Positions 1 through 64,000 of a stretch of 64,000 nucleotides of DNA are shown piece by piece. The notes beneath the pieces are model-generated. The model did no database searches, had not been told where the DNA came from, and saw only the letters and a list, made by a program, of their open reading frames with translations. A program made the translations under genes and the position numbers. The stretch is from Nanobdellati archaeon (GTDB lineage Archaea; EX4484-52; GLR71), in contig JAHYJO010000001.1 of the NCBI GenBank assembly GCA_019429125.1, positions 90,065 to 154,064 of the forward strand, in the 5' to 3' direction. Within the stretch, counting starts at the first letter, position 1; the number at the start of each line of letters is the position of its first letter.

Positions 1-412
1 AGATAAGAGGTCTTTCTGTTGATGTATCAGAAATTAGAAGTTCATCTGGGATGTAATTAATTGGTGTGGTTGTCTTATTAATCAATGTTTTTTCTGAGTC
101 ATTATCAACTTGTGTGTATTCTGGTTGTGAAGATTTAAGTTGTGTATCTATTGTATATAATGCGTTTATTTGTCCTTTAATAAGATTATCTAAATTTTTC
201 AGTTTTTTTGAGTTTGTATCATTATTTGGTTCATTTAAAAGTTCTAGAGATGTTTTGATGGTTTCTCTAAGGTATGAGGGACTTAAACTTTTTGGGTTAG
301 TCATATCATATGTGTTATCAAGATAATTTGTTAGTGGTGTACCTAAATTATTTAATTCTTCAAGTACTCCATTTAAAAGTTCAATTTTTGTCGTATTATT
401 TTTTAATCCCAT
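1..412 (-). CDS. Hypothetical protein, partial (runs off the left edge)
   Basis: Open frame from ATG at 412 (MGLKNNTTKIELLNG...) to the window edge; AGGTTGA RBS-like site just upstream; absent from the ORF track because it has no stop in the window. Confidence 0.6.
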   Translation of the reverse strand, partial: MGLKNNTTKIELLNGVLEELNNLGTPLTNYLDNTYDMTNPKSLSPSYLRETIKTSLELLNEPNNDTNSKKLKNLDNLIKGQINALYTIDTQLKSSQPEYTQVDNDSEKTLINKTTTPINYIPDELLISDTSTERPLI

Positions 413-724
413 AATTTTCAACCTATGATGATTATATTCTATTTTAATTATTGATGTTTATTTTTATAAACTTTTCTATTACTTTTAGGGGATAACATCT
501 ACAATTTATTTGGGTATGGGTTTGTCTGCTATGTAAATTCCCTTTGTATTAATCCACCCCTGATACAAATTGGTATCTGCATCAATTATACTGACTAGTA
601 ATATAATTGTTTTTAATCTTTATATATTTCAAATTTCTGCCTGTCTGTACAAAATTTATGTTTAAAATGTAGTTTTTAAGTATTATTGAATATAATATAA
701 TGTAGGTATTAGTTGGAGTTAAAT

Positions 725-1723
725 ATGAAAAAGGCAATGTTCTTTAAATCAATTGAAGGTTCAAGGGTACAGTGTCAGCTTTGTCCTAATAACTGTATTA
801 TTTCTGAAGGGGGTATTGGTTCGTGTCGTGTGCGAAAAAAGGTTGATGGTATTCTTTATTCTCTTAATTATGGTAAAATTGTATCTTTGGCAGTTGATCC
901 TATCGAGAAGAAACCGCTGTATCATTTCTATCCTGGTTCTGAGTCTCTGTCTATTGCTACTGTCGGCTGTAATTTTCATTGCAAGTTCTGTCAGAATTGG
1001 GAGATTTCGCAGTCTTCTTTTATATTTGGTGAGGATATGACTCCTCAGGATGTTGTTAATCTTGCTTTGTTGAAAGGGGTGAAATCAATATCTTATACTT
1101 ATACTGAACCAACTATATTTTTTGAGTTTGCATATGATACTGCAAAGCTTGCACATAGTTGTGGCATTCAGAATGTATTTGTTACAAACGGGTTCATTAA
1201 TTCTCTTCCTTTTAAGAAGATTGTACCGTATCTTGATGCTGTAAATATTGATTTGAAATCGTTTAATGATATATTTTATCAGAAACTTTGTAGTGTTAGG
1301 GGGGTCAGTCCAGTATTAGATACTATACAGTTGGCTTATGGGTTAGGGATTCATATTGAACTTACAAATCTTCTCATTCCTGGATGGAATACTTCATCTG
1401 TTCAGATAAAAGCGTTGTGTGAGTGGGTTTATGCGTTGGATAAGCGCATACCTCTTCATTTCTCAAGGTATTTTCCTGCATATAAGATGACTGTTGAATC
1501 TACACCTGTTGCGGTTCTTGAGAGCGCATATGGTATTGCAAAAAAGGTAGGGCTTGAATATGTGTATGTTGGTAATGTTGTTAATGGTGTGCAAGAGACA
1601 TATTGTCCTTCTTGCGGTGAGCTTTTGGTGGATAGAGGGAGAAGGGTTGAACCATTGCAAAAACTAATTAAGGGTGCATGTCCTAAATGTAAATATAAAG
1701 TTTATGGAGTGGGGTTATTATGA
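725..1723 (+). CDS. amrS: AmmeMemoRadiSam system radical SAM enzyme
   Basis: N-terminal CQLCPNNC...GSCRVR, DPIEKKPLYHF, CxxxCxxC (GCNFHCKFCQN), YTYTEP, C-terminal CPSC/CPKC; ATG 725 follows GGAG (track start 713). Confidence 0.9.
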   Translation: MKKAMFFKSIEGSRVQCQLCPNNCIISEGGIGSCRVRKKVDGILYSLNYGKIVSLAVDPIEKKPLYHFYPGSESLSIATVGCNFHCKFCQNWEISQSSFIFGEDMTPQDVVNLALLKGVKSISYTYTEPTIFFEFAYDTAKLAHSCGIQNVFVTNGFINSLPFKKIVPYLDAVNIDLKSFNDIFYQKLCSVRGVSPVLDTIQLAYGLGIHIELTNLLIPGWNTSSVQIKALCEWVYALDKRIPLHFSRYFPAYKMTVESTPVAVLESAYGIAKKVGLEYVYVGNVVNGVQETYCPSCGELLVDRGRRVEPLQKLIKGACPKCKYKVYGVGLL

Positions 1724-2664
1724 AAATGATTAAAAATGTAAATATCTTATTTTGGAGTGTATTTATTTCTATGTTTATTTTTTATCCGTCATTTTCATTT
1801 GCTCATGAATCTGATGTTTTTGAGTCATATTCTATTTTTGTGGATGTAGGTCCTAATTTAATAAAATATAGTTATGACTTTGTATTGGTTTTGGAGGGGG
1901 GTAAACATGTCTATGATTTTGTTTTTGCGCCAGATTCAAAAGATGTGCGTGTGTTGTTAAATAATGTGCCTGTTGATTGTAGTAGTTCTTTTGAGGTAGG
2001 TAAGACTATTGTCTTATGTGATATGTCTAATGCGCTTTCTGGAAAAAATTATGTGTCTGCAGAATATATAAGTTCTTATTCATTGTTTGATTTTGAAAAT
2101 ATGAAGATGTTTAAGGATTCTTTTGATATTGGTGGTAATGCTATTTATTTTAAGTTATCAGTAAAACTTCCGTTAGGGTATATCCTTCCTGCTCGGTCGG
2201 ATTATTTTGTGACTCCAACACCTGACATTATTTATTCTGATGGACGGCGACATATAATTTCATGGGATTATAATAATGTCTCATCATTTGATGTTTCAGT
2301 TATTTTTGAACCATCATCTGGTATTGATAGTGGTGTGTCTTATGTATCTTTATTGTTTTATTTATTGTTTGGATTTTTAGTTGTGCGTTATTTCATATAT
2401 TATCGTGTCAATCGAAAAAAAACTGAAATTAAGGAAATTGTATATTCGCATCTTCTTGAAAGTGAGAGTGCAGTTGTGGATGCGCTTCAAGCTAATATGG
2501 GTGTTCTTAAACAGAAAGAGTTGCAGGATATAACTAGCTTTTCAAAGGCAAAATTGAGTAGGGTTATTACTAATCTTGAATCTCGTGGTATTGTTAAAAA
2601 GAAACCTTTCGGTAACAGTAACAAGATATTTTTGATTGTTGCTGATAAAGTCAAAAAGCAATAA
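1720..2664 (+). CDS. Membrane-anchored wHTH transcriptional regulator (COG2512-like): signal peptide, extracellular domain, TM helix, C-terminal HTH
   Basis: C-terminal LKQKELQDITSFSKAKLSRVITNLESRGIVKKKPFGNSNKI after a TM helix. Confidence 0.8.
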   Translation: MKMIKNVNILFWSVFISMFIFYPSFSFAHESDVFESYSIFVDVGPNLIKYSYDFVLVLEGGKHVYDFVFAPDSKDVRVLLNNVPVDCSSSFEVGKTIVLCDMSNALSGKNYVSAEYISSYSLFDFENMKMFKDSFDIGGNAIYFKLSVKLPLGYILPARSDYFVTPTPDIIYSDGRRHIISWDYNNVSSFDVSVIFEPSSGIDSGVSYVSLLFYLLFGFLVVRYFIYYRVNRKKTEIKEIVYSHLLESESAVVDALQANMGVLKQKELQDITSFSKAKLSRVITNLESRGIVKKKPFGNSNKIFLIVADKVKKQ

Positions 2665-2682
2665 AGTATGCAATAGGGGTTA

Positions 2683-2725
2683 TTGTTTCATCTTGTTCCA
2701 CATTGTTTCAAGGAATGTTTATATA
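2683..2725 (+). promoter_or_regulatory. Three TTGTT(T/C)CA boxes at 10-bp spacing upstream of a TATA box
   Basis: ttgtttca (2683), ttgttcca (2693), ttgtttca (2703), then tttatata at 2718. Confidence 0.6.
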
Positions 2726-2800
2726 GGAGTATTATTGATTAGTTCTATGGATTGCTATTAGGTTGGCAATATTTTGTATATTTAAAAATGGTGAAATGAT

Positions 2801-4114
2801 ATGAAACGACAAAATTTAATGAAATTGTTTGCGCTTCTTGTCGCAGCTATGTATATGGTAGTTCCTGCAGCTTTTGCAGAGGATGCAGTAACTATGTTAA
2901 CTAATACTGCTATAAATACTGCTGTTGGTGATGATGTCGCTGATCTTAATGACATTGCTGTACAAAGTGACGAAGAGGATTCAGCAGAGGCTGGTGTAAC
3001 TCCTGATTCTCCGTTATACAGGTTGGATGTTGCGATGGATAATATTGGTCTTATGTTTACATTCAATAAGGCAAAGAAAGCTGAGAAGAAGCTTGAGATT
3101 GCTAAGGAAAGGCTTAAGGAAGCAAAGATGATGGCTATTGCTAATAATTTGGATGCTATGGAAAAAGCAAAAAATCGTCATGATGCGATGCTTCTTTCGG
3201 CTGAAGAAGATATTGAAGCAATTAATGGTAATGAGACTAAAGCATTGATGAGCAATATTAGAATTAAGTCTATGTTAAAATTACATAATCAGGAAGTTGC
3301 TGATGTTGAACAGGAACTTACATTGAGAGTTCGTGGAAATCTTAAGGATAAACAGCAAGAAAAACTTGATTCATTTATTGAAAGTATGAAAGGCAGTTCT
3401 AAGTCTATTGAAGTAAAAGTTCAGAATAAGGAAGAAAAGATGAAAGCAGTGGTTAAGAGGACACGTAATCTGTCTGATGATGATGTTGATGCTGAATTTG
3501 AGAAGATTAATCGTGAAACCTTACGGGAACATATGAGTGTTAAGGCTCTTGATGTTATAGGTCAGGCTGAAGATGCAATTGGTCGTGCAGAAGATTTGAT
3601 TGAAAAAAAATCTGAAGCAGGTAAGGATGTGACTTATTCAATTGAGCAACTTGACGAAGCTAAAATTATTCTTTTAAAAGCAAAAGAATCTCTTGATAAT
3701 GATGATGTTGAGGATTCTATTGAACAGGCTTTTAAGGCTAAAAGGATGGCTGTATATGCTGCAAGCGGGTTTTCTGTTGAGAAACTTATGAATACGCCTA
3801 TGAAAGATAATGTGGAATTTAATGAAATGAAAGAACAGATTCGTGAAAATATGGAAGAACGAGTACAAGTTCGTGAAAATATTCGTGAGCCGAAAGAAGA
3901 AATGATGCGGAATCGTGAAAATATTCGTGAGCCAATGAAAGATAATAAGGGTGACAAAGATGTTGATTCTGATGATGACTTTGATGATGACTCTGATGAT
4001 GAGAATAGTAATAATTCATCTAATATATCTTTGAATGCATCTGTGTCAGGTACAGATAATAGTATGTCTGGTTCTGTGTCTGGTAATATCGGCAGTAAAA
4101 ATTCCGGCCAATAA
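2801..4114 (+). CDS. Secreted DUF5667-domain coiled-coil protein with acidic/Ser-rich tail
   Basis: Signal peptide; AGVTPDSPLYRLDVAMDNIGLMFTFNKAKKAEKKLEIAKERLKEA; GGTGA RBS. Confidence 0.75.
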   Translation: MKRQNLMKLFALLVAAMYMVVPAAFAEDAVTMLTNTAINTAVGDDVADLNDIAVQSDEEDSAEAGVTPDSPLYRLDVAMDNIGLMFTFNKAKKAEKKLEIAKERLKEAKMMAIANNLDAMEKAKNRHDAMLLSAEEDIEAINGNETKALMSNIRIKSMLKLHNQEVADVEQELTLRVRGNLKDKQQEKLDSFIESMKGSSKSIEVKVQNKEEKMKAVVKRTRNLSDDDVDAEFEKINRETLREHMSVKALDVIGQAEDAIGRAEDLIEKKSEAGKDVTYSIEQLDEAKIILLKAKESLDNDDVEDSIEQAFKAKRMAVYAASGFSVEKLMNTPMKDNVEFNEMKEQIRENMEERVQVRENIREPKEEMMRNRENIREPMKDNKGDKDVDSDDDFDDDSDDENSNNSSNISLNASVSGTDNSMSGSVSGNIGSKNSGQ

Positions 4115-4127
4115 TAAATTTTAATTT

Positions 4128-4164
4128 AAAGGGGTTTTTATAACTCTCCTTTTTTTCTTTTTTC
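4128..4164 (+). terminator. Hairpin plus T-tract terminator
   Basis: aaaggggtt-tttat-aactctcc followed by a long T-tract. Confidence 0.5.
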
Positions 4165-4332
4165 GGCACTGTTCAAAAAGTGAGTTATTTTTAATATTTT
4201 TAAAATATTGTTTGTTTATAAACTCCGGCAGAAATCCATTTAATATACACATTTTACGTAGAATTACAAAATAAATGAAGGTATTTAATTAACTACATTT
4301 TGTTTGAAATCACTCAAAAAATGAACTGTGCC
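4165..4332. mobile_element. MITE copy 1 (IS1595/ISPna2-like ends), 168 bp
   Basis: Terminal inverted repeats GGCACTGTTCA...TGAACTGTGCC; 8-bp target duplication CTTTTTTC at 4157-4164 and 4333-4340. Confidence 0.9.
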
Positions 4333-4483
4333 CTTTTTTCAAAAGATATATAAACTTGTATTGCTATTATTATGTGTGGAACGGTTTTATTTAAACGTTT
4401 CATCGGTTATTTTATTGTTCAATAAGGTCATTTTGACTTTTTTTTCGATTTATGTTTTTAATTGATAATTATAGGTGATTTAA

Positions 4484-4924
4484 ATTAGTGAATTAAATGT
4501 AGACAAGCTTGTAAGTGAAGGTTGGATTAATGCGTGGCTTGTGTTTGATACTCAGGCTGTTGATAAAACTGTTCTAAAAGGACTTTTATCTGGTCTTTTG
4601 AATAAGATGAAACTTATTAAAGATGTAAAATTTATTAGTGATTCTCTAACTGAGCCTGAACCAATTGAACCTTCCGAACAGTTTACTAAAAAAGGTATAA
4701 CTAAAGTCTTCAGTCAGGTGCTTGAGGTTGAGATTCTTGCAAAAGATTTTGAGACTTTATTGTATTTTGTCATAACATTCGGACCTACAACACTTGATGT
4801 TCTTGCTCCGAAATCTATAAAGTTTGATATGCGCCAGATGCAGAATACGCTTATACTTGTTTCTGAACTGATGCATAGTTATGCGGCGGCCGGTGCTGGT
4901 GGCATGGTACTTACAAAAGTATGA
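4484..4924 (+). CDS. Archaeal hypothetical protein, possibly with an ATT start
   Basis: Frame is open from ATT 4484, 5 nt after AGGTGA; the track start is GTG 4541. Confidence 0.65.
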   Translation: MSELNVDKLVSEGWINAWLVFDTQAVDKTVLKGLLSGLLNKMKLIKDVKFISDSLTEPEPIEPSEQFTKKGITKVFSQVLEVEILAKDFETLLYFVITFGPTTLDVLAPKSIKFDMRQMQNTLILVSELMHSYAAAGAGGMVLTKV

Positions 4925-4933
4925 TTGGTTTAG

Positions 4934-5857
4934 ATGTTTAAAAATAAATATTATGGGATATGTGTATCTTTTCTTTTACTCTTATTAATATCTGTTCCTG
5001 TGTCTGCTTCGCAGATAAGAAATCATGATATTGTTATTGCAATTGATGATTTTGGGGTTGCTAAGACCTCTGTTATTGTGGATTATGAATCTTTGACTAC
5101 TGACGAGATTTATTATTTTGTGTTTGCACAGATTGATTCTTTTGGTGCACGGGATGATTATGGGATGCTGTTGTGTAATACTAATAGGTATTCATATGGG
5201 ACTCAGATAACGTGTAAGCCAAACATTGTTGAAACTGTAAATTATACTGTATATCTTGATTTTAATATGGTCGGGTTGCAGTCTGTTTCTGCTGATGGTT
5301 TCTTTTTCTCTTATGATTATGGTATGAAAATTCCAACAAATAATTTTAGCATATCATTTGTGCTTCCTACTGGTACTGCTATGGTCAAGCAGAATTCAGG
5401 TATTGCTCCATATTTTCCTGAAGGCGCAGTTATTGGTAGCACTGATGATGGCAGGCATATTACTGTTACTTGGAGTGTGGATGAACCTGAATTAGGTAGT
5501 GATTATTCTTATAAGGTTTTTTATGAGAAAGTTGTGGAGATTTATGCAAATCGTTGGTTTTATCCTGTTGTTGCATTTTTGAGTATTTTGCTTGTATTAT
5601 TGTCGTTTATGTTGTTTAAGTTTAAGAAAGCAAGAAAGATAAAGACTGTTCTTTCTGTTTTGCATGATAGTGAGCGTAAGGTCATTGAGATTCTTATGGC
5701 AAATGAAGGTAAGTGCGACCAAAGGCAACTTGTTAAAGAAACTGGGTTTTCAAAGGCAAAGATGAGTAGGATGATGCTTGACCTTGAGGAGCGGGGTCTG
5801 ATTACTAAGACTCGCCGTGGCAGGACTAATATTATTGAGCTTGTTGAGAAAAAGTAA
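4934..5857 (+). CDS. Second membrane-anchored wHTH regulator (COG2512-like)
   Basis: Signal peptide, DGRHITVTW, TM helix, QRQLVKETGFSKAKMSRMMLDLEERGLITKTRRGRTNII. Confidence 0.8.
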   Translation: MFKNKYYGICVSFLLLLLISVPVSASQIRNHDIVIAIDDFGVAKTSVIVDYESLTTDEIYYFVFAQIDSFGARDDYGMLLCNTNRYSYGTQITCKPNIVETVNYTVYLDFNMVGLQSVSADGFFFSYDYGMKIPTNNFSISFVLPTGTAMVKQNSGIAPYFPEGAVIGSTDDGRHITVTWSVDEPELGSDYSYKVFYEKVVEIYANRWFYPVVAFLSILLVLLSFMLFKFKKARKIKTVLSVLHDSERKVIEILMANEGKCDQRQLVKETGFSKAKMSRMMLDLEERGLITKTRRGRTNIIELVEKK

Positions 5858-5875
5858 AGATTGAGTTTTTAAGTT

Positions 5876-6190
5876 TAGAGTTTTTGGTGGTATTTTTATT
5901 TATAATGTCACCTTTTGTCACCTTGATTATATAATAGCGTCCTCTTCCTGTTATGGGATCCAGTTGAGTAATTAGATTCATTTTAGTTTTTGGACAAATG
6001 CATGTTCTGTCTTTTGTGGATTGTTTAGGCCTATTGGGTTCTTATTGTCATCAACACCTATGATTATCTTTCCCCCTCTGGAATTATAGAATGAGGTTAC
6101 TAATTGTGCTACTTTTTTTGGGTTTGATAATATCTCTTTGAACTCTATGTCACTGTTTTCTTCTTGATTTAATAGTTGTTTAAAGTCCAT
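5876..6190 (-). pseudogene. Internally deleted AlbA_2 (Schlafen-like) domain regulator/ATP-binding protein
   Basis: N-terminal EENSDIEFKE...FYNSRGGKIIIGVDD stops at 70 aa; an out-of-frame tail (MNLITQLDPITGRGRYYII) resembles the terminal wHTH wing. Confidence 0.7.
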
Positions 6191-6197
6191 GTGTCTA

Positions 6198-6255
6198 TAT
6201 TGTTTCTTGTGCTTGCATATAATTGGGTTACAACTGGGGTGGTGATTTTAGGGAG
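6198..6255. repeat. Degenerate copy A of the 58-bp cassette-flanking repeat
   Basis: tgcttgcatataattgggttacaactggggtggtgattttagggag aligns to 11652-11710 with one gap. Confidence 0.65.
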
Positions 6256-6288
6256 TTAGAAAAATATTAGAAAAAGAAAAAAGAGGTT

Positions 6289-6702
6289 TTATTTCTTTTT
6301 TACTGCCTTAGTGACTTTAGGAAGTGCTATGACGGGGGGTATTCCTGCCATTTCTGAAAGCATTAGTGCCTTTAGTCCTGCAGTCTTGAAAAGATGGTTT
6401 ATGATTTCTATGTGTTCTGTCTCTGGCAGTTTTTTGTTCTTTGTCCATTCGTCCATTATTTTTTTGTTGTCTTCGCCTGTGTATATGATTGTACCTTCTA
6501 TGTCAAGTTTTGCAACTTCTGGTTCAAATGTACTTTTGAAACTGAACTTTATGTTTAATATGTCGCTTTTTGTGCCAAATGCGTTGATGTTTCCTTCTTT
6601 TACATCTTCAATCTTTGGTACTGTGTTGATTGAAAGCTTCTGGTTTGTGTTTCCAGTTTTGTTAACATTTAATTTATTGTAGTTTATGCTGATTACACCC
6701 AT
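6289..6702 (-). CDS. Conserved archaeal hypothetical protein
   Basis: 137 aa with AGGTGA RBS; beta-rich N-terminus and C-terminal GIPPVIALP. Confidence 0.75.
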   Translation of the reverse strand: MGVISINYNKLNVNKTGNTNQKLSINTVPKIEDVKEGNINAFGTKSDILNIKFSFKSTFEPEVAKLDIEGTIIYTGEDNKKIMDEWTKNKKLPETEHIEIINHLFKTAGLKALMLSEMAGIPPVIALPKVTKAVKKK

Positions 6703-6937
6703 GTTATATCACCTATATTTATTTTTGGGATTAAGATTTATAAGGGTTTTGATTATTATTTTGTCTTTTTTGGGTTTGTTGGTATTAGGATAGCAGGTTG
6801 TTTATAAATAGACTAGGATTGGAATCCCGAAAGCTTTATAATGTGTGTTTGAAAGTTGTAATCTCTATCGGTAGCTTTTGGCTAAAACCTAACGATGTAT
6901 CAGAAGGTTTATATGGTTTTTGAGTGTATTATTTAGT

Positions 6938-8245
6938 ATGAACTCAATTGAGATACTTGAAATATTGAATGATTGGAACTTTTGGAAAAAGAAGCAATTT
7001 GTGGGTGTTCGGCGGTCAGACGTTTTTGATAAAATAAAAAAACTTATAGAACTTGATGAGATTATCGTGATTAGTGGTGCTCGTCGTACTGGTAAATCAA
7101 CTGTACTTATGCAGATTTGTGAGGATTTGATAGTTAATGGTGTTGATTCTTGTGATATTCTTATAATTAATTTTGAGGATCCTCGTTTTAAAAGTATTAA
7201 TCTTGAATTACTTAATAAAATATATGATGTTTATTTAACTGATGTATCTGTTGGTTCTGGAAAACAGTATGTTGTTCTTGATGAGGTTCAAATTGTTTCG
7301 GGGTGGGAAAAATTTGCTCGTTTTTTGCATGAGAATAAAAAAGTGAAGGTATTTGTTATAGGTTCAAGTTCAAAGCTTTTGAGTTCTGAATATTCAACAG
7401 TTCTTTCTGGGCGTTATGTTGATATTGTTATGTATCCTTTATTTTTTAAGGAGTTTGTTGAATTTAATGGTGTGGATATAAAAAATAATTTGGATCTTGT
7501 GTCTAAACGCCATGCTGTCAAAAAATTATTTTTACAATATATGGAATCTGGGGGTTTTCCGAAAACTGTACTTATTGATGATGCTGATAATCGAAAAGTC
7601 TTGCTTAATTCTTATTTTCAGAGTATATTGATGAAAGATATTGTTATGAGGTATAATATTAACGATGTTTTTAAACTTGAAGAATTGACTAAGTATTATT
7701 TGTCAAATATATCCTCTTTGCATTCTTTTAATAAAATTAAAAATATTATTGGTGGGAGTATTGACACTGTTGAACGGTATTCATCATATCTTCGTAATGC
7801 TTATATGTTATTTTTTGTTCGTAAATTTTCATATACTCTTAAAGATCAAATATTGAATCCTCGAAAGGTATATTGTATTGATATGGGTCTTAGAAATTCA
7901 GTATCTTTTTATTTTTCAAAGGATTATGGGAAGATTATAGAAAATATAGTGTATCTTAAGTTACTTGAAAATAAAGGTTTTGATATTTATTATTGGAAAG
8001 ATTCTAAGCAGCGCGAAGTTGATTTTTTAGTTAAAGAGAAAGATAGGATTTGTCAAGCCATACAGGTGTGTTGGGATGTTAGTAATCCTGTCACTAAAAA
8101 AATAGAGGTTGATGCACTTTTGTCGGCTCTTTCAACATTTGGTCTTAAAGAAGGTCTTGTTCTTACTGAAGATTATGATGAAGTAGTTGTGATTGATGAG
8201 AAAAGAATAACATTTATGTCTGTTTGGAAATGGTTGTTTTTGTGA
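6938..8245 (+). CDS. AAA_14 ATPase with DUF4143 domain (COG1373)
   Basis: Walker A GARRTGKS, Walker B LDEVQ, GSSS, LSGR, GGFP, KVYCIDMGL, EVDFL, IQVC. Confidence 0.9.
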   Translation: MNSIEILEILNDWNFWKKKQFVGVRRSDVFDKIKKLIELDEIIVISGARRTGKSTVLMQICEDLIVNGVDSCDILIINFEDPRFKSINLELLNKIYDVYLTDVSVGSGKQYVVLDEVQIVSGWEKFARFLHENKKVKVFVIGSSSKLLSSEYSTVLSGRYVDIVMYPLFFKEFVEFNGVDIKNNLDLVSKRHAVKKLFLQYMESGGFPKTVLIDDADNRKVLLNSYFQSILMKDIVMRYNINDVFKLEELTKYYLSNISSLHSFNKIKNIIGGSIDTVERYSSYLRNAYMLFFVRKFSYTLKDQILNPRKVYCIDMGLRNSVSFYFSKDYGKIIENIVYLKLLENKGFDIYYWKDSKQREVDFLVKEKDRICQAIQVCWDVSNPVTKKIEVDALLSALSTFGLKEGLVLTEDYDEVVVIDEKRITFMSVWKWLFL

Positions 8246-8460
8246 GGAGTTATAATTTATATTGGTAACTGTAGGTATTTATGTTTTTAGTTGTTAATTT
8301 TTGATAAAAAAGAGCAGTGTTTTTTTAAAGCGTTGTTTTCTATCTTTATTTTAAAAAAAAGGCTAATATAGTTTTTTTGAACAATTATGTGTCCATTTGA
8401 ATCTTTGTTTTATTTTTTAAGGGTGTATTATAGGTGTTATTTAGGTAAGTGGAACTGTTT

Positions 8461-8480
8461 TCAGACAACCTTATATATAC
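8461..8480 (+). promoter_or_regulatory. TATA-box promoter of the S-layer gene
   Basis: acaaccttatatatac about 100 bp upstream of the ATG; GGTGA RBS. Confidence 0.55.
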
Positions 8481-8579
8481 TGGCAGATAATATGTAGTTA
8501 ATCGGTTCTGTGAGATGTATCAATATTCTCTATAGGACGTAGGTTTTTTATTGAACAAATAAAAACTTGGTGAATAAAT

Positions 8580-10727
8580 ATGCAATTAAGAAAAATCGGA
8601 ACAGCACTTGTTGGTGCTGTATTGACGAGCGCAACTCTAATGGGTGGCGCTTTGGCTGCTGATTTGGGAACTTTCCCTGCACCATTCGCAACTGATAATG
8701 GAATTCAATCCACTATTGTTGTCGGATCAAGTGGATCAGTACAAGATGTTATAGGCGCAATAAACATTGGCGCAGCTCTAGCACAGGTTGGCGGTACAGT
8801 CGCTGGCGGTGTAGGTGCAACTACAACAGCTACAGGAGTAAAGACAGATGATTTAAAACTTAATGAAGCTGTAAATGTTTTAGGTACAACTCTTAAAGGC
8901 AATAAAATCGCAGGTCTTATTGATACAAAAATAACTTTTGATGATGGAACAAAATCAAGAAATTATGATGTTCATGAAGAGATAGGTCTAACACCAACTC
9001 TTAAGGTTCTTTCCAGTGTTGATGATGCTGATTTTGGAGCAGAGATTGTACTTGCAACTATAAATAAACCAGCTGTAACATACACATATGTTTTTGAAAA
9101 GGATTCAAACATGGATATTTCTAAAATAACAGCTACAAATCCACTTGAAGTTACAATACTTGGTAAGAGACTTAAAATAACTAACGTTGATAATGCATCT
9201 AATTCAATAACAGTACAAGAAGGTATGGAAGTTGCAATGGGTATGGATACTAAAGTAGAAATTGATGGCAAAGTGCTTGAAGTTACTGCAATAGGTCAGG
9301 GTACTGCTGCATTCAAAGTTGGTGTACATACGGCATTTATTAACTATAATTCCGAGTCTCCTGTAACTAAAGAAATTGGAACATCCGGTATTAAAGTAAC
9401 ACTTGATAACCTTCTTTATACAGATGATGCAGGTTCAAGACAGGTTCTTGTAACTGCTGGAACATCAACAACTGATACAATAACTGATGGTGATCCAATG
9501 ACTATGTTTGGTGAAGTTGATGATTCAACTGATGCTGTATGGCTTTGGTCTATAGAGGCTTCAGAGACTCCTGGTGAGGAGCTCAGAATTGGTGCTAAAC
9601 ATAACCAGAAATATGATGAACTTGATGAAGATGTAATAACTCTTGGCAACAAACTATCATTCCCTAATGACTATGCTGCTATATCTCTTGATGCATTAAC
9701 TGTTTCCGATTTTGGTAGATATGAACTATATTTTGAAACGGTTGACTTTACTGTTGGTCCAGATGAACAATCTATTACTACAATTGAAAATGTAAATGTT
9801 ATAACTTTGCGTGCAATTGATGGAAACGATGATGGATTTAAAGTCAGTGTACCAGGTAGTATTGATGAAGATGCAGATATTGTTTATATCGGTTTGAAGG
9901 ATACTACTAATGGTGGTCTTATATATGGGTTTAAAAACTCAAATAATAAGAACCAGATTGCATCATACGGTGAGGAATCTGCTGCTGAGTTTAACTTGAC
10001 TTTTGAAGATACAGTTATGGCTGTTGCAGGTGATAATGAAACAAATCAGGTTACTATTACTGATGCAAACAATGACATAATAGCTCTTAATGTAAGTGCT
10101 ACATGGAATTCATTACAAAAGAAAACTGATGCAGAGGCTGATGATGTTGTTATTGCAACTAAATCTAAGGGTACAGAAGAAAATGATGTAAGAATGACTT
10201 ACGGAACTCTTATTTTGGCACCTAAAGCAAATGCAGAGAAGGATAAAGTAATCTTCGAAGTACCTGCTGAAGTTCTTAAAGTAACTGTAACTGTTAGTGG
10301 ACCTGGTTCATCTGTAACTACTGTTGCTGGTGTTGCTGGTGGATACACTCCTGCTGCACTTCCTGCTACAGGTATTGCAAAGCTTGACAGTGATGCTGAA
10401 GCTGCAAAGACTGGTAACTTAATCCTAGTTGGTGGTCCTGCTGTAAACAGTATTGTTGCTGAACTTGCTGCTGCTGGTAAGACTCGAACTACTGCTCAGT
10501 GGAGAACTGAAACTGATGGTGTAAGAGATTATAAAGACAGTGCTCTTATACAGGCAGTTGACAGTGCATTCACAAACGGTAAAACAGCTCTTGTAGTTGC
10601 TGGTTATGGTGCTGATGACACAGGTAACGCTGCATACGTTCTACAGAACTATGCTAAGTTCGCTGATCAGCTTGCTGGTAAGTCTGAAGTAACTGTTACA
10701 GGTACAACAACTGATGCTGTACAGTAA
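8580..10727 (+). CDS. S-layer protein (S_layer_N / S_layer_C type)
   Basis: LRKIGTALVGAV..ALAADLGTFPAPF..IVVG..DVIGAINI; C-terminal NLILVGGPAVNSIV and ALVVAGYGADDT. Confidence 0.88.
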   Translation: MQLRKIGTALVGAVLTSATLMGGALAADLGTFPAPFATDNGIQSTIVVGSSGSVQDVIGAINIGAALAQVGGTVAGGVGATTTATGVKTDDLKLNEAVNVLGTTLKGNKIAGLIDTKITFDDGTKSRNYDVHEEIGLTPTLKVLSSVDDADFGAEIVLATINKPAVTYTYVFEKDSNMDISKITATNPLEVTILGKRLKITNVDNASNSITVQEGMEVAMGMDTKVEIDGKVLEVTAIGQGTAAFKVGVHTAFINYNSESPVTKEIGTSGIKVTLDNLLYTDDAGSRQVLVTAGTSTTDTITDGDPMTMFGEVDDSTDAVWLWSIEASETPGEELRIGAKHNQKYDELDEDVITLGNKLSFPNDYAAISLDALTVSDFGRYELYFETVDFTVGPDEQSITTIENVNVITLRAIDGNDDGFKVSVPGSIDEDADIVYIGLKDTTNGGLIYGFKNSNNKNQIASYGEESAAEFNLTFEDTVMAVAGDNETNQVTITDANNDIIALNVSATWNSLQKKTDAEADDVVIATKSKGTEENDVRMTYGTLILAPKANAEKDKVIFEVPAEVLKVTVTVSGPGSSVTTVAGVAGGYTPAALPATGIAKLDSDAEAAKTGNLILVGGPAVNSIVAELAAAGKTRTTAQWRTETDGVRDYKDSALIQAVDSAFTNGKTALVVAGYGADDTGNAAYVLQNYAKFADQLAGKSEVTVTGTTTDAVQ

Positions 10728-10738
10728 ATTGTTTGAAT

Positions 10739-10775
10739 GAGGAGCTTTATGCTCCTCTTTTTCTTTTCTTTTTTA
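10739..10775 (+). terminator. Hairpin plus T-tract terminator
   Basis: gaggagc-tttat-gctcctc followed by a T-tract. Confidence 0.75.
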
Positions 10776-10872
10776 ATGTTGATTATTTGTTCTTGAAAAT
10801 TTTATTTTTTGTGTGGTATGAGTATTTTTATAAGTATTAGGATTCCTTATTCTCTAAAAAATGTGGATATTT

Positions 10873-11182
10873 ATGATTACATCGACTAAAATATTGATTG
10901 CTGAATAAGTATCAACAGATTTAGCTTTAAGAAATTCCGCAGATAGATTCTTTGATTTTATTGATTCAATTAAACAAGATAATATAATTATTGATTTTAA
11001 AACGGTTGAATTTATATCTCAATCGTTTGCACATCAGTATTATTTAAGAAAAAAAGTTCTAAAAAAATAATTAATGAAATAAATATGTCATTAAATATAA
11101 AAAAATGTTTAAAATTGTTTCAGAACAAAAACAAAAAAAGCAAGTAATTACTATGAATGCATCTGATGCGATAAGTATTTGA
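10873..11182 (+). pseudogene. Degraded DUF4325/STAS-like small protein
   Basis: MITSTKILIAE*VSTDLALRNSADRFFDFIDSIKQDNIIIDFKTVEFISQSFAHQY, with an in-frame stop and later frameshifts. Confidence 0.6.
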
Positions 11183-11249
11183 GAAAGTTAGTTGGTTTTT
11201 TAGTGATTGGTGTTGTAGTAATTAATTATATTATACTTTTGTATATTTT

Positions 11250-11307
11250 ATTTTTCCAATATGTCTGCATATAATTTAATGATTACTTTTTGTGATGTGT
11301 CTATGAT
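11250..11307. repeat. Degenerate copy B of the 58-bp repeat
   Basis: Ungapped alignment to 11652-11709 (38 of 50 identical over 11251-11300). Confidence 0.7.
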
Positions 11308-11645
11308 GTTTTTTCAATAACTTCCCAATGTCCACCTTTATCAGGACCTATGCGTTTAAGCCGACCTTTTTCTTTTAGCTTCTTGATGTTTTCTTTTATC
11401 TTTCTTTGAGAAATATCCATCAATTCAGATAATTCATTTGCTGAAATACCAGCATCTTTAAGTATAAATTTTATAATATTCTTTTGATTTTTGGTTAATT
11501 TTTCTCCGACCTTTTCAGTGACCTTTTCTCCGACCTTACCATTCAATATTGAAAGATTTTTTCGTTTAAAAACAGCCACAAACGTACCAAATACATCTTT
11601 AAATTCAGTTTCGGGCTCTTTGAATGTTTTTGTTTCTAAATACAT
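11301..11645 (-). pseudogene. C-terminal wHTH fragment of an AlbA_2/HATPase-type (RecG-C-like) regulator
   Basis: EPETEFKD..VGEKVTEKVGEKLTKNQ..ISANELSE..LKRIGPDKGGHWEV; the N-terminal domains are missing. Confidence 0.7.
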
Positions 11646-11651
11646 AATTGG

Positions 11652-11709
11652 GTTTGTTCAACTTGCCTGTATATAATTTAGTGACCACTTTTGGTGGTGT
11701 ATTTAGGGA
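11652..11709. repeat. 58-bp direct repeat, copy C
   Basis: Identical to 12904-12961. Confidence 0.95.
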
Positions 11710-11737
11710 GTTTTACTTAGTTATGTATTTTTTGAGA

Positions 11738-12253
11738 CTAAATTTTGCTATTAATTATTTCTTTGACTTTTGATACAAACATTACTGTATTGATTCTTAA
11801 TTGTTCTATCTCATCATTATCAAATAGTATGTTTGCGGAATATGATGCAAGTTCTCGTTTGTTTTTTGAGTCTACATAGAATAAGATGTCTTTATAATTA
11901 AGAAAAAGTGAGATTAATTCTATATCGTTTCTTGTTAATTCTTTACTGTAAAATTCTTTAATTAGGATACAGAGTGTTGCAAGGTGACTTTTTGAAGAAT
12001 AGCCTTTACTTAATATTAATGCCAATGCAGCATGGTAACAGGCATAATAACATCCGGTTATTGCCCAGTCTGGATAATTCAACTGTATTGCATCTTTTAT
12101 GAAATTGAGATTATGTTTGGCTTTTTGGAAATGACCTTTTATTTCTCCTTTTGATGATTCTTTTTTAATTATTTTTTTATGTATAAAATTTTCTATTCTT
12201 TTTTCAACTAAATGTGGATTATTAAGCATATTATTTAATTCGTAGATATTCAT
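11738..12253 (-). CDS. HEPN-domain protein (partner of the MNT protein)
   Basis: KAKHNL..WAITGCYYACYHAALALI..SKSH..RELASY; overlaps the MNT gene. Confidence 0.85.
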   Translation of the reverse strand: MNIYELNNMLNNPHLVEKRIENFIHKKIIKKESSKGEIKGHFQKAKHNLNFIKDAIQLNYPDWAITGCYYACYHAALALILSKGYSSKSHLATLCILIKEFYSKELTRNDIELISLFLNYKDILFYVDSKNKRELASYSANILFDNDEIEQLRINTVMFVSKVKEIINSKI

Positions 12254-12845
12254 CGTAAATGCACGTATAATAGTATATATGGTTGGTTAACGGATAACCT
12301 GTCTCAATTGCAGATTGAATGACTGGTTCTTCTTTAATTTTAATTTCTTTTTTGAATTTTGGAAGTGTGATCTGAAAATCATTTATTTTCATAGATGTTT
12401 GTGTCTCAACATAGTTTTTTGCATTTGTTGTATCTATTTTTTTATTTGATATGAGCAAAATATCTATATCGGATTCTTTTGTATAATTATTTTTTGCAGT
12501 TGATCCGAAAAGGAACATGATTATCGGTTTTTCGTCTAAGGTGTCTATAAATATGTTAATTGCGTCTTTTCTGAGAGTATTTAATTGTTGCATTTTTTCT
12601 GTGTCAAAACAGGTAAATAATGCATATGTCTCTTTTGTTTTTTTTATTTTGTATCTTTTCATATTCCCTTCTTTTTCAGAACTTAAGATTCTTGAGAGTT
12701 CAAGTTTATTTAGGAATCTGTATGCACTGTTTTCATTAAGTTCTGTTTTTCTGGCAAGTTCTCTAAGGTGAATACATTGATTCTTATTTTCATAGAAGAA
12801 TCTAAGGATTCTTTCAATTCCCGGAGTTATAATATTGTTTAACAT
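12231..12845 (-). CDS. wHTH plus minimal nucleotidyltransferase (MNT) antitoxin
   Basis: IHLRELARKTEL HTH; LFGSTAK..SDIDIL Pol-beta motif. Confidence 0.88.
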   Translation of the reverse strand: MLNNIITPGIERILRFFYENKNQCIHLRELARKTELNENSAYRFLNKLELSRILSSEKEGNMKRYKIKKTKETYALFTCFDTEKMQQLNTLRKDAINIFIDTLDEKPIIMFLFGSTAKNNYTKESDIDILLISNKKIDTTNAKNYVETQTSMKINDFQITLPKFKKEIKIKEEPVIQSAIETGYPLTNHIYYYTCIYDEYLRIK

Positions 12846-12903
12846 ATTTCAACAATTGTTTAATTGTTTTAAACAGTTATATGTTTGTTGGTTATATCAA
12901 TAT

Positions 12904-12961
12904 GTTTGTTCAACTTGCCTGTATATAATTTAGTGACCACTTTTGGTGGTGTATTTAGGGA
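12904..12961. repeat. 58-bp direct repeat, copy D
   Basis: Identical to 11652-11709. Confidence 0.95.
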
Positions 12962-13004
12962 AATGTCTTTTAATATTTAAAATTATACATACCTTATCTA
13001 TTTT

Positions 13005-14144
13005 ATGGATAAAATAAAGGCAAAATTGAAGCAGATGCCATCTGATTTTGTTGTGAAAGAGATATTACCTGATAAGCGCATTCTTGATATTAATACCCAA
13101 TTTGATTATCCAAATGAGGGAAATACTTTACATTGTATACTTAAAAAAGAGGATTTTGATCAGTTCCGCGCTGTAGGCATCATTGCATCTGAATTGGGAA
13201 TTGCTTCAAAAGATGTTGCTATATGTGGAACAAAGGATAAGATAGCGCATACAACACAGAGAGTGTCTATTAAAGGGTGTAAGAGTGTTGATATAGATAA
13301 ACTTGTGTTGGGCGACATAAGTATTAAATATCTTGGCAGAGGGCCTGAATTGCGCATTGGTGAGCTTTACGGCAATCACTTTGAGATTGTTTTGAGAGGC
13401 ATTGATATAGATAAAGAGGAACTCTCAAAATATCTTCAAAAAATAAAAGACAATCCTAAATTTCCCAATCATTTCGGTGAGCAGAGGTTTGGGTCTATAA
13501 GACCTATATCACACATTGTAGGAAAACATGTAATTCTTGGTGATTTTAAGGGTGCTGTGCTTGATTATATCTGTCTTTGCTTTCCTCGGGAGTCTGAAAT
13601 GATACAAAAAGCCAGAATTAAGGCAAAGAGTGACATTAAGGCTGCTCTTGAACTGTTTCCTAAGTCTTCATATTATGAGCGGGTGATGATGTCTCATCTG
13701 ATTGAGAAACCAGAGGATTATCGTGGTGCCTTTTTTAGGTTGCCACCCAATCTTCAGAAACTTATGGTGCACGCTTATCAGTCATATCTTTTTAATAGGA
13801 TTTTAGATAAAGTAATAGCTTCAGGTTTTGGTAATCGTATGCTTGAGATACCTCTGTTCGGGTTTGGGATGAACATACCAAAAGATCCTAAATTAGTTGC
13901 TATAATGCGCGAGGTCCTTAAGGCAGAGAATATTAGTCTTGGTAATTTTAGGGATGATTCTTCAAGACAATTGGGGTCAAAAGGTGGTCGCAGAAAGGCA
14001 TTTCAGACTGCAGAACAATTTAAGGTTGTAGAAATCGGTGACGATGAACTTAATTTAGGAAAAATAAAATGTAAAATATCTTTCTCGCTTCGTAAAGGGA
14101 CATATGCAACTGTTTTTTTAGGTAATAATTTTGACTTGTCTTGA
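13005..14144 (+). CDS. truD: tRNA pseudouridine(13) synthase
   Basis: PSDFVVKE, GTKDK, GNHFEI, FPNHFGEQRFG, HAYQSYLFN, FSLRKGTYAT. Confidence 0.95.
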   Translation: MDKIKAKLKQMPSDFVVKEILPDKRILDINTQFDYPNEGNTLHCILKKEDFDQFRAVGIIASELGIASKDVAICGTKDKIAHTTQRVSIKGCKSVDIDKLVLGDISIKYLGRGPELRIGELYGNHFEIVLRGIDIDKEELSKYLQKIKDNPKFPNHFGEQRFGSIRPISHIVGKHVILGDFKGAVLDYICLCFPRESEMIQKARIKAKSDIKAALELFPKSSYYERVMMSHLIEKPEDYRGAFFRLPPNLQKLMVHAYQSYLFNRILDKVIASGFGNRMLEIPLFGFGMNIPKDPKLVAIMREVLKAENISLGNFRDDSSRQLGSKGGRRKAFQTAEQFKVVEIGDDELNLGKIKCKISFSLRKGTYATVFLGNNFDLS

Positions 14145-14147
14145 AAT

Positions 14148-14582
14148 TTATTTGTTTGCTCTAATTATCCATGCTGTATATGTTTCATTGTTGCCTAAAT
14201 CACAGTCACATCTGCAGTGTTTTTCGGTATTTGCATCTATGAACGGGTCAAGGTCAGTCGGTTTTTCTGATGGGTAGCATGAACAGTCATAGTTTAAGTC
14301 AGGGTGGTTTTGTATTGCAAGACATTGTTCTTTTGCAAAACTATTGTTGTAGCTTGTAAACATTATCCAGCCAGTACCAAGTATAAGTATAATAAATATC
14401 GTAATGACTATGGTTTTTGTAAAGTCTTTTTTTGGTATTTCGTCTTTTTGAGAAGTCTTGTTTTTTGTATCTGTCTCTTTAGTCTCAATTACTTTTTTAT
14501 TGATATCTTTTTTTTGAGTATTTTTAAGTTTATTATCATTATCTTCAATTTCTTTTTCGGTGGTATCTTTTTCCCCCATCAT
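14148..14582 (-). CDS. Single-TM protein with a Cys-rich C-terminal domain
   Basis: Charged N-terminus, TM helix, CLAIQ..CSC..CRCDC. Confidence 0.7.
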   Translation of the reverse strand: MMGEKDTTEKEIEDNDNKLKNTQKKDINKKVIETKETDTKNKTSQKDEIPKKDFTKTIVITIFIILILGTGWIMFTSYNNSFAKEQCLAIQNHPDLNYDCSCYPSEKPTDLDPFIDANTEKHCRCDCDLGNNETYTAWIIRANK

Positions 14583-14620
14583 GTATCACATAAAATATTG
14601 TAAGTATATAAGTATTTGGT

Positions 14621-15322
14621 TTATTGGTATATATTAAAGATGGTCTCAAGTTCGTCTTTTTCGACAAAACCTTTTCTTATAGTGTCAAAATTGATTATCA
14701 TTGCTGGTAAATTATCTATATCTATATTGTAGCTATTACGTATTGTGCTTATCAATGGGTCTTTATCATATTCACCGTCTATTGATAGAACTACAAGTTT
14801 TCCGTGTTTTTTGTATCCGTTTTCTTGTTTTGTGTCATCATTGTATTTTTTTACAAATTCGTCAAGTATGTATCCTTGTATTTCTGAAGTTTTATCATCT
14901 ATCTTGTAAAAATACAGTATAGGTGTATACTCATCTTTGCATGAATCCTGATAGTTGTGTATATGATTATAAAATTTTATTTCCATCAGGAAATATCTGC
15001 GTTTCAGGTATTCAAATTCTGTTTTTTTGAAATCAGATGCACTACCGTATCGTTGCAGTTCACGGCCAGTCTCGCCAAGGTCTTTACTTATCATTTCTAT
15101 TCTAGGGGTTAGTATCTTACAATCTATGTTTCCTATGTTTTCTAAAAATATCCATTCTATATTATAGCTTTCACTGTTTAGTTCATTGTCTTTTATTATG
15201 TTTAATACTTCATTAGTCCTGTAATTGTCAAGAACCCAACCTATCATGATACCGCTTGTGAAGATGACTATTGCTGCTATAAGGCTTGTTATAAATATGT
15301 GTTTTATGTATTGTTCTTTCAT
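14621..15322 (-). CDS. Membrane-anchored protein with a thioredoxin-like C-terminal domain
   Basis: N-terminal TM helix; ILYFY..SEIQGYILD..VLSID..YNI..LPAMII. Confidence 0.65.
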   Translation of the reverse strand: MKEQYIKHIFITSLIAAIVIFTSGIMIGWVLDNYRTNEVLNIIKDNELNSESYNIEWIFLENIGNIDCKILTPRIEMISKDLGETGRELQRYGSASDFKKTEFEYLKRRYFLMEIKFYNHIHNYQDSCKDEYTPILYFYKIDDKTSEIQGYILDEFVKKYNDDTKQENGYKKHGKLVVLSIDGEYDKDPLISTIRNSYNIDIDNLPAMIINFDTIRKGFVEKDELETIFNIYQ

Positions 15323-15378
15323 TTAAAGTCCTCTGTTTTTGATTATGATATTAATTTCATCAGATATATTTAAAAATG

Positions 15379-16626
15379 CTACCATACTCGTTTTGATTTG
15401 CGTAATTCAAGAATTAAGGAACATATCCAGCTTAGAGTTACAATCCATGAATATACGGTGAGGAATAGTAAAAATGCTATTATAGATTTAGGGGATAAAT
15501 CTATTTTATTTTCTATAAGTTTGTGTGCTTTATACATCATGTATAATCCAATTGCTGTTATTATTAATAGTGGTATTGTTATCTTAAAATTTATGGTCAA
15601 TAATGTTTGTTTTATTGTGAGTATATCTATTAGATTAAGTATTGAGGTCTCTGCAATTATTGTTCGTTGATATATGTATTTTAACCAAGTAAATATGCCA
15701 TTAAAGACAATTGTTGTGGTTAAGAATACTATAAATATTCCTAGTATATTAAGGGGTAGCATGAATAGTCCTAAGAGCCCGAATTCTTTGTTTAAATGCA
15801 TGTGTTTGTATTTTCGTGCATTATATATGTAACCTCTAAACCATCTGATTCTTTGACGCATCAATGCTTTAAACGTGTCTGGTGCATTCGTGTGTGTTAT
15901 GCTTCTAATCTCAAATGCGATGTGTTTATGTTTGTTGTGGAGGCGTAATGCAATTTCTAGGTCTTCAGTTATGTTGTCAGCTTCATCAAAATAACCTTCA
16001 GTTTTGAGGTCTTCTGTCCTGTATACACTTAAGACACCAGGGGTTACGTACATACAGTTTATGAATGAATATAATGTTCTAAATATTGCTGCATACATGT
16101 ATTCAAATACTTGAATTTTTTCAATAATTTTTTTGTGATTTCTAATTAATATACTGCTTGAGCAACCTGATATTTCTTTCTTTCTGAAATGTTGGACAAG
16201 GCGTATTACTGATTCTTTTTCGATGTATGAATCAGCATCTACACAGGCGAACAATTCTTTTTTTGATCTTTTTAGTGCAACATTTAATGCATGGCCTTTG
16301 CCATGATTTTTTGTGCTTATGACTATTACGCCTTCTTTTTTGTATTTTTTTGCGATTTTTGCAGTGTTGTCTTTTGAGCCGTCATCTATTACAAATATTT
16401 CGTATCTGTCTTTGGGATAGTCTATATTTAATATTGATTCTATTGTTTTTGCTATTGTAGTCTCTTCATTATAGGCTGGGATTGTGAAAGTTATTGAGGG
16501 GTAATAGCCTTTTTTAGGTTTAATACTTTCTTCAATCTCTTTTTTACTTAGAAAAAGTAGATTTATCCAGATGATTGAAATGTATAATCCTATGAATGAA
16601 ATTATGAGCATGACGTATTCAAGCAT
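15379..16626 (-). CDS. GT2 processive glycosyltransferase (PgaC/IcaA-like)
   Basis: IPAYNEE, DDGSKD, DADS, TEDLE, QRIRW; several TM helices. Confidence 0.88.
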   Translation of the reverse strand: MLEYVMLIISFIGLYISIIWINLLFLSKKEIEESIKPKKGYYPSITFTIPAYNEETTIAKTIESILNIDYPKDRYEIFVIDDGSKDNTAKIAKKYKKEGVIVISTKNHGKGHALNVALKRSKKELFACVDADSYIEKESVIRLVQHFRKKEISGCSSSILIRNHKKIIEKIQVFEYMYAAIFRTLYSFINCMYVTPGVLSVYRTEDLKTEGYFDEADNITEDLEIALRLHNKHKHIAFEIRSITHTNAPDTFKALMRQRIRWFRGYIYNARKYKHMHLNKEFGLLGLFMLPLNILGIFIVFLTTTIVFNGIFTWLKYIYQRTIIAETSILNLIDILTIKQTLLTINFKITIPLLIITAIGLYMMYKAHKLIENKIDLSPKSIIAFLLFLTVYSWIVTLSWICSLILELRKSKRVW

Positions 16627-16644
16627 ATTGGTTCACTTTTGTTT

Positions 16645-16983
16645 TCAATAAAGTTTTAGATAGCCTGTTATCTTGTCTATCTTTTCATCAGTATCAGGGC
16701 CTATGGCAAGTGCTGTGATTGTTCCTGATGGTACTTCTGTCTTTCCTGCATCGCGTATCAGTGCGGGTTTCATCTTTTCTGCGTTTGCTTTGTTGAATAG
16801 GTCTATAATATCTTTTTCGCTATCTATTTTTAGGACTACTTTTTTTTGGCCTTGCATTTCCCATATATTTTTGTTTTCTGCTGGTGCTTTCTTGTAGGCT
16901 TCAAGGGATGCGTGGCTCGCTTGGGCTGCCATCTTTCCTTTTCCCATATTCAAATCTTTTCGGATTATGATTGCTTGCTTCAT
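16645..16983 (-). CDS. pth2: Peptidyl-tRNA hydrolase 2
   Basis: RKDLNMGKGKMAAQASHA, QKKVVLK, DAGKTEV, AIGP. Confidence 0.95.
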   Translation of the reverse strand: MKQAIIIRKDLNMGKGKMAAQASHASLEAYKKAPAENKNIWEMQGQKKVVLKIDSEKDIIDLFNKANAEKMKPALIRDAGKTEVPSGTITALAIGPDTDEKIDKITGYLKLY

Positions 16984-17053
16984 AGTATTTATTTTGAAAA
17001 ACTAACTTTTTAAATGCTATGTTTATATAGTTATTTTATGTTAATTAATTGGT

Positions 17054-17851
17054 ATGGCTGGTAACTTAAGCAGTTTTATTAATGAGCAGATAGTGTATCC
17101 TCTTTTGAATGATAATCCTTATTATACACTTGGTGAAACTGTTCTTTATGGGTTGGCATTTCTTTTTTTCGTGTGGTTGGCATCAAAGTTTTTTGAGAAG
17201 ATGAAGATTGATATTGGTCTTAAGTTTTTGGTCGGTTGGTCTGGGTGGATACTTATAATGGCTGGAACACGGGTTTTAAAAGATCAAGGTGTTCTTACCT
17301 CTCTTATTTTTATTACACCTTTTAATGATGTCTTTTTTGTATCTATTGCATTTTCATTGATGTTTATTCTTAAGATTTTAGAGAAAAAAGGTGTTGTTGA
17401 CTTTTATTCTGTTTGGATGCGCTTGCCTTATGTTTTGTTTATTCCAATATTATTCTATCTGTCTTATTCAAATATTATTGGAGGGTTCTATATATTTTTT
17501 ATATTTTCGGTGTTTATGAGTTTATTGTATTTGGTGCGCAAGAAGTTTTCATATATATTGTCTTTTGAAAATATGGTTGCGATGGCATCTCATATTCTTG
17601 ATGCATCTGCTACGTTTGTTGCTATGTCTTTTTTTGGTGCTTTTGAGAAACACATAGTGCCTAATATATTTATTGGTACATTTGGCCCTATTGCCATGTT
17701 TCCTTTAAAAATAATTGTTGTTGGGTTTGTGCTTTATTATATTGATAAAGAAGTTGATAATGATTATGAAAGGCGATTTTTTAAGTTGATGATATTTTCT
17801 TTAGGGCTTGGTCCAGGGCTTCGCGGACTGATACAAGTTATGGGGTACTAA
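17054..17851 (+). CDS. DUF63 family membrane protein
   Basis: YTLGETVLY, HILDASATF, EKHIVPN, LGLGPGLR. Confidence 0.85.
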   Translation: MAGNLSSFINEQIVYPLLNDNPYYTLGETVLYGLAFLFFVWLASKFFEKMKIDIGLKFLVGWSGWILIMAGTRVLKDQGVLTSLIFITPFNDVFFVSIAFSLMFILKILEKKGVVDFYSVWMRLPYVLFIPILFYLSYSNIIGGFYIFFIFSVFMSLLYLVRKKFSYILSFENMVAMASHILDASATFVAMSFFGAFEKHIVPNIFIGTFGPIAMFPLKIIVVGFVLYYIDKEVDNDYERRFFKLMIFSLGLGPGLRGLIQVMGY

Positions 17852-17853
17852 AT

Positions 17854-17987
17854 ACAGGCTTCAGAATTATGGAACTAAAGTTCCAAGCTTTTAAGTAAGC
17901 TGAAAAAGCCCGGGTATCTTTATGATACGACCTTAACAAAGGTTGACCATGTGAGCGCATTGACTTTCAGTCAACGCACATGTCTGT
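17854..17987. other. Hairpin-rich intergenic element (candidate structured RNA or small mobile element)
   Basis: At least five short stems; the ends pair (acaggc/gtctgt). Confidence 0.45.
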
Positions 17988-18040
17988 TTTTTTTGTATGT
18001 AATTAGAATATGATTTAATTCGTTAAAAATTAAAAAGTAA

Positions 18041-18113
18041 TGGGTCGAGCCAGATTTGAACTGGCGACCTTCGCCTTGTAAGGGCGACGTCATAGCCACT
18101 AGACTACCGACCC
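18041..18113 (-). tRNA. tRNA-Val(UAC)
   Basis: GGGTCGG acceptor stem, anticodon loop CTTACAA, GTTCAAAT T-loop; CCA not encoded. Confidence 0.95.
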
Positions 18114-18181
18114 AAAGTAGAAGTGCTAAGTATCTTTTTTTGCGACAACTTTATATGCTTTTATATTTTTGTGGGTAAATT

Positions 18182-18781
18182 ATGGTCATGCTTACTCTTG
18201 AACAAGGTGCAAAGCTTGTAAAATATGCAAGATTGTCGATAAAGGATTATCTGTCTGGCGGTGCGTTAGAAGTTAAAGATTTTTCGTTTGCGCGTGATAA
18301 ACAGGGTGTATTTGTGACTCTCTTGACATATCCCGAAAAGGAGCTTCGCGGGTGTATCGGGTTTCCTGAACCAGTTTTACCCCTATATGACTCTATATCT
18401 AAAGCGGCAGTATATGCTGCGGTTGATGATCCGCGATTTATTGAATTGTCTTTGGTTGAGTTGGATAAAGTTATTGTTGAAATATCTGTCCTTACGGTTC
18501 CTGAAAAGATAGTGTTGTCTGATACAAAAAGGTATGAGGATAAGATAACAATCGGTAAAGATGGGTTGATAATTCGGCGCGGGAATGTTTCAGGGCTTCT
18601 TCTGCCACAGGTGCCTGTTGAATTTGGCTGGGATAAGAAACAGTTTCTTGCGCAGACTTGTGTCAAGGCAGGGCTTCCTTCTGATTGTTATCTTTTGTCT
18701 GGTGTGGGTGTATACCGGTTTCAGGCGCAGATATTTTCTGAAGAGAGTCCTTATGGTGTTGTAGTTGAAAAAATACTTTGA
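18182..18781 (+). CDS. amrA: AMMECR1-domain protein
   Basis: GVFVTL, LRGCIG, DPRF, EISVLT, GLLLPQV. Confidence 0.92.
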   Translation: MVMLTLEQGAKLVKYARLSIKDYLSGGALEVKDFSFARDKQGVFVTLLTYPEKELRGCIGFPEPVLPLYDSISKAAVYAAVDDPRFIELSLVELDKVIVEISVLTVPEKIVLSDTKRYEDKITIGKDGLIIRRGNVSGLLLPQVPVEFGWDKKQFLAQTCVKAGLPSDCYLLSGVGVYRFQAQIFSEESPYGVVVEKIL

Positions 18782-18784
18782 TTT

Positions 18785-19920
18785 TTATTGAATTAATACA
18801 TTATTATAGGGATAGTCATAATCACTTCCAGATATATTTATCTTGTTAATCTCATTCAGGTTGTTAAGTCCATTTATCTTTATTAGGCCATCTGATATGG
18901 TATATAGAAAATCACCAATGTATAATGATCTTTTTATCGAGTATTTTGAGCCATAATAATACCAGTTGTTATTGTCTATATTTTCATCTTCATCTGAGTG
19001 GGTGATTCTGTCTCTTAATTGTATGCCGTTATTTGTGTCAATGTTGAATACGTACGCGCCTTGCCATTTATATTCACCATAAGCCCAACTAGGTATTTCA
19101 TCTTTATATTGACTTTTGTCAATTTCAGCTAAAAGTATTGGTATTACAAGCAGGTTTTTTTCTTTGTCAAACAGGAATGCTTTAGGGTCTTGTAGTGCGT
19201 ATGAATCTGTGCCACGGTCACCTATTTCAAATTTAGATATCTCTATTGGGGTATCTATGTATGTCACGTCAAAAAGCGCAATTTTTACTCCTGTATACCA
19301 TGCAAAGTCGCCAGTTTTTGATGCTATTGCTTCTTTACCTATTCCGATTATATGATTTTTATCATATGGATGAAGATAGTCTGAGGATCCTGGTATCTTT
19401 AATTTTCCTGCGACTGTCGGTTTTGTTGGGTCTTTAAGGTCTATTACAAATAATGGGTCGACTTTTTTGAATGTGACCATGTATGCTGTGTCACCCATGA
19501 ACCTTGCTGAGTATATGCTTTCACCAGGTGCTAAATCTTCTACTTTTCCTATTATATTCATTTTTTCATCAAGGACATATAGGTTGTTTATTGTAGTGGG
19601 TAGGGTTGGTCTTGATTTTACTATCTGTGTCGGTGCTATTTTTTGTGCGATTGCTATTGTTGATTCAGTGTTCGTTTGAGTATCTGTTATTGATGATGTG
19701 GATGTCATTTCTTGTTGACTATTAGATACTACAGTTGCAGTATTTAGAATTGCTGGAACCATTGTTCTTGTCTGTGTTCTAATTCCCATACTCACATTAT
19801 TTACTCTAACAGTGGTTCCTATCCTGAAATATTCGTTGTGTTCATCTATCGAAAATTGGTTGAGTGGGGTACCAGGAACTTCTCCCGAATCTTCATAGTT
19901 TATATTTCCATCCTTTATTC
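18785..19920 (-). pseudogene. 5'-truncated secreted beta-propeller protein (COG4880-like)
   Basis: Frame stays open upstream of 19795 (GEVPGTPLNQFSIDE) up to the MITE at 19921; IYSARF, VTFKKVDPLFVIDL, GKLKIPG.SDYLHP; no start codon or signal peptide. Confidence 0.8.
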
Positions 19921-20088
19921 TGCACTGTTCAAAAAGGGAGTGATTTTAAATATTTTTTAAATATTGTTTGTTTATAAACTCTGGCAGAAAACCCTTTAAT
20001 ATATACATTTCACGCAGAATTAAAAAAGAAATGAAGGTATTTAATTAACTACATTTTGTTTGAAATCACTCAAAAAATGAACTGTGCC
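19921..20088. mobile_element. MITE copy 2, 168 bp, no target duplication
   Basis: Closely similar to 4165-4332; first base is T rather than G; flanks differ from each other. Confidence 0.88.
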
Positions 20089-20157
20089 GGTTTTGTTCGG
20101 GTGTTATCCCTAAAGAATTTGGTGATTTTTTGGTTTTTAATTATAAATAAAGGTTAA

Positions 20158-20283
20158 TGCAGGGGAGGGGATTCGAACCCCCGAACTCCTACGAGAGTGG
20201 ATCTTGAGTCCACCGCCTCTTGCCGAATGATACCCCTTAATACATTTAAGGTATGTTCTTTGACCAGGCTGGGCGACCCCTGC
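20158..20283 (-). tRNA. tRNA-Leu(CAA) with a 41-nt D-loop intron (20219-20259)
   Basis: Removing the intron gives GCAGGGGTCGCCCAGCCTGGTCAAAGGCGGTGGACTCAAGATCCAC... with a long variable arm. Confidence 0.9.
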
Positions 20284-20285
20284 AT

Positions 20286-20975
20286 CTACAAATTTTCAAT
20301 CTCGGTCTTTAGTTTTGTAATCTCTGATTGTAAATTGTCAAGGTCTGCGTCAGTTGCTTGGATATTTATGGTTGACGGACTTGAAAATTCTTTTGGAGTT
20401 ACAAGATTGCTGTCAATGTTCTCTAGTTTTTCGTCAAATACATTTAACCGTGTTTCTATTTTTTCGACAGCTTCAGATTTAAGCTTTTCGGCTTTGTTTA
20501 GAAGAGAAATAGTTTCAAGCATCTTTTTCATCTCAATACGGGTGTTATGGATATCATCAGTAATCTCTACGTGCCTATCGATTTTTACAAAAAGTGCAGA
20601 ATTAGCTGCGGAGGTTGGTGCAGGAGCTCTTTGTGTCGGGACATTTGGTTTCTGTGTCTGTTCAATTGGTTGCTGAGGTCGTGGTTGTTGTGGTATCAGA
20701 TTTGATTGGGTTGGGTGAGTATGGTCCATATTCATGTTTTGTGCAAATGCTTGTGGTCTTGGTTGTGGGGGGATGTTTGATTGTGGTAATATAGACTTTG
20801 GCTGTATAGGTGGTATAGTTGTTTGTGCTCTTGGCATTTCTGGTTGTCTTTCCGGATTTTGCATATATTGTGCCTGTCCTGTTGATGTAAGTGGCTGATT
20901 TATAGGAGCATGACTGTGATCAAAATCTATTCCTATTGCCTTTTTTAGCCTTTCAATATTTTCGTTTGAAACCAT
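20286..20975 (-). CDS. Pro/Gln-rich protein with a C-terminal coiled coil
   Basis: AGGTGA RBS; low-complexity N-terminus; LFVKID followed by a coiled coil. Confidence 0.7.
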   Translation of the reverse strand: MVSNENIERLKKAIGIDFDHSHAPINQPLTSTGQAQYMQNPERQPEMPRAQTTIPPIQPKSILPQSNIPPQPRPQAFAQNMNMDHTHPTQSNLIPQQPRPQQPIEQTQKPNVPTQRAPAPTSAANSALFVKIDRHVEITDDIHNTRIEMKKMLETISLLNKAEKLKSEAVEKIETRLNVFDEKLENIDSNLVTPKEFSSPSTINIQATDADLDNLQSEITKLKTEIENL

Positions 20976-21089
20976 AAGTTCACCTTTTATTATCTTATTT
21001 ATGTTTTGCTTATATATATCTTTAATCTTTGTGCGGTTTTTATGTGCATCTGATTCAACTTATTAATATATCATTGAATAATTAATCAT

Positions 21090-23009
21090 ATGCCAGAATT
21101 GTCAAGTTTTGATTTTAAGATACTCGCTGAGGAGCTACAGTTTTTATCAGGGGGGAAGATACAGAAGATATATCATGAGGGTAAGCATCTTCATATGTCT
21201 ATCTTTGTCAAAAGCGGTGGGACTAACATGCTCATAACAGGAGATGGTAAGTTCTTTACGACACCGCATTCATTGAAACATAAGTTGCGACCGACTGGTT
21301 TTTGTATGTTTTTAAGGAAACGGCTTTCAGGGCAGTGGATTGATAGCATAAAGCAAATTGGTTTTGAACGTATAATTATTATTGAGACACAGGATTATAG
21401 GATATATCTTGAGCTTTTCAGGAATGGTAATACTATAATAACTGACAAAAATGATAAGATTGTGTCTGTCATGTCTGTGCAGATATGGAAAGACAGGGTG
21501 CTTAAGGCAAATGAGATATATAAGATGCCACCTGTGTCAATTGATATTTTGGGTTTAAATATTGATAGTTTTTCACTTGTATTGTCAAAGTCATCAAAGA
21601 ATATCATATCGTTTCTTGCGCGTGATATGAGTCTTGGGGGTAACTATGCAGAGGAAGTGCTTACTGATGCGAAAATGGACAAGGATTTGATTGCAAAAAA
21701 GTTAGATGCCACACAGACTAAAAAGATATTTAAGGCAATGTCTTCTCTTTTCAAAAGAAAAAAAGAACCTCGTCTTGTCCTTGAAAAAGAGAAGTATTTG
21801 GACATGTCATCTTTTTCTTTGGTTAAATATGTAAATTATGAAACTAAAATGTTTGACACTCTAAATGAGGTAGCAAGTGAGTTTTATGTGTCACAGATGG
21901 AACTTGAGGATGAGAAAGAGACTACAATAAAAACAGATAAGGTGATGGGGTCTCTTGAACACAGGTTAAAGACACAGGATGATGCTCTTTTGACTGTCAA
22001 CAAAAATATTGAGGATTCTACCCGAAAAGCTGAGATGATATATTCTAATTATAATGTACTGGATGAGATGATTAGGCAGGTAAATGAAGCATGCAGTCTG
22101 AAAGGCTGGGACTTTGTGCAGAAAACTATCAGGTCTGGCAAGATTGACAAGATAAAAAGTATCGATATGAAAAACAAGATAATGGTCGTTGATTTTGGCG
22201 AGAAACTGAATATATATCTTGAAAAGCCATTGAACTATAGCGCTGAAGTATATTACCAAAAAGCAAAAAGGTCAAAGCAGAAGATACCAGGCATTCAAAA
22301 ATCTATGGGTCTGACTAAAGACAAGATTGAAAAATCTGAAGTAGAGACGGTTAAAAAACATAAACCTAATGTTAAAAGAGTGCTGAAGAAGAAAGAATGG
22401 TTTGATAAGTTCCGGTCTTTTACGTCATCCACTGGTTTTCTTGTGCTCGGTGGGAAAGATGCGACTACAAATGAGATATTGGTCAAGAAACACACAGATG
22501 CAGAAGACATAATATTTCATGCAGACATTGCGGGGTCATCATTTGTCGTCATAAAATCCGACGGTAAAAAGGTTGATGATACTACAATTTCTGAGGCTGC
22601 GCAGTTTGCGGGGTCATATTCTAAGGCGTGGAAGATGAAGGCAGGGACGGTTGATGTATTCTGGGTTGCGCCTGAGCAGGTGTCTAAACAGGCACCTACT
22701 GGTGAATATATTCAGAAGGGGTCGTTTATGGTGCGTGGCAAGAAAAACTGGGGGAAACCCGAATTGCGCGTTGCATTTGCGTTGATTGGGGATGAGCTTG
22801 TATGTGCACCTGTCGTTACAGTATCATCAAAAACTAAGAAATATGTTGCTATTGCGCCTGGGTACAAAAAATCAAAAGAGTTGGCGAAAGAGATAAGGAC
22901 AAAACTATTTTTAGTCTGTTCAAAGGCTGAGCAGGAAATATTGAGAGAGATATCTGTTGATGATATACAGAAACATATACCTGCCGGAACTGGGGAAATA
23001 TTGAAATAG
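21090..23009 (+). CDS. rqcH: Ribosome quality control Rqc2/NEMF homolog
   Basis: FCMFLRKRL, ELFRNGN, WFDKFRSF, GGKDATTNE, FHADIAG, KGSFMVRG. Confidence 0.92.
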   Translation: MPELSSFDFKILAEELQFLSGGKIQKIYHEGKHLHMSIFVKSGGTNMLITGDGKFFTTPHSLKHKLRPTGFCMFLRKRLSGQWIDSIKQIGFERIIIIETQDYRIYLELFRNGNTIITDKNDKIVSVMSVQIWKDRVLKANEIYKMPPVSIDILGLNIDSFSLVLSKSSKNIISFLARDMSLGGNYAEEVLTDAKMDKDLIAKKLDATQTKKIFKAMSSLFKRKKEPRLVLEKEKYLDMSSFSLVKYVNYETKMFDTLNEVASEFYVSQMELEDEKETTIKTDKVMGSLEHRLKTQDDALLTVNKNIEDSTRKAEMIYSNYNVLDEMIRQVNEACSLKGWDFVQKTIRSGKIDKIKSIDMKNKIMVVDFGEKLNIYLEKPLNYSAEVYYQKAKRSKQKIPGIQKSMGLTKDKIEKSEVETVKKHKPNVKRVLKKKEWFDKFRSFTSSTGFLVLGGKDATTNEILVKKHTDAEDIIFHADIAGSSFVVIKSDGKKVDDTTISEAAQFAGSYSKAWKMKAGTVDVFWVAPEQVSKQAPTGEYIQKGSFMVRGKKNWGKPELRVAFALIGDELVCAPVVTVSSKTKKYVAIAPGYKKSKELAKEIRTKLFLVCSKAEQEILREISVDDIQKHIPAGTGEILK

Positions 23010-23068
23010 TCGGTTTGATAGGTATTTCAAAGGCTATTTATTTAAAGTTTTCATTCTATAGTGGTAGT

Positions 23069-23581
23069 ATGTCTTTGCTTGAAAACTATTATCTTTCAAA
23101 AGATGAAATTGTGATTAATGAGGTGAAAGGAGGTAGTAGTTATCATTTTTTATTTCCTGTATTGCCTGAATTTTTACCTTTTGAAGTTGCACTTTATGGT
23201 GCTTTAGACAGAAATCTCTATATTTCTGATGATGATTTTTATGTTGATCTTAATTCTGATGCGATTTTTGAGTTTTTTGGTAATGGTTTTCTGAAGAACC
23301 TATATCTTAAAAAGGATTGTGGTGTGATATTTTCATCATATAATTCTAATTGTTGTCTTTATAGTAAGAATAATTTTAATATGTCTGAAGAAAAATTTAA
23401 TCTGTTTTTTAGGGATATGCAACATATTGGTGAGGTGGTTATCGGTAAAGGGTCTGTATTTGAGACTAAGAATGTTTCTGATTATGGGACTGCGTGTATT
23501 TTGCGCGATTATTTGTGTCAGTTACATAATAAGGCAGTTAATCTTATTTTTGAGTCTTATCTTTCCCAAGACGTTCTTTGA
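23069..23581 (+). CDS. Hypothetical protein
   Basis: Open frame (track start 23015; ATG at 23069); 3' end overlaps dys. Confidence 0.5.
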   Translation: MSLLENYYLSKDEIVINEVKGGSSYHFLFPVLPEFLPFEVALYGALDRNLYISDDDFYVDLNSDAIFEFFGNGFLKNLYLKKDCGVIFSSYNSNCCLYSKNNFNMSEEKFNLFFRDMQHIGEVVIGKGSVFETKNVSDYGTACILRDYLCQLHNKAVNLIFESYLSQDVL

Positions 23582-24524
23582 TTGCTGCGCTCAATAATGG
23601 TAGTGCTATTGTTGCATCACAGGTCACATTAACATATTTCGCTTTCTTGTCAAGTTTTCCCCAGGATATTCCTTCTCGTAGTTCTGCACCTGATGAACCG
23701 CCTGATTCTGGTCTGTCAGTTGTTATCTGGATTGCATATGATGCGGCTGTTGGTGCAAATTGAAGCGCTTGCTGGATATAATTTTTTGGTACACCTCCGC
23801 CTATGTATAATACACCGTTTGTCTCTGAAGTCCAGGTTATGTCTATCATGTCTTTTAGGTCATCAAATGCGGAAACGTCAATCTTATTGTCTTGCATGTA
23901 ACCCCATACTTGAAGACCTATACCTGAATCGCTTAGTGCGGGGCAGAAGATAGGAATTTTTTTGTCTGCGCAAACTTTCAGTATTGAATTTTCGTAAGGT
24001 ACTTCTTTTCCTAGGAGCCAAAGGAACTCTTTTATGTTCATTTTCTCTTTTGGCATCTTGGCGAATGTTTTTTTGCAGAATTTTTCAAGGCCTTCATAGA
24101 CTTCATCAGGCATGAATGCGTCATAGATTCTGTCTACTCGTATCTTGTTTAGTTCTTCGTCGCTTATCATGTGTGTGCCTTGATAATGATGGTATCCTAG
24201 AGCTTCTACAAGGTCATGGGTTAGGTTTGCGCCTGTCGTTACGATGACATCTACCCAACCGTCTTTTAGCATGTCTATGATTATCTGTTTCTGGCCACCG
24301 GGTACCATTGCACCTGCTAGACCCAAAAATACTGTGCATTTCTTGTTTTTTATCATAATTTCCATTATGTTTGCAGCTTTGGCTATTGTGCCTGCGCCCA
24401 TGACACCTGATTTATCCATCTGGTCTACAAGCTCGTTGCAGGTCATGTTTTTTTTTGTTTGTATCTGATGAACTTTCTCAAGGTCTTTGTGCATATTCTT
24501 GTGCATATATATCACTTGAAACAA
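23544..24524 (-). CDS. dys: Deoxyhypusine synthase
   Basis: TTGANLTHD, CPALSDS, GGGVPKN, GGSSGA..EGISWGK, DATIALPL. Confidence 0.93.
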   Translation of the reverse strand: MFQVIYMHKNMHKDLEKVHQIQTKKNMTCNELVDQMDKSGVMGAGTIAKAANIMEIMIKNKKCTVFLGLAGAMVPGGQKQIIIDMLKDGWVDVIVTTGANLTHDLVEALGYHHYQGTHMISDEELNKIRVDRIYDAFMPDEVYEGLEKFCKKTFAKMPKEKMNIKEFLWLLGKEVPYENSILKVCADKKIPIFCPALSDSGIGLQVWGYMQDNKIDVSAFDDLKDMIDITWTSETNGVLYIGGGVPKNYIQQALQFAPTAASYAIQITTDRPESGGSSGAELREGISWGKLDKKAKYVNVTCDATIALPLLSAAIKERLGKDKTQK

Positions 24525-24591
24525 TATCTATAAGTATTATAGATGTTCTATATGTATATAAATGTTAAAAATATTATAAAGGTAATATGTT

Positions 24592-25194
24592 ATGTCAATT
24601 CTTAATAATCTCAGCAAAAGGTATCGTGAACAGAAAAATCTTATAGATGAGGGTAAATCTAGAAATCCTGAATATGTCCTTAAAAATATTGAGGCTGTGC
24701 TTGAGAATGCAAGGTCTTTTCGAAATCTAAACAGGCCACAGGCGATAAAACTCTCAAATAAGGCGATAGATGATTGTGATGTGGCACTTGTGCTGTATAG
24801 GCAAAAAGACAATATTGATATGATATTTGAGATAAATGCTCTCAAAAGTGAGATACAGGCATTTTTGACTAATTTTTCTGTTGAGGAGATAGACCGGGCA
24901 CTGCATAAGTCTGATGGTGATAATTATCTTGATGAGGCACGGCAGAAGTTTATCCTTGCACAAAAGATGAAGAATATCAGACGTGTTGAGTCAATAACTT
25001 ATGCGCTTGGGTCTATTTCTCGGTATGATGATGCGCTTATTTTTTTCAAACAGGAAAGTATCCCACGCAAGGATATTGCTGAGGCTGAAAAAAACGGAGT
25101 TCTTGAATTCTTGCAATTGTTTACGGAGGATGAGATTGCCGATGCAAAAAAGCTTGTGCTTAAGAATAAGGATTCTGATTTGTCTGATTTTTAG
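24592..25194 (+). CDS. Hypothetical helical protein with an internal duplication
   Basis: Two similar halves ending FLTNFSVEEIDRA and FLQLFTEDEIADA. Confidence 0.6.
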   Translation: MSILNNLSKRYREQKNLIDEGKSRNPEYVLKNIEAVLENARSFRNLNRPQAIKLSNKAIDDCDVALVLYRQKDNIDMIFEINALKSEIQAFLTNFSVEEIDRALHKSDGDNYLDEARQKFILAQKMKNIRRVESITYALGSISRYDDALIFFKQESIPRKDIAEAEKNGVLEFLQLFTEDEIADAKKLVLKNKDSDLSDF

Positions 25195-25197
25195 GGA

Positions 25198-25300
25198 TTA
25201 CGGGACTCCGTAAGGTTTTGTATTATTTTCTTACGGAAAAGCGTAAGGTTTTTGAATCAAAGTTTACGGAAAAGCGTAAAGTTTAGGATTTTTATATATA
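25198..25300 (+). promoter_or_regulatory. Three TTACG-N6-CGTAA palindromes at 33-bp spacing plus a TATA box
   Basis: Sites at 25198, 25231 and 25264; tttatatata near 25291. Confidence 0.75.
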
Positions 25301-25336
25301 TAGATTGTGCATAAATAAATTATATTGGTAATTATT

Positions 25337-26155
25337 ATGAATAAAAAGATGATGCTTCTATTTTCGTTATTTGTTCTATCTTTTGTCTTTATTTCTGGGA
25401 CAGTTTATGCTTTTAGTTTTGGTGATGTGTATTCTGTCTTATTCGGGTCAGTCTTGTCAGTTTTTGATACTTCTGATACTGTTCCTGTCATAAATGCTGC
25501 ATATCTTGATAAGCAGAAGTATATGCCCGGTGAGCAGATGATTGTGACTGCGTCAGTTTCAGGTGCAAAATATGTCAAGGCATATATTGAGACTGATGTC
25601 GGTGTTGATGAGGTTGACATGGTTTTAGTTACAGGTACAAAAGAAGATGGTACCTGGCAGGTTGCGTGGACGTTGCATGATACTGTTACTAAAGAATATT
25701 TTACAAAGATTGTGGCTGTTTCAAAAGATGATATTGAGGATGAAAAAGTTCTTATTTGGGCTGATCCTACAGTGAGTCATTCATGGGATGAAACTGTATG
25801 TGATAATAATTTATGTGTGGATACAATTAATAATCGTATTGGGATTGGGATTACTACACCTATTGAAACATTAGATGTTGTTGGAAATATTAAAATCAAA
25901 GATGGTACTCAGGCGGATGGAAAAGTTTTAACTTCTGATGCTGATGGATTGGCTAGTTGGCAAGAGGTGAGTGGGGGGGTAATTCCTTCTATGATTGTTG
26001 CTTTAGCAAATGTGACTTGTGATACACGATGTGCAAATGTTGGAAAAACTTGTTGGGGTGCATTTGAGACAAATGGTATTCCTCAGACGTACCCAATTTC
26101 TTGTTCATATTCTATGAATCCAACAAGCTTTATTCTATCTTGTTTTTGTTATTAA
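25337..26155 (+). CDS. Secreted protein with a tail-fibre-like repeat and a Cys-rich tip
   Basis: Signal peptide; NRIGIGITTPIETLDVVGNIKIKDGTQADGKVLTSDADGLASW; C-terminal CDTRC..C..C..CFC. Confidence 0.7.
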   Translation: MNKKMMLLFSLFVLSFVFISGTVYAFSFGDVYSVLFGSVLSVFDTSDTVPVINAAYLDKQKYMPGEQMIVTASVSGAKYVKAYIETDVGVDEVDMVLVTGTKEDGTWQVAWTLHDTVTKEYFTKIVAVSKDDIEDEKVLIWADPTVSHSWDETVCDNNLCVDTINNRIGIGITTPIETLDVVGNIKIKDGTQADGKVLTSDADGLASWQEVSGGVIPSMIVALANVTCDTRCANVGKTCWGAFETNGIPQTYPISCSYSMNPTSFILSCFCY

Positions 26156-26390
26156 AATATATTAATTTTCATAAGAACCAAACCAATTTGTTATTTTGTC
26201 TATTATCTATCGCAATGGAAAAATTATATTGGTTTTTTGTTTGTTGTAGTAGGTATTTAACAGGCAATAAATTTATTGTGTATCGAACCGGGTTGAAATA
26301 GGTTCCTTTTAATTGTATACTTATTTTGGGTTTTATTCAGTTCGAATATTTGATTTTGGGCAATATCTTTTATTTTTAATCTGTTAAATC

Positions 26391-28739
26391 TTGTCTATGC
26401 AACTTGATGAAATCTCGTCTAAATATCCAGTTCTTGAACCAGTCATTAAGATAATAAAAGAAAAGGAAGGTATTACATCTCTTTTTCCGCCACAGGCTGA
26501 TGCGGTTCGTGCAGGATATCTTGACGGGAAAAATATGCTTCTTGCAATTCCTACTAGTGCGGGCAAGACTTTAGTTTCTGAGCTTGCAGCGCTTAAAGTA
26601 GTTCTTGAAACGCGCAAGAAAGTGCTTTATCTGGTGCCACTTAAGGCGCTAGCTATGGAGAAATATCATGATTTCAAAGAAAAATATGAGTCAATCTGTG
26701 TCAAGACGGCGGTTAGTATCGGCAATTTTGATGGACGTGACCAATGGCTCTCTGAGTTTGATATAATTGTGACTTCAGTTGAAAAGGCGGATAGTCTCTT
26801 ACGGCACAAGGCGGAATGGTTTTCTGATATTGGTCTTGTGATAGCTGATGAGGTGCATCTTTTGGATGATCCGTCTCGTGGTCCGACATTAGAGATTGTG
26901 CTTACGCGAATTAATGAGATTGCGTCTGCGCAGGTGATAGCGCTTTCGGCTACTATAAACAATCGTCGTGAGCTTGCAGATTGGCTCAATGCTATTCTTG
27001 TTGAATCGGATTTCAGGCCGACTGTGCTTCATGAGGGGTATGTTTCAGAGGGTAAGGTTGTTTTTTCAGGTAATACAAGACCGTCTTTTTCATTGCCTAA
27101 AGTCTCAGACACACTTGATGCAGTCATTTCTAAAGTTGCAGAGGACAATAAGCAAGGGATTATTTTTGTGTCATCTAAAAAGAGTGCGGAAAAAGTTTCT
27201 GAAGATATTGCTAAGATAATTGTTAAAGTTTTGTCTGCGACTGAAAAGATTAAGCTTTTGGAACTTTCAGAATCAATATTGCGTTGTGTGTCAAGTCCGA
27301 CAACTCAATGCAGGCGGCTTGCGCGTGTGGTTAAAAGTGGTTCTGCATTTCATCATAGTGGTCTTATTCATAGCCAGAAAGCGCTTGTTGAAGATGCGTT
27401 TAGGTCGGGCATATTGAAATTTGTGTCTGCGACAACTACGCTGGCTTATGGTATGAATCTTCCTTGTGATTATGTCATTATGCGCGATGTCAAGAGATTT
27501 TATGGAACTCGTGGGTATGATTACATACCTGTGTTGGAATATAAGCAGTGTGTAGGTCGTGCGGGTCGTGCCAAGTATTCAAAAGAGGGTAGTTCGGTCA
27601 TTATTACAAAAAATTCTGATGATGCCCGCGAGTTTGAAAAGATATTTATTAATGGGCTTCCTGAAAATATTTATTCTAAATTGTCTCTTGAGCCTGTTCT
27701 TCGTATTCATCTATTAAGCCTTATCGCAACAGGGCATGTGAAGATGGTGTCTGATCTTGAGGCGTTTATCTCAAAGACGTTTTATGCGCATCAGTTTAAG
27801 GATCTTCGCGAGCTTTTCTTAAAGATTGAGGCTATGATGGATATGCTTTCTGAGTTTGGTATGGTTAAATCTTTTGATGGTAAACTTATCGCTACACCTT
27901 TCGGGCTTCGTGTTGCTGAGCTTTATATTGATCCTTTGACTGCGGATATGTTTGCGCGAGCTATAAAGCAGTCATTTGTGATTGCTGATAATATGGATTC
28001 GTTAGGTACGGTATCTAAAGATAAAGTTGTTGATAAGGTGGATGTATTGGGTTTTGTATCAGGGGCAAAGATTCTTGAAGAGAAGTCAAAAGTTCTTAAT
28101 AATTTTAGCATATTTAATCTTCTGTCGCAGGCGCTTGAGTTAAGACCTGCGGTTCGCGCTAAAAAGGCTGATGTTGAAATGCTGGAAGAAGTTGTCAGTT
28201 CCTGTTCAAAAAATATATTGGTTAATGTGCCATCGCAATGGGACTGGGAACGGAAGGCATTTTTGGATTCTGTTAAGACTGCGCTTCTTTTTGATGCGTG
28301 GATAAAAGAGAATACTGAAGATTTCATCTGCAAGCATTATTATGTTACTCCTGGTGAATTTAAGATTAAGCTTGATAATGCTGACTGGTTGCTTTATTCA
28401 ATTTGTGAATTTTCTAAGCTTTTTGAGTTGAAAGATGTTTTTAGGGTTGTCAGTCGTCTTCGGGTGCAGCTTAAAAATGGTGTGTCTTCTGAGTTATTGA
28501 AACTTGTTGTTGTGAAAGGGATTGGTAGGGTTCGGGCTCGCGCTCTTTATGATAAGGGTTTCAGGTCGGCGTCAGATGTTCGTGGTGGAGATGTTTCTGT
28601 TCTTGAGAAGATTGTAGGCAAGAAGACTGCGATGAAGCTGAAAGGGTTGAATGTTGATGGGGTTGGTGATGATGAACAAAAGGTTGTGTTAAAGTCTGCT
28701 AAAAATAAAGGTTTGCAAAAAAGTCTTTCTGATTTTTGA
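26391..28739 (+). CDS. hel308: Ski2-like DNA helicase Hel308
   Basis: PTSAGKT, DEVH, SAT, FHHSGL, GRAGR, GIGRVRARALY. Confidence 0.93.
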   Translation: MSMQLDEISSKYPVLEPVIKIIKEKEGITSLFPPQADAVRAGYLDGKNMLLAIPTSAGKTLVSELAALKVVLETRKKVLYLVPLKALAMEKYHDFKEKYESICVKTAVSIGNFDGRDQWLSEFDIIVTSVEKADSLLRHKAEWFSDIGLVIADEVHLLDDPSRGPTLEIVLTRINEIASAQVIALSATINNRRELADWLNAILVESDFRPTVLHEGYVSEGKVVFSGNTRPSFSLPKVSDTLDAVISKVAEDNKQGIIFVSSKKSAEKVSEDIAKIIVKVLSATEKIKLLELSESILRCVSSPTTQCRRLARVVKSGSAFHHSGLIHSQKALVEDAFRSGILKFVSATTTLAYGMNLPCDYVIMRDVKRFYGTRGYDYIPVLEYKQCVGRAGRAKYSKEGSSVIITKNSDDAREFEKIFINGLPENIYSKLSLEPVLRIHLLSLIATGHVKMVSDLEAFISKTFYAHQFKDLRELFLKIEAMMDMLSEFGMVKSFDGKLIATPFGLRVAELYIDPLTADMFARAIKQSFVIADNMDSLGTVSKDKVVDKVDVLGFVSGAKILEEKSKVLNNFSIFNLLSQALELRPAVRAKKADVEMLEEVVSSCSKNILVNVPSQWDWERKAFLDSVKTALLFDAWIKENTEDFICKHYYVTPGEFKIKLDNADWLLYSICEFSKLFELKDVFRVVSRLRVQLKNGVSSELLKLVVVKGIGRVRARALYDKGFRSASDVRGGDVSVLEKIVGKKTAMKLKGLNVDGVGDDEQKVVLKSAKNKGLQKSLSDF

Positions 28740-28804
28740 GCGTTTTTATTCTGTTTGAAATGAAATATATATATCAATTCGAATTAAATGTATAATAGAG
28801 AATT

Positions 28805-31800
28805 ATGTATTTTCAAAAATCGGGTTGCATTATTGTCTTAATTTTATCTATCTTAATTATGTCTGTCAGTGTATTTGCAGTCGATGGTATTTTGATTTGG
28901 ACAGCAGATAATGATTGGGATGGTGGAATATACATCAATATGTTCTCCAATTCTGGCAATTTAGTACTTTCTGGTTTTTTTAATGAGTATAGTGATTGGT
29001 TATATCAAAATAAGATTATAGTTAATAATACAGGGAATGTTGAGGATATTACTGATTATCAAGTTCTTGTAAATCTTAGTTCATCTGATTTTGATTTTTC
29101 AGCAACAACATCTAATGGTGATGATATAAGATTTACTTGGTTAAATGAAACTTCAGATGTAGAACAGAAAATATATTTTTGGATAGAGTCATGGGACTCA
29201 ACTGCTGAAGAAGCATTAATCTGGGTAAAAGTGCCCTATGTTGCATCAAGTACAAATGGGTCTATTTATATTTATTATGGGAATCAGTCTGCAAGTTCTG
29301 AAAGTAATTTTTCTTCAATTACTGAAAATTTCTGGTTAAATCTGACAAGTTACAGTGCAACACCATCTATACAGACACCTTATTCCTTTACTGTTGAATC
29401 TGACCGGAATAGTTGGGGTGGTGGTACATGGAGCACCGGATATAATGGAATTCGGTTCAATTATACAAATACACAGGACATTTTTGTTATGAATTTTACA
29501 ACGAAATTTACATTATTCAATAATCCCGGTTCATATTTGGATCGTTCTGTTTATTTTCTTGATGTTTATACTATAGACAATAATATGATTTTTTCAATGT
29601 TTCGATATGGTAATACAATGTATATTTATGACGGTGTACAACCCTGGACTTTTAGTACTATAAGAAATACCGCATACAGTAAAAATATAGGTGCTATGAA
29701 TACTGGGACTGAATATGATATAGGTCTAATTTTTGATGGAACTATCTGGTCTGTATATGTAGACAGTGTATTGAAAAGAACAATTACACAGTCGACATTT
29801 AAGAATAGTCCTGCCGGATGGCTGAGTATAACTGGAAGACCAACTACAAATTTTAATGGCGCTTCAGATACTGAAAATCAGATAACAATAAAGTCAGATA
29901 CTTTTTATCAGAATCAATACACATTAACCGAACCAAATACAATAATTTATTCACAAGAAATTCCTCTGATAATAGGTCAGTATACCTCAAACACTATAGA
30001 CACGCTTAACATCATTTCAAGACTCAAGGCGACATGGAACACATCAGACAGCTGGGCATACAAGAAAGAGATAAATATCTCAAACACTGGTGCAGAACTC
30101 ACAGACTATCAGTTTAAGATAATTATTGATAAAGAGATTAGCATGAATGCAGACTATTCTGATCTGCGATTCACAGATAATAACAATTATCAATTGAATT
30201 ACTGGGTTGAAGAGAATAACATAGTCCATGCTATCGTCTGGGTAAAAGTAAATCTTTCTGCGTTTACTAATACAACAATTAATGTGTATTATGGTAATCC
30301 TTATGCGACAAGTAAAAGTAATGAGAGTAATATATTTTTATTTTACGATGATTTCTCTAGCAGTTCTTTCATAAGTTATGAGAATGACTGTAAGCCGGAT
30401 TCTATGAGCACGTCAACAACTCAATCCGGCACATATTATACCGCCCCTTATGGGGCGTTTATTGATACTGGGTATAATGGTTTTTGTGGTGATGCTGGGC
30501 TTGTGAAAGAGATAACACTTCCGGATATTTCTGGAAATATTTCTATTGCATTTGCGATAAAAGGTTGGGGTGCGTTTTGGTCAGGTTCAAGAGGGATTAT
30601 TATTGAGCGTGATGGTTATGATTATGGCCCCAAAGCCTGCGATTTAGGTCAGACATATTTTTGGCTTGCGTGTGCAACACGACGCGGAAATAGTTGTGGT
30701 AGCCTAACACATCCTGAGACAGGACTTTTATATACTCCGCCAATAATTACTGGGAGTTGGCAAGAATTTACTCGAGATATAACTCCTTTTTCTGGAAAGA
30801 CTTTTAGGTTAAGGATATTGACACATGATTATTCTAATATTTATTGTAATTTTGGTGATCATGCTCAAGACTTATGGGTTGATGATATAAAAATAAAAAA
30901 AGATACAGAAATTAAACCAACTATCTCAACTGTAAGTCCACCTATGTCAGGTGATATCTCCGTCGAATTCAGTGCAGACGGAACTAATTGGCTTGAAATA
31001 TCAAATAACACAAATTACACAATAGGTGGTGGTATCGGTTCAGGCACAGAAATCCGGTACCGCATAAACATGTTGACATTGAATGCTCGCCAATCACCAA
31101 AAGTTCATGATATAACTTTAGAATATGATTCTGGTTTTAATTCTTGTGGCAGTTTATCTGATGAAAATAGACAGTATCTGTTAAATAATGATGTGTCTGC
31201 ATCAGGAACTTGTTTTACGATTGATGCGGACAATATAACTCTTGATTGTCAAGGATATATTATTAATTATTCACAAAGCGGGGTTGGTTACGGGGTTGAG
31301 GTAAATAGTGGTTATGATAATATTACTGTTAAAAATTGTAATATTGTGCAAGGGAGTGAAACAGATAATTCATATGCTGTTGATTTATCTTCAAGTTGGG
31401 ATAGTGTGTTATTAAATAATACAATTACAACTGTCGGTGATAATAGTTATGGTATTTATTTTTCAAATTCTAAAAATAATACAGTGTATAATACTTATTT
31501 TTCTGTTGTTGATGATGTTGATATCTATGTGCGCGGAACTGGAAACTATAAAAATGTTATAATTAATTCAACTTTTGATGTTGATGAGATTTATTTTGAA
31601 TCTGATAATTCTGGCAGTATTGAAGTCTTATTTTATTTTAATCTATATGTGAACGATTCAAATGGAAGTTCTATAGAGGGTGTAAATGTGACTGTTTGGC
31701 AGATTGATGGCACTTTTGAATTTAGTATGCTTACGGATGTTTCTGGAAATATAGAGACACAAATCTTGTCAGATTTTATGCAGAATTATACTGCTAAATA

Positions 31801-32902
31801 TATTAGTGATTATGTTATGAATATTACTAAATCTGGTTATGTGCCGATTTCGATGCCTGTTACATCGAGTTTTAAATCCATTAATGTTACACTTTTGGTT
31901 AATAATCCACCACAAATAACTATTGATTCACCATTGAACAGTCTATATAATCATCAAGCAATCTGGTTTAATATTAGTGTGACTGATGATTGGAATTTAA
32001 TTGATTGGTGTGGTTATAGTCTTAATGGTTCAGAGAATGTAACTATGTATGAAGATTCTCTTGATCATTTTTCGTTATTAAATGATACTGTATTTGTTGG
32101 ATCTTATGACCTTGTATTTTATTGCAATGATACTTATGGTCTTTATAATAGTACTGATATGATTTATTTTGAAGTATTATATGATTGTATGAGTGATTCG
32201 GATTGTTCTCTTGTGGGGGATATTTGTATACAGAATGGTTGTGTTGATATAGGTTGTACTGAGTTTTGTACTTATAATGTTGATACTTTGTGTCATTCGG
32301 ATTGTCATAAGGTAAATGGTTGTGATTTTTATGATAGTGTCGCTGAAACAGTTTGTAATAATAAACCTTATGGTCAATGGGTTGTTTATGATGCTACTCA
32401 GGTCATAAATTGCTGTGAAGGTATACCTAAAACATCATATGAACCTGATGTGACTTATGCAGGGCTTAATCCGTTAACGGTTTATCTGGGGGATGTGGCT
32501 GATGTTGTTGTGTCTATCAGGAATAGGAATGATTTTGAAGATACTTTTACTGTTTCTCTTGAGAGTGCATCAACTCTTAAATATTGGTCATGGTTTGCAA
32601 CACATAAAAATGATGAGAAAAGAATGAGTATGGATATGTCTTTTAAGCCATATGAGCAGAAGTTTGTAAGTCTTAAGGTGTTAGGTGCAACGGACGGTTG
32701 CTTTAAAGGCGGTTCTTCTTTAGGTATTAATGTGATTACTTCGTTTGGTAAGTCTGATAAAGAATATATTGAAGTATGTATGTTACCATCTAAAACATCT
32801 AAGTCATTTAGTCGGAATGTTTCTGGGCTGAACTATATTGGTTTTATTATCTTGATTCTTATGTCTCTTGTAATCTATAATTTTAGAGCTAATAAAGTTT
32901 GA
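28805..32902 (+). CDS. Large cell-surface protein: two DUF2341 domains, parallel beta-helix, Ig-like and Cys-rich regions, C-terminal TM
   Basis: Two DIRFT/DLRFT..WIE..WVKV..YYGN units; CFTIDADNITLDCQG; signal peptide and C-terminal TM helix. Confidence 0.8.
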   Translation: MYFQKSGCIIVLILSILIMSVSVFAVDGILIWTADNDWDGGIYINMFSNSGNLVLSGFFNEYSDWLYQNKIIVNNTGNVEDITDYQVLVNLSSSDFDFSATTSNGDDIRFTWLNETSDVEQKIYFWIESWDSTAEEALIWVKVPYVASSTNGSIYIYYGNQSASSESNFSSITENFWLNLTSYSATPSIQTPYSFTVESDRNSWGGGTWSTGYNGIRFNYTNTQDIFVMNFTTKFTLFNNPGSYLDRSVYFLDVYTIDNNMIFSMFRYGNTMYIYDGVQPWTFSTIRNTAYSKNIGAMNTGTEYDIGLIFDGTIWSVYVDSVLKRTITQSTFKNSPAGWLSITGRPTTNFNGASDTENQITIKSDTFYQNQYTLTEPNTIIYSQEIPLIIGQYTSNTIDTLNIISRLKATWNTSDSWAYKKEINISNTGAELTDYQFKIIIDKEISMNADYSDLRFTDNNNYQLNYWVEENNIVHAIVWVKVNLSAFTNTTINVYYGNPYATSKSNESNIFLFYDDFSSSSFISYENDCKPDSMSTSTTQSGTYYTAPYGAFIDTGYNGFCGDAGLVKEITLPDISGNISIAFAIKGWGAFWSGSRGIIIERDGYDYGPKACDLGQTYFWLACATRRGNSCGSLTHPETGLLYTPPIITGSWQEFTRDITPFSGKTFRLRILTHDYSNIYCNFGDHAQDLWVDDIKIKKDTEIKPTISTVSPPMSGDISVEFSADGTNWLEISNNTNYTIGGGIGSGTEIRYRINMLTLNARQSPKVHDITLEYDSGFNSCGSLSDENRQYLLNNDVSASGTCFTIDADNITLDCQGYIINYSQSGVGYGVEVNSGYDNITVKNCNIVQGSETDNSYAVDLSSSWDSVLLNNTITTVGDNSYGIYFSNSKNNTVYNTYFSVVDDVDIYVRGTGNYKNVIINSTFDVDEIYFESDNSGSIEVLFYFNLYVNDSNGSSIEGVNVTVWQIDGTFEFSMLTDVSGNIETQILSDFMQNYTAKYISDYVMNITKSGYVPISMPVTSSFKSINVTLLVNNPPQITIDSPLNSLYNHQAIWFNISVTDDWNLIDWCGYSLNGSENVTMYEDSLDHFSLLNDTVFVGSYDLVFYCNDTYGLYNSTDMIYFEVLYDCMSDSDCSLVGDICIQNGCVDIGCTEFCTYNVDTLCHSDCHKVNGCDFYDSVAETVCNNKPYGQWVVYDATQVINCCEGIPKTSYEPDVTYAGLNPLTVYLGDVADVVVSIRNRNDFEDTFTVSLESASTLKYWSWFATHKNDEKRMSMDMSFKPYEQKFVSLKVLGATDGCFKGGSSLGINVITSFGKSDKEYIEVCMLPSKTSKSFSRNVSGLNYIGFIILILMSLVIYNFRANKV

Positions 32903-32956
32903 ATTTTAATTGATAATTTTTGAATTTAGTTAGTGAGAAATTAAAAAAATAGAAGA

Positions 32957-33083
32957 TGGGCTCGAAGGGGTTTGAACCCTCGACTTCCGGCTCTCCAAGA
33001 CCAATACTTAGGAAAGCAAGTTCCGAATTTATGAAACGTGGCCATATAAGACCGGCGCTCCAACCAGACTGAGCTACGAGCCC
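32957..33083 (-). tRNA. tRNA-Ile(UAU) with a 52-nt intron at 37/38 (32993-33044)
   Basis: Spliced anticodon arm CCGGT-CTTATAA-GCCGG; GGGCTCG acceptor stem; BHB-like junction. Confidence 0.88.
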
Positions 33084-33161
33084 TTCTATTAAAAGTTATT
33101 GCAAAACCAATATAAAGTTTAGCAACATTTATCTGATTTAATAGACAATTTTATATATATT

Positions 33162-34076
33162 GTGGCGTTTGGCATGCAAAACTCGGTAATTGAATACATA
33201 AAAAAAGGATTAATTGGAAGGGATTTTGAGCTTATTCAGTTCGAGCGCTATTGTTTTGATATCGCGGCTAAAAAGAAAGATGCATTTATCCTTATAAAAA
33301 TTCTTTCAAATGTGGATAGTTTTTCGAGTGCGCAGGCAGATGACCTTAAAAATATGGGTTCGGCAATAGGGGCTTCACCTGTAATCTGTGGTATTCGTGG
33401 TCGTAATTTTAAGATTTCTGAGAATTATGTATATGAACGTTTCGGTATATATGTAGTACATCCTGAAACATTTTTGAATTCTTTAGATCTTGTTCTTCCT
33501 TTTATATTATCTCGGAAAGGAAAAAATACAGTTTCAATTGATACTGAGCGCCTTCATGACATAAGGATCCATCTTGATCTATCTTTTCAGAAGATGTCTG
33601 GTACAATTGGCGTATCTAAAAAGACACTTTATCTTGCTGAGAAAACTGGGCGTACCAGTGATTATGTTGTAGAAGCTATTGAGGAATTGATTAATGAAGT
33701 GATACGGCGCCCCGTGGATATATTTTCATCAGAGATGCATTTTAGGCAGCGCGAAAAGACTATGTTGGAAAAGAAACTTACACAGATGACTTCTAAGTTT
33801 GGTTATTCTGATTTTGTGTTTCATACTGCACCCGTAAAAATAGTACTTAAAGCTGATGATGATTCGTGCATGTGTGATGCAGAGTCTAAATTTATTAATG
33901 AACAGAAGATGTCAGATCTTAAGAAATTGAGTGAATTTTGTGATTTTTTACCGGTTGTTATTGTTGAGAACACATCCTCTGAATCATCTTGCGGGATTGC
34001 ATTCGTTGATATCAAAGAGATTCGGAAGATTCATTCTAAGAAAGAATTGATTGAACTTATATATGGTAGGATTTGA
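33162..34076 (+). CDS. Archaeal Cro/C1-type HTH transcriptional regulator (COG1395-like)
   Basis: CFDIAAKK..IKILSNVDS, VYERFGI, central HTH IGVSKKTLYLAE. Confidence 0.8.
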   Translation: MAFGMQNSVIEYIKKGLIGRDFELIQFERYCFDIAAKKKDAFILIKILSNVDSFSSAQADDLKNMGSAIGASPVICGIRGRNFKISENYVYERFGIYVVHPETFLNSLDLVLPFILSRKGKNTVSIDTERLHDIRIHLDLSFQKMSGTIGVSKKTLYLAEKTGRTSDYVVEAIEELINEVIRRPVDIFSSEMHFRQREKTMLEKKLTQMTSKFGYSDFVFHTAPVKIVLKADDDSCMCDAESKFINEQKMSDLKKLSEFCDFLPVVIVENTSSESSCGIAFVDIKEIRKIHSKKELIELIYGRI

Positions 34077-34181
34077 ATATTTAAGGGATGTTTGTTTAGT
34101 ATTTAGTGTGTTCAGGTGAAATCTAATTTGTAAGATTTATGATGAATATTTTTTTATATTTTTGATGGATAATATATAGTT

Positions 34182-34366
34182 ATGTTAGAAAATGCGGAAC
34201 GCTTTTTTAAGGTCTATTCAGGTATTCCAATTGACGAAAGAAGTAAGCCTATAGTAATTATTGATGAGGAACTATAAACTGGAAGTTAATTCATGAAGAG
34301 ATAAGTAATGAAACTGAAAGGGTAAAGGCAATTTTGAAAATGTTAATTGAGTTGGAAATAATATGA
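34182..34366 (+). pseudogene. Frameshifted small hypothetical protein (module gene 1)
   Basis: MLENAERFFKVYSGIPIDERSKPIVIIDE / INWKLIHEEISNETERVKAILKMLIELEII; ATGA overlap with the next gene. Confidence 0.6.
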
Positions 34367-34576
34367 GTAACGAAAAAGAGATTTTAATAAAAAGGATAGT
34401 AATAGAACGTATTAAAACTATGGCTCCAAATGTTAAGATTGTATTAGGGGTCTAATGGTGGATTTTTAGATAGGAATGGGTTACTTTTAGAAATTAATAA
34501 TAATACTGATATAAGAAATAAAATTATTGAAATTCAATTAAAATATATGCGTGCGTTGAAGGAAGTTTTAGTATAA
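34363..34576 (+). pseudogene. Frameshifted small hypothetical protein (module gene 2)
   Basis: MSNEKEILIKRIVIERIKTMAPNVKIVLG / SNGGFLDRNGLLLEINNNTDIRNKIIEIQLKYMRALKEVLV. Confidence 0.6.
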
Positions 34577-34578
34577 AT

Positions 34579-35218
34579 ATGAAAACTATATTTTTTGTTA
34601 GACCTTGTCATGATTCTGTTACTTCTTATTTGCATTATTATAGTAAACAATTGTTAAACGAATCAGAGGATAGAGGTTTAAAAACAATAAATAAAGACAA
34701 AGAGGATGCAAATAGGGAGGTAGTAAAGAAGGTTATTAATAAAATAAATCCTGATTTTATTATGTTTAATGGGTATGGTAATCCTACAATGATTTGTGAA
34801 CATAATAATGACGTGATTATTGAAAAGGATGATAATCATGATTTATTTAAAGACAGGATAATTTATTCTTTATCGTGTAGTTCTGCATTAGAATTAGATA
34901 AAACTGTGGGGGGGTAGCAGTACTACTTTTATTGGTTATGTTGATGATTTTGCATTGAGGACGGATAATAATTGTCAAGCTACAATTCATAGAGATAATA
35001 GGGCAAATTTATTCCTTGAACCTTCAAATTTATTGGTTGAATCTATTTTAAAAGGAAATTCTGCAAAAGAAGCAGTTCTAAAGGCAAAAACGTTGATGAG
35101 AAGAAATATTTCAATATTGAAAACAGATCAGTTTCCCGATGTAAAGGATTATCTCCCTTATCTTTTTAATAATTATTTGATTTTGGATATTATAGGTAAT
35201 GAATCTGCACGTTTGTGA
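34579..35218 (+). pseudogene. Frameshifted caspase/gingipain (C25)-like protein
   Basis: FNGYG...YSLSC...FIGY...GNESARL; the two track ORFs join across the G7 run at 34908-34914. Confidence 0.6.
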
Positions 35219-35226
35219 GTTTCCCT

Positions 35227-36171
35227 TCATTCTAAAACCTTAATACTATCAACTTTACCATCACCATCAATGTCAAGACCTTCAACTACACAGGCCCAGT
35301 TGTCTTCGCCGTTGTATTTTTCAAGGATTGTTTCTGTGAATCTTGTGAGCGCTAATACGGCAGCTTTTGTTCCGTTTGCTCTGTTTCCTGCAAAGATTAG
35401 TATACTTTTGGTTGTGTTTATTGGGTTTACTATTTTTGCGATGACCCCTATGTTGTCTTCATTATAAGTTTTTCCAGTCTTTTTGGATATTATGCCTCTG
35501 AATGGAAACGTGTCTATTTTGAATTTGACTTGTAGGTAATTGTTTACATCACTTGTTATTAGATTTGTGAGCGGACCGCCTACGATTATCAGATTGGTGT
35601 CTATTGTGTCTTTGGATTTTATGTCAATGTCAAGCGCTGTTGTGAACTTTTCAGGCATAGATACAATCTGTCCTAGAAATAATGCTACGTCTATTGCGTA
35701 ATGACCGTCTCTTGCGCGCACTTGATGGGGTCCGTGAGGGTCGGGTGAGCCTACAACTATATGGGCGTTTAATTGTCCGTTGTTTATGAAGGGATAAAGG
35801 AATGATTTTTGCTTTTCAGATTCATTTCTCATCGGAAAATCTGCAAGTTTCATGTCGCCGGATGGCAGTTCAAGTGCAAATGCGTTGTTTGTTACTGTAT
35901 AATATTTCGCGAGAGTACCACCTTGTTCTTTTTTGCTTTTTACTTCAATGAGACCGTTTGCTTCAAGCTGTTTTATGTGGTAGTAAACTTTTTGCTCGTG
36001 AATATGAAGATATTTTGCGATGTCTGCAGGGTATCTCGGTCGCTCTGCAAGAAGTTTTAGGATTTCCCATCGCGTATTGTTTAGAAGACCTTTTAGTTTT
36101 TCAGGTTCATCTACAAGAATTGCATCTTTTGAGAAGAATTTGCCGTTAATCTCTTTTATTATCTGTGCCAT
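35227..36171 (-). CDS. ArsR-type HTH regulator fused to an S-layer-C-like domain
   Basis: RWEILKLL..YPADIAK..EQKVYYHIKQLE; NLIIVGGPLTNLIT; ILIFAGNRANGTKAA. Confidence 0.8.
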   Translation of the reverse strand: MAQIIKEINGKFFSKDAILVDEPEKLKGLLNNTRWEILKLLAERPRYPADIAKYLHIHEQKVYYHIKQLEANGLIEVKSKKEQGGTLAKYYTVTNNAFALELPSGDMKLADFPMRNESEKQKSFLYPFINNGQLNAHIVVGSPDPHGPHQVRARDGHYAIDVALFLGQIVSMPEKFTTALDIDIKSKDTIDTNLIIVGGPLTNLITSDVNNYLQVKFKIDTFPFRGIISKKTGKTYNEDNIGVIAKIVNPINTTKSILIFAGNRANGTKAAVLALTRFTETILEKYNGEDNWACVVEGLDIDGDGKVDSIKVLE

Positions 36172-36304
36172 ATTAATCTAATCCTATTTTATTATTTATT
36201 TTGTGTATTTTTTTAATATTTTTGTGTATTTTTTTCTGTGTTATAATTTATGTGAATATACGTGATTTTATGTAAATATTAGTTATGATTTGTTTTTTAG
36301 TATT

Positions 36305-36410
36305 ATTATAAGTTTGATTATAATAGTCTTCATTATTTGTATATTTGTCGTCTTTTTCTTTATAAATGTTTGGTTTAGTATATAAACCCCATTATAAAAC
36401 CAGTTGTAAT
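36305..36410. promoter_or_regulatory. Two ATTATAA-N6-TT(A/G)TAAT palindromes in the divergent promoter region
   Basis: Sites at 36305-36324 and 36391-36410. Confidence 0.45.
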
Positions 36411-36481
36411 ACCCTTAATCACTTTTGAAAAACCTTTTTATAGCTCGTTTTATTATTATATTTTGTTATTTGGTAAATTAT

Positions 36482-38263
36482 ATGTGTGGGATAGTCGGCT
36501 ATAAAGGAAAAAGAGAGGCTTACAAGATTATACTTGACAGCCTTAAGACTCTTGAATATAGAGGTTATGATTCTTGGGGTGTTGCTGTTATCGGTAATCC
36601 TTCAATTTCTGTTGTGAAAGAAGTAGGCATGATAAGTGATGCTGATTCTTTGATAAATAATACTAAAATTACTAAGGGTACAACGGGTGTTGGGCATACT
36701 CGATGGGCGACACATGGTAATGTTACAGAAGCTAATTCTCATCCGCACTTGTCAACTGATGGCAAGATTGCTGTGGTTCATAATGGTATAATTGAAAATT
36801 ATCAGTCTCTTAGGGGCGAACTTAAGAAAAAAGGATATGTGTTCAAGTCTGATACAGATAGTGAGGTAATCCCATATCTTATTGAAGATTTTTTGAAAAG
36901 TGAAACCGGTATTTCTTTTGAGGATGCTTTCCGTAAGACATTATATCTTCTTGAAGGTACATATGCAATTGTTGCGATAGATAAAGATTCAGAGACTATG
37001 TTGTGTGTACGTAAAGATTCACCTATTGTTATAGGTGTGGGTGATGGTGAATATTTTATCGCGAGCGATGCTCCTGCATTTATTGAACATACAAAAAATG
37101 TTATATTTTTAGAAAATGATGAGCTTGTAGCATTTAATGGTGATATGAAAATTATAGATCTAGTTACTGGTAAAAAATTATCTAAAAAACCACAAGTCAT
37201 TGATTGGGATGTTGAGCAGGCAAAGAAAGGTGAATTCAAACATTACATGCTTAAAGAGATTTCAGAACAGAAAGAGACAATAAATAAGGCGATACATCAG
37301 GATAATAAAGTAATTCAAGATATAGCCGATGCAATAAATGAGTCTTACGGTACATTTTTTATAGCTTCAGGATCGTCTTACCATGCTGCGCTTTCAGCAT
37401 CATATACATTTTCTAGGATTGCAAAAAAACATATCAATGTTGTTGATGCATCTGAATTTCCTAATTATGAGCATTTCTTGACTCCGCAGACGCTAATGAT
37501 TACTGTGTCACAATCAGGTGAGACAGCAGATGTACTTGATGCGGTCAAGGTTGCCAAAAAGAAAGGGGTCAAGATAATCTCCATTGTCAATGTCATGGGT
37601 TCTTCTCTTATGAGAAATTCTAATTATTCGCTTCTTATGAATGTAGGTCCAGAAATCTGTGTCCTTTCAACTAAAAGTTATACGTCGCAACTGTCAATCC
37701 TTACACTTTTAGCTTATGCATCTGTTGGTAAGCTTGATGAAGGTAAAGCACTCTTGAAATGTGTTGCCAATCATGTGGGTGAACTTACAGACCCTAAAGT
37801 GCTCCTTGATACTGTTGAGGTTGCTTCATATCTTAAAGATAAGGAACATCTGTATGTGATTGGTCGTGGGCAGAGCTATCCGACTGCACTTGAGGCAGCA
37901 CTTAAAATTAAAGAGGTGTCATACATCCATGCAGAAGGGTTTGCGGGTGGGAGTCTTAAACATGGTCCTATTGCCCTAATTGAGAAAGGTACACCTTGCA
38001 TTGTCTTTGCACCAAATGACGAGACTAAAAAAGAGGTTTTGAGTAATGCTATGGAAATAAAATCTCGTGGGGGGTACATAATAGGTGTATCTGATATGGA
38101 TAATGAAATATTTGATTATTTTATCAAGGTTCCTGATGTGGGGCATGCGTCGCCAATCTGTGACATCATCCCTATTCAGGTGCTGTCATATTATCTTGCT
38201 ATACTTCGTGGGTGCAATCCTGATAGGCCACGAAATCTTGCAAAGAGCGTGACTGTCAAATGA
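36482..38263 (+). CDS. glmS: Glutamine-fructose-6-phosphate transaminase
   Basis: MCGIVG, LEYRGYDS, GHTRWATHG, HNGIIEN, SQSGETAD, PRNLAKSVTV. Confidence 0.97.
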   Translation: MCGIVGYKGKREAYKIILDSLKTLEYRGYDSWGVAVIGNPSISVVKEVGMISDADSLINNTKITKGTTGVGHTRWATHGNVTEANSHPHLSTDGKIAVVHNGIIENYQSLRGELKKKGYVFKSDTDSEVIPYLIEDFLKSETGISFEDAFRKTLYLLEGTYAIVAIDKDSETMLCVRKDSPIVIGVGDGEYFIASDAPAFIEHTKNVIFLENDELVAFNGDMKIIDLVTGKKLSKKPQVIDWDVEQAKKGEFKHYMLKEISEQKETINKAIHQDNKVIQDIADAINESYGTFFIASGSSYHAALSASYTFSRIAKKHINVVDASEFPNYEHFLTPQTLMITVSQSGETADVLDAVKVAKKKGVKIISIVNVMGSSLMRNSNYSLLMNVGPEICVLSTKSYTSQLSILTLLAYASVGKLDEGKALLKCVANHVGELTDPKVLLDTVEVASYLKDKEHLYVIGRGQSYPTALEAALKIKEVSYIHAEGFAGGSLKHGPIALIEKGTPCIVFAPNDETKKEVLSNAMEIKSRGGYIIGVSDMDNEIFDYFIKVPDVGHASPICDIIPIQVLSYYLAILRGCNPDRPRNLAKSVTVK

Positions 38264-38327
38264 AAAATGTATAAACTATTTATGTGACTGTTGAATAATC
38301 TGTTATATTGAAAGTTTTGGTGAAAAT

Positions 38328-39701
38328 ATGGATATGTCAATTTTTAGGGCCTACGATGTCCGTGGTGTGTATGGTAAATCTTTGACTGACGAAGTTATGG
38401 AAAAAATTGGTCTTGCGCTTTCCATGCTCATGAAATCAAAGGATATGGGTTCTGAAATTTTGGTAGGGGCTGATATAAGGTCATCTAGTCCTGCTCTTCT
38501 GGATGCGTTTGTTCGTGGGGCTACTCGCGGTGGGCTTGATGTGGTCAATTGTGGCATAACATCATTTGGGGTTGCTCTTTTTTCTGGCTGGAAACTTAAG
38601 AAAGATGTTACTGCATTTATTACTGCATCTCACAATCCTTCTGAATGGAACGGTATTAAGTTTTATGATAAGGAGTGCATTGGTTTTTTTGAGGATGTGA
38701 ATCGCGAGCTTGGTGAGATTGTGGCTCACGGTGTTTTTGTACAACCTGATTCTGTTGGTAAGGTGTTATCAGTTGATATGTGCGATGATTATGTTAAATA
38801 TTTGTCTGATGCATTTTCTATTGATAAAAATGTAAAGGTTGTGGTTGATTGCGGTAACGGGAGTACTTCTCTTTCTGCACCTAATGTTTTTGCAGTAGTT
38901 GATAATATTGATTCGACTGTTATCTTTGATAATGTGGATCCTAATTTTTCAGATAGGGGTTCTGATGTTGAGGCTGAAAATCTTCAAAAGCTTAAAAGTA
39001 AGGTCTTGGAGACGGGGGCTGCTTTTGGTGTGGGTTTTGATGGCGATGGTGACAGGGCGGGCATTGTTGATGATACTGGGCAGATACTTAATTCAGATCA
39101 GGTGACTTATGCGCTTGCGAAGTATATGTTTTCCGGTAATAATGATGTTTTAATAATCAATGTTGAGTGTTCAATGGCAACTGAAAAGCAGGTTGAAAAA
39201 ATGGGTGGGCGTGTCGTGAGGATTCCTGTAGGTCATACATACATGATGCAGTCTGCAAAGGAGGAGAATGCAATACTTGGTGAAGAGACTGCATTTCATT
39301 TTGTGATTCCTCAATATTTCCCGTTTGATGATGCAATTTTAGTGCCATTGAAGCTTGCTGAAATCCTTTCAAAGACTGACATGAAACTTTCAGAGATTGT
39401 ATCTGAATTTCCGTTGTATCCTAAACGAAGGGTTGCTCTTGATTGTCCGGATGATATCAAGTTTGATGTAGTCTCTAATCTTAAGGACAATTTTATTGAG
39501 CAGTATGGGAATGAAAAAGTCAATACTCTTGATGGTGTCCGTGTGGATTTCTCTGATGGGTGGGTTCTTATCAGGGTGTCTAATACTGCACCCATACTTC
39601 GTGTGACCAGTGAGGCAATTTCGGAGCAGAGGATGAATGAGATACTTGAAAATTATTCTTTGATTGTTAAGGATGTGATTGAAACGTTGAGGGGTGTGTG
39701 A
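38328..39701 (+). CDS. glmM: Phosphohexomutase (phosphoglucosamine mutase by gene context)
   Basis: FRAYDVRG, TASHNP, FDGDGDR, RVSNT; lies between glmS and glmU. Confidence 0.85.
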   Translation: MDMSIFRAYDVRGVYGKSLTDEVMEKIGLALSMLMKSKDMGSEILVGADIRSSSPALLDAFVRGATRGGLDVVNCGITSFGVALFSGWKLKKDVTAFITASHNPSEWNGIKFYDKECIGFFEDVNRELGEIVAHGVFVQPDSVGKVLSVDMCDDYVKYLSDAFSIDKNVKVVVDCGNGSTSLSAPNVFAVVDNIDSTVIFDNVDPNFSDRGSDVEAENLQKLKSKVLETGAAFGVGFDGDGDRAGIVDDTGQILNSDQVTYALAKYMFSGNNDVLIINVECSMATEKQVEKMGGRVVRIPVGHTYMMQSAKEENAILGEETAFHFVIPQYFPFDDAILVPLKLAEILSKTDMKLSEIVSEFPLYPKRRVALDCPDDIKFDVVSNLKDNFIEQYGNEKVNTLDGVRVDFSDGWVLIRVSNTAPILRVTSEAISEQRMNEILENYSLIVKDVIETLRGV

Positions 39702-39705
39702 TTTT

Positions 39706-41049
39706 ATGCAGGCACTTATTCTTGCGGCTGGAAAAGGTACAAGGATTATGCCTTTTACTTGTACGCGCCCAAAACCTATGATATCTGTTGCTAATAAATC
39801 AATACTTGAGCATAATCTTATTCAACTTTTAGGGCTTGTGGACGAAGTCATAATTGTTGTGGGATATCGTTCTGATATAATAAAAAATCATTTCGGTGAT
39901 TCTTTTAAAGGGGTGCGAATTAGGTATATATCTCAGAAAGATCAGCTTGGAACAGGGCACGCGGTTCTTCAGGCAGAAACGATGATTAAAGGAAAATTTA
40001 TAATCCTTTATGGAGATGATCTTTATCATAGGGACGATATCAAAAGATGTATTGGGCATGATTTCAGTGTTTTGGCAAAAGAAGTATTTGATCCAAAACG
40101 GTTCGGTGTTTTTACAGTCAAGGGTAATAAAGTTGTCGATCTTGTTGAAAAACCTGAAAAACCTAAATCTAATCTTGTAAATACTGGCGTGTATGTCCTT
40201 GATGATAATATATTTTCCATACTAAAAAAGATTGATAAATCTAAACGTGGAGAATATGAATTCACTGATGCAGTGCTTGAAATTTCAAAGTCAAATGATG
40301 TATTCTGCGAGGTTGTGAAAAAATATTGGATTCCTGTGGGGTATCCTTATGATATTCTTCTTGCTAATGAAATAAAGGTTGCTGAAGTGTTTGAGAAATC
40401 TAAAGATTCCAGTAAATTAATTGATAAAGGTGCTATTATTGAAGATGGCGTAGTCCTTAAAGGTGATGTTGCTGTCGGGTGTGGTACTGTCATAAAGAGT
40501 GGTACTTATATTGAAGGTCCGTGTGTCATAGGTAATGATTCAAAGATTGGTCCAAATGCATATATACGCGCAAGGACTGCAATTGGTAATAATTGTCACA
40601 TCGGTGCATTTGTTGAACTCAAGAACACTATTGTTATGAATAATTCTAATGTTCCGCATCTGTGTTATATCGGTGATTCAGTCATTGGTGAGCATGTCAA
40701 TCTTGGTGCGGGTACAATAGGTGCTAATTTGCGCCATGATGGAACTAATGTCAAACTAATGTGTAATGGCGGTGTGCTGATAGATAGTGGTCGCAGAAAG
40801 CTTGGATGTTTTATTGCAGACTATTCTAAGACGGGGGTAAAAACAGTTTTGTCTCCAGGAATTATGATTGGTCCGTTTTCTTGGACTAGTTCTGCTGAAG
40901 AGGTTAACAGGAACCTGAAACCGTTTGAGATTCTTTCGAGAGGTAAGGTATCGGCTATTAATGTATCGCGATTTGATAAACTACTTAAGACAAAACATGA
41001 CCGTAAGGTTATGGAATCTCTTTATTCTTATGTCAAGGTAAAGTATTGA
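39706..41049 (+). CDS. glmU: Archaeal bifunctional sugar-1-phosphate nucleotidyltransferase/acetyltransferase
   Basis: LAAGKGTR..PKPM, VEKP, hexapeptide repeats, ANLRHD, GRRKLG. Confidence 0.92.
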   Translation: MQALILAAGKGTRIMPFTCTRPKPMISVANKSILEHNLIQLLGLVDEVIIVVGYRSDIIKNHFGDSFKGVRIRYISQKDQLGTGHAVLQAETMIKGKFIILYGDDLYHRDDIKRCIGHDFSVLAKEVFDPKRFGVFTVKGNKVVDLVEKPEKPKSNLVNTGVYVLDDNIFSILKKIDKSKRGEYEFTDAVLEISKSNDVFCEVVKKYWIPVGYPYDILLANEIKVAEVFEKSKDSSKLIDKGAIIEDGVVLKGDVAVGCGTVIKSGTYIEGPCVIGNDSKIGPNAYIRARTAIGNNCHIGAFVELKNTIVMNNSNVPHLCYIGDSVIGEHVNLGAGTIGANLRHDGTNVKLMCNGGVLIDSGRRKLGCFIADYSKTGVKTVLSPGIMIGPFSWTSSAEEVNRNLKPFEILSRGKVSAINVSRFDKLLKTKHDRKVMESLYSYVKVKY

Positions 41050-41196
41050 GGGTTTTTAAGTTGGTTTTGATATTTTTATATTTTATTATTTGTTTTCGTA
41101 TACGCACATAATCATAAAGATTTATAAAACTTGGTTACGAATGAATCATTACTTTTTACAGAATTAGATTATACAGTTTCTTAGAAAATATGGAGG

Positions 41197-42843
41197 ATGG
41201 AAGATATGAATGGACAGATTGGTGGACAACCTATAATTGTGGTATCTGAAGGTACTTTTAGAGAAAGCGGAAGGAATGCGCAGATGGCAAATATTGCTGC
41301 TGCAAGAGTTGTGGCTGATGCAGTCAGGACAACGCTTGGTCCAAAAGGGATGGATAAGATGCTTACTGATTCTCTTGGTGAAGTTGTAATCACAAATGAT
41401 GGCGTGACTATTCTTGAAGAGATGGAAATATTGCATCCGGCTGCAAAGATGGTTGTTGAAGTTGCAAGAGCACAAGACGAAGAAGTTGGTGATGGTACAA
41501 CTACTGCTGCAATTCTTATGGGTGAGCTCTTAAAGCAGGCTGAAGGTCTATTAGAGCAGAAGATACATCCTACAAGCATTGCTCAGGGTTACAGGCTTGC
41601 AAGAGAAAAGAGTCTTGAGATTCTTGCTAAGATTGCTATAGATGTTGATATAAAGGATAAAGATATGCTTACAAAGATTGCACTTACTTCAATGACTGGT
41701 AAATCCAGCGAGTCTGCAAAAGAGTTTTTGGCAAAGATTGCAGTTGAGTCTGTAATTCAGGTAGCAGTTGAAGTTGATGGAAAGACTGTTGTTGATCTTG
41801 AACAGATTAAGCTTGAGAAGAAAGCAGGTGGGTCTACAGATGATACAACTCTTATTAGTGGGCTTATAATTGATAAAGAAATAGTACATTCAGGCATGCC
41901 TAAAAAGATTGAAAATGCAAAGATTGCGCTTATCAACAGTGCGATTGAAGTGAAAGAATTAGAGAGTGATGCGCAGATAAGAATTACTGATCCGTCTCAG
42001 ATGAATGCATTTTTAGAACAGGAAGAAAAGATGCTTAAGGGGATGGTCGAAAAGATAGTAGTTTCAAAGGCAAATGTTGTTTTCTGTCAGAAAGGTGTTG
42101 ATGATATGGCACAGCATTATCTTGCAAAAGCGGGAATTATGGTAATGCGAAGAGTCAAGAAGTCGGACATGGATGCACTTTCAAAAGCTACAGGTGGAAG
42201 TATCATATCAAATCTAGATGAGATGACTGAAAAAGATTTAGGTTTGGCAGGCATTGTTGAAGAGAAGAAGATTTCAGGCAGTGAGATGATTTTTGTAAGA
42301 AAGTGCAAAGATCCAAAATCAGTGTCAATACTCGTCCGGGGTGGTACTGACCATGTTGTGGATGAAATCGAGAGGGCTATGAAAGATGCTCTTGGTGGTG
42401 TTTCTGCATCTATTGAAATGGGTAAGATTGTTGCTGGTGGCGGTGCTCCTGAAGCTGAGATTGCAAAAGAGCTTAGGAAATATTGTGAATCTGTGGGGGG
42501 ACGTGAACAGCTTGCAATTGCTGCTTTTGCTAATGCTATTGAGATAATACCTAAGACTCTTGCTGAGAATGCGGGAATTGACCCTATTAATATACTTGTT
42601 GAACTTCGTTCGGCTCATGATAAAGGTAATCTTTGGGCAGGCATTGATGTGTTTACAAATAATACTCAAGATATGCTTAAACAAGGTGTTGTAGAACCTG
42701 TAAAAATTAAGACTCAAGCAATAAAATCCGCGTCAGAGGCTGCTGAGATGATACTTAGGATTGATGATGTCATTTCTGCATCAAAGCTTGGTGGTGGCGG
42801 TGGAATGCCTCCTATGGGTGGTGGAATGCCCCCTATGATGTAG
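41197..42843 (+). CDS. thsA: Thermosome subunit (group II chaperonin)
   Basis: [29 protein letters not shown]-rich tail. Confidence 0.97.
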
Positions 42844-42956
42844 GAGTTAGCATCTTTTCTTTTTTTTATTTCATTTTTTAGTTTTTTAGTTCTGATTGAT
42901 TTTAAAAATAGTTTAATCTTTTTGTATTTATTGTTATTAGGGGGAAGATGATAACC

Positions 42957-43125
42957 GGCACTGTTCATTTTTCGAGTGATTTCAAACAGAATGTAGTTAA
43001 ATTAAAGACCTTTATTTCTTTTGTAATTCAACGTGAAATGTGTATATTAAATGGATCTCTGCAGGTGTTTATAAACAAACAATATCTAAAAAATATTCAA
43101 AATCACTCACTTTTTGAACAGTGCC
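42957..43125. mobile_element. MITE copy 3 (inverted orientation), 169 bp
   Basis: GGCACTGTTCA...TGAACAGTGCC; 8-bp target duplication TGATAACC at 42949-42956 and 43126-43133. Confidence 0.92.
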
Positions 43126-43239
43126 TGATAACCATTATCTATATATACTCAGTAATGTCAATATATAAAATAGGTAGTTTTTGAGGTATTAATATTTTTG
43201 TATTAACCTCATTATCAAAGTAATATTGTTGGTGAAATA

Positions 43240-43803
43240 ATGGTTAAAAAAGAAGATTATGAGCAGATATCTGATGATGAAGATTATGAGGTAGTACCTT
43301 TAACTCCTCTCAGACGGCTTGAAAAAAGAATAACCAGTATGGAATCTTCTAAGTCATTTTCAAATATGGAAAGGATGATGGATAAAATATTAGATATGGT
43401 TGAGCTTAATCAGAGAATTGTTGATGAGATGGTAAAAGCTAATACGTCTCTTCGCGGTGATCTTGCAACACTTATTGGTAAGATTGATTCGCTTCAGGGA
43501 AAACTTACAAATTTTATTGATATAGTTGAGGACGCAGGTAAAGAAGATGTTGATGAGTCTGAGGCCGTATCTGCACTTCGTGGCATGGTTGTTCCTCTAG
43601 TAAAAAGCATAACTGATGCTAATGAGAAATTGTTAAAGAGTAATGAGGTGATTGCTGAGAACCTGTCTATAATAGATAAACGACTTAAACGTTCAGGTGG
43701 TGTTGTACCATCTATAGGTGGTCAGATTTCACAAAATCCGTCTCCATATCAGATGCAACAGCAAGCTGTACCTCAACAGAATAATCCTTATGGTGGTGTT
43801 TAA
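43240..43803 (+). CDS. Coiled-coil protein at the head of the pilus locus
   Basis: GGTGA RBS; YEVVPLTPLRRLEKRI followed by heptad repeats. Confidence 0.75.
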   Translation: MVKKEDYEQISDDEDYEVVPLTPLRRLEKRITSMESSKSFSNMERMMDKILDMVELNQRIVDEMVKANTSLRGDLATLIGKIDSLQGKLTNFIDIVEDAGKEDVDESEAVSALRGMVVPLVKSITDANEKLLKSNEVIAENLSIIDKRLKRSGGVVPSIGGQISQNPSPYQMQQQAVPQQNNPYGGV

Positions 43804-43806
43804 TTT

Positions 43807-44022
43807 ATGAAACTTGGACCTGAGATGCTTGAAAATTTTTTAATTGTATGTATAATGCTGATGACAGTATCTGCCTTTTTGATTTTAGGTGGTGGAATGC
43901 TTAGTTCAGAGTATTTAGCAGTAAGCATAACTAATATGTTGCTTTTGCTTGTAGTTGGGGCAATGTATTTCAATGCAATGATACTTTTAAGGATTTATAA
44001 AACAATGATTACTAAGAAATGA
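43807..44022 (+). CDS. Small two-TM membrane protein
   Basis: Two hydrophobic helices; operon-like spacing. Confidence 0.7.
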   Translation: MKLGPEMLENFLIVCIMLMTVSAFLILGGGMLSSEYLAVSITNMLLLLVVGAMYFNAMILLRIYKTMITKK

Positions 44023-44059
44023 TATGGAACAATGAGTATTAAAAAAATGAGTGATAATT

Positions 44060-44560
44060 ATGTCAAAAGAAAATGTAAATCGAAAGGGAATTACTCCCAT
44101 AATCGCAATAGTTCTTCTTCTTATGATGACTGTTGCAGCAGCAGGTCTTGCTTATGAGTTCATAATGAATATGAGTGACAAGCAGACATCAGCTATTGAT
44201 GATCAAGTGAATGCACAGTCTGATAAGATGCGGACTGATTTGAGGATATTACAGGTTCAAAAGAATAGTGGCAATCTTAATTTTATTATCAAGAATATGG
44301 GTTCAGTTGTGATTGCAGGGATTAATGACACTACTACGGATTATATAGTAGATGGTAAAATTAATGCAATAACACCTAGTTTTAGTGGTGATTGTAATAC
44401 TAAGCCAACTATTGAAATTTCAGAGACTTGTACTTTAACTGTTACTGGTGAAACCCTTCCTATGGTGGGGACTACAAAGACTTTTGAATTTATACTTAAG
44501 AATGGTTATAAATTATCATATGGGTGTAATGTTGCGTCTAGTACAGATGATTTCTGTTAA
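44060..44560 (+). CDS. Archaeal type IV pilin (probable major pilin)
   Basis: Class III signal RKG|ITPIIAIVLLLMMTVAAAG; IKNMG motif; T-tract downstream. Confidence 0.88.
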   Translation: MSKENVNRKGITPIIAIVLLLMMTVAAAGLAYEFIMNMSDKQTSAIDDQVNAQSDKMRTDLRILQVQKNSGNLNFIIKNMGSVVIAGINDTTTDYIVDGKINAITPSFSGDCNTKPTIEISETCTLTVTGETLPMVGTTKTFEFILKNGYKLSYGCNVASSTDDFC

Positions 44561-44759
44561 GTATTTTATTTTCTGATTTTTTTCATTTTTTCATTTATTT
44601 TTCTTTTAATTTTTTTTTATTTTTATAATTTTATCTTATTATTTTGTTTTTTGGTATTTTTTCTTAAAAACTATATATTCTATTAAAACGAATTATAAAT
44701 AACTAATTTACTAAATAAAGTTAATCATCAAATTCATCAATATAATAAGGGTAGTTTTT

Positions 44760-45704
44760 ATGAAATCAGTAATTGTTCGGAAAAAGGCGCAGGTACAGAT
44801 AATATCTATGATATTGCTTACTGGAATTAGTATTGCTGCAGTTTCAGGTGCACTTTGGTGGGGGCTTCCAATGCTTGACAAAAGTAAGACTAATTCAGAA
44901 GTAACTCAAGCATTTTCACTTATGCAAGATATAAAATCAGCAATTGGTGAAGTATCATCATCTGGTGGCTCACGTGTAATTAATCTGAATCTTGCTGGTG
45001 AGATGAGGATTGAAGGTGGTAGTTTAGAAAAAATGCCCGATGGAACTGTCAAGGCAAATTTACCTTCAGATAGGGTTAATTCTATAACTTATACTATATT
45101 TACAAAAGGAGTCACTTCAGCTGTAGGGCAATGGGTGTCTCTTGATGGGTTTAGTCCTATTTCTCAGTCGTTATATACTGGAAATGATAGTGATAATGTG
45201 ATTTTATCTGAAACTAATGAATGCAATTTTTCAAATTTGTGTTCTACAAATGATGTTGATGTTGATTGTACTGATAATACGATGGATTCTATAGGAGCAG
45301 TTTCTGGAACATACTTAGGTACAGAAGGTTATAGAGTAGAATATATTGATTGTGTTAACAATTTTGTTACAATATCTGGGCCAGAGAAAGTAATTACTGG
45401 ATTTTCAGGTGTGAATAGTGCAGGTGTAATCGTTGTCAAGACAATTCCTAATGGTGGGGGTGATGGATATAAGACAATGTTTAAGTTAGTATATCGCGAA
45501 TTAGATGATATCAATGATGAAAATGGGAAAGGGTATCTGACATTGATTACTAAGAAGGGAAGTAATATTATTGGTTCAACAGATTCATCTTCAAAAGTGT
45601 CATTGATAATATCTTCTCTTGATGATTTTGTTTTGGAGGAACGTGCAGATAAGACTGGAGGACCTCTTACTGTGACACCTGTTACAGTATCTTTTGGTAA
45701 TTAG
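44760..45704 (+). CDS. Pilin-like protein
   Basis: Class III-like signal RKKA|QVQIISMILLTGI. Confidence 0.75.
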   Translation: MKSVIVRKKAQVQIISMILLTGISIAAVSGALWWGLPMLDKSKTNSEVTQAFSLMQDIKSAIGEVSSSGGSRVINLNLAGEMRIEGGSLEKMPDGTVKANLPSDRVNSITYTIFTKGVTSAVGQWVSLDGFSPISQSLYTGNDSDNVILSETNECNFSNLCSTNDVDVDCTDNTMDSIGAVSGTYLGTEGYRVEYIDCVNNFVTISGPEKVITGFSGVNSAGVIVVKTIPNGGGDGYKTMFKLVYRELDDINDENGKGYLTLITKKGSNIIGSTDSSSKVSLIISSLDDFVLEERADKTGGPLTVTPVTVSFGN

Positions 45705-45710
45705 TGAGAT

Positions 45711-46134
45711 ATGATGTGGTATTTTTCAAGAAAGCGTAAAGGACAAAACTTGGTTCTTGAAGAGATATTGTTTATCGCTCTCTCAATAGTTGTAATTATA
45801 GGTATATCTTCAACTTTTAATACAATTAATAATCGTGTTTCAGATGATATTGAAGATCAAAGTGCATTACAAATTTCAAATTTCATAATATCTGCGATAG
45901 ATAAGCTTGTACTTGCAAATGCAACCTCTGGATTTGTAGTAATTGATATCCCGCAGACTATAAGTCGTGAGACATATATAATTTCAGGTTTTACTCCTGT
46001 TAGAAAAGAATTCATGATTAAAATGGGTGACAGTAAACAAATTGTAGATGTTTCAGTTAATGTAAGTGGTATAGTATCAAGCTCAGGTAAGGTTTTGAAA
46101 GTGGAATATGATGGTGTTTCTGTGTTTTTGAGAG

Positions 46135-46148
<14 letters not shown>
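45711..46148 (+). CDS. Pilin-like protein
   Basis: RKG|QNLVLEEILFIAL. Confidence 0.75.
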
Positions 46149-48328
<2,180 letters not shown>

Positions 48329-48357
<29 letters not shown>

Positions 48358-49261
48358 TGCTGTAGAAAAAGAACAAGGTCTTAGCGGTTTTAATTATGTT
48401 AAATTTGCGTCAGATTTTTTTAGGCCTTATATTCAATCATATCTGGTTAATTTTAGTGAACTTAAAGTTGCAATGAAAAAAGGCGATATAAATATGTCGC
48501 TTGAAGAATATATTTCAGTTGCGATACTTACTTCAATTGTTGTATTTTTTTGTATGTCATTATCTTTATCAGTAATTATTCTCATAATAACTAGCAATAT
48601 TTTTATGTCTATTTTTTTATCAATTTTAGGTGCTATATTTTTTTCAGCTCTTATTTTTGGTTTTTTTTATATTTATCCTGGCATACGCAGGGATGACAGA
48701 AAGAAAAAGATAGATGGGCTTGTACCTTATGCCACACTTTATCTTACGACTATTTCTGGTGGTGGTACACCACCTATTGCTATGTTTCGTGCACTTGCGA
48801 AATTTAATGAGTATGGTGAAATATCAAAAGAGGCAAATAAGATTGTGGAAGAGGTTGATGTACTGGGTATAGATATTCTTAATGCTTTAAAAAATGCAGC
48901 CGAGAGAACACCATCTCAGCAATTGATGGAACTTTTGTGGGGGATGAGGACTGTTGAAATTTCAGGTGGTGATCTTCGTTTTTATCTTAGGGAAAAAGCG
49001 AAGACTGCAATTTCGCAGTATCAGATGATGCTTAAGGTATTACAGCATAAACTTTCAATGATTGTTGAGATATACCTTACAGTTGTTATGATTGGTTCAA
49101 TATTGTATATGGTATTAACTGCTATAATGGGGTCTATGGGTGGTGCAGATATGGCTGGGTTTATTGTAGGGTCACAGATGGTGGTCGTGTTTTTGGCTAT
49201 CCCTGTAGTATCTGCAGGTGTCATATTATTAATAAAGGGTATAACTCCGGAGACGAATTAG
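48329..49261 (+). CDS. T2SS-F / TadC-like pilus platform protein
   Basis: TM helices; YGEISKEANKIV..GIDILNALKNAAERTPS. Confidence 0.88.
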
Positions 49262-50200
49262 ATGGTTTTTGATATAAATACACTTTTTGCACATGAAAAT
49301 GAGAAATTAATTAAACAGGGTTCTCTTATAATAGGTGTGGTTTTGGTAATCATAGGTTTGATTTTGGCATTTTTTTCAAAATTTCAGTCATTAGGTATTA
49401 TTATCTTGTTTATTGGGGCTATTATGTCTGTAGTACCTTCTATGATTTATGCATATGTTAATTTTTCTAAATATAGTCGGATGGAAGATCAATTTCCTAG
49501 ATTTTTGAGAGATTTTGCTGAAGCCAAAAAAAGTGGTATGACATTTCAGGATGCATTGCTCAGTCGTATGAATACTGATTATGGAGAACTTAATTCTGAA
49601 ATTGCAAAATCTGTGCATCAACTTTCGTGGGGTATGCCTTTTGTTCAAGTTATGGCAGCTATGGCTGAAAGGCTTAAATATAGTAGTGTTATGAGACGGT
49701 CATTTACTATTATTTTGGAAGCATTTAATGCAGGGGGTGATGTAACTGAGGTTATGGATGATCTTTCAACAGATATAAAAAAGATAAAAGAACTCCATGA
49801 TGAAAGAAAAGCAGATATGTCTCAACAAGTTGTTATGATGTATTTCATTTCATTTCTTTTCCTTGTCATAGCTCTTATGATGTATAATATTATGATGCCT
49901 TTAGTATCTTCTGGTCTTATGGATATAAATCTTTTTGGAGCGTCAGATAGTTCTTCAAGTGTTCAAGATATAGATTATTGTTCTATGGTACCTTTTGTCT
50001 GTGCAATATGTGTTCCATTTAATTTTGGTGAAGGACAATTATGTTATTTTGAAGCAATATTTTTTATGATGGCTCTTATTCAGGCAATAACGAGTGGTCT
50101 TATGTGTGGAGAAATAAGTGAAGGTTCGGCTGCATCAGGTTTCAAACATGCATTGTTTTTATCAGCTGTAGCATTTATTGTATTTATTGTATTTGGGTAA
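49262..50200 (+). CDS. Second T2SS-F / TadC-like platform protein
   Basis: FPRFLRDFAE..SGM, DYGEL..LSWG, GGDV, GFKH. Confidence 0.88.
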   Translation: MVFDINTLFAHENEKLIKQGSLIIGVVLVIIGLILAFFSKFQSLGIIILFIGAIMSVVPSMIYAYVNFSKYSRMEDQFPRFLRDFAEAKKSGMTFQDALLSRMNTDYGELNSEIAKSVHQLSWGMPFVQVMAAMAERLKYSSVMRRSFTIILEAFNAGGDVTEVMDDLSTDIKKIKELHDERKADMSQQVVMMYFISFLFLVIALMMYNIMMPLVSSGLMDINLFGASDSSSSVQDIDYCSMVPFVCAICVPFNFGEGQLCYFEAIFFMMALIQAITSGLMCGEISEGSAASGFKHALFLSAVAFIVFIVFG

Positions 50201-50206
50201 GTTCTT

Positions 50207-50905
50207 ATGGTGTATAAATTGTTTTATTTATCTGTAAATTATAGACATAAAGGGCAAGTGAATATTGACTATATATTTGCGTTTTTAGTTCTGACACTAT
50301 CTATAATTTATGCTGCAAATATTGCTATAGGGTCAATAAATCCGTTTTATGAAACTTTGGATACTAATAATCTTCATGCTGAAGCATGGCTTTTCTCTGA
50401 GATATTTTTAAGGGATATAGAAATTGAAGATAATGTAATTAATGAATCATTAATTTCTGTTTATGCTGATAATCGGACGAAGCTTCGTGATTCAATTGTT
50501 GAGAAATATTGGTATCATCAAAAGATAGTAATTGAGCAGTATCCTATTATAATTACAGACAATGTTTCAGGGTATAATCATTCGGGTAATACTATATTCA
50601 ACAAAGAATATGGTGTTTTAAAAATTGTAGATTTCATTGTTAGAAATAGTAGTAGTATATCTGGTTATGATGTTGTAGATATTGATGCTGATGTATTTTA
50701 TTATGGTCTGAATAAAAATGATATCATATTGATATCAGGTATTAATTACACAATATCTAATATTGATTCTAAAGGGAATTTTATAGCACTTGAAAGAACA
50801 GTATTATCTTATGGTTGGGGGAGTATGGATATTGATATGGTTTCTGTGAACAGATATTCAACAATTGATGGATTTATGGCTAGAATAAATATTTTATATT
50901 TTTGA
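50207..50905 (+). CDS. Pilin-like protein
   Basis: HKG|QVNIDYIFAFLVL. Confidence 0.7.
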   Translation: MVYKLFYLSVNYRHKGQVNIDYIFAFLVLTLSIIYAANIAIGSINPFYETLDTNNLHAEAWLFSEIFLRDIEIEDNVINESLISVYADNRTKLRDSIVEKYWYHQKIVIEQYPIIITDNVSGYNHSGNTIFNKEYGVLKIVDFIVRNSSSISGYDVVDIDADVFYYGLNKNDIILISGINYTISNIDSKGNFIALERTVLSYGWGSMDIDMVSVNRYSTIDGFMARINILYF

Positions 50906-50930
50906 GTGATTATGGGAGTAATGAAGTATT

Positions 50931-52508
50931 ATGTGGATTAGGAAATGTAAACGTCGTATTGGTTTTATGCATAGTCTTGAAGCTGTTATTGCAGTCATGA
51001 TTCTTCTTAGTTATTCAAGTAATGTTATGGATGTAGTTTCAGAATATGATGGTTGGCGTATTGCAAGATTGTCACAGGAATCACGAGAAATTGCAGGGGT
51101 TATGAATTACATTGGTTATATGGAACTTCTTTCGGGAAATAGTTCTGATACATTTTCTAGAGTTGCATCATATCTTGCTGGTCGTGAAAAAATGGGTGTT
51201 GCAATAACTGTTGATAATTTGATAAAACCTGTGGTGCGTGTGGGTGTTATTACTAATAATACTGAGACTTATAAGAGTTATAGTGAAAATTTATTACAAA
51301 ATGCTCTAGGTGAAGATAGAGTTATTGTTATAAATGGTAAAAAAACTTTACTTGAGGTGCGAAATACTACGTTTGTTTCTGATTGGAAAATGTTTGATGT
51401 ATTAGTTATTCCTATTGAAGGAAATGATATTGATATGATAGGTAATATTAGTTTGATTAATGGTACATATAATTCAAAATTATTAAACTTCCTTAGGCAG
51501 GGAAAAGGAGTGATTCAGGTTTCAAATCTGAGTGATAAATCTTTTGTTGATTTTGAGGTTCAGAGAAACGTTTTTGGTCTTTTGTGGAATGATACCAGTT
51601 TACCTTCTGTTATTTTTAATTCTTCTTTTTCAGATTTGAATCCGTCTGATGCAGGGTATGTTTTGCATAAATATTTTTATGTTAATCCTTTTGTGGTGAA
51701 TACTGAAGTATCTTTTAGTCGTAATATGTCTAATCCTGCGTGGTGGAATATGACTACGGGTATTGTTGATGTGTATGTAGGTGATACTAATCATACTATC
51801 GGTTCTGCTAACTGTACTGTTAATGTTGGTACTCCTTGTGTTGGTGATACTCAGAATGATCTTGATTTTTCAAATACAATCAATTCAACAAATGGAATCT
51901 ATAAATTTGATATGATGTCTTTGAGTCATAAGGATTATGGCGTATTAATCATTAATTCTACTGGTTTTGGATATGATTTGATATACATCGATGAGAATCA
52001 AGACCGTAATTTTACAAATGATGGTTATTTTTCAGGACTTGTTCAGGGAGATAGAATTGAGATTGATGGTAATAGTTATATAATTAATGAAATTGATATT
52101 AGTGGGAATTATATTGAGTTATTTATTGAAGAACCTCATAATTTCTATGATATGAATAGAGATAATGAATTAGAATCTAGTCATGGTTTTGTTTTTGGAT
52201 TAAATAAATCTCAATTTGTTTTGGTTGAATCTGGATATGTGATGGATTCTGGAGGCAAAATGCCGATTGCTATTGCTAATTATGGTGGATTTACAGGACG
52301 GACTGTGTGGATTACAGATAATATTGTATCTTATGATGAATGGCATCTTTTACGCAGTATGATTTTATGGGTATCTCCTAAAACAGTCATTATATCTACA
52401 GTACAGGATAATGTAAATGATGTTGTGTCAAGTGATTTTGTGCTTCTTGCAAATGAGGATATGTCTCAACCTTATGTTATGACTTGGAAAGCGTGGTATT
52501 ATGATTGA
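50931..52508 (+). CDS. Large pilin-like protein
   Basis: KRRIG|FMHSLEAVIAVMILL. Confidence 0.72.
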   Translation: MWIRKCKRRIGFMHSLEAVIAVMILLSYSSNVMDVVSEYDGWRIARLSQESREIAGVMNYIGYMELLSGNSSDTFSRVASYLAGREKMGVAITVDNLIKPVVRVGVITNNTETYKSYSENLLQNALGEDRVIVINGKKTLLEVRNTTFVSDWKMFDVLVIPIEGNDIDMIGNISLINGTYNSKLLNFLRQGKGVIQVSNLSDKSFVDFEVQRNVFGLLWNDTSLPSVIFNSSFSDLNPSDAGYVLHKYFYVNPFVVNTEVSFSRNMSNPAWWNMTTGIVDVYVGDTNHTIGSANCTVNVGTPCVGDTQNDLDFSNTINSTNGIYKFDMMSLSHKDYGVLIINSTGFGYDLIYIDENQDRNFTNDGYFSGLVQGDRIEIDGNSYIINEIDISGNYIELFIEEPHNFYDMNRDNELESSHGFVFGLNKSQFVLVESGYVMDSGGKMPIAIANYGGFTGRTVWITDNIVSYDEWHLLRSMILWVSPKTVIISTVQDNVNDVVSSDFVLLANEDMSQPYVMTWKAWYYD

Positions 52509-53010
52509 TAGGTATAAAGTATCTAGGGTAAAAAAACGCAAAGGCCAGTTTTTTGTGATAAGCATAATAGTTATTCTTTTCGCTCTAACTACATTAAATG
52601 GTATTCTTACACAAAATCGTAATATTGACTTATCTTATATGCAATATGATAGGACTTATTTTGTGATTAATCAGATGGAATCGGATATTTTTAATATTAT
52701 TTCTGTTGTAGGTCATAAATCTATAATAGATGATATTGAAGAATATATGGTTCATGAACGGAAAGTTCTTGGGAAAACGGGGTATTCTCTTGAATTTGAA
52801 AAAGATGTATCATATATTGGTGATTATCCAAATAATATATCTATAAATTATACAATCAAATCATCAAATGTTAATATACGGCGGGAGTTAAATACAAATG
52901 CGTGGTGTGTTCGTTATGAATATAATGATTTATGTAGTTTTCTTAGTCTTTCAACAAATAATATTGTGACAGATGTGAGTTGCTGTTCTGATTTTAATTT
53001 ATGTTGTTGA
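52501..53010 (+). CDS. Pilin-like protein with a C-terminal CC-x5-CC motif
   Basis: RKG|QFFVISIIVIL; ends CCSDFNLCC. Confidence 0.72.
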   Translation: MIDRYKVSRVKKRKGQFFVISIIVILFALTTLNGILTQNRNIDLSYMQYDRTYFVINQMESDIFNIISVVGHKSIIDDIEEYMVHERKVLGKTGYSLEFEKDVSYIGDYPNNISINYTIKSSNVNIRRELNTNAWCVRYEYNDLCSFLSLSTNNIVTDVSCCSDFNLCC

Positions 53011-53076
53011 TTTATAGTTTGAGGGGTTATGTTTTTATATACTATTTTTGATAAATATAGTTGTAGTGATATAATT

Positions 53077-53697
53077 ATGAAATATTTGTATATTGTCTTT
53101 TTTTGTGTTCTTATTCTTTTTGTGTCTGGGGTGTATGTAGTAAATTTGGATGTTGATGCTGGTGTTCTTCCGGGTGAGGTATTTTATGCTTTTGATTTGT
53201 TTTTTGAAAGGATTCATCTTTTATTTACTTTTGGTTCTAAAAATAAGGCGGAGGTTCTGTTATCATTTGCAAAAGAGAGAGAATCTGAATTAGATGCTCT
53301 TGATTCTGATAAGATTGATAGATTTGCAGAGAGTCTTATAAGTAAACGAGATAATTATATTATGATGGCTAGAAATAAATTAGAAACATCTGATATTGAT
53401 AGTGTTTCTCGACAAAATATTTTGTGGGAGATTGATAAAATAGTTGGTTCGAAAATATTTGACAGTGATGAAGTTATAGTAGTTGATGACAATGTTGTAT
53501 TGGTTGATGAAAATAATAGTGTTTTTGTTGAACAAGAAGAAGAACAAGAAATGGTTAAATCTATAATCATGCTTTCAGAGTTGCAGGAGACTGCATGTTA
53601 TGCTGCTGAAACTGGTAATACTTGTGATACAAGATTAGTTGATCTTGGTCTTGTGACAAAAGATAACTGTTGTATAGTTTTGGGTGTATGTTGTTAA
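53077..53697 (+). CDS. DUF5667-domain protein with a C-terminal CC-x5-CC motif
   Basis: AGVLPGEVFYAFDLFFERIHLLFTF..KAEVLLSFAKERESE; ends CCIVLGVCC (track start 53029). Confidence 0.72.
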   Translation: MKYLYIVFFCVLILFVSGVYVVNLDVDAGVLPGEVFYAFDLFFERIHLLFTFGSKNKAEVLLSFAKERESELDALDSDKIDRFAESLISKRDNYIMMARNKLETSDIDSVSRQNILWEIDKIVGSKIFDSDEVIVVDDNVVLVDENNSVFVEQEEEQEMVKSIIMLSELQETACYAAETGNTCDTRLVDLGLVTKDNCCIVLGVCC

Positions 53698-53722
53698 TTT
53701 GGTGAGATTATAAGATTATTGT

Positions 53723-54733
53723 GTGTGTATGAAATTTAAAAATTTGTTTATGATATCATTAGCATTTTCATTTCTTTTAGTCATGACTCCAGCTTTTTCG
53801 GAACTTAATTGTACTGTATCAAATACTCAAAGTTTTAGTACTTTGGTATATAAGATGTCAAGTCTTTCTAATGCGCATGCAGAATTGTATACTGGTTCAA
53901 ATTATTTGTATAATGTTTCTTGTCAGGATGTGACTAGTGATGGTGTACTGACTGGTATTAACTTAAACAATAACTGTGATGATGCGCATTTCCTTAATAT
54001 TTCGTCAGTGACTAATGCTCATGTGGAAAATAGTACGGTGGGTAATTATCCAGAAGGCATTTGTCTTTCTTCAACTTCTGCAGATATAATATACAGTTAT
54101 GAAACACAACCTTGTTCGGTTGCAGGGTATCAGACGTGTCTTGGAACATTTAGTTCTGATACTAATGCACATATCGCAGATTGTGTGACAGCACCTTATA
54201 GTAATTATATTTGCGCTAATTTGACTTATGATTTTACTTGTAATTATGGTGTGTCAGATTTGGACGGTAATTGCAGTCTTGCGTGTGGTGCTGATACTCA
54301 GTGTGATGGTAGGGCTCCGGGGTATAAAACGGATAGCTGTAATGGGGTAGGGGAGACTTATTTTATTGATATTTGTAATAGCACTTGTCAGTTTGTGGAT
54401 GATTCTGCTAAAGTCTGTAACAGTACGGGTTCTGGCTGTAATGGTGGTAGTTTAGCTTGTGATGGTTATTCTGCAGGGCAATGTCTACCGAGTGGAACTG
54501 AATATTGTGATAATTCGTGTACTAATGAAACTGCAGTAGGTATGTGTATAACTAATCAGGCTATGCGGAAGGCACTTGTACAGTATACGGTGGACCCTTA
54601 TAATAGAAAACTTGATATGGTTGCTATGAAATGTCTTATAAATATGTATCTCGGTGCAACTTGCAGTGATCCTAAATCACAAGATTATATAGATATTGCT
54701 AATGCAATTTCAGATTCAATTTTACCTAATTGA
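53723..54733 (+). CDS. Secreted Cys-rich protein with three SSxxNAH repeats
   Basis: SSLSNAHAE, SSVTNAHVE, SSDTNAHIA; many Cys residues; signal peptide. Confidence 0.7.
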   Translation: MCMKFKNLFMISLAFSFLLVMTPAFSELNCTVSNTQSFSTLVYKMSSLSNAHAELYTGSNYLYNVSCQDVTSDGVLTGINLNNNCDDAHFLNISSVTNAHVENSTVGNYPEGICLSSTSADIIYSYETQPCSVAGYQTCLGTFSSDTNAHIADCVTAPYSNYICANLTYDFTCNYGVSDLDGNCSLACGADTQCDGRAPGYKTDSCNGVGETYFIDICNSTCQFVDDSAKVCNSTGSGCNGGSLACDGYSAGQCLPSGTEYCDNSCTNETAVGMCITNQAMRKALVQYTVDPYNRKLDMVAMKCLINMYLGATCSDPKSQDYIDIANAISDSILPN

Positions 54734-54763
54734 TTTTTATTTCTTTTTGCATATATTTTAATC

Positions 54764-55522
54764 ATGATTCTTAAAGTTGCATATGTAGGCAAGGATTTTT
54801 GTGGGTCACAGATACAGGTTAAAGGAAGGACTGTTGAAGGTGAAGTAATATCTGCTCTTGAACGGCTTGATTTTATTGATGAGGATGCACCAAGGTTTAG
54901 GATTATTAGCCGGACTGATAAAGGTGTTTCGGCATGCTGCAATCTTGCAAGACTTGAATCTAAAAAAAATATTGATATTGAACGGTTGAATCATGAATTA
55001 CCAACAGATGTCTTTATTCTTGGTAAGAGTGAAGGCATGTTACATTTACCTGTCAAGAAACATTATGTATATATTGTTGATGCTTCAACTGCAAAGAAGA
55101 TTGAGGTCAGTAAACTTAGCTATGTTGCAACTATTTTTTCTGGTAAACATGATTTTTCTAATTTTGCGAGGATTGAAAAAGACAATGGAAAAACAACATT
55201 TAGAGAGATTGAGGTTACAGTTGAAGCTTTTGGGAATTTGGTATTGATTCACTTTTATGGTACTGGTTTTTTATGGCAGATGATACGGCGTATTGTAAGA
55301 TGTATGTATGATTTTTCATTTGGTAAAATAAATGATTCATATATTTTAGGACTTTTGGATTGTAACATATCTAAAAATTATTCTGCAGCAGATGCTTGCA
55401 ATCTTATCCTTGTTGATATTGATTGTGGACTAAAGTTTGACTCTGAATCTTATGTAAGGAAATATATAGATCAAAAAATGGGCTTGCTGGAGAGAGAGAT
55501 GTTCTTTTTTAGTCAACTATAA
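54764..55522 (+). CDS. truA: tRNA pseudouridine(38-40) synthase
   Basis: AYVGKDFCGSQIQ..TVEG, SRTDKGVSA, GKHDFSNF, FLWQMIRRIV. Confidence 0.93.
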   Translation: MILKVAYVGKDFCGSQIQVKGRTVEGEVISALERLDFIDEDAPRFRIISRTDKGVSACCNLARLESKKNIDIERLNHELPTDVFILGKSEGMLHLPVKKHYVYIVDASTAKKIEVSKLSYVATIFSGKHDFSNFARIEKDNGKTTFREIEVTVEAFGNLVLIHFYGTGFLWQMIRRIVRCMYDFSFGKINDSYILGLLDCNISKNYSAADACNLILVDIDCGLKFDSESYVRKYIDQKMGLLEREMFFFSQL

Positions 55523-58500
55523 ATCTCTCTTTCTCCAGCTTTTTTGCGAGGTATGCTACCTCATTATGAGCTACTTCTTTGATATCTTGCGATATCCTTT
55601 GTTCTGTTTTATTTATTGTATCTAAGACTTGTTTGGGCAAAGTCGTTAGTACTTTTTCTGCTTGTTCAAAGTTGTACATTGTGTTTGCTTGTGCTATATA
55701 GGGGGGGTTCATAGGGTTAGTTGTTTCAATCGGTTTGAAACTATAATTTCTGGATGATTGTCTAGTTTTTGTTTTTACAAAAATTCCAGCAACTATAGTT
55801 AGAGCTGCAAGAATCATTAGCCACCAGTAATCCAGTATGCTTTTTTTTGTTGTTATTTCAGTCGTATTGTCAGATTGTGCTTTATTTTTGTATATGATAT
55901 CTGTTGCGAATATTTTTGGTTTTGAAAAATATATGATATCTTTTGGATTTATGTATCTGTCTGTTTTATATTCTGTGCGTATGTATGTATTAGGTTCTAA
56001 TCTTGGATAGATTATAAGATATGAATTTGTAGTTTTATCAATTATTATTTTTGCTGAAGTGTCTGTAAATAAAATATTGTCAGTTGTTATAATTTCAGTC
56101 GGTAATGTTTCATAAATTGCAAAATTGCTCAATACCTCATTTCCTGTGTAATGTGTGTTTATTCCAATAATCTCATTTCCGTTTTCATTAAGTGTTATGT
56201 CTCTTGTAATTTCTATGTATTTACCTATTTTTTCTGTATCTTGTGATATACTTAAAATGTCTGTTTCTGATAATTTTCCGAAGTATTTTTCAAGAAGACT
56301 ATATATATTTAAATTATTATTTATTATTTTTTTAATTTCTATGTTATTGTCATTATAAGTATAAGTTATGTCTGTAATATCTTTAAGATAATTATCATTT
56401 GAGTCAGTATCTGTAGTATTGTATGTATTGTTTTTTGTAGGTGTTATTGTGGTTGGTGCACTAAAACCTGCCGACGGTGAATCTCTTGAACTGCTACTAC
56501 TACAAGTTGTGCAGAGGGGTGTAAGTGAGATTTGTGTTATGTTATTGTAGGTTTCACCTACTGTTATATTGAATTCTATTGTGGTTGTTGTAATAAAACC
56601 TGTTTTTGAGATAATAAGATGTAATGTTTCATTGTATGCTGTTGCGTTGACTTGCAACATTACACGGCCTTGTGCATCTGTGATACTGTTTGTAAGCAGA
56701 GTTGTTGCGTTCCAATAAAGTGTTGTTTGTGCGCCAGATATTGGTGTTGTTTCCGATAATATTGTGATATTTATGTATGCCATGTCATTTTGCTTTAGGT
56801 ATATGTCTTGTTCTGTATTGAAATCGGTTGCAGTTGTATTGAAAGTGGTTTCATTGTCTGAAGTATAGTTAATGCTACTTGCGTTGATTCTGTATATACT
56901 ATCATAGAGGTCTGTGAAATTAGCGATACTATTTGTTGTGATTATTGTGTTTGGATCTCCAGTTTTGTTTAATGTTAATCCTGTGTTATTTGTAAGGCTT
57001 ACAGTTATTGTGTTGTTTGTAATTTGTGTTTTTGAAGTATTGTATATATCTTTTAAGTCGTAAGCGTTTACAGTTATATTTATTATTCTCTCAATTGCCG
57101 TGACTTCAATATATGTTGTGTTTCCTATTGTTTGTGTGATTGTGATTTTTTGTGGTATAAAGTAGTTGTTGTCTGTGAATTCTGTAGTGTTTGTGAAAGT
57201 TATATTGTAATTTCCTTTAAGTATCTGTGTCTTGTTAAACCATCCGTTTGTGTCTGTCTGTCCAGTGAATGATGTTGGTCCATTGACTGTTATGCTTATA
57301 TTTTCAAGGTTGTCTCCAGTCTGGTTTATTACTCTAATTGAAATCCTGCTTTCGTTAAGTGTTACAGGTGTCTGTATTGTTGTTCCTGCGTTTATGTCAT
57401 CAATATCTATATTTATTGGAGACCCTATGAAATAATCACTTTCAAATGTGATTATGTAATTGCCTGAAATAATTTTGCTGAAGGTTGCAGTATCATTTTC
57501 AATCGATATTGAACTTGGTGTATTTCCTGTCAATGTTACAGTTGTGTTGTGTACTGAGTTTCCTAGATTGCTTGTAAGACTTAGATTTATTTTGGTTGTT
57601 TTTATTGTAAGTGTTATAGGGTTATATCCTGCAGTAATTATTATGTTTTCATTTATGTTACCATAACCTAATGTTGTTCCATCTGCAATGATTTTATAGG
57701 CACCAATCTTTGTGGTATTTCCATCTATGAAAAAATTAACTCGTCCATTTTCATTTGTGTAGTCTTCTATAATATCTCCAAATGCAATTGATTCTATTGT
57801 GATTGCTGCAGTTTCAATCTCTGCGTTGTAATCATCAAGTATATACATATTTAAAATGGCTTGGTGTGTTCCTAAAAGATAATAATCTTCGTTTAGGTGT
57901 GGTTCTGTATAAGCTTGAGTTTCATTATACAATATGTTTGATTCATTATCTGAAAAGGATAATATGTATGGTTTATAGTGTGGATTGACTTTAAAACTAT
58001 ATATTCCATTTTCATCTGTGGTGGTCCTATATATTTCATCTCGTGAATTATCTAAATATATCACAAGAATATTACTTGAGATGATTCCTCCATCAAAATT
58101 AAATATAGTTCCATTGACTTTTGAGTTTCCTGAAAGGCTAATGTCTGTAGTTATTATTGATGGTGTTTTAGTCATAATTGTTTTTACAGTATTTGTATTA
58201 TATCCAGTTTGTGTGGTTCTTATTTTGTAGGTTAAAGGACTATCAAGATTTGTGGCACCTTGGAGGATAGGGCTGACATTAATACTATAGTTTCCGTTTT
58301 CATCACTATATGTTGTGTATCTTACAGTTTCTGTACCGTCTATTATGAATTCAACAAAAGCGTTTGTAATATTTTTGAAAGCAGATTGTGTGTTTACAAA
58401 GAAAAGGTCTGTGATGTGTCCTATGAGGTTTATTATACCATTTATTGTTATGTTTGTTCTATTGTTAGTACTATAACCCGGATATATGTTTTGGTCATAT

Positions 58501-61500
58501 ACTATTTGGTCATAATAAGTACCTATCATGCCCATCTGACCGTTATCATAACTATCATAGGTCTTGTATCCTGCAGTTGTAATTCTTATGAAATATCCTT
58601 CATCTACTGCATTATTTATAGGACTACCATCTATAGGGATTACAATAATTCCATCACTATTTGTTGTTCCTTTTGAAAATACAAGTTTTCCAATTGATAT
58701 TTTTGTTTTTGTGATACCATAACCTTTGCTTTCACCATCTATTAGTACATCATATACTCCTGATGGCAGGTTTGAGATGACTATTATACCATTTGCATCT
58801 GTTGTTTTGTTATCTGTTGCTTCATAATTATACCAGTAGGAATCGCTGTAATCATATCCTGTTGCATATATCTTAACAGTTATGTTTTCAACAGGTCCTG
58901 CAAGACCTGTTGTGTTTATTATAAGGTCATATGTGTCATTTTCAAGGATACTGTTGTAATATGTTCCTTTTAAAGAGGGGATTATTGTGTTGTTTGGATC
59001 TAAATGGATATATTTGTGTTCTCCTGCTGAAATTGTTATTAGTGTGGAATTGTAGACTATTGTTCCACTGACATTTTTTGTAATTGATATGTTGTATGTG
59101 CCGGGTATTATCCATTTTAATGTCACTGTTCCGTCTGCTACAGTTGTGCCATTTACTCTTAGACCTTTTCCATTATTGACAAAACCTCCAGAAAGATCGA
59201 GTAGGGTTACATTTGCATCTATTACAGGTGCACTTATTGCATCCGTAACATTCACAAGAATCTGCGTGATGTTTAACATTGTTGTGTTTGGACCGTTTGT
59301 ACCATTAAATATTGTGTAGTTTGTTTGGGTTATGCCGTATCCTTGTGCACTTCCATTTGCAGTCATGGTTATGTTTTGACCTGGTGATGCTTCATATTGC
59401 ATTTTTCTGAAAGTTATGTTGTTGTTTGAAGTGTTTGTTTCGCCTATAAGGTTGTCTCCCAAAGCATCATCATAGATTAGTGTAGGGTAAGTTTCCCAAA
59501 GAATTACATCAATTCCTCCACTAACTGCTGAACCTTCTTCATCTATTACTTCTATCTTGAATGTATTTTCTTCAAGTAGGATTTCTATTATTATAGATCC
59601 TGTAACATTTATTGATACTGTTGTTGCATTGTATCCTACATCAGTCCCATTTATAGTTATTGTATATGTTTTGTTCTCAAGGTTTCGGAATTGTGCGGTG
59701 CCGTTATTATCTGTGTTTTTTGATGAAGGTATTTCTTCAATAGTCACATTTATATTTTCTGCAGCTGCGTTATCATAACTGCTGTTGACTTGTATATTAA
59801 GTCTGTATTCTTCAAGGACTGCGTTTTCTGTGTTCTGTGAGCCACCGTATATGTTTATTTGTTTTTCTGTGTAGTTGTATCCAAGACTTGTACCGTTGAT
59901 TGTAAGGTTGTAGAGACCTGGTGGGAATGTTTGGTTCTCTAAGATTATTGTTCCTGTGCTGTTTGTGTATCCTGTGAAGTTTGCAGCACCGTCGGTCTTA
60001 TTTAGGCTTACATAAATGTTTGCAAGGAGTGTGCTGTATGTGTCTATTACATTTACAGTCATTCGTGTTGTGTCAAGATTTATTAGCATGTTATTGTCTG
60101 AATCCATTGATAGTATGATTGTCTGGTTGTAGAAATCATGTGAGGTTTCATTGATTGTTATGTTGTATGTGGACTGGTTGAATCTTGTAAATGTAACGAT
60201 TCCATCTGTGTCTGTGAGTGCGTTAAGGGAGTTTCCTAGATAATCTCTAAGTATTGTTCCTGTTGTTGGATCTGTAAGTGATACATTTGCATTTTGAAGA
60301 ATGCCTAAATCATCTGTAATATTTATTGTCAAATTAGTTGCATTCAATGTGAATGTGTAAGTTGTGTTATTGTTTGGGTATGCGTAAATATCTGCGTGAC
60401 TTTGGTTCTGATAACCCTTATCAATTGCGTTGATTGTTAGATTCCATACAGATTCAATGTTTGTGAAGTTTGCCCAACCACCAGTTGTGCTGATTTGGTA
60501 TGTGTCTGTGCTGTTTGTTATGTTTATTATTGTGTTATCTATTGGAGTTCCAGTTTCATTTATTATGTAGATGCTTATGTTTCCAGGTCTTGGTTGTAAG
60601 GTTATGTTACACCAGTTAATTTCACCAGGTATTGTTACATTACACTGGACAGTATTAGTGTAATGGTTGCTCTCGTTTACTGTTGTGTTGTAGTTTCCTA
60701 ATGCGATATAAACTGCATCATAATATAGACCTGTGAAACTTTGCATTGTTATGTTTGCGCCTGTTGAATTTTCGTAAGTAACATTTGCAGGGTAGATTGT
60801 CTGTGATAATGGGTTTGTTAGATTAATCATTAATATTGTCGTGTTTAATAGGATTGTAGTGTTGTATGCAGTACCTCCTTGTGTTATGTCTATTGAAGTT
60901 GTTTGTGTGCGGCAACCATATATTGATCCGTTTGCTTCAACATTGTAGGTGTCAATTGGTACTGCTGCAAATGTTGTGGCTCCCGATATTGTGTTTTGTG
61001 AGTTTGAATATGAACTACCAGTAATTGTAACATTTATGTTGTTAAGTAACATTCCTGAACAGTTGACAGTTACTTCAAGTGTTGTTTCGTTAAGTTGTTG
61101 TAGATAATAGGTTTGATTGAAATAATGGTATGCTTGAAGTTGTGCGTTCTCTATTGGTAGATTGTTTTCGGCATCTGTTATTTTGGTTTCATATTTTGCA
61201 ATCAATCTGTATTCTTTTTCAAAGGTTATATTGTCAGTGTTTATAATTTCATAGATCGGTAAGTAATTGTTGTGATAAACTGCAATATAATATGTATCTT
61301 CTGAATTGACAAATATATTTTTCGTACCATCAAGGGTTGCGATATTGTCATATTTTATGTTTCCTGAAGTAAAAAGACGTACGTTTACAAGACTTATTGA
61401 TTGATTACTGAAATTGTTGGTTGTAGTAATTGTCATGTTTAAACTGCCTTTAAGATTTATGTCTTTTGAGGAATAACTTCCCGAGCTCTCTCCAATATAG

Positions 61501-63446
61501 GTTTGGGTATCATATCCTGCTTTTGAGACAGTTATGTTGTAATTATCTATTGCCATATCTATTGAATATGTACTTTCTGTGGATGTAATTTGGTATTGTG
61601 TTCCTGAAATGTCGGCAAAACTTATTGTTGAGCCTAAAGTTATGTTTTTATTTACTGCGTAATTGCTCGCATCAAGGATGTGACCATCTATGTGTGTAGT
61701 TCCTTGTAGATATAGTGTATTGTTTGGCAGTTCACTTGCTGATAAATTTTGTTCTATTGGATTGTAATGGTTTTTGTTTAATGATAAGGTGTAGTTGATG
61801 TTTGATGGTATGTTGATAGAATAATCGCCATTGATGTCAGTTTTAGTTGTATATAATGATGTGTGTGTTGTCTGGTTTAAGATGTTTACTATTACATTTT
61901 CTATTCTTGCGCCGGCTGTTCTTCTTGAACCTTCTTTGTCTTCAACAGAACCAATTATGTGGTGCGCACCTGTTAGATTAATTATGCCATAATTACCGTT
62001 TGCGTGTGGAGTAGGAGATATGCCGGTGTATCCTGATTTTGCAATATCTATTGAAAATTCAATATTGTCTTTTATATCCATATCAAAAATACCGTTTGAA
62101 TCAGTTGTTGTGTTGTAACGGTTTCCGTCATTAAGGTTTATTATAACAGTTACATCTTCTAGATTTAGATTATTTTCTGCATCAATTACTGTTCCATTTA
62201 TTTTTTGTGAGCCGTCAACACATACCGAAATATCTTGTTGTGTATTTGCAAGAGTTATTGCGTTGTATTGTGTTCCGTTTATAGTTATATTGTAACCATC
62301 ATATCCTGTTGTTGTATTTTTTACAAATATGCTGAAGTTTCCGTTGTCTGTATGTGTGTAATAATTAAAGCCGTTACCAGATTTATCTGTTATGTATATG
62401 TCTAAGGATATATTTTGTTCGTTGTTGTTGCAGTCTGTTATGCTTCCGTTTATATATAATATGCCCTTCATGTTTAGATTTAGGTTTAGTTGAGGGTTAT
62501 GCCAACCTCCATTTGTGTTTGGATTACCGTTGTAGTTTATTGTTTGGGTCCAATCTTTGTGTTTTGCGCTAATGTCATAATTATTGTTGTCAGTTGGTGG
62601 CGTAATTAGATTTGATGGTATGTATAAAATGTATATTCCTTCTGAGTTTGTTGTTGTTGTGTAATTGTATATTCCTTCAAAACTTAGGTTTTCTCCTGAA
62701 TAAGGATTGGAGTCATGCTCGTATAGTTCTATAATAGCACCTTCAATATTTTTGTTGTTGTAAAAGTCTGTTACTTTCCCTGAGATAATACTGCTACCTT
62801 GCAATTGTTTTGTATAGTCTCTATTTTTTCCTTCTTCAGTGGATTCATTAAAAGTTGTAAGGGTTTCATTCCAGTTGTTATAATCATTGGATTCTATTGT
62901 GATTTTATATGTCCCTGGATTGTCAACCATAACTATAATTGTTCCATCTTGTTTTGTTTTACATATATTATTTGGGCAAATATATTCAGTTTGGCTTCTT
63001 TTTGTGTTATCACTTGTCTTATATAATGTAATGATTGCATCTGGAATGGGTCTACCGTTTGTTGTATCTGTTAATGTTATATTAAGAGAACTACTCCCTA
63101 AAGGATATAATTTTAATGTTAAGTTTGTTCCATTTTCAAAACATTGTGTGTTATTTTTGAATTGTTTTTCATAATATGCAGAATTTCCGCTTGCGTTAAT
63201 TAGGTATTGACCCCATGTGTTGTTGTATTCAATCTTGAAAGTTCCATTTGTATAAGTTGTGGTTGAGTTTAAGATTTGTGATTGGTTTGTGCAGTTGACT
63301 ATGTCTATTGTGACATTTCCTATAGGATTGCCAGTCTCTATACTGATTACTGTTCCTTCTATGTAATTTGATGCGGCAAATATGTAGGGGATTATTATTG
63401 CTAGTGCAATTATTGTAAGAATTGTGAAGGCTATGTTTTTTTTCAT
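55509..63446 (-). CDS. Giant (2645 aa) surface protein of tandem carboxypeptidase-regulatory/prealbumin-like beta-sandwich repeats with a C-terminal TM helix
   Basis: Signal peptide; many G.V.D...I.NA.V...TTD.NG...GTYNIT..K.GY units; WWLMILAALTIVAGIFVK anchor. Confidence 0.85.
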   Translation of the reverse strand: MKKNIAFTILTIIALAIIIPYIFAASNYIEGTVISIETGNPIGNVTIDIVNCTNQSQILNSTTTYTNGTFKIEYNNTWGQYLINASGNSAYYEKQFKNNTQCFENGTNLTLKLYPLGSSSLNITLTDTTNGRPIPDAIITLYKTSDNTKRSQTEYICPNNICKTKQDGTIIVMVDNPGTYKITIESNDYNNWNETLTTFNESTEEGKNRDYTKQLQGSSIISGKVTDFYNNKNIEGAIIELYEHDSNPYSGENLSFEGIYNYTTTTNSEGIYILYIPSNLITPPTDNNNYDISAKHKDWTQTINYNGNPNTNGGWHNPQLNLNLNMKGILYINGSITDCNNNEQNISLDIYITDKSGNGFNYYTHTDNGNFSIFVKNTTTGYDGYNITINGTQYNAITLANTQQDISVCVDGSQKINGTVIDAENNLNLEDVTVIINLNDGNRYNTTTDSNGIFDMDIKDNIEFSIDIAKSGYTGISPTPHANGNYGIINLTGAHHIIGSVEDKEGSRRTAGARIENVIVNILNQTTHTSLYTTKTDINGDYSINIPSNINYTLSLNKNHYNPIEQNLSASELPNNTLYLQGTTHIDGHILDASNYAVNKNITLGSTISFADISGTQYQITSTESTYSIDMAIDNYNITVSKAGYDTQTYIGESSGSYSSKDINLKGSLNMTITTTNNFSNQSISLVNVRLFTSGNIKYDNIATLDGTKNIFVNSEDTYYIAVYHNNYLPIYEIINTDNITFEKEYRLIAKYETKITDAENNLPIENAQLQAYHYFNQTYYLQQLNETTLEVTVNCSGMLLNNINVTITGSSYSNSQNTISGATTFAAVPIDTYNVEANGSIYGCRTQTTSIDITQGGTAYNTTILLNTTILMINLTNPLSQTIYPANVTYENSTGANITMQSFTGLYYDAVYIALGNYNTTVNESNHYTNTVQCNVTIPGEINWCNITLQPRPGNISIYIINETGTPIDNTIINITNSTDTYQISTTGGWANFTNIESVWNLTINAIDKGYQNQSHADIYAYPNNNTTYTFTLNATNLTINITDDLGILQNANVSLTDPTTGTILRDYLGNSLNALTDTDGIVTFTRFNQSTYNITINETSHDFYNQTIILSMDSDNNMLINLDTTRMTVNVIDTYSTLLANIYVSLNKTDGAANFTGYTNSTGTIILENQTFPPGLYNLTINGTSLGYNYTEKQINIYGGSQNTENAVLEEYRLNIQVNSSYDNAAAENINVTIEEIPSSKNTDNNGTAQFRNLENKTYTITINGTDVGYNATTVSINVTGSIIIEILLEENTFKIEVIDEEGSAVSGGIDVILWETYPTLIYDDALGDNLIGETNTSNNNITFRKMQYEASPGQNITMTANGSAQGYGITQTNYTIFNGTNGPNTTMLNITQILVNVTDAISAPVIDANVTLLDLSGGFVNNGKGLRVNGTTVADGTVTLKWIIPGTYNISITKNVSGTIVYNSTLITISAGEHKYIHLDPNNTIIPSLKGTYYNSILENDTYDLIINTTGLAGPVENITVKIYATGYDYSDSYWYNYEATDNKTTDANGIIVISNLPSGVYDVLIDGESKGYGITKTKISIGKLVFSKGTTNSDGIIVIPIDGSPINNAVDEGYFIRITTAGYKTYDSYDNGQMGMIGTYYDQIVYDQNIYPGYSTNNRTNITINGIINLIGHITDLFFVNTQSAFKNITNAFVEFIIDGTETVRYTTYSDENGNYSINVSPILQGATNLDSPLTYKIRTTQTGYNTNTVKTIMTKTPSIITTDISLSGNSKVNGTIFNFDGGIISSNILVIYLDNSRDEIYRTTTDENGIYSFKVNPHYKPYILSFSDNESNILYNETQAYTEPHLNEDYYLLGTHQAILNMYILDDYNAEIETAAITIESIAFGDIIEDYTNENGRVNFFIDGNTTKIGAYKIIADGTTLGYGNINENIIITAGYNPITLTIKTTKINLSLTSNLGNSVHNTTVTLTGNTPSSISIENDTATFSKIISGNYIITFESDYFIGSPINIDIDDINAGTTIQTPVTLNESRISIRVINQTGDNLENISITVNGPTSFTGQTDTNGWFNKTQILKGNYNITFTNTTEFTDNNYFIPQKITITQTIGNTTYIEVTAIERIINITVNAYDLKDIYNTSKTQITNNTITVSLTNNTGLTLNKTGDPNTIITTNSIANFTDLYDSIYRINASSINYTSDNETTFNTTATDFNTEQDIYLKQNDMAYINITILSETTPISGAQTTLYWNATTLLTNSITDAQGRVMLQVNATAYNETLHLIISKTGFITTTTIEFNITVGETYNNITQISLTPLCTTCSSSSSRDSPSAGFSAPTTITPTKNNTYNTTDTDSNDNYLKDITDITYTYNDNNIEIKKIINNNLNIYSLLEKYFGKLSETDILSISQDTEKIGKYIEITRDITLNENGNEIIGINTHYTGNEVLSNFAIYETLPTEIITTDNILFTDTSAKIIIDKTTNSYLIIYPRLEPNTYIRTEYKTDRYINPKDIIYFSKPKIFATDIIYKNKAQSDNTTEITTKKSILDYWWLMILAALTIVAGIFVKTKTRQSSRNYSFKPIETTNPMNPPYIAQANTMYNFEQAEKVLTTLPKQVLDTINKTEQRISQDIKEVAHNEVAYLAKKLEKERFIVD

Positions 63447-63655
63447 TGTTTCTGCACCTCCTTTATTGGTCTATAAACTTTTGCTCTGCCGACATCAATC
63501 ACTTCAAGTTTTCCTGTGAGACGCATGGCTTCTAAAAATCCAGCCAGAAAATCTCGTCGTATTTTTAGGTCTTGTGCGAGTTGAGAAACAGAACACGGCT
63601 TGTCGTTTAGCTTTGAGATTATTTTGGCTTCTGTGTTCAGACCTATTGTCGACAT
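63443..63655 (-). CDS. Small wHTH DNA-binding protein
   Basis: SVSQLAQDLKIRRDFLAGFLEAM..VGRAKVY; ATGA overlap with the giant gene. Confidence 0.8.
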   Translation of the reverse strand: MSTIGLNTEAKIISKLNDKPCSVSQLAQDLKIRRDFLAGFLEAMRLTGKLEVIDVGRAKVYRPIKEVQKQ

Positions 63656-63727
63656 AATAGTATATGATAAGTTGTAGTATATATAGGTTTATGGTGTTAT
63701 ACATAGTGTATTATATATTGTATAATA

Positions 63728-63775
63728 TTTGTAATACTATTTGTAATACTATTTGGTGTACTATTGGGGGTACTA
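63728..63775. repeat. Four 12-bp tandem units ending TACTA, upstream of the wHTH gene
   Basis: tttgtaatacta tttgtaatacta tttggtgtacta ttgggggtacta. Confidence 0.7.
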
Positions 63776-63873
63776 TATTGTAGACAATATAATTTTTTTG
63801 AGGGTTTTGTTTGTGGTATTTTAATGTTTGAAAAATATTTTGTTTTATTTTTTTTTGTATTTTCAGAAATATG

Positions 63874-64000
63874 GTATTTGTTTAGCAAAAACATAGATTC
63901 TTTATCAGCATCTGTTTAAGTTCTGCTTTTAAATCCAAATCATTTAGTTGCCATGTTGCCATCAATGATGCCATTATCTCATAATTTTCTTTTCCTGATT
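63874..64000 (-). mobile_element. End of an IS66-like element: transposase C-terminus and terminal repeat (partial)
   Basis: Minus frame SGKENYEIMASLMATWQLNDLDLKAELKQMLIKNLCFC* (stop 63882-63884) overlapping a GTATTTGTTTAGC terminus. Confidence 0.6.

Follow-up and report, generated by a model that had tools for sequence, protein, structure and literature searches.

How accessory genes for defense and toxin-antitoxin (TA) functions are acquired, expressed, and shuffled in small, reduced archaeal genomes without obvious mobile-element machinery is poorly understood. One locus in a Nanobdellati archaeon puts the problem in concrete form: between an S-layer protein gene and truD, a putative TA pair of the MNT-HEPN type lies between two identical copies of a 58-bp repeat. 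An earlier note on this DNA had taken the repeats as possible sites for a trans-acting tyrosine recombinase that stacks accessory modules; here we ask what the repeat is, and how two copies of it could have come to enclose a gene pair. The window is the whole 64,000-nucleotide stretch that was analyzed (contig JAHYJO010000001.1, positions 90,065 to 154,064), and its source genome, a draft of 32 contigs and 1.16 Mb, is called G000; contigs of this and other genomes are cited in the form G003:C35.

The 58-bp repeat and its copies

The two copies, c2 (11652-11709) and c3 (12904-12961), are identical at 58/58 positions with a spacing of 1252 bp, which confirms the pair described earlier. An exact search of the whole window finds these two occurrences (n = 2), while at least two matches were obtained in 0 of 100 dinucleotide shuffles. 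When the whole 1.16-Mb genome is scanned on both strands without gaps, the same two copies come out on top, followed by matches of 41/58 at 11250-11307 (c1) and at G000:C22:3739-3796. Because the best ungapped match in five mononucleotide shuffles of the genome reaches just 32-34/58, the degenerate copy c1, likewise proposed in the earlier note, can be accepted as real. It scores 41/58 to c2, overlaps the stop codon of the neighboring wHTH open reading frame (ORF), has no ORF of at least 40 aa downstream, and is missing from the orthologous spacer of G006:C125. The fourth copy that had been counted is c4, at about 6196-6257; it can be aligned to the 58-mer only with a gap (32/58 ungapped). Distances are given below from a 41-mer within the box; in c4, 19 nt separate the end of this 41-mer from an ORF for an N-terminal AlbA_2 fragment (5978-6190, minus strand), the intact 476-aa orthologue of which is found, with its own box, in G007:C33. 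All copies of the repeat are oriented along the minus strand, toward the genes. The exact 58-mer had 0 matches in metagenome contigs, and Rfam had 0 matches at E<=1 over 10600-13100.

Genes of the interval

The layout is as first described, every gene lying on the minus strand: repeat, wHTH ORF, repeat, HEPN and HTH-MNT genes, repeat. The putative antitoxin, HTH-MNT (12231-12845, minus strand, 204 aa), joins an N-terminal wHTH to a minimal nucleotidyltransferase (Pfam NTP_transf_2, E 1.5e-8; Polbeta, 1.6e-8; HTH_IclR, 3.7e-4) and matches PDC-M05A in PADLOC (1.7e-20). Its translation carries FGSTAKNNYTKESDIDIL, of the form GSx(9-13)DxD, which we take to be the catalytic motif of MNT proteins. 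The putative toxin is a HEPN-domain protein of 171 aa (11738-12253, minus strand), the gene for which overlaps the MNT gene by 23 nt. Pfam recognizes the domain only weakly (HEPN, E 5.8e-6; 26.9 bits, the cut-off being 22), NCBIfam and PADLOC give no hit, and the Rx4-6H motif is not evident at its usual place; by eye, nothing more than RIENFIH in the N-terminal part and SKSH in the center can be picked out. The arrangement resembles type VII MntA/HepT, in which a minimal nucleotidyltransferase with GS...DxD likewise lies just upstream of, and overlaps, a HEPN gene; unlike MntA, HTH-MNT has an N-terminal wHTH, and it scores 27.6 bits against the NCBIfam MntA equivalog, under the cut-off of 60. 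When genome contigs were searched with HTH-MNT as the query, no relative came up. The 1194-bp segment between the identical boxes (11710-12903, minus strand) comprises the MNT-HEPN pair and a 59-nt leader, and has a GC content of 26.8% against 33.6% for the window.

The wHTH ORF (11301-11645, minus strand, 114 aa; HTH_24, 3.8e-9) carries, behind a few N-terminal codons, the C-terminal ~105 aa of a protein of the AlbA_2-HATPase_c_4-wHTH type. It aligns with residues 348-438 of a 442-aa protein of G003 at 36% identity. At a different locus, G001:C57, the same short form occurs with a Fic gene next to it, and a DNA alignment of the two has 79% mean column identity; on this comparison, a reading of the ORF as the decayed orthologue of the G003 AlbA_2 gene was rejected. 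Convergent with it lies a decayed DUF4325 (STAS-like) pseudogene (10874-11182, plus strand) with in-frame stops, which, when aligned to the intact orthologue in G006:C125 (DUF4325, 5.7e-4), has a premature TAA and 1-nt deletions. Conserved genes flank the variable interval on both sides: the S-layer protein gene on the left (8580-10727, plus strand), and truD on the right (13005-14144, plus strand), with its own TATA-like stretch at about 12972-12981, divergent from c3.

A promoter-like box

The repeat belongs to a box of about 60 bp that, along the minus strand, consists of a short, conserved lead-in TCCCTAAA, an imperfect dyad GTnACC-N9-GGTnAC, and a BRE/TATA stretch ACTAAATTATATAC; within the dyad, the 58/58 copies carry ACCAC-N5-GTGGT. 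In c3 (R1 score, see below, 47.2 bits), the ACCAC/GTGGT dyad occupies 12936-12950 and the TATA TTATATAC 12921-12928 on the minus strand, and the HTH-MNT gene starts (12845) 59 nt downstream of the box. Relative to the ATG of the wHTH ORF (11645), the same TATA TTATATAC in c2 (11669-11676) spans -31 to -24 with its center at about -27, a layout predicted to be leaderless. An archaeal core promoter faces its gene and consists of a purine-rich BRE followed by an A+T-rich TATA, the center of which lies about 26-27 nt ahead of the transcription start; in silico, the box has just these parts in this order.

Phasing points in the same direction. Among the 30 top PWM hits of the source genome, the start codon falls 18-19 nt past the 41-mer in 8, and in relatives a co-oriented ORF begins within 185 nt of 42 of 45 independent hits, the start codon lying 17-21 nt past the 41-mer in 17 of the 45 and exactly 19 nt past it in 15. 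Transcription would be predicted to start about 24 nt past the TATA, which for many genes is at the start codon. The core TGYATATAAT, which the earlier note likened to one arm of a XerA dif site, is better explained as the TATA box of a gene-facing promoter. The best reading of the 58-bp repeat is thus as two copies of a genus-specific promoter/operator box (the P-box), with promoter activity predicted from layout and spacing. The dyad, in turn, is probably the binding site of a putative dimeric transcription factor. It is weak as a dyad (over 45 sites, Watson-Crick pairing holds in 98% for one pair only and in 40-76% for the rest), and it is not general to all promoters, since a rough profile of the promoter regions of 861 long ORFs shows just a weak TATA/SD mixture.

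A genus-specific family at the head of accessory genes

A PWM and a model called R1 were trained on own-genome sites chosen by similarity to the 58-mer. At E<=1e-4, R1 has 18 hits in G000, 16 of which are training members, so that only hits in relatives count as independent. These number 45 copies: five of seven congeners contribute 14, 13, 12, 3, and 2, and one genome of a sister genus has 1. In all 32 genomes of seven other families of the order, R1 has 0 hits at the same threshold; by these counts the P-box is specific to the genus. The further copies that the earlier note had anticipated therefore exist in number, and they sit where it had looked for them, with variable TA and defense genes, specifically at the head of such genes.

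Box-headed units contain one or two genes, mostly for accessory DNA-binding, nuclease, or TA functions, but also radA and radB. Pfam assigned the 42 downstream ORFs to AlbA_2 (11), YhcG (5), ORF6N (4), MNT (3), and TctA (2), with single matches to Bro-N, RadA, and PolB; RadB and an OB-fold gene are likewise found downstream of a box. PolB was dropped as a box-driven gene, as polB of G000 is without a box (best PWM 3.3). The recurrent accessory families are AlbA_2-HATPase_c_4-wHTH, YhcG, ORF6N, Bro-N, and HTH-MNT/HEPN, and the sub-type of the box tracks the family of the gene behind it, as judged by reading the copies. In G000, a box stands upstream of 5 of 7 AlbA_2 matches and at only 2 of 5 HTH-MNT paralogues. 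MNT homologues outside the genus (G035 and G031, at 53% and 44% amino acid identity) have no box. Tandem boxes on the same strand with differing cargo are frequent in the genus, and orphan boxes occur at c1 and at G006:C24:2584.

The S-layer-truD interval in congeners

The interval itself is variable. A search with TruD gave three records only, identical to the contigs G003:C35, G007:C42, and G006:C125. In G003 it contains one box and the intact 442-aa AlbA_2 gene; in G007 and G002 it is empty, with 118 and 112 nt between S-layer gene and truD, and no box. The 1194-bp MNT-HEPN segment is missing from this locus in G003, G007, G002, and G006. Sequence upstream of c3 is orthologous to the truD spacer of G003; sequence downstream of c2 can be aligned to the G003 AlbA_2 gene at its 5' end, so that both flanks are contiguous with the single G003 box. 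The junction between truD spacer and c3 falls on the same nucleotide as that between spacer and box in G003. The difference between one box and two could be either an insertion in G000 or a deletion in G003. The expectation of empty sites with a single repeat was borne out in part: the interval does vary, and G003 has a one-repeat allele, but the truly empty alleles of G007 and G002 have no repeat. Since these contain no box, not every step can be explained by box-by-box recombination; the box-AlbA_2 unit entered a recipient interval that, to judge from the empty alleles, was box-free.

Conversion and exchange at other boxes

In G002:C13, two neighboring boxes, P1 and P2, have flanks orthologous to two separate boxes of G001:C57. 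The G001 boxes are 87% alike over 45 nt, while P1 and P2 are 48/48 identical and have a derived 3-nt deletion in common; in these alignments the identity of the neighbors is the product of gene conversion. The resulting 48-bp exact duplication brackets an HTH-MNT/HEPN pair, and in G000:C32 another exact duplication, of 63/63 bp, brackets YhcG upstream of AlbA_2. All three exact tracts (48, 58, and 63 bp) begin 0-5 nt ahead of the 41-mer and stop 5-27 nt past it, and their extent, as aligned, is the box family's own span of homology. Cargo has changed as well: beside one "gene A," an orthologous box is followed by MNT-HEPN in G009 and G002 and by three ORF6N genes in G001, with the breakpoint 35-45 nt downstream of the TATA, outside the dyad. 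The modules are just 23-31% identical among themselves.

A second HTH-MNT/HEPN pair of the source genome, in G000:C23, lies between 131-nt repeats that are 88% identical and are not P-boxes, which may point to an insertion process that generates duplications more generally, or to one specific to MNT-HEPN. An apparent duplication around MNT-HEPN in G003:C72 (259 nt, 72%) was not counted; it may represent two tandem YhcG paralogues.

A proposed reuse of the promoter as portable homology

The TA pair between two boxes is best accounted for, in our view with a probability of roughly 0.6, by reuse of the P-box as a promoter/operator, the dispersed copies of which recombine homologously. Because 45-60 bp of near-identical sequence precede unrelated genes, pairs of boxes would be usable by host homologous recombination. 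Through crossovers between boxes, "box + gene" units would be gained, lost, or exchanged, and non-crossover events (gene conversion) would make neighboring boxes identical; each unit would retain a promoter after exchange. In the window, the starting state may have been a box-driven AlbA_2-type unit beside truD, the box of which, now in two copies, encloses the HTH-MNT/HEPN pair. The 58/58 identity of c2 and c3 would reflect recent box-by-box recombination or conversion, and homologous recombination would be the agent at this locus. The earlier note had allowed that the repeat might be only a duplicated promoter, and this is half right: the repeat does read as a promoter, yet recombination junctions fall at it as well.

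Had the boxes instead been dedicated sites at which a trans-acting tyrosine recombinase stacks cassettes in the manner of integrons or pdif modules, the dyad could represent two short inverted half-sites flanking a short spacer, and the common tandem boxes with different cargo, the one-box and two-box alleles, and the orphan boxes would all find a place; the genome also encodes two tyrosine recombinases. Both PF00589 matches are on contig C25, however, none being in the window, in keeping with the earlier statement that no recombinase is encoded there, and no recombinase gene lies near any array inspected. With spacers of 4-10 nt, no pair of 11-nt arms exceeds a complementarity of 6/11, the dyad is weak across 45 sites, and the point at which cargo changes is past the TATA and outside the dyad. 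Crossover in a core would be expected to leave hybrid sites rather than 58/58 identity right to the edges of the homology that the family shares. Empty alleles lack any site, and boxes stand 5' of genes at a fixed promoter distance. With the G002 identity attributable to conversion, the cassette-site proposal has become very unlikely. A true target-site duplication, with MNT-HEPN (or YhcG) inserted through cuts flanking a protein-covered promoter and the overhangs filled, would look much like what distinguishes G000 from G003, namely a clean insertion with a 58-bp duplication; the three exact cases fit the box tightly, and the 131-nt repeat shows that another MNT-HEPN pair is flanked by something other than a P-box. 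Yet the lengths vary (48, 58, 63, and ~131 bp), the insert ends show no terminal inverted repeats by reading, no transposase or casposase is nearby, and the G002 boxes pre-existed as separate orthologous sites; modules only 23-31% identical are therefore not one element. We regard such an origin as highly doubtful.

Under regulatory reuse alone, the box would play no part in moving genes: MNT-HEPN would have arrived next to the AlbA_2 unit by unrelated means with a P-type promoter of its own, and the box would have been homogenized later. Single native boxes at other HTH-MNT units (G007:C98, G009:C57, G001:C68, and G000:C17:60600) and the conversion demonstrated in G002 speak for this, but the match of the truD spacer/c3 junction to the G003 spacer/box junction, to the nucleotide, is what a crossover within the box would produce and would otherwise be coincidence, which makes this course of events unlikely. 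That the draft genome is fragmented could raise the suspicion of an assembly artefact or of chance similarity. Shuffles exclude chance, the architecture recurs in independent assemblies of other species, and both copies have unique orthologous flanks, leaving a practically negligible probability.

If recombination between reused promoters is the correct account, the P-box may do double duty, wiring incoming genes into host regulation and providing portable homology for moving them. A box of this kind would constitute a simple, testable mechanism of accessory-gene turnover, and would give "promoter reuse" a concrete case from the archaea, together with comparative evidence on its spread and on the upkeep of identity. 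The box also marks a candidate regulon of radA, radB, AlbA_2-type regulators, nucleases, and TA pairs. A bolder extension, which we consider speculative and rather unlikely, is that the box serves this DPANN-type archaeon as a recombinase-independent, RadA-driven capture platform for genes, "integron-like" in outcome only: units that carry a box, or that land behind one, would be excised, re-inserted, swapped, or homogenized, and a captured unit would automatically gain a copy of the host-regulated promoter. If so, the box at radA and radB would couple cassette expression, and perhaps shuffling, to a DNA-damage or recombination regulon, much as integron and TA dynamics come under SOS control elsewhere, of which this would be the archaeal analogue.

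Relation to known elements

Integron cassettes are similar in that tandem, same-strand accessory or TA modules come with a recurring element of ~60 bp and vary in number between strains. Each integron cassette carries at its 3' end an attC site with an extended, imperfect hairpin fold, whereas the P-box is a predicted promoter at the 5' end of the unit, each unit having its own copy. The earlier remark that the repeat lacks a long attC palindrome holds: the sole internal palindrome of the 58-mer is a 5-bp stem (-3.9 kcal/mol, z about -1), with folding equalled by 34-38 of 200 shuffles. No integrase, attI, or common Pc was found beside the array. The chromosomal dif site lies near the terminus; the modules known as pdif carry TA genes, and pdif sites come in pairs of alternating orientation around them. 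The copies of the array are all oriented as their genes. For archaeal XerA/dif, Cortez et al. 2010 (PMC2958812) describe dif as two 11-bp arms with a 6-bp spacer, in single copy per chromosome. Set against that description, the A+T-rich TGTATATAA resembles part of a dif arm yet is the TATA box, the 58-mer has no inverted repeat with 11-bp arms (the 6/11 above is the best over 11640-11725), and there are 18 copies at E<=1e-4 rather than one. Neither a dif-like nor an attC-like site is supported by these sequence features.

Closer parallels are found among putative mobile promoters (PMPs), a term for upstream sequences that are at least 80% identical over 50 nt or more and stand before non-homologous genes in one genome (Nijveen, Matus-Garcia & van Passel 2012, PMC3575422), a study that used a survey window of -150 to -50 and left the mode of PMP movement unknown. 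Like them, P-boxes are similar upstream sequences before non-homologous genes within one genome: c2 and c3 (58/58) precede the wHTH ORF and HTH-MNT, which are dissimilar outside the repeat, and the 63/63 pair of G000:C32 precedes YhcG and AlbA_2. The P-box differs in its archaeal BRE/TATA and leaderless phasing, its 12-18 copies per 1-Mb genome in four species, its tie to a few accessory gene families, and the comparative evidence for conversion and cargo exchange; most of its leaderless copies would be missed by the PMP survey window. Correia elements, ERICs, and REPINs are promoter-bearing dispersed repeats (PMC3575422) and, like the P-box, multi-copy short intergenic sequences able to supply promoters. 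Around the P-box, neither terminal inverted repeats nor short target duplications were seen on reading the aligned copies, and a MITE reading was rejected for want of inverted ends. A genuine MITE-like family of ~170 bp with inverted ends is also present in G000 and looks quite unlike the P-box.

The 58-bp repeat and its locus

The identical 58-bp direct repeat that the earlier note reported is confirmed: two minus-strand copies, c2 (11652-11709) and c3 (12904-12961), match at 58/58 positions with a spacing of 1252 bp, occur exactly twice in the window, and had no counterpart in shuffled sequence (at least two matches in 0 of 100 dinucleotide shuffles). Scanning the whole draft genome (G000; 1.16 Mb, 32 contigs, GC 34%) returned the same two copies, with two runners-up at 41/58, one at 11250-11307 (c1) and the other on contig C22; because the best match in five shuffled genomes reached 32-34/58, the degenerate third copy c1 is real, as proposed. 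Cargo between or beside the copies is indeed all on the same (minus) strand: a 114-aa wHTH ORF (11301-11645), a HEPN ORF (11738-12253) and an HTH-nucleotidyltransferase ORF (HTH-MNT; 12231-12845). The toxin-antitoxin (TA) pair is MNT/HEPN-like by Pfam matches and a GS...DxD motif read in translation; it matches PADLOC candidate PDC-M05A (E 1.7e-20) and falls below the NCBIfam MntA cut-off. In the HEPN protein no evident Rx4-6H motif stands where one is usually seen; inspection by eye showed an N-terminal RIENFIH and a central SKSH.

A predicted promoter with an operator-like dyad

In the direction of the genes (minus strand), the 58-mer leads from a short lead-in through ACCAC-N5-GTGGT to ACTAAATTATATAC, and 18 nt later comes the ATG of the wHTH ORF, a distance that would place a TATA at about -27. 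A further box, c4 (~6196-6257), has identical spacing to the ORF of an AlbA_2 N-terminal fragment. ACCAC-N5-GTGGT is the only stem in the 58-mer, at 5 bp, and folding is no better than that of shuffles. The TGYATATAAT core, earlier likened to an arm of XerA dif sites, is the TATA of the box read from the opposite strand. The consensus over 45 sites in relatives is AAAGTCACCCAC-NN-AGGTGGTYACCAA-NTTATATRC; its dyad, GTnACC-N9-GGTnAC, is weak: Watson-Crick pairing holds in 98% of sites for one pair and in 40-76% for the rest, more than in shifted registers. We infer promoter activity from these sequence features: the box is very probably a promoter element, and we conclude that it carries an operator-like dyad upstream of the predicted promoter and is common to a set of mostly accessory genes.

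Distribution of the box and the genes behind it

A position matrix built from nine G000 sites chosen by coordinates gave 48 sites at its final threshold, against 17 in shuffles; among its 30 top hits in G000, eight have a start codon 18-19 nt past the 41-mer, the box stretch from whose end such distances are counted. Profile scanning of the genome and its relatives (MAGs recorded under the label Candidatus Nanohaloarchaea archaeon), as the earlier note had advised, did recover further copies. R1, a sequence-only Infernal model with 16 training sites (cut-off E<=1e-4), found 18 in G000, 16 of them training members, and 45 in relatives. Of seven congeners, five have hits (14, 13, 12, 3 and 2) and two have none; the remaining hit is in a single genome of a sister genus. 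At the same cut-off, a negative control of 32 genomes from seven other families of the order gave 0 hits; the box is therefore genus-specific.

A co-oriented ORF starts within 185 nt of 42 of the 45 independent hits in relatives (two others reach a contig edge and one is an orphan), and the start lies 17-21 nt past the 41-mer in 17, exactly 19 nt in 15. Pfam assigned these 42 ORFs to AlbA_2 (11, mostly with HATPase_c_4 and wHTH), YhcG/DUF1016 (5), ORF6N (4), nucleotidyltransferase (HTH-MNT; 3), TctA (2), and Bro-N, RadA and PolB (one each); 14 are without a Pfam family, three small conserved families among them. Boxes also stand in front of RadB and of an OB-fold gene. Within G000, boxes precede five of seven AlbA_2 matches and two of five HTH-MNT paralogues; the G000 PolB gene has no box in front.

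The radA and radB genes on G000:C14 each have a box (17947-18007 and 19818-19878), an arrangement kept in G006 (L053, on G006:C59), and a radA-type box also occurs at L089 (G004:C102); these boxes hint at a regulon that takes in recombination genes as well as accessory genes for DNA binding, nucleases and TA pairs. G000 shows decay of its AlbA_2-type genes: the 70-aa fragment behind c4 (5978-6190, minus strand) has a TGA within its Pfam match, and an intact 476-aa orthologue with its own box is found on G007:C33.

Variable alleles between the S-layer gene and truD

The S-layer-truD interval differs from one relative to another: G003 has one box, in front of an intact 442-aa AlbA_2-HATPase_c_4-wHTH gene, and the empty intervals of G007 and G002 (118 and 112 nt) have no box at all. 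G006, likewise boxless, holds a HATPase fragment, an intact DUF4325 gene and an AlbA_2 3'-end relic; in G000 the order is a decayed DUF4325 gene, orphan c1, the short wHTH ORF, c2, HEPN, HTH-MNT and c3. The truD-side flank of c3 is orthologous to the G003 spacer and the ORF-side flank of c2 to the 5' end of the G003 gene, so that, relative to G003, G000 has an extra 1194 bp (GC 26.8% versus 33.6% for the window) and a second box copy. The wHTH ORF as a simple decayed orthologue of the G003 gene was rejected, its C-terminal part being 36% identical to G003; it aligns at 79% mean column identity (DNA) with the same short form at a different G001 locus, where it stands behind a box of its own and ahead of a Fic gene.

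The region upstream of the S-layer gene is variable too: an AAA_14/DUF4143 ATPase (6920-8245, plus strand; PADLOC candidate PDC-S01, E 5.6e-116) is absent from the syntenic interval on G007:C42.

Proposed recombination between boxes

Two more exact box pairs were found. On G000:C32, 63-bp copies of another sub-type (3375-3437 and 4556-4618), 1181 bp apart, bracket a YhcG (PDDEXK nuclease) gene that lies immediately in front of an AlbA_2 gene; on G002:C13, 48-bp copies 1166 bp apart bracket another HTH-MNT/HEPN pair. In all three pairs the identical tract begins 0-5 nt ahead of the 41-mer and ends 5-27 nt past it; its span is the box family's own homology.

The G002 pair lies in an interval between genes A and B that contains box-MNT-HEPN in G009; box1-MNT-HEPN and box2-leader remnant-ORF6N fragment in G002; and box-three ORF6N genes and box-short wHTH-Fic in G001. 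Flanking sequence identifies box1 and box2 of G002 as orthologues of the two separate G001 boxes. The G001 boxes are 87% alike over 45 nt; those of G002 are identical at 48/48 positions and have a derived 3-nt deletion in common. Their identity is the product of gene conversion between neighbours and not of a fresh target duplication. The cargo after the orthologous first box is MNT-HEPN in G009 and G002 and ORF6N in G001, with the breakpoint ~35-45 nt downstream of the TATA, outside the dyad. Cassette-like behaviour, as the earlier note suspected, is real.

The same note's dedicated recombination site gives way to a reused promoter/operator box. Neither a dif-like nor an attC-like site is supported: a dif site is defined as 11-6-11 and single-copy (PMC2958812), whereas the best 11-nt arms of the 58-mer region are 6/11 complementary. 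Nor is an integron, which has an integrase next to its array; none accompanies the box arrays, and the only two tyrosine recombinases of G000 are both on contig C25. The closest described phenomenon is that of putative mobile promoters, highly similar upstream sequences before unrelated genes, for which the paper describing them (PMC3575422) leaves the mode of spread open; c2 and c3 fit the definition. Homologous recombination between dispersed boxes can therefore account for several features: conversion would yield the exact pairs, crossover the one- and two-box alleles, and cargo exchange and orphan boxes would be further outcomes. The pattern can be explained by ordinary homologous recombination or gene conversion alone, and we put the full model, a reused box with recombination or conversion, at a probability of roughly 0.6.

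Outside the reach of this recombination model lie the entry of the box-AlbA_2 unit into an interval that is boxless in empty alleles, and a second HTH-MNT/HEPN pair, on G000:C23, with an identity of only 28%. The latter sits inside a direct, 131-nt, 88%-identical non-P-box repeat (13757-13886 and 15056-15177; 39 nt exact) that forms the upstream sequence of the Bro-N gene that follows and has one further partial copy at C32:9920-9992. At L030 (G001:C57), a 42-nt direct non-P-box repeat of the gene B 3' end (4236-4277 and 5992-6033; 83%) brackets the box-short wHTH-Fic segment.

Other dispersed repeats and contig ends

Counted by hand, 13 of the 45 boxes detected in relatives are less than 500 nt away from the end of their contig, about twice the expectation from contig numbers and genome sizes, as if assemblies tended to break at variable box units. 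A ~170-bp repeat (4165-4332, 19913-20094 and 42957-43125; minus strand) has inverted ends, starting GGCACTGTTCA and finishing TGAACTGTGCC; BLAST against the genome gave 36 rows, the query among them, with identities mostly of 89-94%, and the repeat resembles a MITE family. The TA/box locus falls within a 15.7-kb stretch flanked by two of its copies. A second dispersed family, of several copies with exact stretches of 50-100 nt in A+T-rich, intergenic-looking sequence, occurs at G000:C13:31991 and 41449, C16:34358 and 70648, and C23:23270 and 31372.
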